Source of the DNA: Utricularia gibba
Lineage: Eukaryota > Plantae > Magnoliophyta
DNA: 59,519 bases
Assembly (NCBI GenBank): GCA_002189035.1
Contig: NEEC01000050.1
Span: 1 to 59,519, forward strand
Reading direction: 5' to 3'
Part shown: piece by piece, positions 1 to 59,519 of the stretch
Position numbering within the stretch: the first letter of the stretch is position 1
Layout of the letters: the number at the start of each line of letters is the position of its first letter
Translations under genes and position numbers: made by a program
The notes under the pieces: generated by a model
Told to the model about the DNA's origin: nothing
The model's input: the letters and a program-made list of their open reading frames with translations, nothing else
Database searches by the model: none

Positions 1-415
1 GATGCCTCCGCCGTCAATTGCGGCGAATCTGAAATCCTATTTGGATCCGGATCCACCTTATCCAATTTTAATCTGAAGAAAACCGTAGAATCAGCGAAGA
101 CAATTTCGATTTGGCACTCCTCTTCGCTCTCCTTTTCTCCTCCCCAGCCCTAATCTCCATCGCGGTCATTACCGCGGAACCTCCTCTCACCTGCGGAGTA
201 CTAAAAAACCTCAGGCGATACGGCACTCTCTCCAAATCGTAAGGCGAAACGGAGATCGGGAAGTACGGACACTCAGTTTCCTTCCTACCGCCGCTGTATT
301 CCTCCGCCTGCCTCTCCACCTGCGCCACCATTACCGAAAAAAGGCGCTCACGCAGACACGAAGCGCAGACGCCGATTTCACTGCTCAAATCCGCCGTGTG
401 CTTCTTGCACCTCAT
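1..415 (-). CDS. DUF740/OCTOPUS-like family protein, 5' part; probably continues past the window start after a frameshift near 85-100
   Basis: ORF 68-415 starts MRCKKH..GVCASCLRERL and contains RFFSTPQV, motifs typical of this plant family. Adding one base near 90 continues into an open frame (FFRLKLDKVDPDPNRISDSPQ) that runs to base 1. Confidence 0.7.
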
Positions 416-1482
416 CGAAATCAGAAAAAAAAAAAAAAAACGGCGATGCTTTCTCTCCCAAGCTGATCGAAGTCTCCTTCTCCGGAATCCCGATTACGCG
501 TGCGTGTGACTACAACCGGAGAATCGCAACGAGATTTTCATTTTTGTCGTTTTCCTTCCTCTTCTTCCCCCTTTTCCGAGCCTCAGCTTTCAGAATTCGC
601 AAGCAGACAGAGCAGAAGATATCGCTTCGGCAGCCGAATGGAGAACTTGTATTTATTAAACTGATTATATTAGTTTCCTCATCGCTTATTATAATTTATT
701 TAATAAAAAAACACATGCATTTATTTTGCACAATATTACATTACCTGGTTATAATTTACCTGGTATTTATTTATTTATTTATTGCATTATCTGTTGTACT
801 GAAAGTAGCAACAGATTGAAAAAGCGATGACCGAGAAAAGGAACTGAAAAAGAGACTTCAATTTCTACCATGAATTTTCACAAATGAAATTAATAAATTG
901 CTTCAATTTAAAGTAAGATTTATGCAATATATAAAAAAGAATTAATCAATTGGATAATTAACACAATAAGACAAATCAACCGCCTTAATTTTAGATAAAG
1001 TAAGGTGTTTACTAGTGACAAAAGTCAACATTTTCGCTTGTTTTTTTAATTACGGAATTGTAATATTAAAATAATGAAAATAATTAATATACAGGTCGTA
1101 ACATACGGTCTGGCCAGGTCCTTCCTACGTCCATGTCATGGACTCATATTGTTGACTTGTGTATTAGATATCAACAAATGTAGACTCTATTTGAAAAAAA
1201 AAATGTGTATTTTATTATAAAAATAACTTATTTTTCATAACTAATTTTTGAAAATTGATTAAACTGGAGACTTTTTGATATTCGAGTTTTTTTAAAAAAA
1301 AATAAAAAAATTCAGGGGATAACTATTAATTACATAGTGTTGAATGGAAGAAAATGAGATGAAAAGTCACGTTGTGAGGTTGAATGCAGATGGGGACGTT
1401 GCTTGGATTTCCACAACTTGGTCTTTCATCTCCCAACTGCCCCGCCCTCATGGGAAAATTCCATGGCTTTCTGCTGTCGGAT

Positions 1483-1839
1483 CTAGCCGGCCGTCTCCTC
1501 CCATGAAGCCGCCTTGCTGGAGGAGCTCCGGCCGCCGGAGGGGAGGCTGCGTCGCGGAGACTGAGGTCTGCCTTTGGCTGACAAGTTTTCCTGAGGCGAA
1601 CGACACGAGAAAAGGCACTGGGTGTAAATGGACGTGAGTCGTGGTCCCTCGCCTGAAGCAGGAAACCGCGACACCATTGGTGTACGTACACTACATTTGT
1701 GACAAGTAGCATCGGTAACAGAACACACTGACAACGTCGTGCCGGCCTGGGGCTGCCCCGCCGGGGGGCGACCACCGAATTAATTTACCGATCGGGAAGA
1801 GGAAGAGGTCTGCGTCGGCTGCGGAGCCGAGTCAAGCAT
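1483..1839 (-). CDS. Candidate unannotated small two-exon ORF (52 aa, Ser/Arg/Pro-rich)
   Basis: ATG at 1839 in gccATG context. 51-nt exon 1839-1789 ends at CG|GTAAAT. Pyrimidine-rich CAG acceptor at 1591, then in-phase exon 1590-1483. No recognised homology. Confidence 0.25.
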
Positions 1840-1943
1840 GGCTGCGCGGTGTCGCGTGCAAGAAAAAAATTAGATCGACAAACCGCCTTTTGCAGGAAAT
1901 TCACTCGCTCAGCGACGCGCGTGTGGCGCGTCTAGGTTGGAAG

Positions 1944-1994
1944 TGGGCCGTTAGGTATCAGCCCATACAATGGGCCTGCTGTCACATGGGCCCA
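1944..1994. promoter_or_regulatory. Cluster of site II (TGGGCY) elements
   Basis: TGGGCC at 1944, 1971 and 1987, AGCCCA at 1960 and GGCCCA at 1989. This is a TCP-type proximal promoter signature. Confidence 0.5.
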
Positions 1995-2132
1995 TTTGGT
2001 CTGAAAATTATCTTGTTTAGAGATGGAAACGACCAAATATTCCAACACGAACGAGGAAATTGGAAGAAGCTGCTAAAGAGTACAATTTGTACAGGTAAAG
2101 ATGATTTCTTGGCAGCGAAAGGTTCAAGATTT

Positions 2133-3481
2133 TCAAGTTGCAGCAAACTGCCCTGGTTTCTCTGCCAGGAAATTCTTCTTTCTTGTAACGATGGGAGAGT
2201 CTTTTGAATGCCTGATCTGCCTCCTGAATTTGGCTATGAATTCCCTGCTTTTCTATCGACCTCTGGGTCGCTGTGAATTTCCATTCTTTCCTTGGATTTC
2301 ACTCTCTGCCCATTGCTTTCTTCTGAAAACTCACGAATCGAAACCGGGGATTGCATCAAATCTGCAAGTTGCAGATTGTTTGATCCTCCTCGCTTTCCCA
2401 CAATTCTCCTCGGCAATGTCCTGTCCTCCCAACTTGTTTGACATGCGACTTCCTTGATTTGAGACTTGATGTGCTTTTTCACTATCTGTGAATTCATTAG
2501 TCTCGATGTTTCGGAGCTCACTGAGGACCATACGGATTCAGAGTCGGATTCGGATTCCGGTTTCGACTCCAAGTCTGAACAATTGCTTCTGGGCAGTGAT
2601 TTATAACCGGAAAACACAACCTTTCTCTGAAAGTTCCCGCCTTTAAAGGTTCTCAGTTCAGGGGAACTGCAAAATGAAGCAGAATCCAAGTGGTCAAACT
2701 CGTATTCCCCAATAGATCGATGCCGAAGCCGAGGGCGTGATGAGGAAGGGCTTTCGACTGCCGCCGTCTCAAACTTCAAACCCAAGTTCATTGCAACAAT
2801 GCCTTCATCATCATCCTCGTCTAGTTTAAGAGCCTCAGGCTTCGAACTCCAATTCCCTCTGGAATGGAGTTCGCTTTCATAAGCAATATTTGATTTCAAG
2901 CTCCGAATAGGCAAATTTAACGGCTCAAAATCAGATGCTTCACTAAGAAAATACTTAGCATCAGAAACAACCACTAGAGATTCATCTCTCACTGACTGCA
3001 CACGCCATTCTTTACTCCGTTTATTCCCATCAGAATCATTTGATGGTTCACAAGATCTATTAGTTCTCTTCTGAGCATCAAATTCATCTCCCCATAAAAA
3101 GTTATATTTTTCATTCCTCAAAGAAGCCACAGATCCAAATTCAAAAAAGGAAGATAAATACGAAATCCCAGAAAAATAGGAATCAGACTCATTTTTAGCA
3201 CTGACCATCTGGGTAGATTTCGTGCTGCAGACGCCGTAAGAAACCGCTACTCCGACGAACGCGAGATGAATGATCTCCCATAAATCACTCAACACACTTC
3301 CAGAATCGCTTGATTGAAATCGGAAAAGCGGAATCACAATCACAAGAACGAGAACGATGACGGCTTTGTACAGAAACTCGTTTGAAGAAGAATTACAAGG
3401 GATATTACGGGTTTTCGAGCCCGACTCTTGGGATTCAAAATGGGGGTAACTGGAGACTTCAGATGGTATGCATGGTTCCAT
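2133..3481 (-). CDS. DUF761 (cotton-fibre-expressed-like) single-exon protein with a 1-bp frameshift near the C-terminus
   Basis: N-terminal TM segment plus WEIIHLAFVGVAVSYG motif. ORF ends EVDRKAGNS*, but one extra G in the run at 2243-2245 gives the family signature EVDRKAGEFIAKFRRQIR, with stop at 2133. Confidence 0.8.
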
Positions 3482-3823
3482 TGCTGATCGCAGAAGGGGA
3501 AAAAAAACTGGGTGAAGGTGAAGCAAAGAAGACTTGTGATGAGGGGAAGAGGCTGTTTTTCAAAAAGAGCTTTTTGACCGTTTATTTTCTCCATTTACGA
3601 AATTACCCCTGAAACCATATTCCCATTCTAATTTGGATGGTATTTTTCCTGTCTGGTTGAGTTCACTGCCAAGTAGCTCAGCTGGATGTGGGTTTCAAGT
3701 TGCAGTGTCTCTTGTACATGATTACAGTAACTAATCCTCTCAAGAAGGGGATTCTGCACCTGGTACTGAATACAGCAGTTTGCTCAAACAAGAGATGAAT
3801 GGTAAGTTCAATGGCATCCGGCC

Positions 3824-6800
3824 TCAAGTAAAAGCCTCTCGTTGCTGCGTTGGAAGTTGCAGTTCAGGTTCGAAGGGGTGGAGGCGGGAGAAGTATTCAT
3901 CCACCATGTCCTGAGACACATGCTTCAAGCTCGGGGATCCCACTTCACAACCCCAAAAGCAAACCCCACAGTTAGTGGCAAGGGGAGATTAAGCAGAAGG
4001 GAGCTCTTCAAACATTGCTTTGATTTGAAGAGAGTAGTACCTTGGGGGCGAAATCTTTATGCACCAGCTTTGCTCGAACACCCTACACCAAGGCAAGAAG
4101 AACAAGGTGTAAGTTATAGAGAGAAAAGAGGCTGGAAGTTGTAGAAGAGGCTCCAAAACATTGAGATTGTGTTGTACCTCATAAAAGTCGCCAGTAATTT
4201 TACTGTAGATGCCTTGTAGTGACATACGATACTCGCGGATGAGGCACTCATCGAGTGTTTGAAACCGGCCTTCTCTTATCTGGGGCAGGAGGAAGAAATG
4301 CAAACTCAGGAAGAAGATGCATTCATGAATCCCAGATTAGCAGCAAGTGGTGCTTACAGATCTTAAGGCCACCTTCAAGCTTAATGGGGCAGCTTCATTA
4401 AGCTTCTTCAGTGTTGAGGCACACCAGATATCGTTGGTTTTAGCAGCTTCGTTTTCCTAAGTCAAAACCTCCAAAATCATCATGCTGTAAAACGAAAGAA
4501 AAATACTTTCTATCAAGTATCTACCTACCAGCGCATCGATGATCTCTTCAACTGTATTGTGGCTGAAACACTTGTCGATTATTTCAACCCTGAGAACAAA
4601 GTGCTCTATGCATACCATCAGTTCCGAAAAAAAGACTTGTGACTACTTGGATGAGGATCACAGTTCTGGACGTGGAATATACCTGTGGATTACACTACTC
4701 GGATCATGAAACACACTTTCCCCAACATTTGAACAGTTAGATTCAACAACACAGGGGTCATCAGTCATCAAGTGGTTAAGTTGTTCCTCAAGCAGAGGGA
4801 GCTTCTGCATGAGTGAAAATCACTATAAGGTATGAATCCAAAAAAATAAAAAATAAAACATGGTGTTGACGTATGCACCGTAAGGGGAGTGAAGTGCGTC
4901 GCAAGCCCACAAGACAGCATTTCCTGTCCATTGAGTTTCTCACCTGTGAGAGCAAGGTACTCCCCTACAAGAAGATAACACATGAGATTAAAATATGTAG
5001 CATTCGTATAACCCACATAATTTGAATCAGTTACAGAAAAGGGTAGCCAAGTGGAAACATCACTCAAAATGAGGCTGCCTGATAGATGCAAAGAAAAATA
5101 GTGCACTTCAAAATGTTCTTGTTGCGGCTTTCAACTACCATATTAAATAAAAGAAAAAAAGTATGGGAAACACAAGACACGAGAGATTACCAAGATACCC
5201 TGGAAGATGGGAGAGGTAGAAGGATGCTGCAGCATCTGGATGAAAGCCGATTAAGGTCTCTGGTGTTGCAAAAATCTGAAAAACATTACGGTTAAGTTTA
5301 CTGGAAAAAAGCAAGTTACGAGTGTTCCTTAGAATGCAGAGTCACCCTTGTAACACAATGAACTAAGATAAAAACAGTATCAACGATAATCAAGGCCTTG
5401 TTTTTATTTTCCTTTTTTTCATCAGCACTGCACTTTTCGTCTTTTTGATTTGATTTCAATTACCCACACTAATATTCACATTTGAGTTTTCAAGCTTACA
5501 TCCAAGCACATCCATATATCTACCTTAATCATGAATAGATGGCCGCAACCATCAATCCAGAATCATTTTACCAATAAGTAGGGGAACAAAAACGTATTTC
5601 TTGAATTCTAAACTTTAAACTCAGTTTTTAAATCAATCCCAAGCATGACTCGTGGCAGTGATGAGGAGTAGAGCTACTAATCATATGGTGTTATCATACC
5701 GTTTTGTCTGTTGCAACACGAAACATACCAGGAATTGAAATTCCAGCTCCACCACCCATTGTGATTCCATTCAAGAGGGCCACCTACACATGGCATAAAT
5801 TGACATTCAAGCCACAGAATCAGAGGAAACAAAATTTTGTGAGGTGGGTGGAGAATGGACAAGAGAAGCGAACAATCACACAAGATGATCGATCACCCAC
5901 TTGCCTTCTGATAAAATACATGCTTACGTGTGGTTTCAAGTAAGTCCCAAGAAAATATATAAAACCATATATTGTCCAAAAGAACTTTTTGCACTCATCC
6001 AGATTGCCTGCACAGATTGACCAAAATGCCATGTAACATTATCTTCATCAAGAAAACGAAGAGAGAAATATTGTATGACATGATGATGCTACATCTAAGA
6101 TATAAGACAGAAAACAAGAGAAATCTATTACCTTGCTTCATCAGATTATACAGAGACACTATATCACCTCCAGCTGAAAATGCCCTACCAGATCCCTTAA
6201 AGGAATTCGTACCATATTTCAGCTATCATATCTTGCAAGTACATGCATAAGAATAAACAAATTTAAAAGGAAAATTTCGAAAACTCACCTTTACCACCAC
6301 AAACCCAACATCCGTGCAATCCTCCCAACTTTGGTACAACTTCTGAAGCTGTGCAACCTACAGACACATGGATTGTGAGAAAAGAACTGCTCCACATATC
6401 ACAAAAGCAGCTTAAAACTCCCCAGTACGAAACAAAACATTCGCACATGAGCTTGAACTGGTATTAGACTGTATCTTTGTCGTCATTACGAGCCACCTAA
6501 ACACAACCCGCCTTCAAAACGGAAGCTTCATCTAATAAAGACATTCAAAGCTTTCTACAAGGAAAAATAACCGACGACAGCCAAGTTACATGTCCATATC
6601 ACGAACCAATGAGGTGTTGATCGCATTCAGCGAAGAGGGCCTATTGAGTATTGCAGTTCTTGAACATGCGCGGCCCTCCACAAGCACCTGATTATCAAAC
6701 CCAAGTCAAAATGATTCATCACCATTGCTCCAAGAAGTAAAATAACACACCAATTTAAAAACTTGCCAATCTATCAGAATCTTCCATCAACGGATTGCAG

Positions 6801-6895
6801 GAAATGGTGGTGAACCCATTAAACCCATCACCTAGCTGCTTCCCTGAAGAAGAAGCCCGACGGCAAAGTAGAATCCCAGGCTTCAAGCTACGCAT
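3824..6895 (-). CDS. 3-hydroxyisobutyryl-CoA hydrolase-like protein (crotonase family, probably mitochondrial), multi-exon
   Basis: Exons read by eye: VLVEGRACSRTAILNRPSSLNA, GSGRAFSAGGDIV, LNGITMGGGAGISIPG, FATPETLIGFHPDAAAS, EYLALTGEKLNG, IREGRFQTLDECLIREY, ending QREAFT*. Confidence 0.92.
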
Positions 6896-8548
6896 GCCTC
6901 GCATTTTCCGCAACTCAAAAATCCTTCCTTTAGTGACTACTCCAAGTGGCAGTACAATACCCACTCTTCTTCTGGTTTCGCAGCAAAATTGGTTGTTTCC
7001 TCTGAAGTGATTTGCTCCTTTTCTGGTAATCCAAGAAGCCCATTCTCAAAAGGCTCAAGAGGTAGCTGAGTTCACAGACATTTTCTAGGAAGCCCAGTTG
7101 TTACCAGCCCATGGGCCTCCGTCACATGTTACATTGAGGCCCATTTTCTTGATCGTGCACTCAATCTTTAGGACACGTGAGTCCGAGGATACTGATACTC
7201 GATACGACAATTTTGTATGTTTTATCACAAATTATGCGGTGCCATGTGAGTTATGACCTTCTTCTTGTTCTATATATAGCCTTTAGTTAAAAACTATAGT
7301 CTACTGTTGCGGTATAATGCCCCATCATGTGGTAGTGCCGTACAATCAAATTAATTTTATCATAAGGTAACTTACAACATACCATGTAATTCAACTCGAA
7401 TGTCCATCATTCATACTTGTATTGAAAAAATATGTTTTCCCACCTCACATATAATGACTGTTCATGTGAATTTTAACATAATATAAAAAAATATACTATA
7501 ACTAATATAAATTATCACAATTTGAAAGATATCGTATTATAAATGAATTTATTTATGTTTTAACAACAATTCAAAAGTTGTTTCAAACAAATTCAGATTC
7601 TATTGTTCATGATGTCTATTAAGAATCAATCAATCAATCAATCAATTTCAGATCAAGCAATATACTTGAGAACTCTTCGAATTCTTGAAGCTAAAGTTCA
7701 ACATCTAATCGAAAGTCACAAAACACAGGCGAAATCGAAATGTTCTTCTCCAACTCTTACCTCTTCTAGGAAAAGCATTAACAAATTCAGTAGTAGTGAG
7801 TGTGATAGGTGGCGCATTATCCACCAAGGAACATTTCAATGGTCCAAAAGCCAAGCTACCCGCTTAGGAAACCATTGAGGTGGTGTCATACTCTCCTAAT
7901 TGGCTTATACTAACAAATTAATGATCATTTTGACCTTGAGCCAAGCTACTTGCCTACCATCATTATTAATCATTATCTCTTATTCCAAAGTTGCTAATCA
8001 CCACTTAATGCACCCTAATCACACCCATCTTCTGACTTTCTCCATCCCCAGACCAGCAACTACCGCCCCTTGGATTTGGCTAAGTGTGTCACCAACAAAC
8101 AATTGCATTATCAGTCGACATGAATGAATGATTTGGACATGAAACATCAACGGGATCGAATTCTGGAATCAAAAAGGGATCGAGGGCAGACATGTTTAGT
8201 CCATCAGATGACAAGTCCGCAGCTTTCTTTCTGTACGAAAAACCCTTGTCCTAAGACTCACGCTTTAGTTTTATGGATGATAAAGTTGAGGATATCTTTC
8301 TTTTGGTCACAAACGGAAACAACCCAACTCAAAATTCGACAAAGTTTGTACAATGAGTTGATGTCCTAACGGGGAATGGACCAAACCCTAAGTCATCTTA
8401 GAGACAGGAAAGGATTGCACAAGAAGAACTCACACGTAGGTACGTACATATGACCATACAGATAAACCTTATGTTACCTAATTGTAGATATATATTCTGA
8501 ATAAAAAGTTTTTATTTGGAAAGTCCTGGTCGAACCCCACAGCCTGGA

Positions 8549-9046
8549 TCAGCACATTACATCCTTGAGAAGCTTGTACCTTGGGCGGGGAGAGGGTGTT
8601 TTTCCGGCGGCCTTGTCGATCCCAGAGCTCCCGCCGCTGACGTCGCGGTGGTGCTGCTTGATTTTGTCGCCGGAGTACTCCGATCTGACTTCGTGGGTTG
8701 CATGGGCGGAGGGCTTCTTGGAGGAGGGAGAGAAACCCTTGTTTGATGAACTCTTTTCCTCGCATTGGCACCAATCGCAGACTTGGATCGGCTCTGAGGA
8801 TTCACTGTAGTAGTTACTGCAGTACCTGCCAAACGTTTACCAACACCTTTTTTACAAATTCACCCTCCTAAATACGTACAGGAAAGGGTTAAAAGCCGGA
8901 AGTCTCAAGAATGGGTATGAGAAAATGTAAACGGGAACCATAACGTACGAGTGTTGGTAGCGGCGGCGGCACTTGGAGCAACGGAAGAGCTTTTCCGGGA
9001 ACCCGACGTCGCCGCACATGGCGCAGACGGTGGGGAAATCCATCAT
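8549..9046 (-). CDS. Small PHD-like zinc-binding protein, two exons (9046-8949, 8825-8549)
   Basis: VCAMCGDVGFPEKLFRCSKC..QHS|YCSNYY..VCDWC and C-terminal SPRPRYKLLKDVMC*, with canonical GT-AG intron. Confidence 0.88.
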
Positions 9047-12000
9047 TTTCCGATGGCCAGGAGAAGGCGAGGGAGGCAGGCGGTGTAACCCCCAACCAAG
9101 AGAGACAGACAGCAACAACAAGATAAGAAAAGCAGACGAGATAGCAGTGTGGCTTCAAGGTCGGTGTAGTGAAGGCATAGTTATAATTAAATTTTATTTT
9201 ATTTTACACATTTTCCGATAATTCCTAATTTTTTAAAGAAAAAAATAAAGAATTATTTAGGGAGGCGGATAGAGATGGAGAGTACACGCAGACCACAGGC
9301 TGCTCCCAGTCGTTTTCAGTTGCGGAGAAATTTGTGATGGCGTAGGCATCATATTCTGAAGAGACGAATTTGCCCCTACCCCATCGCTTTCCTTTCTTTT
9401 ATTTTGATGCAAACAACCCCACCTCCCCTTTCATCGGCGCGTACCCTTCACCTCCCCCAATGGATTAGTGTGTGATTTAAAAATAATTACTTAATCATGT
9501 TTTAGATTTTGAATCAAGATTAGACTAAATTTAAACTATTTTAAAATCAAAAAACAAATCACAATTCAATCATTTTTCGATCAGGATTCATTAACTTCCT
9601 TATGACAGTATCCCACATTATGAATGAAGTCGTTGATGCATTTAAATAAATAAATTATCTTAATTTTGTATAAGATATTTTCTTTTAAAGAAGAGAATAT
9701 AAAATTATGAGAATTGGATATTCGAAACAGAAAACATTATATAAGAAGAAGATGGTTAATTACATTTGATATTAGAATCAAATCCAAACTTATATCAATA
9801 ATAGTATGAATATTTAAAAGGAATAGAATATAATGTTATGAGACTTATAACGATATCTTATATTAGTTATGAATGGAAGAAGAGATGGAGGTTTAAGTCC
9901 ATTACAAATATGGCCAATCAACACAGAGGTCTAATTTGATGATCAAAATGAAATAAAAAAGTAATAGGACCAAAGTGAAACATCTAAGAAATGTGCGGTG
10001 GGTGCACGCGCTGGAAACGAGGGTGGGTCCGAGCGGGGTCTGTACAAGTGAAAAGGGTTAAAAGGAGTCGCGGTCAAAGGGAAGTGCGGTGCTCATGCGT
10101 TGTTGTTGGGTCGCATCATTTTTTTTTATGGGAATAAAAAAAAATGTCGTCGTACGATTTCTGGAAAATAATATGGGCATTTAATTATTGGGAGTGGGGA
10201 CCACACGCGAACTCCATGTGTGCTAGTGTTCCTAATGACACGTTGTACTTAACAGTTAATTACCTCGTGATCCGCGTGGGGTTTAGCGATTAATGACAGG
10301 GGGGGATTAACCCCCCAGATGATGATTCTAGACAATCTGGGGGTGGCGTTCGGACACATCAACGTCACCTTGCCATTTGATTTTCTTTATTTTCCGTACC
10401 ATTTTCCGTGTTATTTCCAAGAAAATTTCCAATTAAATATAAAACACTAGTGTTGATTTTAAAAATATTGCAATTTATTTATAAAATATTACTGTAAAAG
10501 TCGGCAGGCGATGCGCCCGCGTCACCATGCTCCATGGCCCCATTATAAATAACCCTATTTTCACAATTTTTAAAATCCCCCTAAAAAATGTCATTATTTA
10601 TTGTTATTTAACAACCAATTGATGGATTTTATCATCACCGAGTGGACAGTATTCAATGTATGAATTAGAAATCTCACCATATGATTGTGCGAGAAAAATA
10701 GTTATTTTCACTAATTTTCTTTTAATTTAATGTGTTAGAGAGAATACACGGATGATACTTTTTAAATGAAAATTCGGACATGGCTTCAAATTTCGGAAAA
10801 TGTCAAAAATGAAAAGGTTGTGTGTGTTCAAAGGCAGAGGGAGGCGGAGGAAAGTTGGGATGGGTATGGTTGTTCCTTTGGATCCTTGTCCAATGGTATG
10901 ACACCTAGGCACCGGCACGGGCAGCATATGGATGATTATCAGGGAGAAAGAGGAGCATCACGAGCGATGGCGGACAGAAAGCTGACGACAAGGTATTGCT
11001 TGTGTGCCCTACCCAAACCTACCCCATCCAACAACTTGCTGACGAACAAAGCTAGCAGCATGCGGTGTTGTTACCAAATGGAGCACTCTGGCTCATAAGT
11101 GTAACACATAACTCACTTTTCATGTTACTATGGTTTGTGGATGAATACATATTCATGTGATAAGATACTAAGTACATACGTGTTAGTTTTCATTGCTTCG
11201 CTCTGAGTGCCATTGCAGATGGAGCAGAGCAGAGGGGTGCAGTGCAGTGCAGGCTTCTTACAAGTTTTGCAACAAGTTGGAGGAGTTTTGTACGATGATG
11301 TGTGTTTGGGGGTGTCAAGAATCATTACTTATTAAAAGGAAAACAAGGGAGGGTCCATGAGTGCATGTGACGAAGCAGGAGTCTCTGGGTGGGCGTGGGG
11401 CTCACTGGTTTAGGGGTCAAGATCCTTCTTGATGGCCATGGAATTTGCCCTGGAGTGGCATCCAACTTGTTTTTTCTTATGTGTGTGTGATGTAACAAGC
11501 TAATGCACATCTGAAGCGACGCCGTTTTCTGAAGAACGGCGTCCATCTCCTGAAAATGCAGCACATTCAACATGAAGCAACACTGATGGGGGCTCATGCA
11601 TGCTAAATGGGCTAATGGTGTTCTCTCATAATGGGCTTTCAGGAATGGTTATTTGGGCTTGCCAATTTAAACTTTTAATTTCATTATTTTCAATAAAATA
11701 AATTAATTATGCTAAGGTTACAACAAATCAATGCAATAATGCGCCGAAAGGCGGCACCGAAATCAGTGGCCCCACTTTTAAATATAGAATAATTTTTAGT
11801 AATTCCGCGTTAAAGAATAAAATTCAAATTAAATTACTACTTAAATAAATATAATTGTAATGAGTAGGAAATTTATGTCCGATCCAATTACTTGTCCTTC
11901 TGTCGATTATCTTCAGTCATGTCCACACGCTTCATGTATTTAAAATAATAATTATTATTATTAAAATGCTGAATTCTATCTATCGGCCCGTTCCTCCGCC

Positions 12001-12637
12001 CGACCCATCTGTCGGTGCCCGGGTCATCAATGCACCGACGCTAATAACACCCAAATTCAATTTAAATTAAATAGCAATAGCGCCTTAGCGGTGAAGGCAA
12101 CATCAGCATCAGCCAGCGTAAATTATTCAGATTAGGTGGTTAATTATTTGCAAATCCGTGATCATAGCTACTTTATGCGTACGAATGAGCTTGTGATTCG
12201 GACACGTGGCGTCTAGGCGGTGGCCATTCCTTACCACACCCAATCATGCTGTCATTTCCTCATACTAAATCTCCAAATCCATGAATACGTGGATGATCAT
12301 TAGCTGTCAAACAAGCGCATAATTGAAACCCAAAACGGTCCTCCAATCAAACGGTGTTGAAATCCATTTCCAAAATTAATTTTGGGGAAAATACTTATAA
12401 AAATAATAATAAATTTTCAATTTTTAAACAAAAATCGCTTTTATTTAATAAAAAATTGTTGTTAATATTGGGATTTTCACTTCAAAAATGTTAGGAAGTG
12501 GTCATAGTCACATTGTTTAGGACCAGTGGCATTTATTCAAATGTGAACGAATGATCTTGTGAATAGTGCTCCCATCTCAACCGCATTAAAAGGCTCCCTC
12601 ATCGTCCTCCTATCTCGAAGCTGGTGGTGGCATCAGC

Positions 12638-13808
12638 ATGGATTTGGTTTCTCCGGCGGAGCTGCGGTGCGATCTGCACTCATTCTCACACGCGGAAACC
12701 GCAAACCGCAAACCCCCCTCAGTGATCTCTGTTCTCGCTTCTCTGATCGATAGAACCATCGCCCGGAACCAGCGACGCCCAGTGAAAAACCAGCTTCGGT
12801 GGGCTTTCGACGGGGACGAGGCGCCGGACATGACGGTGGCGTCGTACATGGAGAGAATATTCCGATACACCGGAGCCGGCCCGTCGGTGTTCGTGGTGGC
12901 GTATGTGTATATTGATCGCTTTTGCCAGCTCCACCCTGACTTCAGAATCGGTCCCACCAACGTACATCGATTGCTCATCACCACCGTCATGGCTGCGTCC
13001 AAATACGTCGAGGATTTGTGAGTATTTTTTTACCTTTTTGAACCTTATGTCGTAAAATAGATATTTACCGAGAGCTTTAACCTTTAACAGTCCAAAAAGT
13101 ACAGTCGAAGGGTTAAAAAAAACATTCAAAACCAGTTTTAATCAGGTAAAAAATTATTTTATAATCGATATTTAAAATATCTATTCAAGACTTGAAAATA
13201 TCTATAAATCACATTTACTAAATATTAAAATTTAATATCTTTAAATTTTAAGATGTGGAATGGTGGGATTCATATTTTTATTTCTTATTTGTTATTTTCA
13301 ACATCTATTTTTTATTTATATTGAATCATGAAAGCACAATTATTTCTTATACTATTCACCATTAAATATTAATCATCAATATATATCTTATCCTATTAAA
13401 ATATTATTACTATAATTAAATTCTGCAACAGAACACATCTTATAATATTAATGAAAATGGACCCGAAGGTGTTGCAACTTATTTTAAGGATTTTTAATAT
13501 TTTTTTAATGTTTGTTGAGCAGGAACTACAGAAACTCTTACTTCGCGCGAGTCGGGGGATTCAGTCTTCAAGAACTGAACAAGCTGGAGACCGAACTGCT
13601 CTTCCTGATGAAGTTCAAAATGCACGTCAACCTGAGCGTGTACGTGAGCTACTGCAGCCATTTGGAGAGGGAAGTGAGCACCGGCGGCGGTTACCAAATC
13701 GAGAGGACTCTCCGATGCGCTCAGGAAATAAAAGCCGGCAACGGGTCTCGACACCGGAGACGAAGATGCGCCATGCCGGTCACCCGGAACCAATTCTCCG
13801 TTGAATAA
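12638..13808 (+). CDS. P/U-type cyclin (CYCP3/CYCU2-like), exons 12638-13017 and 13523-13808
   Basis: Cyclin-box motifs PSVFVVAYVYIDRF, NVHRLLITTVMAASKYVEDL|NYRNSYFARVGG, ELNKLETELLFLMKFKMHV. Confidence 0.93.
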
Positions 13809-14832
13809 CTTGTGTGAAGGTTTTTTGTAACTGGGGACGGATCGTAGTAGTGATATTATATTGGAATTAAAGGATCATTGAGCTGAAATTTGCTCTACAT
13901 CCTGTCTGTCTTTCGAGTCTCCGATTTTTCCTGATAGGTTGGCTCGTATGGAGGAGCAACGAGAAGATCAACCGATCGGATCAGGAACGAAACTGGACAC
14001 ATTGAGGAATCAAGGATGAGATAGCATCCAGAGTTGCAGAATTCTGGTAACCAGTTTTTGTCATGAGAGTCAGAAATGATAAAGATGATATTCTTTTACC
14101 ACGACGGTGGAACGGGAGCCAGATGAGGAGCAGCGGAGCCCTGATGCGTTCAGCTGGAGTATGTTTGACGACAAGGCCCCAAGGGGTTTCCCTTCCAAGC
14201 CGTAAAAGGTAGTTGCAGTAGAATATTCAGTTCACATGAAGCCGACGGTGGCGACGAAAGATCAGCTTCAGCAAAAGTATTCTCCGTTAGTGGCGACCGG
14301 AAAAATGAAAGCAAGGACCAGAACCCGATGGTTACCAGCAGTGAGATGAAGATGGAAAAAAATGACTGATTTGAGGGTATAGGATCAAGAAGGATGAATC
14401 TCCTCAACGGTTGCAAGTATGATTAGCTGGTTCATGTGATGGATAAGTGTGTAATTAGAATGTCATTACGGTGCTAAGTAGTGCTTAGTTTAAGTGATTA
14501 ATGATCCATTATCGAGTTTGGGCCAGGCCCATTGATCCCGCTTTAGATGAGGCCCAAACCTCGTTTCTTCTTTTCCTTAAATACTTATTGTTTGAGGATG
14601 ATAATAAGGTTTTGGCTACGTATTTAGGTTAATTAATGAACTCAATTTGCGTGCACTTTTTTCCGGAGGCGATGGGGATGTTCCTCTGAGATTCGACTAC
14701 ACGGATCCCTTACCTACCGTTATTTTCTTGAATCGTCGCCGGAGCTCAGCCGGGATCGGACTCTCAAATTGAGACCCTCGTTTCTTCTTTTCCTCAAATA
14801 ATTGGCGCATCTATTGACGATCCGCTTAGGAA

Positions 14833-16588
14833 ATGAGTACTGGGGAGCTTCTCCAAATCGAACCGCTTGAGCTTCAATTTCCTTGTAATTTCCTTGACTC
14901 ATGAATTTTTTTCCGTTTCTTTTTGGTTTTTACGCTGATTTTCGGTGTTTTTTTATGTGATTTGGTCTTTACGGATCGGTTCCATGCATTTTTGTTTTGT
15001 GATTTGATCATTCTTGGGTTTTGTTTTTCTTTTTTCTTTTGTATCTTGCCAGTTGAATTGAAGAAGCAGATCTCGTGTTCGTTGCAACTGACTAACAAGT
15101 CCGATGATTATGTTGCATTCAAGGTGCGTTTCTGTACAAGTTCTTGTACTTGAGATTTTATTGTGTAATGTCTTTGCCGACATAAGCGTACAATTCCGAT
15201 GAAAACTGTCTTCTGTATAAGTCCGTCCGAGTACTTTGTATTTGCTCGTTAGTGATTTCATTGATGCCTACCAGGTGAAAACTACCAACCCTAAAAAGTA
15301 TTGTGTGAGACCAAATACTGGAGTTGTGATTCCTCACTCCAAGTGTGAAGTTGTGGGTAATGGATTTTAATTTTTACTCCCTGCTTTGTTCAGTTTTTGT
15401 ATGGAGAACAGAGAACCAAGTACCGGATTATGTTTTCTTCTTGAAAAGTTATGCATTTCTGATCCATTAGTTCATTCATGATTCAGTAACGATGCAAGCC
15501 CAAAAGGAGTCTCCCCCAGATTTGCAATGCAAGGATAAGTTTCTACTCCAGAGTACAGTAGCAAGCCCTGGATTAACTGGAAAGGATGTTACTGCAGAAA
15601 TGGTATTTGGTTTCTCTGAGATTAGTTTATTCATAGTGTAGGTGCTAAGAAAATCAACAAATTGACTGGTGCTACTGTTTTTTTTTTTTTTGGTTAGTTC
15701 AACAAAGAGTCGGGAAATCGTGTTGATGAATGCAAATTGAGAGTTGTGTATGTTCCACCTCCAAGCCCACCTTCTCCAGTTCACGAAGGATTAGAGGAAG
15801 GTTACTCACCACGTGCCTCTGTATCGGACAATGGGACTGTCAATCAGGATTCCGATTCTAATGTGGTGAGCATAGTGCCTAAGCATTCGAATGCACTGTC
15901 TTATATCCTACAATATTAGATATTTTTCCTTTTGTAAAAACTTGTTGTGCCTTTCGTAATTGCAGATATCCAAAAATGAAAGCGTCTCTGAGGTTAATCT
16001 CCTTTTCACCTCTGTCAGTAATTATCATCATTCTTTCCATTGCAAGTATGCCTCTGAGAGATCTTTCACAACTCGGATATCAGTAAATAACTCACTATTC
16101 AAGATTGCAAAATTGACTTTATATGACCAGAATATATTCAATGTACTGTTTGAGGAAAACTGTGCAATATCCAGGGATGCTCTAAAATGCAGGATATGAT
16201 GCATAATAGACTTTGACAACGAACTGCAGTAGCTACAGATTGATGAACACCAAAGCTGTTTTTCGTTATTAGTTTCCCCTCAAATTGCAGGTCCAAGCCC
16301 TGGTCTCCAGGCTAACTGAGGAGAAGCAGTCTGCCATTCGGTTGAATAACAAGCTTGAACGAGAATTGGTAAGTCCCCCACATCTTCTCAGAGCTAAACC
16401 CCCCTTCCCTGGTGTAAGGACAGTTGGAACCGTATTGCTTACTCAATCGGGTTCTAAATCATTTCCTTACATCTTTGCAGGCGATTTTACAACGCCAAGC
16501 TCGTAGAAGCAAGGGCCCACCCTTTGTGCTTCTTGTCTTTGTTGCGTTGGTAGGTATCCTCACGGGCTATCTCCTCAAGAGGGGGTGA
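14833..16588 (+). CDS. VAP27: VAMP-associated protein (VAP27/PVA, MSP domain plus C-terminal TM), multi-exon
   Basis: MSTGELLQIEPLELQFP, LKKQISCSLQLTNKSDDYVAFK|VKTTNPKKYCVRPNTG, PPDLQCKDKFLLQS, coiled coil and a hydrophobic tail ending at 16588. Confidence 0.93.
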
Positions 16589-17778
16589 GTTGGAACCTCG
16601 TGAGAATTGGTCTTTCCACTGTCAGTAAAAACGCCGTTTGTTGCTTCATTGTTTTTTTTCTACTGACTACGGTAATTTTTCTTACTTTCAAGTCATGCTC
16701 TTTTTTGTTTCTGAATCCATGTTAATTCATAACTAGCATCTTGTAAAAAGTGGCACAGAAAGGATTCAACATCGTGATTCACTATCAATTGTCTCCTTTG
16801 ACTTGGTTTATCTACCCGTCTGACGGCTTTTTACAGTGGGTTTAAACAGTGGAAAACAGTTTACCATCATGTGTTGTTCCCTTCGTTGTTGGTCTCGAGT
16901 TGTGTTGTGAAGGGATCAATCTTCCTTGGTTTGTCCATCTGTTTAATCCATGGAGACAGGGACGGGACGTTGAAGGAAACAGGATGCAGAGTCACGGAAT
17001 GTGCGAGACTCCTTTCTCTGCCACATGTCTCGCTTCGTGGCGTCGTGTCCTTGTCCCACGTCAATGCACTCTACCCCAAGGATAAGTCTGTCATTTAGAG
17101 CAAAACTTCATCCAAGAATCCAATTCCAAATCTAACCTTATTCGCCACCAGCTTCGTCAACCCGCAGTTATTGCTCTTGTTCAAGGCCTTTCTCACCGCG
17201 TAGAGCACCGAGGGGTATTAGTGTCAACTTGTATTTATTGGTACGGAGATGATGTCCATCCATTCCATAATAAAAGAGGATTAAGGGCATTAAAGGAACT
17301 TACACCTAATCCGTACATTAATTAGCATCAAAATAAGTGGACGAGACCGGATGAATTTCATGTAATAATTATACTTTTGTAGGATTAAAAAATAATTAGA
17401 TGGGTGTGGGGCCCAGTATAATAGGAGTAGTCCCCATGCGCCATGATGAACACACCTCTTCATTAATTACCTCAAGCTAATTACCACAATTTTAATTAAT
17501 TACACCATTAAGTAACAAAATAATTCAAAACCGAACCCCTGAATTTGAATACATATACATATAAATTTAATTTTGTTGTTAATATATGTGTTATAATAAA
17601 ATATAGTATCACCTTCGATTAACATATTTTTTGGAACAAAAATGTGAACTAAAATAATGCATAAATTTCGAACACGAAAGAGAAGGACACGTGTCTTTAG
17701 CGACAAGGAGCGAAACATTGCCAAAGAAAGAGTTAGTGCAACCCCACCGATGAACAGGCACACGTTAGACGACGATGA

Positions 17779-19925
17779 TCACGGACTTGATCGGAATCTG
17801 CACCTCCAGGCGGAGACAGCAGTGAGCTCCTGCCCTCTCCAGCAAAGAACCAGCGACGACTGCCTCTTTTCGACCTGAAATCCCTGAACCGGAGTCCTGT
17901 TGATGACGCACTCTGCCTGCGATTCTGCCAAGTTGCTGAATGCCACGGGGGAGAAGCCGGATGACAACAACATGGACCTCCAATGCTGAGTCTTCTTCAG
18001 GGAACGGAATCGGCTCGTCACGATTCGTTCGAGTGCGGGTTGAATCAAGAAGCTTTCGATCTTCTGCAGGGTATCAAGATGGGGATTAGCAGCATAAATG
18101 GAGTCCAATACGGTGGTGAGGGAATGCAGAGCATGGATCAGATGGTCAGGGAACGAGAGATCAGTCCGATCGCATCCTTGGTCTGTGGAGACGACGATTC
18201 TGGGCCGTAGCTGCTTCACCAACCTGAGAATCAAAGGCATTGAGAACTGATAATTGGCTACGGATCCAACTGGGAGATTCACAGCAACTGCGCCAGCCTC
18301 TGACCATGAACCAGAGCTCAATGAATCGATGCTCGTAGCTTCGAACTCGAACGATATATTGACATCATTCGCGAACTGAGTCAAGTTTTCCCGGATCAAG
18401 CCGAGTTCGAGGTGATTGTTGATCAATGGCGAGACGATAGCAGTGATCTTCATGGAAGTAGATCGGCCACTTCGTAATGCAAGTTCTTGGATAAGAGAAG
18501 CCCACTGTCCGCCATAACCAATATCGAAGTCGATAATGTGGATCCGGTTGAACCCCTCCAGAGACTCGAGAATGGCTTGATTGGAAGTCAAGTTTTGGAA
18601 GTGCAGAAGTGGGGATATCTCAGAGAAGGCTTTGTATGCTCCAATCCGAGAAATGATGCTAAATGGCGGCGTCTTCCTCACCGTCGTCATCAAGGGATCA
18701 TCGACGTTGTTGCTGGTGGATTGGAGGAGCAACTGCAATGCCTCCTTGGAATAAAAAGCAGCCCTCTGGAAAGGAATTCCATTGGGAGAGAGCTGATGAT
18801 TGAGCCGCGCCAATATCCCGTGCGCGAGTACAAAGTTCCCTGTTTGGACGAGCTCCGCCGCCTGGTAAAGCAGATCACTCGTCGCCTGCTGTCCGAAATC
18901 ATCACAAACAGTTAACTTTGGCTTCTCCTTCTGCCATTGGTGTTGACAACTAGGAAGAAACTGAAGCTGAGGGGAAAATTGCTGCTGAAGAAACACTGTA
19001 TGTTGCCCAGAATCCATGAAAGGCCCTTTAGAGATCTGGCCGGCAGAGTCAAGGCCGACGTCAGCGAAGCGACCGAAGTTTTGTCTTTTCGCCGGTGGTG
19101 GACAAAGATGCTCTGTTCTTGCTGCACCGAGGATGGGACGGGGAAGAAAAAGGAGGGATTTTGGGACTGCTGATTGATCAGAATGTGAGAATTTAAAATG
19201 GAGGGCTTCGTTTCGGGACAGGGATGAAGAATGCCTTGGGAAATGGGGGAAAACTTGAAACATGTAGGTTGATCAGGATAGGGGGACAAAGAAGAAATCC
19301 TTTGAGAACTGGGTCTGTCGTTATCGAGGAAGACTGGAAGCGTGGGCGTCTGATGCACAGCCGCGAACCCACTGCTAAAGTCGAACTCCGCCGCCGGAAA
19401 CACGCCGCCGGCCCCAATCTGAGGAGCCTTGTTCATAACCAGAGCTGCGTCTTCAGCGTCAGCCATAATCCACCGAAGAATGGACTCTTCGTGATTGGGA
19501 GAAACCGCAGTCGACGCCGACAGCACGCTCTCCCAATCCTCCATCGTAAATTTCTCCGTCCCCCCACAGCCGACGCCTTCAAATTCCATAGAACGGGGAG
19601 ATGCGATAAGAGCTTTTCCAACGGCATTGGAGCTTGTAGCAGTAGAGCCCCGTTGCCATTTCGCCGCCGTGTCAGTAGAAGCACTACCGGCAACGGTGCT
19701 CCCCCCTCCCTCGCCGAGAGATGAAGACAGTGTTGACGACGATGTGGGTCTGCTCGGAGTAGAAGCAGACTCCAGCACAGACGTAGGCTCACCAAAACCA
19801 CTGCAATTACTCAGCTGCAACAACTCACCGCCACTGTCCGAGAAAAAGGTTCGATTTTTCACGATCAAATCCAAGTCCAACACCTCTTTCCCCTCAAAAT
19901 CTAAGGGCAAGGGCATCCCCTTCAT
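17779..19925 (-). CDS. HAM: GRAS transcription factor, HAM/SCL6 clade, intronless; one frameshift near 19100
   Basis: MKGMPLPLDFEGK start, EPTSVL and WIM motifs, VHIID box (RIHIIDFDIGYGGQWASL), SAW motif and miR171 site. The two ORFs join by adding one base at 19100-19101 (IFVPPPAKR). Confidence 0.93.
18797..18817 (-). promoter_or_regulatory. miR171 target site in the HAM mRNA
   Basis: The + strand reads TGATTGAGCCGCGCCAATATC, the mature miR171 sequence as recalled, so the minus-strand mRNA carries a perfect complement. Confidence 0.95.
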
Positions 19926-22349
19926 CTAAAAATCAAACTCCAACCGAAACAGCAAAGACCACACCCCAGAAAACACCATCCACAATGCAAGAACCTCAAG
20001 AACACCACATAAACATGCACCCTTCCTGCAATGGCAGATTCAGAAGAAATCGGGTGGATGAGTGCGACATCAAAAAAGTAAGAAAAACAAAGAAAGAAGC
20101 TTCCTTCCGTGAAAAACCCCAAGTTCTTGTTCTTCACCTCGCCCTTCTAAGTTTGTCTGGCTTCCCCACTTATCCTCCTGCTAGACTTCTTCATTATCTC
20201 CTCGCAGGCCCACACGCATCTCTCTACCGTGCTCCCACGCGATTCTCTCCATTTTTTTTCGAACACTCGCTCCCCCAGGCTCACCGGATCTTTTCTTGCT
20301 CCACAGTACTGGGCTTTCAAATCCAATCCGCAACGTTCTGGAATTCAAACTTCATTTTTCAAGAAAAAGGGTCGTGGGGTGCACGCGTGGAAGAGGGGCG
20401 TTGCCCCAGGGAGATGGTTGCTTTTCGACTGTAGTTTTCTACAGAGACCAACGCTGCATCGGAGCCCTGAACTGGCAGGAAGAATCGAACCCCCGGGCTC
20501 CCGAAACTACCCCTCGGTCTCTCCGCAACACACTGCGCATCGCCTCAGGGGTATTCTGATAATTACACACTGCTGTCCTGGTGCTTCTCCGATTCTGACG
20601 GCAAGAAAGCGAAAGGGAAGGCCTTGGTTTTGGTTTTCGTTATTTAAAAATATCAAGGGAATTATTTAACTATATTATTTATTTGAATTAAGTAACAAAT
20701 ATTTGTATTAATATTGGGTGGTTTTTTAATGCGTCAAATTAGAAACAATACAATTGATTTTTTATTTTAGGGAAAATTCAAATAATGATTTTTTATTTTC
20801 CAAATGATTACTTATTTCAACGTCTCTTTCGGTCGCTCGAGCACCAGAGTAAAAGCTCCAGAAAAGGCAATAAAAGGAGTGCTGGGGCCGGGAGGGTGGG
20901 GGGACTCTTTGGTCAATTCGGAGGGACGTGCACATCGCTTTAAACATTTTCAGGGGCATAAATGTAATTGTACATAAAATAATAAATTCTTTTTTATTAT
21001 TATTGTCTTTTATAAAGATGCAAAAAAATAAAATCTGTTTATTCTTTTATATTATCTCAATAAAAAGAAACAAAAACTCAAATTTTTGAAATAAAAAATT
21101 GACATGTCCATTTCAATGCCCAATGTTTTAAGATTTGAGATTAGATCTAGTTCGTTTTAAATCAAAAACTTTTTAAAATTCGTTTCAATAATTTTTAGAT
21201 TATTAATGTAATGACTTATACCCACCTTGCACGATATTACATAATTTTACATTTTTTTTCATTTTTGTTCTGCATTCCCATAAGATCATATATCCTTGGA
21301 TTATTCTAGATCAAACATATTTAATTTTAGAATTACTATAAAAATACTCCATCATATTTAAGAAAAGACTTCGTACAAGATTTAAATAGTCATTTTAATC
21401 AATCTCATCTTATTCTTCATCAATAACCGATGGGTCGGGCCATGGTAAAATTAGTCTCAGATTCGATTTTTCAATATTTTAATCAAGGTAAAATGATACA
21501 TTGTTTGTATTGACTTGATCCGCTATGAATGCTAGCAATGTTACACTTGATGCCTTTTCTAAACGCATGATGCTATCGCTTGGCTAAGTTAACTAGTTAT
21601 TTTGCTGCAAATAATATGAAACGAATATGTAACAAAAACAAAGTGTTGGAATGCAAACTAGTAAGCGGTAGGCAAGAATAAATTAGTTACTAGTTCATTG
21701 TACTTTGATGCTTAAACAACTAGTCTATGCTATATAACCTAACTTCAATTCAATGCAACATTATTATAATAAAAATGAAAGGATTCTTCCTCCTTTCCAA
21801 TTCTCATCCCAAAGTCATAGTTACCCTATGGTAATATTTGATTTATGGTAGTGATAGGGGTTTAAAGGTAAAATTCCAAATTGTACCATGTTTACTTCAT
21901 GTGTTTAAATTAAACTTGAATTATGAGGTTTTTTTTTTTAAAAAAAAATCTTTATACAATAGTTTATGTAAAACTACACTTTACTTTATTTTATTTAATA
22001 TTATTTATACTAATATTAACTAAATACAATCTAAAAAACTAATTCTTATACATCATATTTACTTAAATTCAAATAAATTAAACTTATTTTTTCCTGCTTC
22101 ATCAACCAAGCATTCAATGAAGTGAAATGTATTTAAAATCATTACATGGATTGACGTGCATGGGCTAACCCATTTCTGGGCTTGGCCCAAAAGGAACAGC
22201 CCAATCTCCTCAACTTTTTACTCCCCGCAATCCTTATGCAATTTGAGAGACAAAACAAACGTCTGATTAGGGACGATATGGGAAGTTGACAAGGTAGTTG
22301 ACTAAGAAGAAACCCTAACCACATTAGCAACAACACGAGTCGAAATTTT

Positions 22350-24251
22350 CTACGGTGATATTCCGATGTTGGTTTCGGGGGCGAGGATACCTCCTTTCGC
22401 CATCGCATCATCTCCATCCTGCACAGCATTTGCACGTCGGATAATTCGGATACCGATCGATCGGAAGTCGCATTGTTACGAGATGTATAGGTACCTGTTG
22501 GCAGACATCCGGCTTCTTCACTGGCGGATCGGGCGTGCCACCGAACTGAATGTGAGGGAAATGAGCCCACTGCAGCAACAATGGAGAAGAACACGAATAT
22601 TCCAAACTAATCATGGTTAGAACAGATGAGCACGGGAAAGGGCGAATCAGGGTTAGGAGAAAACGAAAAGGAAGCCCTAGGGTTTAGTAGGGCGACTGTT
22701 GTTGTTAAATGGAGTGGTGGCGTACGTTTTTGGCAGCGGCGCTGAAAGCTTCTCTGTGACTGATATCTGGGTTTCCAGCTTTGATTCGTTGAATCTCCTC
22801 TCTGCAAAAAGTCGAAAAAGGGTTCTTTTGTCAACAGACGCCTTTAGGGTTCACCTGTCTGAAACCTTTCTCTCCCAACACTCGGGCTTTCATTGCATCA
22901 AGGAGCCTGAAAAGACGCTCCTAAGGCTGCCATTCCACACCCCAGGACACTTGGTGGGATTTAGCATTCTACTGTTTTTTCTGAATCCATTCGATTTCTT
23001 TAGCATAAATGATACTAAATTATTATTGGAGAATTATTCTAAAAACTTGAAATTAGGGTTTTGGAATTTCATACCACTTAAGTGTGCTCCTATCATGAAC
23101 ATTCATTCATTTAGAATTCAGAAAATCGTTACAAAACTGGGTTAGAGTGAAGCTTACTTGATGAAGCGATTGTAAGCAGAAGGCACTCTTTGTCGTTTCT
23201 CCAGAGCTGAAACAGAAAAAAAAAAAATGGGACAAGTGAAGAAATTATGAAGAGCAATAAATTCACTGTCTTTTTTCACTTTTTTTATTGTTTCACTGTT
23301 TACTGTCATTACCATCTTCCCATCATTTCTCCATCATTATTTTATGATTCCACCTTCATAAAATAACCCTAGTGAGAAAAACAGCAAATATAGGGGTTTT
23401 TTTTTTCTGTAAGGGCTGTCATGACACGCTGAAGTGTTGATGAACAATCTGGGTATCAGAAGAATAGGATTGAAACTCCCATTTCTGAGGATGGGGCAAA
23501 ACTGCTGATGAGTAAAAAAGAGCAGTTTTTATCTTCTTGTCTGGGAACCAATTAACTGCTTTGATAAAGGGAAGTGTCTTGATGGTGAAAGAACCATCAG
23601 ATAGCACATGCCAATGAGGTAGATATCACAGCGGTAAGTGTGCGTTTAGCTTAAAGTTTAGCCATGGCTGGAGAACGGAAAAGAAGCTTACGTCTGTGAA
23701 CCAAGGGTGGCTTGGGAAGCTGGTCGTTGATTCCCCGGAACGGTGTCGGCGTGTGGGTGGGGATCTGCTGATGGATACCCTGCTGGTTCACCGGTGCAGT
23801 GAGAAAATCCCCCTGTAATGGAGTTGTTTTAATAAAAAAAGAAAGTGAAGGTTTCTCTGGGCTCTGAAAACCCTAGTTCTACCGGAATGTTGTGAGGAGT
23901 GAGGAAGGAGTTCCCAAACTGGAGCTGATTGTTAGGAGTAGCAGGAAGAAGAACTCCCCGCATGTTCAAAGAGAATAGGTTGCTGCAATGGCCGCAACGA
24001 ACCGCCGCCGTCTTCAACAAGCTCACACAAGGAACACTCACCTATGAAGTAAATCAATTAACTGACCTGGGAATATCTCGTAAGCCATCAAGAGACAGGA
24101 AAAATTTATCACTCTTCTACTCAGAATCTTAAGGTGGGAGTTTACACTTTACCGCGAGGACGGTTTGGCAGAGAGTGCACTTGACGTAGCAGAGCTTCTC
24201 TTGGAGATGGGTAGGGAGCTGTTCGGGTTGAAAACAAGAAGAAGTGGACAT
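22350..24251 (-). CDS. YABBY transcription factor (FIL/YAB3-like), 7 exons
   Basis: Zn finger [14 protein letters not shown]|[18 protein letters not shown] domain [15 protein letters not shown]|[25 protein letters not shown]|[10 protein letters not shown], ending NIGISP*. Confidence 0.93.
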
Positions 24252-26391
24252 TCTGCTGTGTGACGCCTGAAGGCTTGACTGATTGATAGAGGAACAGCAT
24301 GCGAGTAAAGTGATTATATACAGAGATTGAAAAGAAAGAGTTTTTCTCTTTCTTGTCTGTCTGTGTGTGAATCATGAGGGTTTTCACTGATCTTCCTTCG
24401 AATGTTTTTTGTGTTTGGGCTTCTGTTTACCAAAAGACAGGCGGCAGAACAACAAGACAGTCAAGGAAAACAGAAGCCTCCTTTGTCCATTGAAATACAA
24501 GATCTAGTGCATGTTCCTAATTCGAGTTTAGCTTCCTTATTACCCTCTTTCGTCCGTTCCTCTGGTTTCGTTACTTAGTTAACTGTATTCACCTCCCGCC
24601 GCCGGGAAGACATTTTCTTTGAAAAGCGACGACCGGGTTTGGAGCCTTTTGCTGCAACTGGGAAATAAATAAAGATTATAAAGCGAATACTTCCAAAGTG
24701 ACATAACTCGCCTATCCATCCTTTTGTACTCAAACACGCTACCCAACAACACTCAAACAAGCCTCAGAATCTAAAATGCCATTCATTTGTATTATTTCCT
24801 AGGATTTTTCTTTCCAAACTCACATCTCAGATTCAGATTTCAACCCTGTGCTTGTCTGGATAATACTTTCTTCTGTATAATTCATTTTATTTTCGATTTT
24901 AAAACTTGGTTGTATCTATATATGATGAGAAGGTTGCTGCAAGTGGGGACCGATTTCATGGAGATTTATTTAATTATACTGGGAGGAAATGGAAATGGGA
25001 ACTGATTGAATGGATCAGCGGGAAATGGGAGATCGGAGGAGACTCAGTCAGAGGAGCAGACGCCGCAGAGCCGCCCGGAAAGAGAACCGGAAACCGACGT
25101 GTGCATGGGCCTCTCATTATGTGTCACTCCCTCTCTTATACACAAGAACCCCATTACTGATTCTTGCTGCAAGTTTAGTGTTCCTTCGGCTCGAATCTTA
25201 TACATTGCAGTCCGAAAAAGAAACTGAACACTTATGTTGTGACATGAACATCGCATCTAAAAAAATATGAAAACGGGATTGATCAAATTTGCAGAAGAGT
25301 TGGTGTAGGGTGTTAAGTTGAGAATGCGACTGCATATGTTGCCGTGTCCGACACCTTTTACAGATTGTCCTTTTGGTTTCCCCGTGTCTCCTCTTTCGAA
25401 TTCAATTTTCGTGTAGTACCTTAGTGGGTACCAACCTGCTCCCCTTTTTTTAGTGTTTTTTTTCTTAAAAAACACTCGAAATGGTGTCCAAACTCTTTCA
25501 TGCATTGGATCATGTCTTGAATTACAGAATTTGAATTTTTTTTGATTTTACTACAGAATGGTTAAACATTAAAATTTTCAAAAATTAAATAAAATAATTC
25601 AGAAAATTTAGAAAACAGAATGGGCCCTCATTTTTTAAAAAATTAATAAAATAAAGATTAAAACTCGTGCGTGGGCCGTGGCCCATCAATTGACCCAGAT
25701 GTGGTGGGCTTTTAAACAAGCCCAGACGCGAGACCTCGCATTGACTCGTGTGTTGACGATTTCGCTTCCGTACGACAAATTTTCCCTTATTGAGTGTTGA
25801 CTTTTCCGACATGAAGCTGGAGATTTTTCCTTTTTTTGAGGATATGAAAAAATCTAGAGCCGTGTCTCGTTCCGCTAAAGCATCGCGATCCGTACTCATG
25901 TGGGGCCCTCAAGGTGTGCGTACGGCTTCAACGCACGTGTTGGTTTTTTTCAACATTCAAGAACGGGGTACGAATGCCCTATTTGATTTTCGTCTTATCC
26001 AAAGGAAATTGATTTATATATTTTTTACATATATATTATCAAATAATCAATTATTAAATCATACATTGGCACACATGAGCATTTAGTTTATATTATAAGA
26101 ATGATAAAACGTATCGATCATTTGTAATTGGCGTAGGTCCACCCGGCCAATCAGAAGGTCACGCGTGGCTATGAATTTCCGCAATTTCGGAAATTTCCAC
26201 GTTATTTCTCGTTACTGAATTCTTCAAGTCCACACGCCCCTGTTTATCTGCAGCTTCAGTCTCAGCCATTCTCCCGGCGTCTCACAACCCGCCTTTGGTG
26301 CTACCCTGTGGTTGGACCAAAGGGAGCTCTGTTTTAGAGAGTTTTCCGGCGAGGGACAACAGAAACCACGTCCACAGCGGCGCCGGGAACC

Positions 26392-26901
26392 ATGGGAAGG
26401 ACACGGGTCTTTTTCATTAAACGCCGCATCTCCACTCTTCTCCGGCGATTTTCCCGACGCGGATGCTCCTCGAAAGGCTATCGCCGTCTAGAGCCTGCGC
26501 AGGAGTCACACCGCAACGCCTTTTCAGAGCTCATCAATCGCCTGAGAGCCAGGTTTAAAGCAGTCCTGACCGGGAAACATCTACCCGGCCCGAAATATAG
26601 CCGGATCGGGTTACCTCCTCCAGCCCCAAAAGGGCAAATAGCAGTTTACGTTGGGGAGGAGGATGACGACTTCCAGAAAGTTTTCGTGCCGGTTGTGTAC
26701 TTCAACCACCCCTTCTTCTGGGACCTGCTCAAGGAATCCGAAAAGGAATTCGGGTATAATCATCCGGGCGGGATAACGATACCCTGCCGGATCTCCGAGT
26801 TCGAATCGGTGCGAAGCCGGATCCGGGCGGTGCAGAGCTGCCACAAGGCCTGGAGATGGAAGAGGATATGCACGAAGAAGACGACCATCGAAAACGTTTG
26901 A
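26392..26901 (+). CDS. Small auxin-up RNA protein (SAUR36-like, long N-terminus), intronless
   Basis: APKGQIAVYVG, VFVPVVYFNHPFFWDLLKESEKEFGYNHPGGITIPC. Confidence 0.92.
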   Translation: MGRTRVFFIKRRISTLLRRFSRRGCSSKGYRRLEPAQESHRNAFSELINRLRARFKAVLTGKHLPGPKYSRIGLPPPAPKGQIAVYVGEEDDDFQKVFVPVVYFNHPFFWDLLKESEKEFGYNHPGGITIPCRISEFESVRSRIRAVQSCHKAWRWKRICTKKTTIENV

Positions 26902-27814
26902 AAATAGTTCGCTTTTTGGTATACCTGTCAATTCAATCCCTCGTGTCGCAGACCATTTCTTGTTAAAAGGAGAAGAAGAATTACAAGAAAAGTGGGAGAC
27001 GGCGAGGATGAGTCATGGCGCACCGTAGGCGTGCAAATCCAAAATCACTAAACCCCTCCTTCAACCTTTCAAAAATGAATTTGAAATGGAAAATAAATTT
27101 GGAATTAATTATATGAAAAATCGAATTGCAATATCAGTTAGAAATCAAATTTATATTGCATCATGAGTGAAATGGATTTGGGGCAAACCCGACAAGCGCA
27201 ACCCGAGTCCAAACCCTGTCCATATGACGAGTTTGATTAACGATGATTATAAAATTTTTGTGATATTTATTTTATATTATTTGTTGGTATTTAGTGGATT
27301 AGATGGATCACTTCTCCTCATACTAATTTAATCTATTGAATATTTTAATTACTCATATATTGTATTTGTTGATAATTTTTATGAATTACAGTTTTTTAAT
27401 AATTTCTGATTCTATTAAAGTTAGAAATTTGATCACTATTATTAATTTGCCAACACGTTTTCCGTACAGTTGCGTGTTAAAATTGATTTACTAATTTTAT
27501 TGGAGGGGAGAGTTGTAATGCTTTTTAATATTAAAAAAGGAATAAAAAAAGAGAGTAGTGGTAAAGAGGAAACTAGGAGTGGAAGTAGCAAATACTCCGG
27601 ACGTGTAATTTTTCTGCCCCGCAGAGCTCGCAGGAGAACCCTAATTCTCAGACATCCGCTTGAATTACTACGAATCCAGGTACGGGCTATGGCGCTTTTC
27701 TAATTGGTGGTGTTCTTTTTACTGGTGATGGGCGGTGTGCGTGTCAAGCTTGGGGACATTTTGATGTTTGGTAATAATGTCTCTTATTCGTAATTTCAAT
27801 CATTTCTTGAAGAG

Positions 27815-30800
27815 ATGGCGGGTGAATCCGGTTCAGCGCAGAGTGCAACGCTGGCGTGTGCTAAATGCGGCAAACCTGCTCATCTTCAGTATGTATTTGT
27901 TGCGTTCTTTCTTTTGTGTGTGATTCTTTGCGGTTCTTCAGCAGGTCAATGCAAGTTAGAAACTTGCGTTTCCTATGAAAGAAGTGGAAACTTCTAATAT
28001 TTAATGTTATTTTCTTTACAGATGCCCGAAGTGCGTTGAACTAAAGCTGCCCCGTGAAGATGCTGCTTTCTGGTACATTGCTATGAATTCATTCGTGTAA
28101 ATATGAGTAGACTGCATTTTATTGTTGAATTTTAAGTCAAAGGTATACCACTGAAACTTATTCTTGGTTAACAACTAAGTCGAAATCAACATTGATGTAT
28201 AATAGATGCTCCTAGCACCTCTTGATGCCAAGGTTTTATCGTGCAGTTCTCAAGATTGCTTCAAGGAGTCTTGGACTTCACATAAATCTGTTCACGTGAA
28301 GCCAAAATCTTCCACTGTATCTGAAAGTCAAGGAGATCAGAATATAAGCAATCCCAACGATGGGTGGTTATATTGCTTAAGGAAGGGACAGGCCCGCACA
28401 GCTAAACTTCCGCAGTTTGATTGGACAGGGTACTAGCCACTTCTATATTGGTTGTTCTTGCCTTCTTTCTCTTCAGTAGTGTCTACATGTAAATGAAATC
28501 ACATTTTTCAGTGGCTGTAAGTTAGAGTTTCCTTCAGTTAATTTATTCTTTTGCAAAAATTCTGATGTTTAAATTTCTTTCGTATGCATACGTGCCATTC
28601 TATCCTTTTTCATTTGATCTATATTTTTTTTGCACTGTTGTTACTGCAGATCATTAAGACCGTATCCAATATCAAAAGGGCGGCTGGTACCAGATCACAT
28701 TGAGCGCCCTGACTGGGCAATTGATGTGAGTATTCATCTCTAAAAGGCATTGAAGGAATAATTGAGAATGTGGGAATACAAGATTGTTCGATTATTCTGT
28801 CTGCTTGGATATGGTGTTCAATACCTAGCTATTTCTTTGTGTCAATCAGGGAATTCCGAAAATTGAACCAAACAGTGACTTGCAGCATGTTGTTGAGGTA
28901 CCGTTGTTTTTATGAACATGATATACTTTATTTTTTTCGTTGTGAAAGACTGTTACCTAAAACCTGTTTTCCTCCCTTCTGGAAGATTAAAACTCCGGAG
29001 CAAATTCAAAGAATGCGTGAAACTTGCAGAGTGAGCTACCTACTGCTCCTTACACAAAGTAGTTTGAATGTCCCGTAGATTTGCAATAGAAATATGAGAT
29101 TTGTTTTCGTTTCTTTTTCAACCGGCATATGATTTTTACTTTAAATATGATTGTATTGATTCTTCCAGATTGCAAGGGAAGTTTTGGACGCTGCAGCTCG
29201 TATTATTCGTCCTGGAATTACTACAGATGAAATTGATGCTGTGGTACATGATGCAACAATAGCTGCTGGTATCTCATTCCTTACTATTTCAGATATAGTC
29301 TAGGCTGTTTTTATTTAGCATCATGAAGTAGTTTACGAAATGGGTTTGGGTGAAACATTGCTAAGAGAATCTGGTTTGTGATGCATTGAGATGATCATGA
29401 AGAAATTATGATATTGGAGTCGTGATGAACTAACTGCTAATAATAGTGATGGACATGAAGGACATAGGATAGGTAATTTTGTTGTGCAATATGTTGATTT
29501 TTATTTTCAATTTGAAATCTGGCAGGAGGATATCCATCTCCACTGAATTATCACTTTTTCCCAAAATCTTGCTGCACGTAGGTACTCGTTAATTTTTTTC
29601 TTATCTTTTTATTGTTTCTTCTATCATCGCGTAATTTGAGAAAATGTTCTTGTTTCTTTTCAGGTCAGTAAATGAAGTCATTTGCCATGGGATTCCGGAT
29701 GCAAGGTATCTTATAAACACAAGCCCGTGACTTGTAATGATGTATGAAGCTGTTGGTTTTCCCTCAAGTTAATGTTGAATGAACATTTTTATTTTCTTGC
29801 ATGATTTCAAGTAAAAAGTTTGGTATAGGAATCCATTTATGTGCATTAACACCCTTGATGATAGCTGTAACCCCTTGCGTCTCATTAATTAATCAGGAAA
29901 TTGGAGGATGGTGACATTGTCAATGTTGATGTTACTGTGTGTTACAAAGGGGTGCATGGTAATCATAACTTGGAAGTCATTTTGGGATGTGTATGGCTTA
30001 AAGTTTGATATTTGCTTCTTTTGTCGTATGGATATCCAGGTGACTTGAATGAGACTTTCTTCGTGGGTAATGTGGATGAAGAATCTTTACGATTGGTCCA
30101 ATGTACTTATGAATGCTTAGAGAAAGCAATAGCAATTGGTGAGTGTGCAGATTCAATACCTCTTAAGTTCTACTCCTTCCACCACCCTTGAATTTTCAAT
30201 ATTTCTCTCCAAAAGCAATAATTCTGAACATTCAATCCTATCATTTGTATTCTGCACTTATCAGTCAAACCTGGAGTGCGATTTCGGGAAGTAGGGGAGG
30301 TTATTAACCGCCATGCTACTATGTCTGGGTTCTCAGTGGTAAACATTTCACCGGCTTCTTTATTTCCCATTGCTTGTTTAATTATTGCCATCGTATAATC
30401 ACATCCTTTGTTTTAAAATTCAGGTGAAATCATACTGCGGCCATGGTATTGGGGAGCTTTTCCATTGCGCGCCTAATATACCACATTATGCACGTATCCG
30501 CTGAATAATCTCACTTTCTTTGATGAAAATTGTTCTTATGAATTCCGATTTATATGATCTTTGCTTTAACTTGCAATGTCGGAACTTAACACGCAAATAG
30601 GAAATAAAGCTGCCGGAGTGATGAAGGCTGGCCAGACATTTACGATAGAACCAATGATTAATTCTGGTACTTCCTCATAGTTTCACGCTTTGTTCTCGGT
30701 TTTCATATCAGAATCGAATCCAATTCATATTGAGAAAGTGCTTCTTGATGTCTCCATTCATCTCCTTTATCACCTCTTGGTAGGAGTGTGGCGTGACCGA

Positions 30801-31031
30801 ATGTGGCCGGATGGCTGGACAGCCGTAACAGCTGATGGGAAACGAAGTGCCCAATTTGAGCACACCCTCCTGGTAATGCGTTGTATTCAACAGCAACCTC
30901 CCAATTTCTGTTGCCCGCATATTGATCTTATATTTGCTGAATACCCTACTCAGGTGACTGATACCGGAGTCGAAGTGCTCACGGCACGACTGCCATCATC
31001 TCCCAAGGTCTTCCCCTGGCTGAATTCATGA
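27815..31031 (+). CDS. MAP1A: Cytosolic methionine aminopeptidase 1A, multi-exon
   Basis: N-terminal Zn fingers ([11 protein letters not shown]|[14 protein letters not shown]), [39 protein letters not shown], ending KVFPWLNS*. Confidence 0.95.
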
Positions 31032-31396
31032 TCTCGCCTATTGGATTCATGTGAAGAGACCATATGAATGTCTTCCAGTATCGTCGTTCTACCCTCAATT
31101 TTTCATTTGAGAACTTCATTACATCTGTGCACAACAACTATATTTCAAGACTTACCAACATTTTTTCTTCATGTGACATGAAAGTGATGGTTGCAGTGTA
31201 GTGTTAGGCGAAGGGAGGTTGGTGGGATCCTGAGGAGCTCCACTTCAATTCAACCCCCAAAACTAACAACCTTCTACCCACCATTTCTCACCAACAATTT
31301 GGTTGGAATTTTCAAACCCATGCGGCCTGAAAAAAGCCCGTCTACCGAACCAAACCCACCAGTCTGAATTTGCAGAATCCCGCATCCTCGCAAGGA

Positions 31397-33896
<2,500 letters not shown>

Positions 33897-34249
33897 AGGC
33901 GGTATCCTCCACTAAAAGCTTTGGAGTTTCTTTTGTCCCCTGTAATGAGACAATAAACATGCTCAAATTTTGAGTACTGGACACAACCATGTCGCCGAAT
34001 CGCCACATTACAATTTGTTTTGAGCTACAGAAATGTTCATATCTTAACAAACGAAATAAGTTTATACACTTATAGGGAATGAAAGCTTCCCATATGAAGA
34101 TCCAGAGGTATAGCAAACAATGAATGAATGATTATGAACAATTTCGAGAGGCATCTTAGAACTCACAACAAGCCTAGAGAAGCTCTCTGAGCCAACTTGG
34201 AAAAGTGGTTGCTGACAATTTACTCATTGGAGACTAGCTATTTGGGTTG

Positions 34250-36390
34250 TCAGAAGTCATACTTCGTTCTGCCGCTTCCCAATATAAGGCAAAGAGTGTC
34301 TGAGAGGTTAGAGGAAGACGAAAAGAAATTCCATGATTCAAGCATGAGTCGCTTCCTCGACCCTTTGAAATGAACCACCTGCATGAAGAAACCATGTCTA
34401 GTGAAAACGCCACCAAAGGAACGGCAGATGTTTTTTCGTCATTATAAATCCGACAACACCCTATTTTACCTTGACATCCAAAGGCATCCCATGAAATTGC
34501 CCTGCCCCTTCTGGAGGTGTCCAGTTATAGCTGGAGCATGGAAGAAAAAGAACAGTGGCGGCACCAATTTGATCGATAAATGCGTTCCTTCCAGAAAACC
34601 TGCTAGCATCGAACTTGGGGTTAGATCTGATGACCCATGCAAGAGCCAACTGATCCCCAAGCATTCTAGAGGCCCTTGCAAATTTTGAACTGTACACCTT
34701 CAGCACTTCCTCCAAAAAAGAAATGGCCCTGTGGAAAAAGGAGAAGCTCAGATGAAGACAATCAGTAAGTAGCATTACATGACGAAAAATGGAAGAAACT
34801 AAAAAGAACCTGTGAATGCCATCAGCTGTTCCCCTTACTGCAATGAATCCTGAATTTAGTGGTTGTTCTTTGTTATTCCGGAATGTAACCGCAAGGTCAA
34901 AATTTTGATACTCTGTAAATATTTGCCCAAGATCAGCCAAAACCGCTATATCAGAGTCTGTGAAAATGTAGTGTGTAACTCGCTCCTCTTTCTGGATGAC
35001 ATTCTTTGATTGCATTTCTAGGAAGGCCTTACCATGACAAGAAAAATAAGAAACTAATAAGGCAATATACAGGGATGGTCCTTCTCTGAAAGCAGAATGG
35101 CAGATAGCAGGAATATTTTATCTAGGTCATTTCTTGAGACCATGAGAACCCCAATTATGCATTTATATCAAGTAATTGAGCTTCAATTGTAGTATAGAAT
35201 CTGAGACCAATTTCGTGAATCAGGTTAATGTCACAGCTACCAAAACCGAACATTATAACGAGGATAGGTAAAAAGAGACTATGGAGAACAAAAATAGGAT
35301 TCTCAACAATGCTTTTTGCTCTTACAATGTAAGACCTGATTCTTTGTAGCATCAACTTGTCACGCGAGTATTCACCTTGTATTGGCTGAAGCGTGACCAT
35401 GTCTCTCTGGAGGTCAAACTTAGAATTTGGATCACTGAGAATGATGACTCTGCTTTGAGGCATTGAAACCTACAATGCATGGTCAGATAACAACTTGTCC
35501 AAGAGATAACTAGAAGAGATGCACAGACATAATAAATACAAAAAAGCGTGTGCGTGACTACAGCTAATTACCCTTATGAAATTTACGAAAATGTTCAAGA
35601 TCGCCATGGATCTCTCCACTTTGCTGTATGAAATATTTCCTACTGTAATCATATCAGCTTGCCGATCCTCAGTGCTAGAATTGTACACAGTAAACACTGT
35701 CACAAACGCCACAGGATCAAATGAGAAAGAATTTCGGTTCAAACTCTCAGCACGGGTTATGTTGAGGGCCTTCGTTCCTGCAGACATCCACTGGAAGTTA
35801 TAGACTCGCTAAAGGCTGAAAGGTTCCAAAACACATAAATATCCGCATGACACACCACAGGGTAGCATGATCCTTTGATTCACCGGGTTCGGGACGGCTC
35901 AGAAAAGGGCAACACGGGAAACAATCATGAAAAAGTAATTCAAAGCATGCCAAAAACACAGATATGTGAGTTGACACAGCGCCAACGGCACATCAAGACT
36001 GATTGAACACCATAAGCCGCAAAGGAACAAGTACTTATTAGCTGAAAAAATAAATGAGTTTATGAAGCAAATCATATATAACCAACTACCAACAGATAAG
36101 TAACAAACCTCGGCAGTGCAAACGATCAGGTCGCCCTTCACCAGCAGCAAGCCCAAGGACAAGGTGATCAGGTTTCTTCAACTTTACCTTGCGAACATTC
36201 CTTGATTCCGTTTTGCTATAAAGCTCCTTAACTGAGAAATTCACGTATTACTCAGAACTAAAGCGAAGATGCTGTACATTCATCAGAAAGCGAAAAATCG
36301 CCAACCTGAAAGTAAGTGGATGAACAAAACAACCGCAGGCAGAGTAAAGAGCAACCGATTCCATCCGATACAAAATCTTCTGCCCATCAT
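34250..36390 (-). CDS. Uncharacterised conserved plant protein, putative nucleotide-diphospho-sugar transferase-like, multi-exon
   Basis: N-terminal signal anchor (WNRLLFTLPAVVLFIHLLS), DxD-like FTDSDIAV, LNSGFIAVRG, LGDQLALAWV, YNWTPPEG, last exon VVHFKGSRKRLMLESW..RTKYDF*. The enzymatic function is inferred. Confidence 0.75.
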
Positions 36391-36595
36391 ACCTCGATCT
36401 CCAAATTGAGATTCAAAAAACGAAATTTCTACCGTGAAATACTAGGCTTCAGCATCTCCCGCCCTTGCAAGAAGTTATCACGCACAGATATGCCAGTAAA
36501 TTTGAACACCATTCCTGGATCGAGCAGAAGAGAGAGCAAAGATGAAGGTGGCGCGGGCCTGGCACCACCTGGGCCATGGCGAAGACGAATGACCC

Positions 36596-36759
36596 TGGGC
36601 CGAGAGTTACCCTCAATGCAACTGGGTTTGGCCCGTTATTTGGAATGGGCCTAGTCCATAATATAACGGTCCAGGAAGACCCATTAATTATTTCGGGTCA
36701 TGGATTTAATTGGGCATAGGCCTGTTAGTGATTTGGGTCCCTGAAGTATGTTAGGGTTT
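36596..36759. promoter_or_regulatory. Site II elements plus telo-box in the short divergent promoter upstream of RPS13
   Basis: TGGGCC at 36596 and 36646, TTAGGGTTT (telo-box) at 36751-36759. This combination is typical of plant ribosomal-protein promoters. Confidence 0.7.
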
Positions 36760-36833
36760 CCTCTCACATCGGGAGTGTTGGAAAGCCAGAGCTTGATCAG
36801 TTGTGAGGTATCCAATTACCGTCCGTCGCCGCC

Positions 36834-37880
<1,047 letters not shown>

Positions 37881-38025
37881 AGCTCATGAATTGAAGTGTT
37901 CTCCCTACTTTGCTATGTTTGTTTTAAGCTCTTTTAGAAGCTACATTGGTGTTGATATTTGGTACTCAATCTTTGAGGTTTGCTTTTGTCCTTTCGTTAC
38001 AAAATCTGCTTAGCATACAACCTAA

Positions 38026-41000
38026 TTATTCAATGTTGATTGTCACAACCTTCTTTGCTTTTCCTCTCTGTGACTGCCCCCCACCGGAACCCTCCCTGAA
38101 AAGAGGATCCTGAAACCCACCCCATGCTGTAGGTGCTCCAAGCCGGCCACCTGCGTTCTCTGTCACCGATTGACTCACCATTGTAAATAAGAGCTTGTTT
38201 GATCGTATTACCTGACAGATTTACCTGAGTTTGTTTGAGAGCCAAAGGGGCTTGCGAAACCTGGGAAATATTTGCCGGTGCGCCCCTCCCAAGCTTGATC
38301 AAAGCCAACAAGTTCATCTGCCCACAACGAAGATGCATCTCATTATACAGTCGCTGGAAACTGATGCTTCACAAATCCATGATTCTTGGGGTTCATAGAC
38401 CAGCTGACCTTCATTTATGTTGTGAAGAGTCTGCATTGTGTCCACCTTACCACTGGAATCTAGCTTCCTGGTAACTGAATGCCCCTGTTGAAGGAGCAGT
38501 ATTACACCATTCGCTTCTTGCCTTCTTGACGTGAAACAAAAAGAAACAGAAGGAAGAAAAAGATAACATTCGTTTTGGCACCTTTTGGTGAATTCCCCTG
38601 GATATCTTATGTGTTGCTTCACCAGTTGTTCTGTTAGCCTCTCTGCTCTCCTCGAATGTCATCTGCTAAAATGTTCATGCACAGCGTTATAAATCTAATA
38701 GCACAGCTAATATGCAACAAAAAAAAAAAAAATTCAGATAAGTAGGAACATGCCCCGTCGTTCCCTGTGGTACGAGATGTTGTCGCTGTGTAATATGTTC
38801 CGTTGATACCACCATATGTCACCCTCTGGAAGCTCATGCTACGAGTCCTGGATTCCGCTACATCGACCTTGTTGTCATGCATGCTGTTTGGGGCTCTTCT
38901 GTGGTTGCTATCTTTAGCCCCAGGAACTGCCGCATCTGAAATCAGAGGAATAGTGAGGCTAATCCTGAATAGCTCAAAAACTTGTCAAGGTGCAGAGAAG
39001 GTTCAACTTACGATCTTCCTGATCATCTGGATGCTCAATAATTGGATGGCTGTCAGCAACTCCATCATTACCACCTCCATTTCCCTCGGTTCTGTCCGAA
39101 TCCTGTTCGTTATCCCCATCCATCTCTTCGATTACAGGCCCCTGCATCTTGTGCAAATGGCTATGGTTATCAGTGCGGAATATATCAGACCTGGAGGCAC
39201 GGCCAAAGGTAAAAGTATTTTTGGCTGCTTGATTTTGTTGGAGACTTGGTTGAACGTTGAGAGAATGTTGAAGTTTGTGGATATTGACTATTGTTTTTGG
39301 ATCGAAAAGAACTTTCCTTTATTTTCATAAAGCAAACAGGGATTTATATAGATGAGGAGAGTTGCCCGTTGGATCATATCAGGCCTAAAATATGACCGTT
39401 GCCTTTAGTCTGTAGATTAGTCCTCTTGTTCATCTACTGTGTAGCAGCCAGAATTTACTAGGACTTCTTTCATGGACTGGGCTTCAGATGCTTCTTCTTG
39501 GGCCAGTAGTTTGGAATGTTGAGGCCCAAGTATGATAAGGCCTTTTTCCCAATCTAATTGAGGGTTGCTTCTCATGGGAGGAACAGAGGTCGCGCGCCAT
39601 TCATCTTCGCGGGTTGAGACTTCCCGGATCTTCGTTGCTCCACCACTTGCTGACATTCCTCCCTGAGGGAGTAATGAAGATCCGGCTGTTGTCACAAGAG
39701 GATTTCTCCGAATTCCCAGCATTTCTCTGATTCTGTTGAAATTCCTTGGGAATAAGCATTTGGTGAGAATATCTGCAGGTTGCTCATCCGATGGTAAGTA
39801 CTCAAGTTTAATCAGTCCTTCCTTCACATAATCTCTGAGTATATGGTATTTAAGCTTGATGTGCTTGGTCCGACCGAACATCACAGGATTTTTTGCGATG
39901 CTAATGGCAGATTTGTTATCTATCTTGAGTATTATCGGTCTTGTAATTTGAATTTTCAGGTCATCGCATAATTTCACCAACCATTGCGCATGGTTGGCAG
40001 CAGCAGCTCCTGCGATGTATTCGGCTTCTGCCGATGATTGTGCAGTGACGGCTTGTTTCTTGCTGTTCCATGAAAATACCGCTGATCCTAAGTTGAATAG
40101 ATAGCCTGTGGTAGATTTACAATCTTGTTCGTCGCCAGCAAAGTCTGAATCAACAAATCCCTGCAAAATAGGGTTAGTACCTTTCTTGTAATATAAACCA
40201 AAGGAAGTTGTGGCCTTCAAATATTTCAGGATACGTGTTGCTATTTCCAGGTGTGTGTTGTGTGGCTGATGCATGAATCTGGCCAGAAATGATACGGCGA
40301 AGGTTATATCCGGTCTAGTAGCAGTTAAATACATCAGAGCGCCAATGAGTTTCTGGTAGTTATGAGAGTCAACTGGATGAGAATTAAGGTCAGATAATTT
40401 CTTTCTAACTTCTGGTGAGAAAGGAGTAGTAGATACTTTTGATGATTCCATGCTGTATTTTTTGAGTAGTTCCTCTGTATATCTACGTTGGTTCAAAAAT
40501 ATGAAGTCTTTATGTTGAATGATCTCCATTCCTAGGAAATAACGTGCATGTCCCAGATTGGTGAGTTCAAATCTTTGCTGCAATAGCTTCTGTAATTCAG
40601 AAATTCGTTCTTCACTGCTGCCTGTGATTAGAATGTCGTCTACGTATAAGGAGACAATAACTTTTCCTTGGATATCCTCAGATATGTATAATGTAGTATC
40701 ATTTTGACTTCTTGTATATCCCAGCTCTAGAAAGAAAGTGTCAATGGTAGTATACCATTCTTTGGGGGCCTGCTTGAGTCCGTATAAAGCTTTATTTAAT
40801 TTCAGTACATATTCTGGATTATCTCGGATGATGAAACCTGGAGGGGGTTCACATATATGTCTTCGCTTAACTCTCCATGCAGAAAGGCCGTTTTTATGTC
40901 CAGATGATGTAAATACCACTTGTTGCAGGCCGCAAGTGCAATAATCAGCTTAATGGTGTCTAATCTTGCCATCGGAGCGAAGGTTTCCAGGTAATCAATC

Positions 41001-44000
41001 CCTTCTTTCTGTAAATATCCCTTTACCACCAGTCTGGATTTTCTTTTGTTCAGAGTGCCATCAGGATTTAACTTGGGACGGAATATGAATTTTAGGTCCA
41101 GAGGTTTTTTCTGCTTCGGCTTAGGCACTGCTGTCCAAACGCCGTGTTTCTGGATGGAGTTGAATTCTTCGTCTATGGATTTCTTCCAATCTGGGTCAGC
41201 GAGAGCTTCCTGAACGCTTGCTGGTTCATAGGTGCTCAATGCCCTATCATAGATATCGTTGATTGGTGCATATCCTCGCACAGGTGAGCTGTCTTCATTT
41301 TGTTTCAGATCCATACATAGATGATGTGGGGTGTAAGGAACCCCTTCTTGTCCGTAATCTTCCAGGTAACTTTGCCTTTGAGGTGAGGGAATGAGTATAG
41401 GATTTCTTGCTGCTAGGTTGGGTCCTCGGTTTTGAGTTTCTTCATCTTCTCCTGATGAGTTTTCTTCTTCTGATGTATCGGTTGATGATAGCTCAGTGAT
41501 TTCCTTTGGATTTCTGATGCTGTTGATGAGGGTTTCATGACATTCTAGAGTTTGTTCAGGTATGTGCTCTGAGTCTGCATCCTCATATCTCATGTCTTCG
41601 ATAGTAGTGGCCATGCAACACGGTGCTTCAGTTTTAAAGCCTTGTATCTAATTCTCAATATCTATGCATATGTCTTTCAACACTGAACTTCTCGAAAGTA
41701 AAATCTCATTCAGATTTTATCTTAAGACTCGCGGGCCAGGAGTAATTCAGTTGATGAGGTCCTCCTCTTCAGGATTGTTGGGAGGAGCCTGTGGCATCGA
41801 AACCAGGAGGTATGAACACTACATCATCCCACATCGACACCGAACCATCCTTCATTCCTTGGATCATGTTCTCGAGTACATCAACCTGAATGTCTCCTTT
41901 TCTCAGTGCAGGATATGATTGTCTCTGATCACCAGCAGCTCTTAACAGAGACTTCTCTAGATCCTCCTTGCGGAAGAACACGGGCCTGTATCGCTTATCC
42001 TGAGTCCGTAATATTAACCTCTGTGACTGGAAAACCGGAACCCCACAGAAAGTGTCATCTGGAATTCCATCTTCTTGGCGTACCTTTAAGGCGTTCCTAA
42101 TCTGTGAAGCTTCGGGTAGCAACCTTAGAGCAACTCCATCAACCTTAAGCTGAAATACCTTGCATAAATCAACTGGAACAACTTGTGAGTCCAAACTCAT
42201 GGATGGATTAGAAGCCTTCATCTGATTGAGAAGTATCTCAGCATCCGCTTCACTGAAGCAAAACAATCCCAAACTTTTCCCTGTACTCTTCCCGAAACTA
42301 AAACAAATTCTCGCGCGGCATTGCTGAGAGCGAAAACCGGAATTCCGGAAAGCCTCTTCTCTATATCTTCTGCAGCCATGGTGCGTTTCTTTGTATTGAA
42401 AAAAGCATTTTCACTGGGCACAGCGTTAAGGACTTTGTTATCCTAGTACTACTCTCGCCCAAGCACGCTTAACTTCGGAGTTCTGATGGGATCCGGTGCA
42501 TTAGTGCTGGTATGATCGCACCCCTGGGAAGTCCTCGTGTTGCATCATGTCCTTGTTGAGGGAATAAATTCCATATATTTTCTGAATAAGAATGATTTTT
42601 GTCATGTGTTGTCGAGGAACTCCAGTTGTAAATTCTAGTCTCGTCTACTGTTACATCACGACTGAGTTCCACCTCATTTGTTCTTAGATTCAGTACCCTG
42701 TAGGCTTTACTTGTATTGCTATATCCCAGGAAAATTCCTTCATCAGATCTTTTGTCCCATTTTGATCTCTTCTCCTTTGGAATGTATATATAGCAGGGTG
42801 ATCCAAATACCTTCATGTGATCTAGGCTTGGAATTTTGTTGTACCATAGCTCATAAGGAGTTTTACAGTCTTTATTTCCTTTGGTTGGCAGGCGGTTCAA
42901 CAGATACACGGCTGTGTTGACTGCTTCGCCCCAGAATTCTAGAGGTAAGTGTTTTTGATAGAGTAGACACCGAGCCATATTGACTATTGTCCTGTTCTTT
43001 CGTTCACATATGCCGTTCTGCTCTGGCGTATATGGCGTTGTAAACTGGTGAGTAATACCATTTGTCTCACAAATGTGTCTCAGTTCAGTTGATTTGTACT
43101 CACCTCCGTTGTCTGACCGGAGTGTTAGAATCTTACTATTGCTTTGAGTTTCTGCAAGGACCTTGAAGACTTGGAAGTGGTGCAAAACCTCTGATTTATG
43201 CTTCAGGAGATAGATCCAGGTATACTTTGAATATTCGTCAATAAAGATCACGTAATATTTGTTGCCGGCTCGAGTAGGAGAGGCCATGGGCCCACAGACG
43301 TCACTGGTAACAACTTCCAATTTTTTCTGAGAATGAATGCTGGACTTAGGGAGTGGTGTTCGGCTCATCTTCCCTTGAAAGCATATTCTGCAGTGTTTTT
43401 CCTCAGGAATTATATTAGGAATCCCCTCTGCCAGGTTTCTCTTCTTCATGGATATAAGGGAGGCATAGTGATGGTGACCTAACCGTTGGTGCCAAATCTC
43501 AGATGATTCTAGGGACTTGAGGCAAATGTTGTAATCGATGGATGTAGCATTCGGAAGCAGTGGAAAGACCCTATCAGTCATAGCAACCGTAAGGAGTATA
43601 TTATCTTCTTCATCTAATATTTTGCACTCATTACTTTCCAGATGAACTTTCATCCCCTTTTCAACCAGCTGGCCAGTGCTTAGTAGATTGTGGTAGGCCT
43701 GGGGCACCAGATACACGTCTGTGATCTTGATTAATTTCTGGACAGTTTCAAGGCAAACTGTTCCTTGACCGATGACCTGTAAGTGATTTCCATCAGCAAT
43801 TTCGATTACTTTCCCAGTTAGCTCGATGAAGGTTGTGAATAGACTCTTGTCGTTGGTTATATGATGACTGCATCCGCTATCGATAAACCAGATGTCTTGT
43901 TTCCTTAGATCCACAAATGATGTGATTAGAGTTTTGCGGCGCAGAGAGTAAATATCAATCTTCTTCTTATTCATTTCAGCTGCGAGATTTACATCATTCA

Positions 44001-45528
44001 TAGCGCTAGTAAGTTTGTCCTTAGGATCTGCAGCCTTTCCTCCAATCTGATGGTATTTTTTCAGGGGACACACTTTGTCCACATGACCTTGGAGAGAACA
44101 GTACAGGCATTTGGCGTCAGGGCTCCAGAAACATTGTGTTGGTGAATGGCCTTTTCGCTTGCAGAATGGGCATGAATCTCCAGTACTTGGTTTCTCAATT
44201 TTTGCTTGAAAGATCACCGGTTCATTTGATGATTGAGAACCATAGCCTTTCTGATTTTCTGTTGCCTTGAAGGCAAGTTCCTGGCCTTCACCAAGTCCGA
44301 CTTCAACTTCGGATTCACTGAGTCTTTCTAGTAGTTTTCTGGAGGATATGGAGTGAATGCCTGTGACCCGCAAAGTAGTGACTACAGGGGCAAAGGACCG
44401 CGGTAGGGAACTGAGTATTTTTGATTTAATTCTTCTGTCTTCCAAGGGCTCTCCAAGGTCTGTAACTCAGTGACAATTTTGATTAGCGTTTCTGAAAAAT
44501 GAGAGATACTCATACCTGGTAAGAATTTCAGGTTGTCAAAGAGCTCCCATTGACGTTGAATGCGGCTCTCACGGGCTTCCGTATCCTCTCCGTAGAATTC
44601 CTCCAATTTTTTCCAGATGTCTTTGGGACTTTTCAGTAGCATAACACGGTTGAACACTTCTTCAGATAAGGCTTGATCCAGAGCATACTTAGCTTTCTTT
44701 ACTTGAGCATCTGTGAGTTTGAGACTTTCTGCTGTGGCTATTTCAGAGGAGTCTGGACGTACAGGATCCACCACAGACCATAAGTCGTTCATTTGCAGGT
44801 AACTTTCCATTCGTACTGCCCAAGAAGCGTAGCGCTGACCAGTGAAGATTGGAGGAGCTTGTTGGAGGGCTGCCATTCTGAGAGACTGCAATGATAAGAG
44901 GAGATGGGAGTCGGTGAAGTATCTTCACGTCGGGTTCACCATAAAAGTATTTTTGGCTGCTTGATTTTGTTGGAGACTTGGTTGAACGTTGAGAGAATGT
45001 TGAAGTTTGTGGATATTGACTATTGTTTTTGGATCGAAAAGAACTTTCCTTTATTTTCATAAAGCAAACAGGGATTTATATAGATGAGGAGAGTTGCCCG
45101 TTGGATCATATCAGGCCTAAAATATGACCGTTGCCTTTAGTCTGTAGATTAGTCCTCTTGTTCATCTACTGTGTAGCAGCCAGAATTTACTAGGACTTCT
45201 TTCATGGACTGGGCTTCAGATGCTTCTTCTTGGGCCAGTAGTTTGGAATGTTGAGGCCCAAGTATGATAAGGCCTTTTTCCCAATCTAATTGAGGGTTGC
45301 TTCTCATGGGAGGAACAGAGGTCGCGCGCCATTCATCTTCGCGGGTTGAGACTTCCCGGATCTTCGTTGCTCCACCACTTGCTGACAAAAGGGGCTGGTG
45401 AAGAAAGGGTCATCAAACGGAACCCTTCCACCAAAAGAATGCTGAAACATGCTCGTCCTGGAACCAAAATGATCAAATATGGTCCGCCCGCTCTTCGATG
45501 CATCGCCGATTTCTCTACGCCCTTGCAT
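38026..45528 (-). CDS. Myeloid leukemia factor (MLF)-like gene, interrupted in coding exon 1 by a Copia element
   Basis: Exon 1 reads MQGRRE..GGRVPFDDPFFTSPF (45528-45388) and resumes in frame after the element as GRASRSD..GPVIEEMD. Later exons: SFQRVTYGGINGTYYTAT, TFEESREA..HKISRGIH, GHSVTRKLDSSGKVDTMQTLHN, ending KVVTINIE*. Confidence 0.85.
39210..39655 (-). repeat. 3' LTR
   Basis: Direct repeat of 44942-45387 with no mismatch found by eye. Starts TGTCA and ends TTTTA on the minus strand. TATA-like TATATAAAT at 39350-39342. Confidence 0.96.
39417..41644 (-). CDS. Copia reverse transcriptase and RNase H (frameshift near 40850; ORF runs into the 3' LTR)
   Basis: EPASVQEAL, KSRLVVKGYLQKEGIDY, LDIKTAFLHG, LYGLKQAPKEW, SLYVDDILITG, FVDSDFAGD, SSAEAEY, IDNKSAI, ADILTK. 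Confidence 0.93.
39656..39664 (-). other. Polypurine tract
   Basis: AGGGAGGAA immediately upstream of the 3' LTR TG. Confidence 0.8.
41769..42379 (-). CDS. Intronless TIC22-like (plastid intermembrane-space import chaperone) copy captured inside the Copia element, lacking the transit peptide
   Basis: MAAEDIEKRLSGIPVFALSN..EFVLVSG, LGLFCFSEADAE, KVFQLKVDGVALRLLPE, GVPVFQS..LILR, YRPVFFRKEDLEKSL, GDIQV, WDDVVFIPPGFD. These match plant TIC22-like (TIC22-III type) proteins from memory. One base in the run at 42291-42293 joins the two ORFs into about 203 aa. Confidence 0.88.
42440..42546 (-). pseudogene. Rearranged 5S rRNA-derived sequence: nt 1-84 on minus (42523-42440) plus nt 94-117 on plus (42523-42546)
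   Basis: Minus strand GGGTGCGATCATACCAGCACTAATGCACCGGATCCCATCAGAACTCCGAAGTTAAGCGTGCTTGGGCGAGAGTAGTACTAGGAT and plus strand CCTGGGAAGTCCTCGTGTTGCATC both match the angiosperm 5S rRNA consensus as recalled. Confidence 0.95.
42469..44876 (-). CDS. Copia gag (UBN2-type, two CCHC knuckles), protease, GAG-pre-integrase and integrase (frameshift at 44446-44448)
   Basis: PPIFTGQRYASWAVRM, CPFCKRKGHSPTQC and CLYCSLQGHVDKVC, WFIDSGCSHH, WHQRLGH, SDVCGP..SDNGGEY..PEQNGICERKNRT, GIFLGY, SRDVTVDE. Confidence 0.93.
44924..44941 (-). other. Primer-binding site complementary to cytosolic tRNA-Trp
   Basis: Minus strand TGGTGAACCCGACGTGAA directly abuts the 5' LTR. The + strand TTCACGTCGGGTTCACCA equals the recalled 3' end of plant tRNA-Trp(CCA) plus CCA. 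Confidence 0.85.
44942..45387 (-). repeat. 5' LTR
   Basis: Direct repeat of 39210-39655, followed by the PBS. TATA-like motif at 45082-45074. Confidence 0.96.
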
Positions 45529-46310
45529 TTCTACTGTGCCTCCCATCAAACAACAGAACAATCCATGAATAAGCTTACCGATAACACAACAGACAAAACG
45601 GCACTTTCCATACACAAATGGGAACTGCGAGCTATTAAAACAACGAAACGCATTTATGACCAACAATTGACCGAGATCAACTCCTTCCAACGAAATTCGT
45701 GAAGCCAGAACATAGGCAAACGCCTTTCAACCCCCCAAAAAAACAAGCAATTGAGGCTTCAACCTAAACGAATGGAATAAAACTATTACATCAAGCAATT
45801 CTTGCAGTAAGAACCTGAAACCCCGGCAATCAAGCAATTGATCCAGGCCTTCCCTCACCCTTCCGCGCTCCAGAATCTGTGATTCAAAGCTTTTCTATTT
45901 ACTTCACGTAGGAGGATAAATATCAGGCTTACACGTGTCATCGCTACACCGTTTGTTATTTTAATCAATGGTGCTGGATCCTTCCAGTGTCTTCTTCCCT
46001 TCTCTCGCTTGCGGGAAGAATTAGCAATCGCCGGTTGGAAGGATGCCTTGGCCGGTTCGGCTACTGAAAATTGGCCGGTTTATTACAATTTTGAACGAAA
46101 TTTCAAATAAATACATAAGTTTTAGTTTTTTTTAAAAAAAATAGCATTGAATCCAACCCGGCGCCATGGTCCATGTCTCAATCTCAGAACCGACGGTCCG
46201 GTAGGAAGAAATTGTTTTATATATAATTTGGTGTAAGAGTTGGAAAAACCGCTGTGACGGAGTGTCTCAATTTCGAGCGAGAGATTCAGCCTCTGAACTT
46301 TTGGGAAGAA

Positions 46311-48991
46311 ATGGATGTGACTTTTCCGGTGCTGGTGGTTTCAGCGATCATTGGAGCGCTGATCGCTTTCATGGTGTTCGGAACTTACGTGCGGAAGAGG
46401 AAATTGGAAATCCAATCAATCATCAAACCTGAAGTTGCGGATTCGAACCTTAAATCGGGAAATAAGCCACCGGGTGCCAAGAAGCTGCAGCACAAATCTC
46501 ATGCACATTCCCATGCCTCTGGTGATAAAGTAAACCGCAAGATTTCTTGTTTTGGGGGTTTAATGGTGGAGCCGCTTATACAGATGAAATGAGATCCCTT
46601 TCTTTTACTATAGGATGCCAATAAGAAGCACCATCCGCTGGATGTCAATACATTGAAGGGGCATGGTGATTCTGTGTACGGGATTTGCTTCTCGCTTGAT
46701 GGGCGTAGTTTAGCGACTGGTAACTTTCTATATCTTCTCTGTTGTTAAGATTCTGATCTTTTTGGAATGCAGTTTAGTATGCAGTAGGCAGCTGTTTATC
46801 TCCAAAGGTGTTCTTTTTTCATTTCTTGAAGATATTGCATGTTTTTTTTCTCTTTACACTAACAACGCAATACGTTTGGGAACCCAGACAAGCAATCGTA
46901 TTGTCCTGATCATGTTGGAACTTTGTAATTGCAGCTTGTGGAGATGGTGTTGTCAGAGTTTTCAAGTTGGATGATGCTTCCAGTAGAAGCTTCAAGTACT
47001 ATTCCAATATTTCTGTCTCTCTTCAATTAGTGCCAATACATATCTTTACAATTTATAATTTCGTTTTAGGTTCCTCAGAATCAATTTACCACCTGGTCAT
47101 CATCCGACAGCAATTTCTTTTGCGGATGATGATTCCAGCGTGGTAGTAGCTTCACAGACACTTACAGGGTCATCCTTATACATGTACGGGGAGGAAAAGC
47201 CTAAATCAACCGCGGACCAGAAGCAGCAAACTAAACTCCCGCTCCCTGAGATCAAATGGGAGCATCATAAAGTGCATGACCAGAGAGCCATTCTTACTCT
47301 TGTTGGAGCGAGGGCAACTTATGGCAGTGCAGATGGAAGTACACTTTTTGCATCATGCTCTGAAGGTTTTTGTTATTCATATTTCTTATTCAAGCTTTCA
47401 TGGTTTAACTTGCAGTTTTTTTTTTTTTTTCTGATCTTCACTCTTTATGTGCATTATGCATGAACTGTAATGCTCAGATTAACCCATCGTAAGTGATAAC
47501 TTTAGTTTATCAAACTTTGGAACTTCTTCCAAGTGTGGTTGTAGAATGTGATACTTTCCTCGTTTAGTGGAGGCTGCAGGATCATGAAGTCCTATTAACA
47601 TTTTTTTACTGTTTCTTCTCAGGTACTGACATTAGATTGTGGCATGGAAAATCAGGAAAATCATTGGGGAATGTTGACACAAATCAGCTAAAAAATACTA
47701 TGGCCGCAATATCTCCTGATGGACGTTTCATCGCAGCAGCTGCATTTACTGCTGATGTGAAGGTTGCATTGGCTTCGTACTTCTGATTCAATTGCAAAAT
47801 TATGCCATCACGATGATAGGCTCGCTGTTTTCTGCTATTAAATTTCGAGATAAAAGCGTGGCTTATTTGCCGGCATCATTTATTTTCACAGATTTGGGAA
47901 ATTCTGTACTCTAAGGATGGTACTGTGAAAGAGATCTCAAAAGTTATGCAACTCAAAGGTCATAAGGTTGTCTCTTCATCCATGTCATGCGATTTTTCTC
48001 ACTTTTGCATGAAATGAAGGAAATACGTTACTAATTTTTTTTTGCTGTTTTATCGGTTTAGAAATTCTAGTTACTTGTTGACTTAACGTATGCTGTGGGC
48101 AATGAAATGTTCATCTTTTTCTTCATCAGCCTCACCCTCCTATTCTCCTTGTTCTTCCAATCTAAAGTTGCATTTGTGTATGTGAGCAGAGTGCTGTTAC
48201 ATGGCTTTGCTTCAGTTCAAATTCAGAGCAGATCATCACAGCCTCAAGGGATGGCTCAATAAGAATATGGAATATTAATGGTATGATTATCCACTTGGCT
48301 TTTCATTTGTAAGTTTCCCGTGGACTGATGGCTGAGGGTAGGAGCAATTTTTAACGCTATATACTTTTCGAAGGTGGGAATATGTTTCAGGAATTCTGGA
48401 CTGGACTTCTTTGTCTAATGCTTAGAATTTCAAAAATCCATGCATAATCTTGCGTTACAACATGATATGGGTTTTCTGACATTGCTTACTTCATGAAGTT
48501 CGCTATCATCTGGATGAAGACCCAAAAACAATAAAATCCTTTCCCATCCCACTCCGCGATGAAAATGGAAACGCTTTGCACTATGATCGTCTCAGTCTAT
48601 CCCCGGATCAGAAGATACTGGCAGTAACGCATGGTTCAATGCTACAGTGGCTCTCCCCTGAGACAGGACAAGTTTTGGACACTGCCCACAAGGCTCATGA
48701 TGGTATGTAATTGCTTTCCCGAATCCTTTTTTCCCTCAGTGCACAATTAAAAGAGCGCGCATATGTTGTGCAGGTGACATTACAGACATCAAATGGTCAC
48801 CTACCCCCATTCCTTTTGGTATGTACCTTCAGTACTTTTGAACTTTCAAGCTCATGTTTGATGCATTCCTCTGACCCACACTGCAAAAATCTTCTGTTAA
48901 TGTAGAAAACAAAAGGGTGCTGATGCTTGCCACAGCCAGCACAGACAAGAAGGTGAAGCTCTGGATTGCACCATCATTTCAACAATCCTGA
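46311..48991 (+). CDS. WD40 repeat protein, transducin beta-like 2 (TBL2) type, N-terminal TM anchor, multi-exon
   Basis: MDVTFPVLVVSAIIGALIAFMVFG, HHPLDVNTLKGHGDSVYG, AAISPDGRFIAAAAFTADVK, VMQLKGHK, ATASTDKKVKLW. Confidence 0.9.
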
Positions 48992-49412
48992 ATGTAGCTA
49001 CCCTGGATCACGTTGCGACACATGCTGCGATGACCTCATCTTAACACTCCAATCCTCAGTAGAAACCTCTATTTCGCTAGGTAATCTTTATTCACCTTAA
49101 TTCTGGCAACCCTTGAATGACATGATACAAAGCTTGTCGGCTCCATATCTGCTGGCTGGCCAATTCCCTTTGGTTTGCCTCCAATCGCAATTTTGAACCT
49201 CGCTGCTGTTGTATTTCTTTTCACTTCTATTGATGGTTTTTTTATCTTGAAAAAAAATTGAGTTTGATTTCTGCTGATGATGTCCATCCTCCAAATGCAA
49301 AGTTACCAAAGAAAACATATCACACGGCCGCATTTCCAATTAGAAGTACAATTATGTCGTTCCAACAGTAACTCAGGTACCATGAACTTACATCTTATCA
49401 CTAACAGATTAG

Positions 49413-50817
49413 CTACCCCTGTAAGGATATGTTGATGTCCTGCCTCATCTTCTCTGCTGATGACCAGTCACTGGGACTCTCAGAATCAGTATAGCTAAAC
49501 CCATGAACATTCCTTGAATCGGGGAGACCACCCGTTCCTGATGTGGTGAGTGCGCATTGCTTCTTTGACTTGAGCTCACTTGGACTGCTCAACAGAAAAC
49601 TCGTGACAACAACCTGGCGAGTTGGGAACTCAGTGGTGTGCTTTAGACATGGGAAAATGCAAGAACCAGCAGAGCAAAAGGGCTTACTTTTACTGTGGTG
49701 GCTGCAGTTGTTCGGCCAGCTATCAAGCCTCCAACCACACGCCCATCAGGGCCTGAGAGAGTCATGGTCATCGTGCCAGAACCGCCGGATTTGGAGCTCT
49801 GGGAATCCGATGGAGAAAATGATCCAGTAAGAGAGAGGATTTCAAACAGGCCCTAGAGATGAAGCATGGAGCAGCAGCATTCAGGTCAGCTAGAGATCCA
49901 AGCAACATCAAAACAGAAAACATCAACAGTTTGGAAGTGTTGGGTGATATACCTCGTAAGTAACAGTTCCTCCAGAAGAACTTGGAAGGCGAAGAGTTAC
50001 ACTCAGCACTGATCCACTTCCGGATACAACACAAACAGACCGAGGCCCTTGTTGTGCAAATTCCATGATCTTAGCTGAGATATCCTGGAGAACATTAGAA
50101 ACCAGTGAAGAACTCGACATGTTTGATGGGGAAAGGATCAAGCTCACTCCTACTAACAAACAGTACCTCACCAGCATTGATAGTGATCACATGCGGCAGG
50201 AAACTCGAACCCGTCGAACAATCAAGCCAGTGGTCTACAGAACAGTATGAACTAACAAATCATATGCAGGTGGAAAACTAAGTCATCAGAATGAATATGA
50301 TTCATAGTACAATGAAGGCCCTTCACTAGTTCCATGGGAGGAAGACAGTTTCCTTGCATTCAGAATGCATGAAGAGGCAAGCTCTATTGACAGACATTTT
50401 TTAACAGACCATAGATAAAGAGGGGAAAACGGAAAGAGTCATCAAGGAGCAGATAGTAAAGGTAACATATTACACCGTTCAGATCATTTGTATTACCTAG
50501 ATTTTCTGATCCGATCTTACTCTTCTGCTTTCTCTCTGAGTTCACTGTTCGACCAGTGGTTGGCATCTTCTCTACATCCATGTATGGCTTGCCTGCGACC
50601 GGTGGAGCTGATGATGACAGTTGCACCGGGGACAGCATTCGGTTTGATTGTCCATCAGGTTTATACTTCCTCGGTCTGCCCCTCTTTTTCTTCTCAGAAA
50701 ATGGCGAATTCATGTCCGGTTTTCCAATTTCCGAATCAGCTCTTGGATGGTAGCTTGATGCTGCCCCAGGAGTAACTACTGTGACCCGGAGGAAATATGA
50801 TTCCCAGCATCCATCAT
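49413..50817 (-). CDS. AT-hook motif nuclear-localised protein (AHL, intron-containing, PPC/DUF296 domain); frameshift at 50785-50787
   Basis: KKKRGRPRKYKPDG, FLPHVITINAGE|DISAKIMEFAQQGPRSVCVVSGSG, GTVTYE|GLFEILSLTGSF, LSGPDGRVVGG. One extra G links MMDAGNHISSG to VTVVTPG. Confidence 0.88.
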
Positions 50818-52269
50818 CTGGGAAAATCAAAGCTTGCTATCCTGCAAACGAAAAAACCTCTTACTGAGCTGCAGAAGTGATAAGAGCCATATTCACAAGA
50901 AAAAAGGCCACGATAATGTGTGACAGTTGAGGTTAAATCACTTGTACATGTGCCAGCCATAATCAAGCAAAGCACAGGTTATAAATCAGGAATTCAGCTC
51001 CAAGATCACTTATATAATAGTAGAACGAACTAAGCACTGCTAGGGGTAAGTAAACTTCATCCAAGCATATCACTACAAGGCAACTAAGCAAGACAAGGCA
51101 TGATACTGATTCAAACAGAATCTTGAGCAGGCAGATTCTCGTAAAATCTAAACTCCACCAAAAAAAAAGAGGGAAACAACAAAGGGGTAGCACATTTATA
51201 AGCTAAAATAAATTTTATCTCATCGACAGCATTGTTCTCGCCTTGCTGCATAATTCAAACCCTGATCTTCTCTACACTTCGTATAACTATGTGAAAAAAA
51301 AAAGAAAACAAGGAAAAAAAGAAGCAAGGTTCACCTGAAAAAGAGAAGGTTCTGTTCAAACTAAACGCTCCATCTTTCCATGCAAAATCCCGAACGACAG
51401 ATCATGTTGTTCTTTTTGAAGTTGCTTAAGGGATGAAAAACAGCAAGAAAAAAGCATACATACACAATAAATATATCTGTATACCTCTGCAGCAAACTCA
51501 GTTTGCAGCAGCTACAAGAAAAATTACTTGGTCACAGAAAACGACAGCAATTTCCCCCATTTCGCTTTTGCTTGTGGGTGAAAACTCAAATTTTCAATAC
51601 AAGCTGCATAAAGGTCTAAAACCCACACACAAAAGAGGGATATGAAGAAGATTTTTCACATGTGAACCTGTGATGAGCAGGGAATAAACTACATTAACGG
51701 AGTTTAAGTTCAATGAATTTGTGGGGTGTGCAGAGACACTTTCTTGTTGTAAAGAAACGCAATTTGAAAGAGGAAGAAAAAAAAAAGTGGGTCTTGTAGG
51801 GGACCGCCGGCCCAGCTTCAGAGGAAAAAACATTTTGTCAAAGTCCTTTCCCCCTGTCGATGACCTTCCCTCAACCTTGTCTGCCTTTAATCCAGATGTG
51901 AAAGTTACGTGTGCCTGTAAACGCCCCAACACTTCAAACCAATTACAAAATATGCCACTGGGCATAAGCTACTGCTGCTGTGTACACTGCAGTACAACTG
52001 ATACCACTTGAACCAGTAGAAGAGAGCTTCTTAAACATGCAGATGAAGCAATTAGAGTTCAGCAAAACAACCAGCATATCGATTGATTTGTACATTCATA
52101 AGATTACAGTGTTTGGATCGACGAAAACAATAAGAAGCAAGAACACAAAGACATAAGGCTCGAATGTATTCAAGAACAAAAAAGAAACTTCATTTGTCTT
52201 CACCTCGGAAATTCCACTTTTGTTCTTCAAGTAATCATCTTTGGTTAACCTCCGTATATGAGAGACATT

Positions 52270-55200
52270 TCAAGGAAACGACTCCAAGGCGCAATAATTT
52301 TGTATCACAAGAAACTCGAGCTTTGAAGGAATGCCGTTCTCAGGAAAGGAGACCAGTTTACCACACATTCGAATCTCCAATCTCTTGCAATTTTCGAGAT
52401 TAACCAAATCATGGGGAAGGGAAACAAGATTCGGACAGTTTACCAGTTCGAGGTCTTCGATGTTGCATGGTAGAAGTTGATCTTTCGGTACCAAGAACCT
52501 TAGTGAAGCGCAAAAGTCGATCTTGATGCTCCTTAGATTGCTAAGATCACTGCGGGTGATCCCTTCAGTCCATAACAGTTTTAGATCCCTGCAACCATAA
52601 ACATCTATGCTTCGGAGTTTTGAGGAGGCCCGCAGAACATCCAAATTACGCACAGCTGAAATCTCGACCATCCGAAAGCTTTCCAAGGATTCAAGAGGGG
52701 CTTTGATACTTCCCATTAACACTCCACACTCACGAAGGTTCAAATCACGTAGAGAGGGCAAGGAAATCGGGAACACTTCTTCTAATTTTTCACAATGATA
52801 AATTTTCAGCATTTCAAGACGAGAGAAGAGGGCAACACCTCCTTTTTCTCTAGAAACAGTCCACTTCTTCCATTTCTCCATAGAATCAAATGTCAGAGTC
52901 TTCAGCATTGAAAATTGATTGCCAGAACTTCCAAAGAACTCATCTCCAATGCTTTGAACTTCTGGCAGGTAGCTTATCTTTAGGTGTTTAAGGCACGGAA
53001 GTTCTCCAAGACATGGTAAAGATGTGCAATTCCAGCACTCACTTATGGTTAGACTTGTTAGAATGGGGTTCCGCATACCGTCCCCAATCCAACTTGGAAA
53101 TCTCGAGCCTGAGTAGCCCATTACCTCCAATTTCTTCAAGTTCCGATGAGGTTGCAATACATCTGCAACATCTTCCTGTATCCCGGCACCATTACCATCA
53201 CCTCCCCATAGAAGGGTCAGGCTGTGAAGGTCACTTTTATTTTCAAGACAAAAGTAAGCATCTCTGACAATTCCATTGTGCAAACCATTTATGGTTAATG
53301 AATCACCCAAATGCTCCAAAATACGCAACTCTCTTAACCCAAAGCCCCCTCCTCTTTTCACTATGTGAACTTCTGATAACGTTTCAAGCCGCTTCAGCTT
53401 GGGGATGGAAGATGGCAGTTCGCATGAAGTGCCTGAGTTCTCAAGATGACGTAGGTTTGGTAAGTCACCCAATGCTGTTGGCAACCTGATCATCTTCTTA
53501 CAGTGCCTTATAGAGAGAGTTTCCAGGCAGACAAGAAGAACTATAGAATCCGGCAGTGTACTAATATCAGTTGCAGAGAGATCCAGATAACGTAAAATTT
53601 TTAACTCACCAATCGAGGTTGGAAGCTCTGTGATGGGACAACCCATCAAAGATAGCACCCTTAAGCCACTCAGCTTAGTCAACAACTCAGCTAAAGCCCT
53701 ATTTGATAACTTCGCCGGCGACCCATCAGAAGGATGCATTAATAAGAGAGTTCTCAACTTTTTTGGCACGCCGACAGTCCAGTGACTCCGGAATCCCTCA
53801 TCATAATCACTAAAACGAAGAGAAAGGTAGCGTACTTCCTCAGGCAATTGGTTGAGAGTAATTTCGTTGTATACATGGTATGCCCCCAGAGATTCAAGTG
53901 GCTCCAAGTAATCCTCACAAATCTCAAAGAGTGATTCACTGTTACTTCGACGTCGAAAATAAGACATCGACACCAACTTGTCGAAGTATTCGAAACCCAA
54001 TTCCTTCACACCTTGCCACCGTGATTTGCGATGATCAAGAAAACCTTCTGAAATCCACAAACGCAGAAGCTCATCCTTAGTGAAAGCGTATTTTCTCGGA
54101 AGTATAGCACAATAAGCAAACATGCGCTTCAAGTGTGAGGGAAGCACTTGTTCTGCATCGTTTAGATCCGACAGTACCTTCTCCCACTCTTCTCTTGTGG
54201 CTCTACTGCGTAAGCCGTGAGCAATGGATGAAACCGCCGAGGGTAAGCCTTCACATTTGTCCGCCAGCTGAAGAGCAACTTCCCTGAGGCCATACACAGC
54301 TTCAGCAGGCGGGCCGGCTATCTTAAACAGTAGGGTAACGCAATCTTCACGACTCCAACGCGGTGGGCGAAAGACATTGAAATGGACCTCGCGCTCCACC
54401 TCGGACTCGCACGCCAATGCAACACTCTCGAAACGAGTAGTGACGACAAATCCACATACAATTGCACCTTTTTTAAACTCCCTGATCAGCGATTTCAAAG
54501 TCGAAGCTTCCCAAACATCGTCCAGAACAATGAGGACCTTGGGGAACCCTTGCATGCCTAACGCTATCTGCAGAAGTCCCCACGTAGAAAGAATGTCATC
54601 TACACCATTCCTCGACACCAGCATGCGAATATTCTCCAAGGACGCAGACGTACTGAAGTTTCGAGAAACATGCACCCAAGCCCTCACAGGAAACATGCTT
54701 TGGACAGACTGGTTGTAATAAACAAGTTGAGCAAGAACAGTTTTCCCAATGCCGGCCACGCCAAGTATCGAAACCACCGTCGTCCCACGTTCAAGAAGGA
54801 ACATCAATGCAACTTCATGTTCGCCTCTTCCCACAATATCGCCATTAACAAAAGAATCTACGCTTTCAAGAGTTGAGACTTGACTACTTGACCTCCCACG
54901 GTTCTCAAGGCGCAACTCACTTCTCGGAGGTATCTGGTTGAGGAATTTGTCCATCCTACTTTCGATTTCTTTCATTTCCCGCATCGTTCTACGATTAAAA
55001 ATACAGGGCTCAGCAATAGGGAAAAGTTTCGGCATCACCTGCCTAATGGGATGCTTCGCTCGATCAACCATCTTTTCTAGAAAAAGATTGATGTCGTTGA
55101 CATCGTCCCTATGTGAGTCCAAATAATCTTTCAATGCCGCAGCGCGATCTCTGTCATGGGACTCTTCAGCGAACTCAAGGTTTGCGAGGATAAGAAATAA

Positions 55201-55299
55201 CTCTCTACGTATCTGGAGAAACTGTCCTCTCAGTCTCCCAGGGAGGGCATATGCTATTAGAGAATCCAAGCTATCCAGCAATGAATATACAGCATCCAT
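52270..55299 (-). CDS. Intronless CC-like NB-ARC-LRR (NLR) resistance-type protein with divergent NB-ARC motifs
   Basis: P-loop GVAGIGKT, kinase-2 LIVLDDVW, VVTTR, CEGLPSA, AYCAILP, L..LWISEGF and many LxxLxLxxC LRRs. Confidence 0.92.
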   Translation of the reverse strand: MDAVYSLLDSLDSLIAYALPGRLRGQFLQIRRELFLILANLEFAEESHDRDRAAALKDYLDSHRDDVNDINLFLEKMVDRAKHPIRQVMPKLFPIAEPCIFNRRTMREMKEIESRMDKFLNQIPPRSELRLENRGRSSSQVSTLESVDSFVNGDIVGRGEHEVALMFLLERGTTVVSILGVAGIGKTVLAQLVYYNQSVQSMFPVRAWVHVSRNFSTSASLENIRMLVSRNGVDDILSTWGLLQIALGMQGFPKVLIVLDDVWEASTLKSLIREFKKGAIVCGFVVTTRFESVALACESEVEREVHFNVFRPPRWSREDCVTLLFKIAGPPAEAVYGLREVALQLADKCEGLPSAVSSIAHGLRSRATREEWEKVLSDLNDAEQVLPSHLKRMFAYCAILPRKYAFTKDELLRLWISEGFLDHRKSRWQGVKELGFEYFDKLVSMSYFRRRSNSESLFEICEDYLEPLESLGAYHVYNEITLNQLPEEVRYLSLRFSDYDEGFRSHWTVGVPKKLRTLLLMHPSDGSPAKLSNRALAELLTKLSGLRVLSLMGCPITELPTSIGELKILRYLDLSATDISTLPDSIVLLVCLETLSIRHCKKMIRLPTALGDLPNLRHLENSGTSCELPSSIPKLKRLETLSEVHIVKRGGGFGLRELRILEHLGDSLTINGLHNGIVRDAYFCLENKSDLHSLTLLWGGDGNGAGIQEDVADVLQPHRNLKKLEVMGYSGSRFPSWIGDGMRNPILTSLTISECWNCTSLPCLGELPCLKHLKISYLPEVQSIGDEFFGSSGNQFSMLKTLTFDSMEKWKKWTVSREKGGVALFSRLEMLKIYHCEKLEEVFPISLPSLRDLNLRECGVLMGSIKAPLESLESFRMVEISAVRNLDVLRASSKLRSIDVYGCRDLKLLWTEGITRSDLSNLRSIKIDFCASLRFLVPKDQLLPCNIEDLELVNCPNLVSLPHDLVNLENCKRLEIRMCGKLVSFPENGIPSKLEFLVIQNYCALESFP

Positions 55300-55748
55300 T
55301 GACAAATCCGGGGCGTGGTTGTTCGCTTCTGTTTAATAAAGCACAAGATAAATGATTAGAATGGTCAGAAAACTCAAACCCAGATCCCAAGTATCAAAAA
55401 CTCCAACCAAACAGCAATACATACACGTTTGATTGTAAGAATTTGCAGGCCAAGGACCTAAAATGTAAAGAAAAGGGGCTTTTTGAGGGGTGCCTGATCT
55501 CAAGCAGGTTGCCGCGATGGAATGGTGGTTCTCCCCAGTGGTTATGAATCCTGTTTGTTTGCCGTCATCCATGATTTACTTCTGCCAGCGTCAGTTGCCT
55601 GTGTTCCATCGCGGCCAGCACTGGTCTTCCATGGCGGCGTGACCAGTCTTCCAGCTGTGTTTTGGAATTTTCATATGAAAAATTGAACCTGGTTGAGTAG
55701 TTCTTGCCTCTGTTCAACTACAACTTCAGTGACTTGATTTTAGCAAAA

Positions 55749-58302
55749 ATGGACGACAAAGAGACGGGAAACTCGAGACTGACCGTCGATCTCCAACGTC
55801 TTGGAGATGCGATGAACGAGAAGATGAAGAAAGCCAGGCAGGGGACTTCTCGAGCGCCTTGGATATGCCAAATCCCCAAATCCCTCCTGGGATCGATAAA
55901 AAGCATGTCATCCCAGATTGTATCTCTGGGTCCGTACCACCGTGGCGCCAAGTACCTGCAACCCATGGAAACTCACAAACGCCGTGCTCTTGACAGGGCA
56001 CTCTCTAGAAAAGGTCAGGGAATCCAGGCTTATCTTCAAGCGGTAAGAGAACTTGAGATGGAGGCGCGTCACTGTTATGAGGGAAACATTAGACTCACCA
56101 GTGAGGAATTTCTTGAGATGATGGTCGTTGATGGGTGCTTCATCCTAGAGGTCCTTAATGGAGCCGTAAGAGGATTCCAGAATCTTGGATACTCGGAAAT
56201 GGATCCCGTTTTCTCACATTCTGGGACAATGTTGAACATTCAACGAGATCTTATTCTGTTGGAGAATCAGATTCCCATGTTTATCCTCGACAAACTTCAC
56301 GGAATGGGGAAGGAGGAGTGTGACTTTGATGTTACTTATCTTGCTGGAAGGCTCTTCTTGCGTTTGATTCGTGGTGACCCATCGGCGAAGAATTGTTGGA
56401 ACGGTTTATGAACTCTTCCCAGATTCAAGGAAAGACCTTTCATTTACTTGATCTTCTACACAGCAAGCTCATTGACAACGCTTACAGCAACAAATTCTCG
56501 AATATGTACTGGGAGAACGACTTCGGCCCCCTGCTCGAGATGCGCCCCATTAGTGCTGTTAAAGATGTAATCAAGTTCAAGAGGGAGTTTGAGCCTCAGG
56601 AGTTGCTATGGGATGTGAAATTCCAAGGTGGAACCTTTGGGATCTCGTACGTCTCACTTGACATGAACATGAAGTCTCTTATGCTCAACTTATGTGCCTT
56701 TGAGCAACGCTGTTCGTCTCCAGAGAGGAAGAATTATGTCACGTCCTTCATGATCTTCATGAACTTCCTGATTGATTCCGCCGCCGATGTGGAGCACCTC
56801 AGGGATTCCGGGATCCTGAGGAATGACCTTGGAAGCGACTCCAAGGTGGTGGAGTTCTTCAAAGGCGTGAATCAAGCTGTGGTTTATGGTCGCCTCAATC
56901 CCGCGCTCTTGGAAGTTGCTATTGATTTCAAAGTCTATTGCAACGATCCATCCAACCTACCTTCAGGGCTTCTTGCTTTCGACATGCACAGGAAGATGCA
57001 TCAAGCTATAGAGATCAGAGAAGCCACTTCTAATCAAATCTGCATATACAGAATCCCGGCATTCCTCACAAAGTTCAAGATCAAAGCTCCCTATCCGCAG
57101 GTGGTGTCGATAGGTCCATATCACCGCCAGTCCTCGCAGCTGAGACCCATGGAAATTCATAAATGGAAAGCTGTTCATAATTTGCTTAAGAGAAATTCCA
57201 TGCGAATCGGGGATTATATCAATGTGGTGAAAGAGCACGAGAAGAAAGCTCGTGCTTGCTATGACGGCCTTGTTGACAGCGATGATTTCACGGAGACGAT
57301 GATCCTCGATGGCTGCTTCATTCTTGAGTTTCTTATGGGTGCCAAAATAGGATTCAAGAAGTGCGGTTACTCGGTTATGGATCCTGTTTTCTCCATTTCC
57401 GGGTTTATAGACATGATCAGACAAGATTTCATCCTGCTGGAGAACCAAATCCCCATCTTCATCCTTGAAGCACTTCATGGAATCAACACTTCGTCTGATG
57501 GAAAACAAGTTCGGGGTCTTGCACTAGAATTCTTCTATCCCTTGATTCGCGGGGGCGAGCCATTCCTGAATGAAAACCTCCGGAACGTCTTTACCAATTC
57601 ACCGAGTGTACCAGAAGAAGTTCCCCATTTACTGGGACTTGTACACTGGATGCTCAGAGTCATTAGTTTTGATCCCGAAACCAAAAGAATCAGCTCAAGG
57701 GAGCCTGCCGTGAGTGCAGACTCAGGTTCGGACCTCAGCCCGTTGCTCATGATGCGCCCTGTGAGTTATCTTAAAGAACATGGAATCAGGTTCAGAAGGG
57801 GAAGCTCCAGCATATCCTCTGGCATAAAACTCAAAAGGGGGTGCCTCAAGATTCCGCATGTTTTGCTGGACATGAGAATGAAATCTTTGTAATCAACCTC
57901 ATCGCCTACGAGCAACTGCATTCACACCAACTCAACAACAACGACGTCACCTCTTATATGATCTTCATGGACCGTTTAATAGACACGGCGGAGGACGTGA
58001 GATGCCTCCGGGAACGCGGGATCATTATGAATAGCTTGGAAGCCGATTCTGATATAGCCCACTTCTTCAATCGTGCATGCGAGTCTGTGGTTTACGGCCG
58101 CTTCAATCCCTTGCTTCTGGATGTTGCAAGGGACGTTGATAATTTCTGCAAGAACAAAATCAATGCTTGGGGCAAGGCGCTGGTGGAAGAACACTTGAGA
58201 AATCCATGGACCACCATGTCCATCGTCACTGCTGTCATGCTTCTGGTTCTCACATTTCTGCAGACCTTTTACGCCATGTATAGTTATCATCATCCTCATT
58301 GA
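55749..58302 (+). CDS. DUF247 (UPF0481) protein with two tandem DUF247 domains and one C-terminal TM helix; two 1-bp frameshifts
   Basis: Both halves carry IVSLGPYH/VVSIGPYH, M..DGCFILE, D.ILLENQIP.FIL, NL.A.EQ, VTS.M.FM..LID...DV..LR..GI. Frameshifts near 56390 and 57886 each need one added base. Confidence 0.88.
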
Positions 58303-58723
58303 AGACTCCGGATTTTCCATGAGGCAGGGCAAGAACCAGAAAAAAAACTTGTTTGCTTTTGTTTTCAATCAATGAGCTTGTATATTGTTTTAACGTGAAA
58401 CCCTCCAAGTCCTCCTACAGAAGAACAACACTAAGAAGAAAAAGACTCGATCTTTGGAATACCGTTGGCTATGTTTGTGCACACGGGAAGACAGAACCAA
58501 GGGGCTGTCCAATGACTAACTATTTGATGAAAAGTCCCTGTCTTTCCGTGTAGGGCCTGACAGGACAAGCTGCTAGAATACGATAATCCAATCCAATTTT
58601 TTCTCTTGTTGCTTATCTTAACTCATGAGGAATTTCTCTTATCTTATTACCCCTCCCACGTGTCGTCTGTTCGCGTTTCATTCTGTTACTTCATTTCTCA
58701 CTTGTGTTCTCTCCTTTCCCACA

Positions 58724-59269
58724 ATGCTAGATGTCCTAAATCTCTGCTCTTCACACCTGAAGCAACTGCTCCGCAAGATAGAGTTTCCCAGGAGCCCGAG
58801 AAGAAGCCCCAAACTGGATGCTTCCTTCGCGACGATGGCGATCTCGTCTCAAATGCGACACGTCTTCGAGGCAATCGACTCCAACGGAGATGGGAAGCTA
58901 TCCCCCGTCGAGGTGAAGCAGCTTCTACTGAATATGGGATATGAAAGTACTAATGCGGCGAACGAAGCCGAGGTGATGGTGCGGGTGCTGGATTTCGACG
59001 GCGATGGATTCGTGGACTTGCAGGAATTCATGAGTGCGATGGATGAGCAGGAAGATGGGGATTACGTTGCCGCTTTTCGGGTATTCGATGTGAACGGAGA
59101 CGGGCTAATCTCGGCGGAGGAGGTGCAGAGGGTGCTGAGGAGACTTGGGTGCTGCGGGAGGAAGAGCAGCCTCAAGGAATGCAAGAAGATGATTCGAGCA
59201 GTTGATAGAGATGGCGATGGGTTCGTCAGCTTGGAAGAGTTCAGGCTTATGATGACAGCTGGAGCTTAG
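58724..59269 (+). CDS. Calmodulin-like (CML) protein with four EF-hands, intronless
   Basis: DSNGDGKLSPVE, DFDGDGFVDLQE, DVNGDGLISAEE, DRDGDGFVSLEE. Confidence 0.92.
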   Translation: MLDVLNLCSSHLKQLLRKIEFPRSPRRSPKLDASFATMAISSQMRHVFEAIDSNGDGKLSPVEVKQLLLNMGYESTNAANEAEVMVRVLDFDGDGFVDLQEFMSAMDEQEDGDYVAAFRVFDVNGDGLISAEEVQRVLRRLGCCGRKSSLKECKKMIRAVDRDGDGFVSLEEFRLMMTAGA

Positions 59270-59519
59270 CTTTGTGTAATTAAGTGAACTTTACATGTAC
59301 ATACATGAAATTCAAATTACATTCATTTAGAATAATTTAACTTTGTGTTGGAGAGTTGGTCTTAATTTAATATAATAAAATAGCGTTTGGTAAATTAATT
59401 CATTAACCATATATTGAATTATTTATATTTAAATAAATTATATGATTAACATTAAAAATATTTTTGATAATAATTTAATAATAAATAAAATATTTATTTA
59501 AAACGAACAAAGAGTATGG

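Follow-up and report, generated by a model that had tools for sequence, protein, structure and literature searches.

The window analysed here, a stretch of 59,519 nt of Utricularia gibba contig NEEC01000050.1, carries a Copia LTR retrotransposon on its minus strand, the interior of which holds a cargo that resembles a TIC22-like mRNA and 5S rRNA (Table 1). Pfam analysis assigned Retrotran_gag_2, the beta-barrel Pol_BBD, gag_pre-integrs, the rve core and SH3_retrovirus to the 5' side of this cargo and RVT_2 to its 3' side. Comparison of the two LTRs revealed no difference at any of the 446 bases (446/446), and a self-BLAST of the window returned these LTRs as the sole repeats, with no second copy of the element within the window. 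A protein-database search for the intact polyprotein of the family gave best matches, within the length range searched, that were only 37% identical.

The element interrupts an exon of a minus-strand gene, which on its motifs is presumably MLF-like, and its removal in silico along with one AAAGG yields a continuous reading frame; a Pfam search of the flanking host exon pieces assigned no family. Public contigs of the same plant, from several runs labelled X1, X5, X6 and X14, were aligned to positions 39700-45600. The empty site, with a single AAAGG, is present in a public contig of this plant (X1), and the insertion is therefore polymorphic or heterozygous.

Table 1. Positions of the Copia copy, its cargo and the cargo junctions within the window
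Feature	Position	Strand	Basis
Copia LTR retrotransposon	39210-45387	-	U. gibba contig NEEC01000050.1, 59,519-nt window
Target-site duplication AAAGG, left copy	39205-39209		Sequence; public empty-site contig (X1) with a single AAAGG
3' LTR of Copia, 446 bp	39210-39655	-	446/446 bases the same as 44942-45387
Putative purine-rich PPT-like tract adjoining the 3' LTR	39656-39665	-	Read from sequence
Copia pol, RT and RNase H side; frame break near 40842	39656-41613	-	Pfam RVT_2; family contigs match to 41613
Junction 4, Copia (RT side)/TIC22 3'UTR, 4-nt overlap	41610-41613		Matches to Copia contigs extend to 41613, those to host-gene contigs begin at 41610 (X5 record 15; X14)
Spliced host TIC22-like mRNA fragment, from near codon 47 to a point in the 3'UTR, lacking poly(A); frame break near 42290	41610-42444	-	Protein matches, Pfam, host-gene contigs
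Perfect 10-bp inverted repeat	41613-41622 (left arm); 42536-42545 (right arm)		Sequence
6-mer CCTTGT	41640-41645 (TIC22 3'UTR); 42551-42556 (twin, Copia integrase)		Sequence
Junction 3, TIC22/5S nt 80-84, 5-nt overlap	42440-42444		42444 is the last match of X5 record 16 and 42440 the first of X6 record 23; bridged by X1 record 3
5S rRNA nt 1-84, element sense	42440-42523	-	Rfam model position 1 at 42523; X6 record 23, 0 other letters
Junction 2, 5S/inverted 5S, 3-nt overlap	42521-42523		Public contig matches
5S rRNA nt ~92-117, inverted relative to the element	42521-42546	+	X6 record 23 plus-strand piece, 0 other letters
Junction 1, inverted 5S/Copia (INT side), 9-nt overlap	42538-42546		Public contig matches
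Copia gag, protease and integrase side; frame break near 44452	42538-44941	-	Pfam domains, ORFs, public contigs
Putative PBS-like TGG... tract adjoining the 5' LTR	44928-44941	-	Read from sequence
5' LTR, 446 bp	44942-45387	-	Identical to the 3' LTR
Target-site duplication AAAGG, right copy	45388-45392		Sequence and public contigs

The limits of the foreign stretch were obtained from contigs representing the Copia family itself. Two such contigs of high depth, originating from two studies (X5 record 14, 4737 nt; X6 record 20, 5153 nt), match the element up to 41613 and resume at 42538, with 313 letters of a different sequence separating the two matches in each of them. In a more divergent third sample (X14), the contigs stop at the same two positions. 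It follows from the 313 other letters that the 924 foreign bases (41614-42537) replace 313 Copia bases, and these alignments show 313 bp of pol between the integrase and RT to have been swapped for 924 bp, rather than the cargo having been added to an otherwise complete element. The donor side of two of the junctions was judged solely by alignment ends.

The larger part of the cargo is of TIC22 origin. The ORF at 41769-42272 belongs to the Tic22 family (Pfam, E 4e-56), and the best matches in a protein search were TIC22-like proteins of the Lamiales at 72-74% identity; the host's own TIC22-like protein was missing from the database searched, the closest entry (74% identical) coming from other Lamiales. 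Low-depth contigs (X5 records 15 and 16; depth 6-10, compared with 8 for unique flank) match the cargo in the blocks 41610-41851, 41883-41968 and 42155-42444, have extra letters of their own between the blocks, and diverge from the window past 41610 and past 42444. On these alignments, X5 records 15 and 16 represent the intron-bearing host TIC22-like gene. Over 618 letters, their blocks show a single mismatch to the window, along with a length change of one letter.

The ortholog of Primulina has seven exons and six introns, with exon limits that coincide with the limits of the contig blocks, and one of its exons, 31 nt long, accounts for the unmatched segment 41852-41882. The cargo is colinear with the Primulina protein from residue 47 to residue 264, and all six ortholog introns are absent from it. 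The exon-by-exon contig matches, together with this colinearity, indicate that the TIC22-like fragment is spliced. It comprises 835 nt in the same sense as the element, lacks the 5'UTR and the first ~46 codons, and ends on its 3' side inside the 3'UTR; no A-run is present at 41610-41660. Taken together, the absence of any difference over 446 LTR bases, the surviving empty allele and the single departure from the parent gene in 618 letters point to a very recent event, and the Copia event is, on this reading of the sequences, as young as its LTRs.

The smaller part of the cargo derives from 5S rRNA. An Rfam match to 5S rRNA (42415-42523, minus strand, 69.6 bits), the only one in the window, extends over 25 nt at its end that are TIC22 coding sequence and not 5S. 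Colinearity with 5S is confined to nt 1-84; nt 85-91 have no counterpart in the cargo, and nt ~92-117 lie in reverse orientation. The TIC22 fragment and 5S nt 1-84 have the sense of the element, and the 26-nt 5S piece is antisense to it. The first piece stops precisely at the 5' end of mature 5S rRNA, which is Rfam model position 1 and beyond which genuine 5S rDNA contigs continue into the spacer; a stop at this very nucleotide is as expected from run-off on an RNA template. A functional 5S rRNA gene would consist of ~120 colinear nt with a complete internal control region, made up of box A, IE and box C, and the truncated and split 5S found here does not amount to one. The T-run that follows the 5S could be taken for a Pol III terminator; it is TIC22 coding sequence (..AFF..).

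Neighbouring parts share letters at each of the four switch points (4, 5, 3 and 9 nt; Table 1), and this microsimilarity is beyond chance. Random joins would be expected to overlap by 0.67 nt on average, and four joins summing to at least 21 nt have a probability of ~4e-8 to 8e-8 (about 1e-7). The foreign stretch is also bounded by a perfect 10-bp inverted repeat, a length reached in 8 of 20000 shuffles, which arises because the TIC22 3'UTR and the 3' end of 5S have a 10-mer in common. The Copia RNA carries the complement of this 10-mer at the integrase-side junction, where the 10-mer may have tethered both RNAs. An origin as a TIR DNA transposon was rejected, since the arms of the repeat belong to the TIC22 3'UTR and to 5S and the target lost 313 bp.

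An earlier, sequence-only reading of this DNA had described a young Copia host split cleanly between INT and RT by a cargo of two cellular RNA parts, devoid of both a poly(A) tail and terminal inverted repeats. The youth of the element and the missing poly(A) tail are borne out by the data above, while the clean split gives way to a loss of 313 Copia bases with foreign limits at 41614-42537, and the supposed lack of terminal inverted repeats is contradicted by the 10-bp repeat. The two RNA parts are recognizable, as a 5S match and an intron-free TIC22-like sequence, with the reservation that the 5S is incomplete (nt 1-84 plus the inverted nt ~92-117). That reading also pointed to the 6-mer CCTTGT as the switch microhomology or possibly a target-site duplication. 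Both copies are indeed present at the two places named; a shared 6-mer, however, appears in 74% of shuffles of the two junction zones, and with one copy in the TIC22 3'UTR and the other in Copia, we regard it as a chance match and reject it in either role. Deletion of the 911 bp between the two copies, proposed to fuse INT and RT, does join the frames (as ..NLFPQQGFKTEAPCCMATTIED..), but this is mere arithmetic, as 924 minus 313 and 911 share the same remainder modulo three, and the peptide part FKTEAPCC is translated 3'UTR.

Contigs from independent runs were used to follow the cargo beyond the window assembly. One contig of a 2020 run (X1 record 3, 630 nt) starts in the TIC22 part, crosses the TIC22/5S junction and continues to 42508, from where it is spliced to 42891 in the integrase, with only 30 letters on the far side of this cargo-integrase splice. 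The 2016 run (X6) has no spliced joints and is hence DNA-like, and among its contigs the TIC22 sequence continues over several exon junctions without introns. Among the contigs listed, none bridges the junctions at 41610-13, 42521-23 and 42538-46, which rest on the window assembly and one RNA contig (X1 record 3). The share of words per run was considered as a sign of cargo carriage and set aside as undiagnostic, a share of ~0.72 being expected for a run that contains only the separate parts; exon-junction words in RNA runs also come from the parental mRNA.

Contig depth provides an estimate of copy number. The depth of the family compared with that of single-copy sequence is 142 versus 8 in X5 and 23 versus about 2.5 in X6, which corresponds to roughly 10-20 near-identical copies, and on this basis the Copia family is probably active. 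The intron-free cargo contigs of X6 reach 2.2-2.7, roughly one-tenth of the family depth of 23; the cargo thus stands at approximately single-copy level, and no second cargo-bearing copy or second flank was seen among the public contigs. Judged by these depths, the copy is most simply the direct (primary) product of the event.

The arrangement of these parts makes it likely, in our judgement, that the copy is a chimeric cDNA that arose when a single round of Copia reverse transcription went wrong and that was then inserted by the integrase of the element itself. First-strand cDNA, which has the plus-strand polarity of the window and would grow from left to right, would have begun on the Copia RNA at its 3' end. 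At 41613, RT would have left the Copia RNA through the 4-nt overlap for a co-packaged TIC22-like mRNA, copying it from the 3'UTR towards its 5' end, before jumping through the 5-nt overlap to nt 84 of 5S rRNA and running off the 5' end of the 5S. The return to Copia, at the integrase side, would have been made via the second 5S-derived patch with its overlap of 9 nt. Since the 26-nt patch is inverted, this last step falls outside the first-strand pass; indeed, one-pass copy-choice on sense RNAs could not produce an antisense 5S piece. It probably occurred during plus-strand synthesis, or with 5S RNA acting as splint or primer.

For this last step, we can envisage that a plus-strand DNA end in the integrase region, with 9 nt complementary to 5S rRNA, annealed to the latter and was extended along it, from nt ~108 as far as nt 92, after which GGG/CCC pairing would have carried the extended end over to the 3' terminus of the stalled minus strand. 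In a variant of this scheme, the same 5S molecule would have been first template and then primer. A more elaborate proposal, which we hold to be unlikely, has one co-packaged 5S rRNA supply the template with its 5' 84 nt and, with its 3' 26 nt (9 nt of which are complementary to the Copia RNA), the splint or primer, thereby rescuing a dead-end chimeric cDNA, with both RNAs tethered by the 10-mer that is common to 5S and the TIC22 3'UTR and complementary to the same Copia site. If a single 5S molecule did act as template and splint, the locus would offer a caught-in-the-act model for the acquisition of 5S by LTR elements, and so for the unexplained origin of the Cassandra type.

A deletion accompanied by an insertion, with short overlaps at all junctions, is also what repair after integration would leave behind: a normal copy would have broken between integrase and RT, lost 313 bp, and been closed by microhomology-mediated end joining with TIC22 and 5S cDNA or RNA as filler. 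The inverted patch would be easier to obtain with both strands of 5S rDNA at hand, and the approximately single-copy level of the cargo is in keeping with such a repair. The main filler is spliced, however, and the 5S stops at the 5' end of the RNA, so that reverse transcription of two RNAs would be needed in any case. Furthermore, the 835 nt of mRNA-derived filler far exceed the length of usual plant filler DNA, which is much shorter; the cargo lies in sense inside the very element that supplies RT; and the identical LTRs leave no time for decay. We accordingly rate this repair as rather improbable. The window assembly might itself be at fault, a chimeric read or a mis-join having placed 5S and TIC22 cDNA into the element. 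Three single-letter length differences from the public contigs, all in homopolymer runs, do suggest imperfect polishing, and three junctions are unbridged among the contigs listed. Against this stand the independent 2020 contig that runs across the 5S/TIC22 junction and on into the integrase, the occurrence of the intron-free form in the DNA-like run of 2016, and the ordered microhomologies at four junctions, which are unlike those of mis-joins, so that an artefact appears highly improbable.

It is also conceivable that the cassette dates from a previous cycle and that the present copy is a secondary daughter mobilized in trans. Both LTRs, the PBS-like and PPT-like tracts and gag have been kept, which would permit such mobilization; the family, with its 10-20 near-identical copies by contig depth (X5, X6), is probably active; and secondary retroposition is known for chimeras of this kind (PMC5131818). 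The depth of the intron-free cargo in X6, at about a tenth of the family, speaks against an older lineage, as do X5, in which the only contigs over the cargo among those listed are of the host gene, and the fact that the cargo is only 1/618 letters off that gene. A second flank or copy was not seen either, although contigs cannot prove absence. Hence, we also consider this history rather doubtful, and the suggestion in the sequence-only reading that the cassette later moved with the element finds nothing to show for it, the depth of the cargo looking like that of a primary product. The same reading attributed the cassette to serial template switching at a microhomology. In this it agrees with the four overlaps of 3-9 nt, the loss of introns, the exchange of 313 Copia bases and a junction placed right at the 5' end of the 5S, and errs in the microhomology chosen, the 6-mer being the wrong one.

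The faulty round of reverse transcription that we favour has precedents, contrary to the earlier impression that this combination stands outside the described families; both retroposition with several parental RNAs (PMC5131818) and patch repair with Pol III RNAs (PMC4997597) are known. Tan et al. 2016 (PMC5131818) described, in Drosophila, mosquito and vertebrates, internal retrocopies of partial mRNAs situated between both LTRs, with part of the ORF replaced, microsimilarity at the switch points (median 6 bp) and, in some instances, a third or further switch and several parents. The cargo reported here resembles such LTR-mediated retroposition chimeras (PMC5131818; maize Bs1; yeast Ty1-mRNA) in that both LTRs are kept and part of the ORF is replaced by a partial spliced mRNA without poly(A), that every switch shows microsimilarity, and that the number of switches can exceed two and that of parental RNAs one. 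The corresponding traits are all present at the locus: both 446-bp LTRs with an integrase-type 5-bp duplication (AAAGG) and an empty site, a processed-RNA cargo with exon-by-exon contig matches and six absent introns, and the exchange of 313 letters for 924 in two runs from two studies. As an account of the captured cargo, LTR-mediated retroposition by template switching therefore appears to fit. The chimera differs in having a Pol III parent (5S rRNA) and two short patches, one of them inverted, and in being a very young, apparently polymorphic plant event, while the described plant cases are old.

The 5S patches recall events in retroviruses. A review (PMC4997597) lists 5S rRNA among the Pol III RNAs packaged in virions (MLV), notes that short tertiary-template patches, made of host RNA with fortuitous microhomology, often serve as the bridge in non-homologous retroviral recombination, and cites a 7SL patch in a retroviral recombinant. 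As in that patch repair, a short packaged host RNA, typically a Pol III product, would here bridge two non-homologous junctions by microhomology; in contrast, the element is a plant Copia (Pseudoviridae-type), the patch is 5S, and the case is known from sequence, with packaging presumed. Chimeric retrogenes of the LINE-1 type (U6 or 5S with mRNA or L1) likewise place a small Pol III RNA head-to-tail with an mRNA fragment by RT jumps. Unlike these, the composite has no poly(A) and no duplication of 7-20 bp around it, and it replaces part of an LTR element; a LINE-mediated origin was rejected on account of the missing A-run, the chance nature of the 6-mer and the 313 bp lost. The Cassandra TRIM (PMC7215508) is similarly an LTR retroelement with 5S-derived sequence. 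It carries a near-complete 5S domain with a Pol III promoter in both LTRs and no coding domain, whereas here a truncated, split 5S occurs once, internally, in a coding Copia. We thus rejected a Cassandra TRIM or SINE-like 5S element, as the only 5S match is internal and truncated and the element encodes gag and pol.

No new mechanism is revealed by this locus; what is uncommon is the fresh plant case, the 5S rRNA patch and the inverted patch. Described plant LTR gene captures are mostly old and eroded, in contrast to the identical LTRs, the 1/618 divergence, the empty allele and the four intact switch points found here. The copy would represent a natural record of RT joining cellular transcripts, among them one made by Pol III, to the sequence of a mobile element, and in an apparently active Copia family the process might be observed directly.

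The coding state of the copy bears on its further mobility. Frame breaks are present in the window near 44452, 42290 and 40842, where the public contigs show a single-letter length change in a homopolymer run, and these breaks may be assembly errors or private changes. The polyprotein frame reads from the integrase into the cargo and meets a stop at 42469 within the 5S piece (ORF list), and the chimeric copy therefore yields no RT. Equipped with LTRs and with PBS-like and PPT-like tracts, it could move only with help from intact relatives.

The Copia element has inserted into an exon of a putatively MLF-like gene on the minus strand, and the reading frame of this gene is whole again once the element is removed. 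The empty site is present in one public contig and the occupied site in another run, and together these observations indicate that the insertion at the AAAGG site is polymorphic or heterozygous. The repeats flanking the element and the foreign stretch within it are listed below.

Repeats at the ends of the Copia element and of its cargo
Feature	Coordinates	Location
Target duplication AAAGG, two copies	39205-39209 / 45388-45392	Flanks of the Copia element
Perfect 10-bp inverted repeat, two arms	41613-41622 + 42536-42545	Both ends of the foreign stretch

The inverted repeat has its source in a 10-mer that occurs both in the TIC22 3'UTR and at the 3' end of the 5S rRNA; at the integrase-side junction, the Copia RNA is complementary to this 10-mer. 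Within the cargo, the 3'-terminal part of the Rfam match to 5S and the T-run after it (42415-42439) were rejected as 5S sequence or as a Pol III terminator; both are TIC22 coding sequence, into which the covariance model stretched the match too far.

Comparison of the window with public contigs revealed single-letter length differences in homopolymer runs at 40842, 42290, and 44452. All three frame breaks in the element and its cargo fall at exactly these positions, and the differences may be assembly polishing errors. The pol reading frame runs on past the PPT-like, purine-rich tract beside the 3' LTR and into the LTR itself, and an identical 79-residue peptide is obtained from both LTRs (39417-39655 and 45149-45387).

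Contigs of the public sequencing run X1 contain ten GT..AG joints with good splice consensus on the plus strand, antisense to the element (39794-44064), at depths of 60-500. These joints are best read as those of multi-intron antisense transcripts from the Copia family of this element; one of them leads from a donor at 42510, within the antisense 5S piece, to an acceptor at 42891.

One further sample labelled as the same organism, X14, was compared over 39700-45600. Its Copia pieces are 2-10% diverged and of about single-copy depth, and its TIC22 exon differs at 11 of 290 letters. On this comparison, the sample seems to represent a divergent lineage or subgenome in which the Copia family did not undergo its recent burst.

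Follow-up and report, generated by a model that had tools for sequence, protein, structure and literature searches.

The window analysed here is a 59,519-nt stretch of the Utricularia gibba genome (contig NEEC01000050.1), and it contains a complete Ty1/copia LTR retrotransposon on the minus strand which carries a composite cargo, including a TIC22-like sequence. All the hallmarks of Ty1/copia elements are present, i.e., the LTRs, the 5-bp target-site duplication and the order gag-PR-INT-RT-RH. The features of the host element are as follows.

39210..45387, minus strand: complete Ty1/copia LTR retrotransposon, 6178 bp, carrying the cargo
39205-39209 and 45388-45392: target-site duplication AAAGG, 5 bp, perfect
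44942..45387, minus strand: 5' LTR, 446 bp, followed by a primer-binding-site-like TGG...
42551..44891, minus strand: gag-protease-integrase part of the Copia polyprotein, with one frameshift near 44448-44440
39656..41639, minus strand: linker, reverse transcriptase and RNase H part of the Copia polyprotein, with one frameshift near 40850
39210..39655, minus strand: 3' LTR, 446 bp, with a purine-rich (polypurine-tract-like) stretch ahead of it

The two LTRs are identical at 446 of 446 positions. The internal ORFs encode the Retrotran_gag_2, Pol_BBD, gag_pre-integrs, rve, SH3_retrovirus and RVT_2 domains in the Copia order, and they are collinear with the Copia polyproteins of other plants. The commonly used plant substitution rate is 1.3e-8 per site per year, and at this rate zero differences in 892 LTR bases indicate that the insertion is probably younger than about 0.1 Myr; the 95% bound lies near 0.26 Myr. 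The insertion interrupts an exon of a host gene, and a Pfam search with both halves of the interrupted exon gave no match. No second copy of the element was found in the window. Three frameshifts are present in the element (near 44445, 42274 and 40850), each at a short homopolymer, and these may be real mutations, errors of the reverse transcriptase or long-read assembly errors.

The TIC22-like copy lies in sense orientation in the variable linker that connects the integrase with the reverse transcriptase, as internal cargo of the element. The earlier note had described it as a captured retrocopy; its origin from a spliced mRNA stands, with six introns gone. The copy does not stand alone, however: it is part of the cargo of a young Ty1/copia element and is fused to 5S rRNA sequence. 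The composite cargo of about 911 nt consists of an antisense 5S piece, a sense 5S piece and a partial TIC22 mRNA, and it is listed below in the direction of the element.

up to 42551, element sense: Copia sequence, ending ...CAACAAGG
42550..42547, minus strand: ACAT, 4 nt between Copia and the 5S-derived segment
42524..42546, plus strand: 5S rRNA nt 94/95-117, antisense to the element, stopping 1-3 nt before the mature 3' end
42523..42440, minus strand: 5S rRNA nt 1-84, sense to the element, beginning exactly at the mature 5' end
42439..42380, minus strand: TIC22-like coding sequence 5' of an internal Met, 20 codons, adjoining 5S nt 84 and aligned to the ...SNEN...AKNxAM region of the orthologues
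42379..41769, minus strand: TIC22-like ORF, 203 codons on read-through, with a 1-nt deletion between 42275 and 42272 and six exon junctions fused
41768..41640, minus strand: presumed TIC22 3'UTR remnant, with stops in all three frames and without poly(A), ending in ACAAGG (41645..41640)
from 41639, element sense: Copia sequence, resuming with CTTTAAAAC...

The TIC22-like copy and its relatives

Two minus-strand ORF pieces match the Tic22 family profile PF04278, namely a 67-aa piece (42421..42218) at profile positions 47-85 (34.6 bits, E=1.6e-8) and a 167-aa piece (42272..41769) at positions 84-243 of 244 (190.4 bits against a cut-off of 23, E=4.1e-56). These matches, together with 143 TIC22-like homologues retrieved with the 167-aa query, bear out the relationship to TIC22 that had been proposed from the sequence. 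The reading frame from the ATG at 42379 to the stop at 41771..41769 comprises exactly 203 codons with no in-frame stop when the break is read as X, in agreement with the earlier estimate of about 203 codons reaching the natural C-terminus with one homopolymer frameshift. One nucleotide is deleted at the break, in the codon that separates K (42277..42275) from L (42272..42270); the deletion lies next to an A4 run (42275-42272) and has a T3 run on its other side. As assembled, the ATG frame reads 35 TIC22 codons before the frameshift and gives a product of 53 aa.

In the alignment, the ATG at 42379 corresponds to an internal Met that is conserved among full-length orthologues, and some database entries of about 203 aa start there too. 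The homology had been thought to start at this ATG, but about 20 codons upstream of it are homologous as well, as far as the junction with 5S at 42439. The copy is therefore a fragment of an mRNA, truncated at its 5' side, that did not begin at a start codon. The N-terminal presequence is indeed absent, since the first ~60-80 residues of full-length orthologues are missing, and the profile coverage is 46-243 of 244 in the copy as compared to 8-241 in full-length orthologues. The copy has a significant match to the Tic22 family profile and lacks the presequence and an uninterrupted ORF; as assembled, it is a gene fragment. The possible 3'UTR of about 120 nt suggested before corresponds to a noncoding tract of ~123-129 nt after the stop, in which the longest A run is 4, before Copia resumes. 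Comparison of this tract with the Erythranthe, Primulina and Genlisea loci revealed no 3'UTR homology.

The genomic loci of Erythranthe guttata, Primulina and Genlisea aurea, which represent three families of Lamiales, were compared by threading the annotated proteins through them. The TIC22-like orthologues of Erythranthe and Primulina are divided into seven exons by six phase-0 introns, whose positions coincide in the two species, as do the inner exon lengths of 75, 57, 60, 81 and 36 nt; the Genlisea orthologue keeps five of the six introns. The six intron sites map to 42159/58, 42084/83, 42027/26, 41967/66, 41886/85 and 41850/49 of the window, and the sequence is contiguous at every one of them, as expected from the intronless structure first noticed. 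Judged from this alignment, the introns are lost relative to orthologues in three families, one of which is the closest to the host, and the TIC22-like cargo derives from a spliced mRNA. A parental gene without introns over this region had been named as an argument against capture; in the relatives of all three families the region contains introns.

The closest proteins are TIC22-like (Tic22-III type) proteins of Lamiales with 72-74% identity. In the phylogeny, the core Lamiales enclose the cargo (SH-aLRT 96) and Genlisea is its sister (91), a placement that fits an origin in the host lineage. The TIC22-like parental gene of the host was not found among the proteins searched, and the matches came from other species only, both with the 167-aa query and with a 285-column alignment query (length ~157-499 aa, best 120 of 564 matches). 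The highest identity to the copy in the alignment-based search was 71.6% among these best 120 of 564 matches. Four ORFs of the window, two of them from the Copia element, had no exact match in the protein collection, which does not include the host assembly.

The substitutions in the cargo were counted by the Nei-Gojobori method and summed exon by exon, with the orthologue exons compared singly rather than as a joined coding sequence. The dN/dS was 0.09 between the cargo and Erythranthe and 0.16 between the cargo and Genlisea, and 0.12-0.13 between true orthologues. The differences between cargo and Erythranthe at the three codon positions were 41, 31 and 103, respectively. Conserved columns were defined as alignment columns kept in at least 90% of 120 homologues; the cargo altered 8 of 92 (84 kept) and the functional Genlisea gene 20 of 89, and of the eight changes in the cargo Genlisea shares two exactly and a third in similar form. 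By dN/dS and third-position bias, the divergence pattern matches that of a normally constrained gene. A long neutral decay of the cargo is ruled out by the dN/dS, the codon-position bias and the conserved columns retained, so the capture looks recent, and the neutral phase after capture is estimated at no more than ~3-4% divergence. The low identity of the cargo to database proteins is best explained by the fast-evolving Lentibulariaceae host.

The 5S rRNA pieces and the cargo junctions

The sense 5S piece was recognised by the Rfam model RF00001 with 69.6 bits (gathering score 38, E=1e-12), and this was the sole Rfam 5S hit (42440-42523). The inverted 24-mer (42524..42546) received no score in the plus-strand Rfam search, being too short; by its match to the 3' sequence of plant 5S, we take this 24-mer to be the 3' strand of 5S rRNA. 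In support of this assignment, its nt 110-117 are complementary at eight of eight positions to nt 2-9 of the neighbouring sense piece, which corresponds to helix I. The cargo lacks nt 85-93 of 5S, which represent most of box C of the 5S promoter. Because both natural ends of the 5S RNA are found at junctions, the template appears to have been mature 5S RNA rather than rDNA. The 5S/5S junction has a G overlap of 1-3 nt, and no microhomology is visible at the junction between 5S and TIC22.

Excision of 42550..41640 (911 nt) brings the integrase frame (codon start at 42552) into register with the reverse transcriptase frame (41641), and the direct repeat ACAAGG is found on either side of the cargo, at 42556..42551 and 41645..41640. 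The chance of such a repeat was ~0.16 by shuffling, and is estimated at ~0.05 with the frame requirement. On the sense strand of the Copia linker, CGTGTTGCAT (41622..41613) is identical over 10 nt to nt 106-115 of 5S and lies about 20 nt from the exit point, with a chance roughly estimated at ~0.05. These short matches around the cargo are suggestive. An uninterrupted relative of this Copia family was not found; the best protein identity was 59%, and the linkers of these relatives, 11-160 aa in length, are too divergent for mapping junctions at the level of bases. The 3' junction and the clean insertion are thus placed by the frame logic, by which the apparent loss of Copia sequence at the cargo insertion is none. 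In the assembled element, the integrase frame continues into the cargo and stops at 42471..42469 within the 5S piece, out of frame with TIC22, and with its polyprotein interrupted in this way the element would be unable to translate its own reverse transcriptase.

Origin of the cargo

LTR-mediated retroposition has been defined by a partial intronless mRNA copy inside one LTR element with both LTRs, where several RNAs can be combined, short similarities occur at the switches and the product is non-autonomous (Tan et al. 2016, PMC5131818), and it is known in Drosophila and other animals (PMC5131818). Our locus has a retrocopy of a partial mRNA inside a single LTR element, in the same orientation and with both LTRs. 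Since the cargo lies inside a young Ty1/copia element and is fused to rearranged 5S sequence, both the vehicle and the mechanism point to LTR-retrotransposon-mediated retroposition, and we consider this origin quite probable. A reverse transcriptase copying the Copia RNA in a virus-like particle would have left its template in the integrase-RT linker and switched to a spliced TIC22-like mRNA packaged alongside, which it copied from a point in the 3'UTR back to roughly codon 60-65; it would then have copied mature 5S rRNA and rejoined the Copia RNA essentially where it had departed. The chimeric cDNA with normal LTRs would have been integrated by the integrase of the element into the host exon with a 5-bp duplication. 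The sequence itself shows the nested arrangement, the derivation from spliced mRNA, the 5S junctions at RNA ends, the recent date of the insertion and the constrained type of divergence in the cargo; the template switching we infer.

The capture could also be older than the insertion. A non-autonomous Copia subfamily would in that case already have borne the 5S-TIC22 cargo and been copied in trans by autonomous relatives, with the present locus as its latest insertion; the mechanism of origin is shared with the explanation preferred above and timing alone differs. The polyprotein stop at 42471..42469 and the frameshifts in gag/pol and reverse transcriptase render this copy trans-dependent, yet the LTRs and target-site duplication are perfect, and there are documented cases, as for Bs1, in which such chimeras underwent secondary retroposition (PMC5131818). 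A chimera formed in the same cycle as the insertion would, however, also have perfect LTRs, because its reverse transcriptase would come from the particle of the parent element. The best database identity of the cargo, just 72-74%, could likewise be read as age, but it fits the fast evolution of Lentibulariaceae, in which the Genlisea orthologue is even more derived (20 of 89 columns changed). The constrained-gene pattern (dN/dS 0.09-0.16, 84 of 92 conserved columns kept) and the single indel with no stops in 203 codons also speak against an older capture, which we regard as possible but rather unlikely.

Insertion at the DNA level of a processed 5S and TIC22 cDNA into a resident Copia element, by LINE machinery or double-strand-break repair, is improbable. 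The flanking ACAAGG is readable as a target-site duplication or repair microhomology, and apparently no Copia sequence was removed, as such an insertion would have it; but poly(A) is absent at both ends, and a sense cargo in an element with identical LTRs would require two independent events in quick succession within the same 6 kb. The junctions at the natural 5S ends and the nearby 10-nt identity between 5S and Copia fit a reverse-transcription complex instead. A LINE-type processed pseudogene is ruled out by the lack of poly(A) (longest A run of 4 in the 129 nt after the stop). A Cassandra-like element is ruled out as well: the 5S sequence is fragmentary and lies in the interior, and the element encodes gag and pol.

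Within LTR-mediated retroposition, we tentatively propose one specific route to the inverted 5S piece. Having reached nt 1, the minus-strand cDNA would run off the 5' end of 5S; the remaining 3' stretch of this 5S molecule (to nt 117) would prime or bridge minus-strand synthesis on the Copia RNA, and plus-strand synthesis would copy this RNA remnant and jump to the stalled cDNA over the 1-3 nt of G microhomology. This model would explain the antisense orientation, the absence of nt 85-93 and the presence of both RNA ends at junctions, and it is one of several switch orders that fit. A broader and more doubtful proposal is that mature 5S acted as the template over nt 84 to 1 and also, through nt 94-117, as a primer or bridge, a non-tRNA priming in a plant virus-like particle guided by the 10-nt identity between 5S and the element, and that the cargo-bearing element may remain mobile and transcribed, spreading a fragment of a plastid-import gene in the compact bladderwort genome.

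It had also been proposed that the copy gives a mis-localised cytosolic TIC22 chaperone domain, or putative siRNAs silencing the parental gene, and this functional reading we consider hardly probable. The Tic22 domain is nearly complete (positions 46-243 of 244) with 84 of 92 conserved columns kept, LTR promoters can transcribe such cargo (PMC5131818), and all three frameshifts of the element coincide with short homopolymers and could be artefacts of long-read assembly. Nevertheless, the assembled ATG frame stops after 53 codons and lies ~3 kb into the LTR transcript, behind the gag-PR-INT ORF and in another frame than the integrase, so production of a chaperone domain in the cytosol is unlikely; it would take both an assembly error behind the frameshift and a subgenomic or spliced RNA. 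Trans-silencing of the parental gene by putative siRNAs from the cargo is possible in principle; U. gibba, however, has a truncated DCL3 and few 24-nt siRNAs, and its 24-nt pathway is reportedly weakened (PMC8333044). Being frameshifted, internal and without a targeting sequence, the cargo is most likely non-functional.

Comparison with known gene captures

It is accepted that new or chimeric plant genes can arise when LTR retrotransposons capture genes. Plant precedents include maize Bs1 and captured genes in LTR retrotransposons of rice and sorghum (PMC13317346; PMC5131818), and the plant captures are described as generally old (PMC5131818). The present locus resembles the cases of Tan et al. 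in that a partial intronless mRNA is internal to an LTR element, several RNAs are combined, candidate short similarities lie at or near some of the junctions, poly(A) is not required and the product is a non-autonomous pseudo-element (PMC5131818). In Drosophila, the retrocopy usually replaces a part of the element ORF (PMC5131818), whereas no loss of Copia sequence is apparent here; also unlike the Drosophila cases, one of the captured RNAs is a 5S rRNA, partly inverted, and microsimilarity can be assessed at some of the junctions only. Like Bs1 and the rice and sorghum captures, a plant LTR retrotransposon carries RNA-derived fragments of host genes in the same orientation as the element (PMC13317346), but Bs1 has lost most of its coding capacity and our element is near full length, with identical LTRs and an intact target-site duplication.

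The 5S sequence invites comparison with two other systems. Cassandra TRIMs are LTR retroelements that also contain 5S rRNA-derived sequence (PMC7215508), but each of their LTRs carries an entire 5S-like unit that includes a Pol III promoter and terminator (PMC7215508). In our element the 5S sequence is internal, split and partly inverted, and an Rfam search of the Copia LTRs gave no hit. The chimeric retrocopies of LINE-1 (U6, 5S and other small RNAs) likewise join a structured small RNA to another transcript by template switching (bioRxiv 10.1101/2025.02.02.635956; PMC4476161). The LINE-1 chimeras are target-primed with a poly(A) end and variable target-site duplications; the vehicle here is a Copia element with a 5-bp integrase-type duplication, and poly(A) is lacking. 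As compared to the plant TIC22-like (Tic22-III type) component of chloroplast import, with which it shares 72-74% identity, the copy is without the N-terminal ~60-80 residues and the introns, is frameshifted and lies inside a transposon.

The relevance of the locus to TIC22 biology is probably little, and its interest lies in the mechanism. Most plant examples of such capture are old and their junctions are blurred; the cargo-bearing element is a very young event with readable junctions, a further example of a known mechanism. With identical LTRs, an intact target-site duplication and sharp junctions at natural 5S ends, it can reveal directly which RNAs occupied the particle and at which points the reverse transcriptase changed template. 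The locus also demonstrates ongoing retrotransposition and retroduplication in the apparently very compact, transposon-poor genome of the bladderwort.

Insertion site and coding state of the Copia element

The Ty1/copia LTR retrotransposon that carries the 5S rRNA pieces and the intronless TIC22-like copy is bordered by the following features:

39205-39209 and 45388-45392: two copies of the AAAGG target-site duplication
38977-39207 and 45394-45546, minus strand: flanks of the element, putative halves of a host coding exon

The insertion target looks like a minus-strand coding exon, which the element entered in sense orientation. When one AAAGG copy was removed, an open frame (...DPFFTS / FGRASRSD...) ran unbroken across the empty site, and neither of the putative exon halves had a Pfam match. 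The host gene is a candidate natural knockout.

The polyprotein of the element contains two frameshifts, each at a short homopolymer:

~44448-44440: 1-nt frameshift in gag/pol
~40850: 1-nt frameshift in RT

These are either inherited defects, defects made by reverse transcription or assembly errors. The LTRs of the element that bears both frameshifts are 100% identical.

A possible Pol III transcript

A T6 run lies on the minus strand at 42399-42404, about 40 nt downstream of the piece derived from 5S nt 1-84 on the sense strand of the element. If the truncated 5S promoter still recruited Pol III, a 5S-TIC22 hybrid RNA of about 125 nt would be made, ending at this run. Such a transcript is doubtful, because the 5S-derived cargo lacks nt 85-93, part of box C.

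The Genlisea aurea orthologue

The TIC22-like gene of Genlisea aurea has lost its fifth intron, and the resulting fusion of exons 5 and 6 (2187-2294 of its genomic locus, L004) is accompanied by a 3-codon deletion. In the encoded protein, 20 of 89 otherwise conserved residues are changed, which marks this orthologue as very fast-evolving.

Neighbouring genes

Other genes found in the window are:

17779-19263, minus strand: GRAS-family gene, intronless, 494 aa
52270-55305, minus strand: NB-ARC/LRR disease-resistance-type protein, intronless ORF, 1011 aa
55704-57892, plus strand: two adjacent, overlapping ORFs, each matching DUF247 from profile position 1
58625-59269, plus strand: calmodulin-like protein of 214 aa that has EF-hand pairs

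The DUF247 ORFs are a tandem pair or, alternatively, a duplicated gene that carries a frameshift. The window is gene-dense, in agreement with a compact genome.

Follow-up and report, generated by a model that had tools for sequence, protein, structure and literature searches.

A split and inverted 5S rRNA inside a plant Ty1/copia retrotransposon as a probable scar of reverse-transcriptase template switching

In LINE-1 twin priming, the other chromosomal DNA end provides a second 3'-OH from which synthesis starts in the opposite direction; the two products, once joined via microhomology, give an inversion. Twin priming is also the explanation given for primate 5S/LINE-1 chimeras, which start at 5S nt 1, break off at loop C (46) or loop D (90) and are often antisense (bioRxiv 10.1101/2025.02.02.635956, where the earlier 5S/LINE-1 work of Buzdin et al. 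is cited). The capture of host sequences via abnormal template switching is established in LTR retrotransposons (PMC13317346; PMC1950507), plant transduction cases being maize Bs1, Veju and BARE-2 (PMC13317346; Sabot and Schulman, PMC1950507), and the packaging of 5S rRNA has been described in retroviral particles (PMC2175372). The RNAs captured in the reported plant cases were mRNAs or other retrotransposon RNAs (PMC13317346; PMC1950507). A different association of 5S sequence with LTR elements is found in Cassandra TRIMs. Each of their LTRs contains a full 5S-like unit (box A, box C and terminator); they use an initiator-Met primer binding site (PBS), TGGTATCAGAGC, and have no coding domain (PMC7215508, citing Kalendar et al. 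2008).

The 5S-derived sequence analysed here lies in a window of 59,519 nt (the whole stretch of DNA examined; Table 1). As in the primate chimeras, the 5S fragment has nt 1 at a junction and breaks off at loop D (about nt 90 there, nt 84 here), its orientation is opposite to that of its partner, and RT template switching or twin priming on a small structured RNA is invoked. The primate chimeras, however, are products of LINE-1 ORF2p at a chromosomal target, with poly(A), 7-15-bp target site duplications (TSDs) and an endonuclease site, whereas here both 5S halves are present, in opposite orientations, inside an LTR retrotransposon and with an mRNA copy attached; neither poly(A) nor LINE sequence was found at the 5S junctions, which are flanked by copia integrase and Tic22 cDNA. 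An inversion via a second 3'-OH with joining by microhomology would likewise recall LINE-1 twin priming, but the proposed second primer would here be the 3' part of 5S within the particle. The locus resembles plant gene capture in that a co-packaged host RNA appears to have been copied into the internal domain of a non-autonomous element with normal LTRs and TSD; among the reported cases (PMC13317346; PMC1950507) none shows a small Pol III RNA divided at a hairpin tip and inserted in both orientations bordering a captured mRNA. With Cassandra it shares the presence of 5S-derived sequence in a plant LTR retrotransposon. Unlike in Cassandra, this sequence is internal (the only RF00001 match is at 42415-42523), incomplete, rearranged and cut within box C, the PBS reads TGGTGAACCCGACGTGAA, beginning TGGTGAACCC, and gag, INT and RT domains are present, in agreement with the original prediction that the element is not Cassandra-like.

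Table 1. Coordinates of the 5S pieces, the host copia element and its cargo in the window
Feature	Position	Strand	Remarks and basis
5' LTR, 446 bp	44942..45387	-	446/446 identical to 3' LTR; self-BLAST
3' LTR, 446 bp	39210..39655	-	self-BLAST
TSD AAAGG, 5 bp	45388-45392 and 39205-39209		sequence reading
PBS	44924-44941		adjoins 5' LTR; sequence reading
Polypurine tract (PPT)	39656-39664		adjoins 3' LTR; sequence reading
copia gag ORF	44382..44891	-	Pfam Retrotran_gag_2, DUF4219; out of frame with pol
copia protease-integrase ORF	42469..44445	-	ORF list; Pfam Pol_BBD, gag_pre-integrs, rve, SH3_retrovirus
Piece B, 5S nt 94-117	42523..42546	+	antisense to element; 24/24 identical to plant 5S
Piece A, 5S nt 1-84	42440..42523	-	sense to element; RF00001, gap-free alignment
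Tic22-like cDNA fragment	41623..42439	-	sense to element; Pfam PF04278, E 4e-56 and 1.6e-8
Candidate piece c, 10-mer CGTGTTGCAT	41613..41622	-	identical to 5S nt 107-116; exact-match scan
copia INT-RT linker, RT and downstream part	39417..41614	-	ORF list; Pfam RVT_2

The predicted architecture, 5S nt 1-84 joined to antisense nt 94-117, was confirmed, for piece A by RF00001 and for both pieces by alignment to plant 5S genes taken from 5S rDNA arrays on metagenome contigs (L001-L004) that belong to foreign plants and not to the source species. Against these genes piece A shows no gaps and up to 81 identical positions out of 84, and it comprises the 5' strand of helix I, the helix II/III arm, box A (nt 50-61) and the first 5 nt of box C. 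The 24-mer of piece B is found at one place in the window when as many as three mismatches are tolerated (0 expected), and no sequence decay is seen in either piece. The two overlap by a single base, 42523, within the C run 42521-42524 in which they had been proposed to meet, and comparison with the plant genes bears out the absence of nt 85-93 (GGGTGACCT) between them. Piece A starts at nt 1 (or 2) of 5S and piece B reaches nt 117, which in an RNA of about 119-120 nt is 2-3 nt short of the mature 3' end, with neither terminator nor spacer following. Along the sense strand of the element the order is integrase, antisense 5S (117 to 94), sense 5S (1 to 84), Tic22-like cDNA, the 10-mer, and the INT-RT linker with RT.

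Covariance-model support, suggested for both strands, was obtained for one. In the Rfam/Infernal search of the window the minus strand (42523..42415) matched RF00001 at 69.6 bits, the gathering score being 38; intact plant 5S genes on the metagenome contigs reach 100-111 bits with the same model. On the plus strand piece B gave no match because its 24 nt are too short for Infernal. The Rfam alignment would describe 42415-42523 as a single full-length sense 5S lacking 10 nt. This candidate was rejected: positions 42415-42439 belong to the Tic22 frame and align to the N-terminal region of Tic22-like proteins, and the 3' part of the alignment, being Tic22 coding sequence, contains many non-standard pairs. 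A complete, uniformly oriented 5S in which helices I, IV and V are closed is thus not present, nt 85-93 being missing and nt 94-117 lying on the other strand. The 28-mer spanning the A|B junction had 0 matches in the metagenome contigs.

The host of the 5S pieces is a young plant Ty1/copia element on the minus strand, with direct LTRs, a 5-bp TSD, a PBS, a PPT and the Pfam domain order gag - protease - integrase - RT. The pieces are placed after integrase and before RT, immediately upstream of the Tic22-like cDNA. As had been predicted, the integrase frame ends at a TAA within box A: its last 25 codons derive from the 5S pieces, and the stop codon (42469-42471) corresponds to 5S nt 53-55. The RT region consists of two overlapping ORFs in different frames (40802-41614 and 39417-40919), which indicates a frameshift inside RT, and the RVT_2 match is split at profile position ~98-100. 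With integrase stopping in 5S, RT cut off and frameshifts in gag/pol and RT, this copy must have moved in trans; the older frameshifts imply a history before its last move. The LTR retrotransposon passed through reverse transcription as a unit. The best protein in a search for close relatives was 50% identical and covered the RT part only, and no copia relatives were found in viral contigs; together with the search for the A|B junction, these comparisons gave neither a cargo-free relative nor a second cargo-bearing or intermediate copy. Pfam gave no matches for the ORFs flanking the insertion.

The cargo adjoining piece A is a 5'-truncated Tic22-like fragment that starts near codon 58 of 266-290 aa proteins, is 71-74% identical to TIC22-like proteins of Lamiales, carries a 1-nt deletion frameshift near 42290 and continues beyond its stop codon (41769-41771) into ~146 nt of 3'-UTR-like sequence. 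Over ~210 residues aligned to plant proteins there is no intron-sized gap; as in gene capture, an intron-free host sequence is enclosed by element sequences within the internal domain. The introns lost from the parent Tic22 gene we infer only from gene models of Arabidopsis, whose diagrams show them (PMC3652856), and from 'isoform' names. On either side of the cargo stand CATG and the arms of a 10-nt inverted repeat. A native site of the form 'L-CATG-R', of which 4 bp would have been duplicated at the cargo, is neither favoured nor disfavoured; it would set integrase and RT out of frame, and the element has other frameshifts. A 9-nt inverted repeat (41624-41632 / 42252-42260) was dismissed as chance, about three being expected in 1.2 kb.

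In both the predicted fold and the Rfam structure line the inner 5S break points, nt 84 and 94, lie on opposite sides of the tip of helix IV/loop D, where G82 pairs with C94 and A83 with U93; the missing nt 85-93 make up the mini-hairpin GG-GUGA-CC and U93. Break points at the RNA ends and at this tip indicate an RNA-templated origin. An RT-mediated origin in general is quite likely, and the split 5S is probably the scar of non-homologous RT template switching in a copia virus-like particle. Of the two routes named in the original prediction, RT fold-back and strand-switch, a strand switch on structured 5S RNA fits best, because the pieces are bounded by RNA ends and hairpin tip, adjoin an intron-free cDNA and lie in an LTR retrotransposon. 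A simple snap-back of nascent cDNA can be discarded: nt 94-117 (piece B) lie outside nt 1-84 (piece A) and were thus not there for the nascent cDNA to copy from itself.

Under template switching, minus-strand cDNA synthesis would have come off the copia RNA within the INT-RT linker and continued on a co-packaged Tic22-like mRNA, copied from inside the 3' UTR to about codon 58. It would then have jumped to 5S rRNA at nt 84, beside the loop D hairpin tip, where a GAT codon may be common to both templates (0-3 nt of microhomology), and run off the 5' end of 5S at nt 1. The return to copia would have involved the other side of the same hairpin, nt 94-117, which may either have primed a minus-strand restart on integrase or have served the plus strand as a template from its 3' end onwards. 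The run-off 3' ends (...CCCAGG and ...GCACCC) could finally have annealed by a 1-2-nt G/C overlap and been extended on each other, much as in normal second strand transfer. The whole route costs four or five non-homologous switches, and the integrase|B junction has no clear microhomology. Use of the 3' part of 5S as a primer, or its copying from the 3' end, is a tentative proposal. Trimming or an internal start would be needed, since piece B stops short of the mature 3' end; the extension from the 5S 3' end that had been proposed agrees with the orientation, nt 94-117 being followed on the plus strand directly by antisense integrase.

Part of the structure may alternatively have accumulated stepwise over several retrotransposition cycles, a history that we regard as rather unlikely, although it survives better than the other alternatives. 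A near-full sense 5S (nt 1 to ~116) would have been captured first in the INT-RT linker and acted as an RT pause site; Tic22 would later have replaced nt 85-106, and antisense nt 94-117 would have been added. The sense strand, with 5S 1-84, Tic22 and the 10-mer (107-116), does resemble one 5S interrupted by Tic22, and the frameshifts in the Tic22 part and the element, set against identical LTRs, mean that at least part of the structure is older than the last cycle. Pieces A and B, however, show no decay, and the 10-mer itself may be chance or native copia sequence. This candidate third piece, sense to the element at the junction of the cargo with the INT-RT linker, forms an inverted repeat, without mismatches, with part of piece B, and together with its flanks the region matches 5S nt 99-116 at 15 of 18 positions; chance 10-mer matches number ~11 per 59.5 kb (p ~0.03 for the cargo-end zone). 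It is possibly 5S-derived, possibly native and possibly fortuitous. As a source of piece B through self-copying of nascent cDNA it was rejected, its flank reading GAAG-CAC where 5S has GAAGTCCT.

Repair at the DNA level appears improbable. In this scenario a double-strand break in a genomic or extrachromosomal copia copy would have undergone synthesis-dependent or microhomology-mediated repair, with short stretches of filler copied from 5S rDNA, both of its strands serving as template, and from a Tic22 retrocopy, and the product would later have been retrotransposed. Duplex rDNA readily supplies both 5S orientations, the tiny junction overlaps (1 nt at A|B) resemble those of filler-DNA repair, and the 10-nt inverted repeat and CATG on both sides of the cargo, as well as the older defects and hence pre-history of the element, would fit. 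Yet nothing about rDNA as a template would make copying stop at transcript position +1 and at nt 117, no 5S spacer is present, two of the breaks are adjacent only in folded RNA, and the accompanying Tic22 piece is a spliced-type cDNA in sense orientation.

A functional 5S, whether as a Pol III module like that of Cassandra or as bait for 5S siRNAs or for pairing with 5S rRNA, is very improbable. By the plant consensus (PMC7215508) box A occupies nt 50-61 and box C nt 80-92, so that the prediction of a retained box A and a cut box C stands, with these limits in place of about +51-62 and +81-90. Box A followed by N18 and RRRAT, the first 5 nt of box C, has one match in the window (42440-42474), and the full boxA-N18-boxC pattern has none; only 5 of the 13 nt of box C precede the cut, which leaves no Pol III promoter. 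The intact box A and helix II/III arm, the latter predicted to fold within the element RNA, a T6 run (42399-42404) ~36-41 nt downstream of nt 84, and the 24 nt of perfect antisense to 5S rRNA in piece B could be read in favour of function. Against this stand the absence of upstream 5S elements, a single known copy, a position that breaks the element's own polyprotein and no sign of conservation. The split and inverted 5S is neither a gene nor a promoter nor a module of the Cassandra type, and its pieces are predicted, from sequence, to be without function for plant or element; nothing in the sequence calls for the siRNA exposure or 5S rRNA pairing that had been suggested. An assembly or sequencing artefact at 42523 (a chimeric read or misjoin) is hardly credible, since the inverted junctions with 1-2-nt overlaps typical of amplification chimeras would here have to lie inside a coherent element with perfect LTRs, a TSD and continuous ORFs on both sides, around an inverted piece of only 24 nt that passes into seamless in-frame integrase sequence.

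Host-sequence capture by LTR retrotransposons is known, but the underlying switches are rarely readable base by base. Here the break points can be placed on an RNA of known structure, at nt 1, at nt 84|94 across one hairpin tip and at nt 117, so that the locus preserves, as a natural record, the points at which a plant copia RT entered and left a structured Pol III RNA. It also carries a warning for annotation, as Infernal reports the split 5S as one full-length match on a single strand. The coincidence at loop D with a truncation class of the primate 5S/LINE-1 chimeras hints at a common rule. It is tempting, if doubtful, to suppose that in copia particles a 5S rRNA opened or broken at loop D served both as template (nt 1-84) and as primer or 3'-end acceptor (nt 94-117). 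Were this so, LTR elements would possess a route resembling twin priming, in which 5S forms the hinge that lets RT leave and regain its own genome, picking up an mRNA on the way, and the break at loop D would be a general property of 5S, a hot spot of cleavage or of RT entry shared across very different reverse transcriptases.

The split and inverted 5S rRNA structure at 42440-42546 is real and well beyond chance. RF00001 (5S rRNA) is the sole Rfam family above threshold in the 59.5-kb window; its match, on the minus strand at 42523..42415, scores 69.6 bits (gathering score 38). A search pattern derived solely from the window picked out four loci with plant 5S rDNA arrays among metagenome contigs; their genes, which score 70-111 bits, served as references. 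Piece A (42523..42440, minus strand, sense to the element) corresponds gap-free to 5S nt 1-84, with at most 81 of 84 positions identical to foreign plant copies. Piece B (42523..42546, plus strand, antisense to the element) corresponds to nt 94-117 and is identical to the fetched plant 5S genes at 24/24 positions; its 24-mer occurs once in the window even at 3 mismatches, with 0 such occurrences expected. Base 42523 belongs to both pieces, and neither contains nt 85-93 (GGGTGACCT). Alignment to plant 5S genes and the Rfam match thus bear out the split, inverted arrangement of the original prediction; the suggested Infernal search of both strands recovers the minus-strand match, whereas piece B is invisible to it. 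The Infernal alignment runs on over 42415-42439 with many non-standard pairs; this stretch was rejected as 5S, as the Tic22-like reading frame continues there and aligns to the Tic22-like N-terminal region. The 28-mer spanning the A/B junction has no match in the metagenome contigs. Two of the reference contigs, Ga0209489_109507 and Ga0209700_110341, come from environmental metagenome assemblies and contain long arrays of plant 5S rDNA built on a ~290-bp unit, in which many gene copies are partly decayed (70-107 bits); the series of 5S copies is the same in both.

The host is a complete, very recently integrated Ty1/copia element of 6178 bp, and the foreign cargo sits in its integrase-RT linker, the Pfam domain order on the minus strand being gag, protease/integrase, Tic22 and RVT_2.

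Features of the copia element and its cargo
Feature	Coordinates	Strand	Basis or position
LTRs, two direct repeats, 446 bp, 100% identical	39210-39655 and 44942-45387		self-comparison
Target site duplication AAAGG	39205-39209 and 45388-45392		borders both LTRs
Primer-binding site	44924-44941	minus	after 5' LTR
Purine tract	39656-39664	minus	before 3' LTR
gag	44382-44891	minus	Pfam
Protease/integrase	42469-44445	minus	Pfam
Tic22 (PF04278)	42218-42421 and 41769-42272	minus	Pfam
RVT_2	40802-41614 and 39417-40919	minus	Pfam

Despite the identical LTRs, gag is not in frame with pol (overlap 44382-44445) and RT carries an internal frameshift (ORF overlap 40802-40919), so this copy must have been mobilised by proteins supplied in trans, and part of its history is older than its last move. 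The primer-binding site reads TGGTGAACCCGACGTGAA, unlike the usual copia initiator-Met site TGGTATCAGAGC, and the window holds no tRNA genes for comparison. The insertion lies in a region with minus-strand ORFs, e.g. 45304-45690, and four flanking ORFs searched against Pfam gave no match. Relatives of this copia closer than 50% were absent from the protein database, and viral contigs gave no match.

On the element sense strand (window minus), the integrase sequence ...GGACAT is followed by antisense 5S nt 117 to 94, sense 5S nt 1 to 84, the Tic22-like coding part, CGTGTTGCAT (41622..41613) and then GGCCACT... of the open linker/RT frame. The integrase ORF continues for 25 codons through the 5S pieces to a stop, TAA, formed by 5S nt 53-55. 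The Tic22-like part begins at about codon 58 of 266-290-aa proteins, has no intron-sized interruption and ends at a stop at 41769-41771, followed by ~146 nt of 3'-UTR-like sequence. A single nucleotide deleted from a G/A run near 42290 (42286-42295) shifts its frame, and the remaining core (~170 aa) is open, with best matches among Lamiales proteins at 71-74% identity, in keeping with Utricularia gibba as the source. Because 5S nt 82-84 supply a GAT codon aligned to a conserved E/D in the Tic22 N-terminal region, 0-3 nt may be common to piece A and Tic22 at their junction.

The break points acquire meaning on the folded RNA. Together with the nine missing bases, pieces A and B are predicted to form the canonical three-armed 5S fold, which is also what the Rfam structure line shows for an intact plant gene. 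Piece A starts at the mature RNA's 5' end, nt 1 (or nt 2 if the shared base is assigned to piece B), and piece B ends at nt 117, 2-3 nt short of the 3' end. The missing nt 85-93 comprise the terminal G85-C92/G86-C91 mini-stem, its GUGA loop (loop D) and U93, while nt 84 and nt 94 lie opposite each other on helix IV (pairs A83-U93 and G82-C94). Mapped in this way, every end of piece A and piece B is either a physical end of the RNA or one of two neighbours at a single hairpin tip, boundaries none of which copying of duplex rDNA would explain.

The best reading is that reverse transcriptase switched templates in the course of gene capture and left the structure as a functionless by-product. For plant LTR retrotransposons, abnormal template switching is accepted as the way in which such capture occurs (PMC13317346; PMC1950507), and 5S rRNA has been found in retroviral particles (PMC2175372). 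Of the two routes originally proposed on 5S RNA, a strand switch fits ends that coincide with RNA ends and a hairpin tip, whereas simple fold-back of nascent cDNA is excluded, because piece B is not contained in piece A. Minus-strand copying of nt 84 to 1 would yield a sense piece A joined directly to the Tic22 cDNA, and plus-strand copying of nt 117 to 94 would yield piece B antisense and contiguous with integrase. On the window plus strand, antisense integrase directly follows 5S nt 94-117, the layout that a primer extended from its 3'-OH would leave. In the favoured route, minus-strand synthesis would quit the copia RNA in the linker, copy Tic22 mRNA from a point inside its 3' UTR, jump onto 5S next to loop D, at nt 84, and run off at nt 1. 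The segment nt 94-117, released either when reverse transcriptase unwinds the RNA and RNase H degrades what has been copied or by an earlier cut in loop D, could then prime renewed synthesis on the integrase region, or itself serve as template for the plus strand, which would copy it from its 3' end. Finally, the two run-off 3' ends may have annealed through terminal G/C, each being extended on the other.

A possible third piece lies at the cargo's other end, where CGTGTTGCAT (41613-41622) is identical to sense 5S nt 107-116. Extended into its flank, the match covers nt 99-116 at 15 of 18 positions; like piece B, the 10-mer stops at the 5S 3' terminus (nt 116 versus 117) with copia sequence next. 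It may be a short stretch copied as the cDNA first reached the 5S 3' end, or it may be native to the copia and have provided homology to 5S. Chance could also account for it, with ~11 chance 10-mers matching 5S per 59.5 kb, or p ~0.03 for the 155-nt junction zone. If the 10-mer is real, the sense strand would represent one 5S copy (1-84 ... 107-116) with Tic22 replacing nt 85-106, which would favour either two visits to the same 5S molecule or an origin in steps. The whole cargo is bracketed by the 10-nt perfect inverted repeat ATGCAACACG / CGTGTTGCAT (42536-42545 and 41613-41622), both arms of which are 5S 3' end region, one within piece B; the arms could pair in the element RNA and draw the integrase and RT flanks together.

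The plant Pol III consensus consists of box A RGTTAAGYRHGY, 18 nt and box C RRRATRGGTRACY (PMC7215508), which places box A at 5S nt 50-61 and box C at nt 80-92. This full pattern is absent from the whole window, and 42440-42474 retains box A and the spacer, with box C reaching only to its fifth nt. A T6 run at 42399-42404 (minus strand), ~36-41 nt downstream of 5S nt 84 and inside the Tic22 coding part, resembles a Pol III terminator, most likely by coincidence; in the absence of box C, nothing at this locus would support TFIIIA-dependent transcription. Nor is the locus Cassandra-like, since its 5S sequence is outside the LTRs, coding domains are present and the primer-binding site differs.

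The most interesting parallel is with primate 5S/LINE-1 chimeras, in which 5S starts at nt 1, is truncated at 46 or 90 ('Loop C and D') and is often antisense, twin priming having been proposed (bioRxiv 10.1101/2025.02.02.635956). A break point at loop D is common to these chimeras and the copia 5S pieces. The interest of the locus thus lies in break points that map cleanly on 5S RNA structure and echo the LINE-1 cases.
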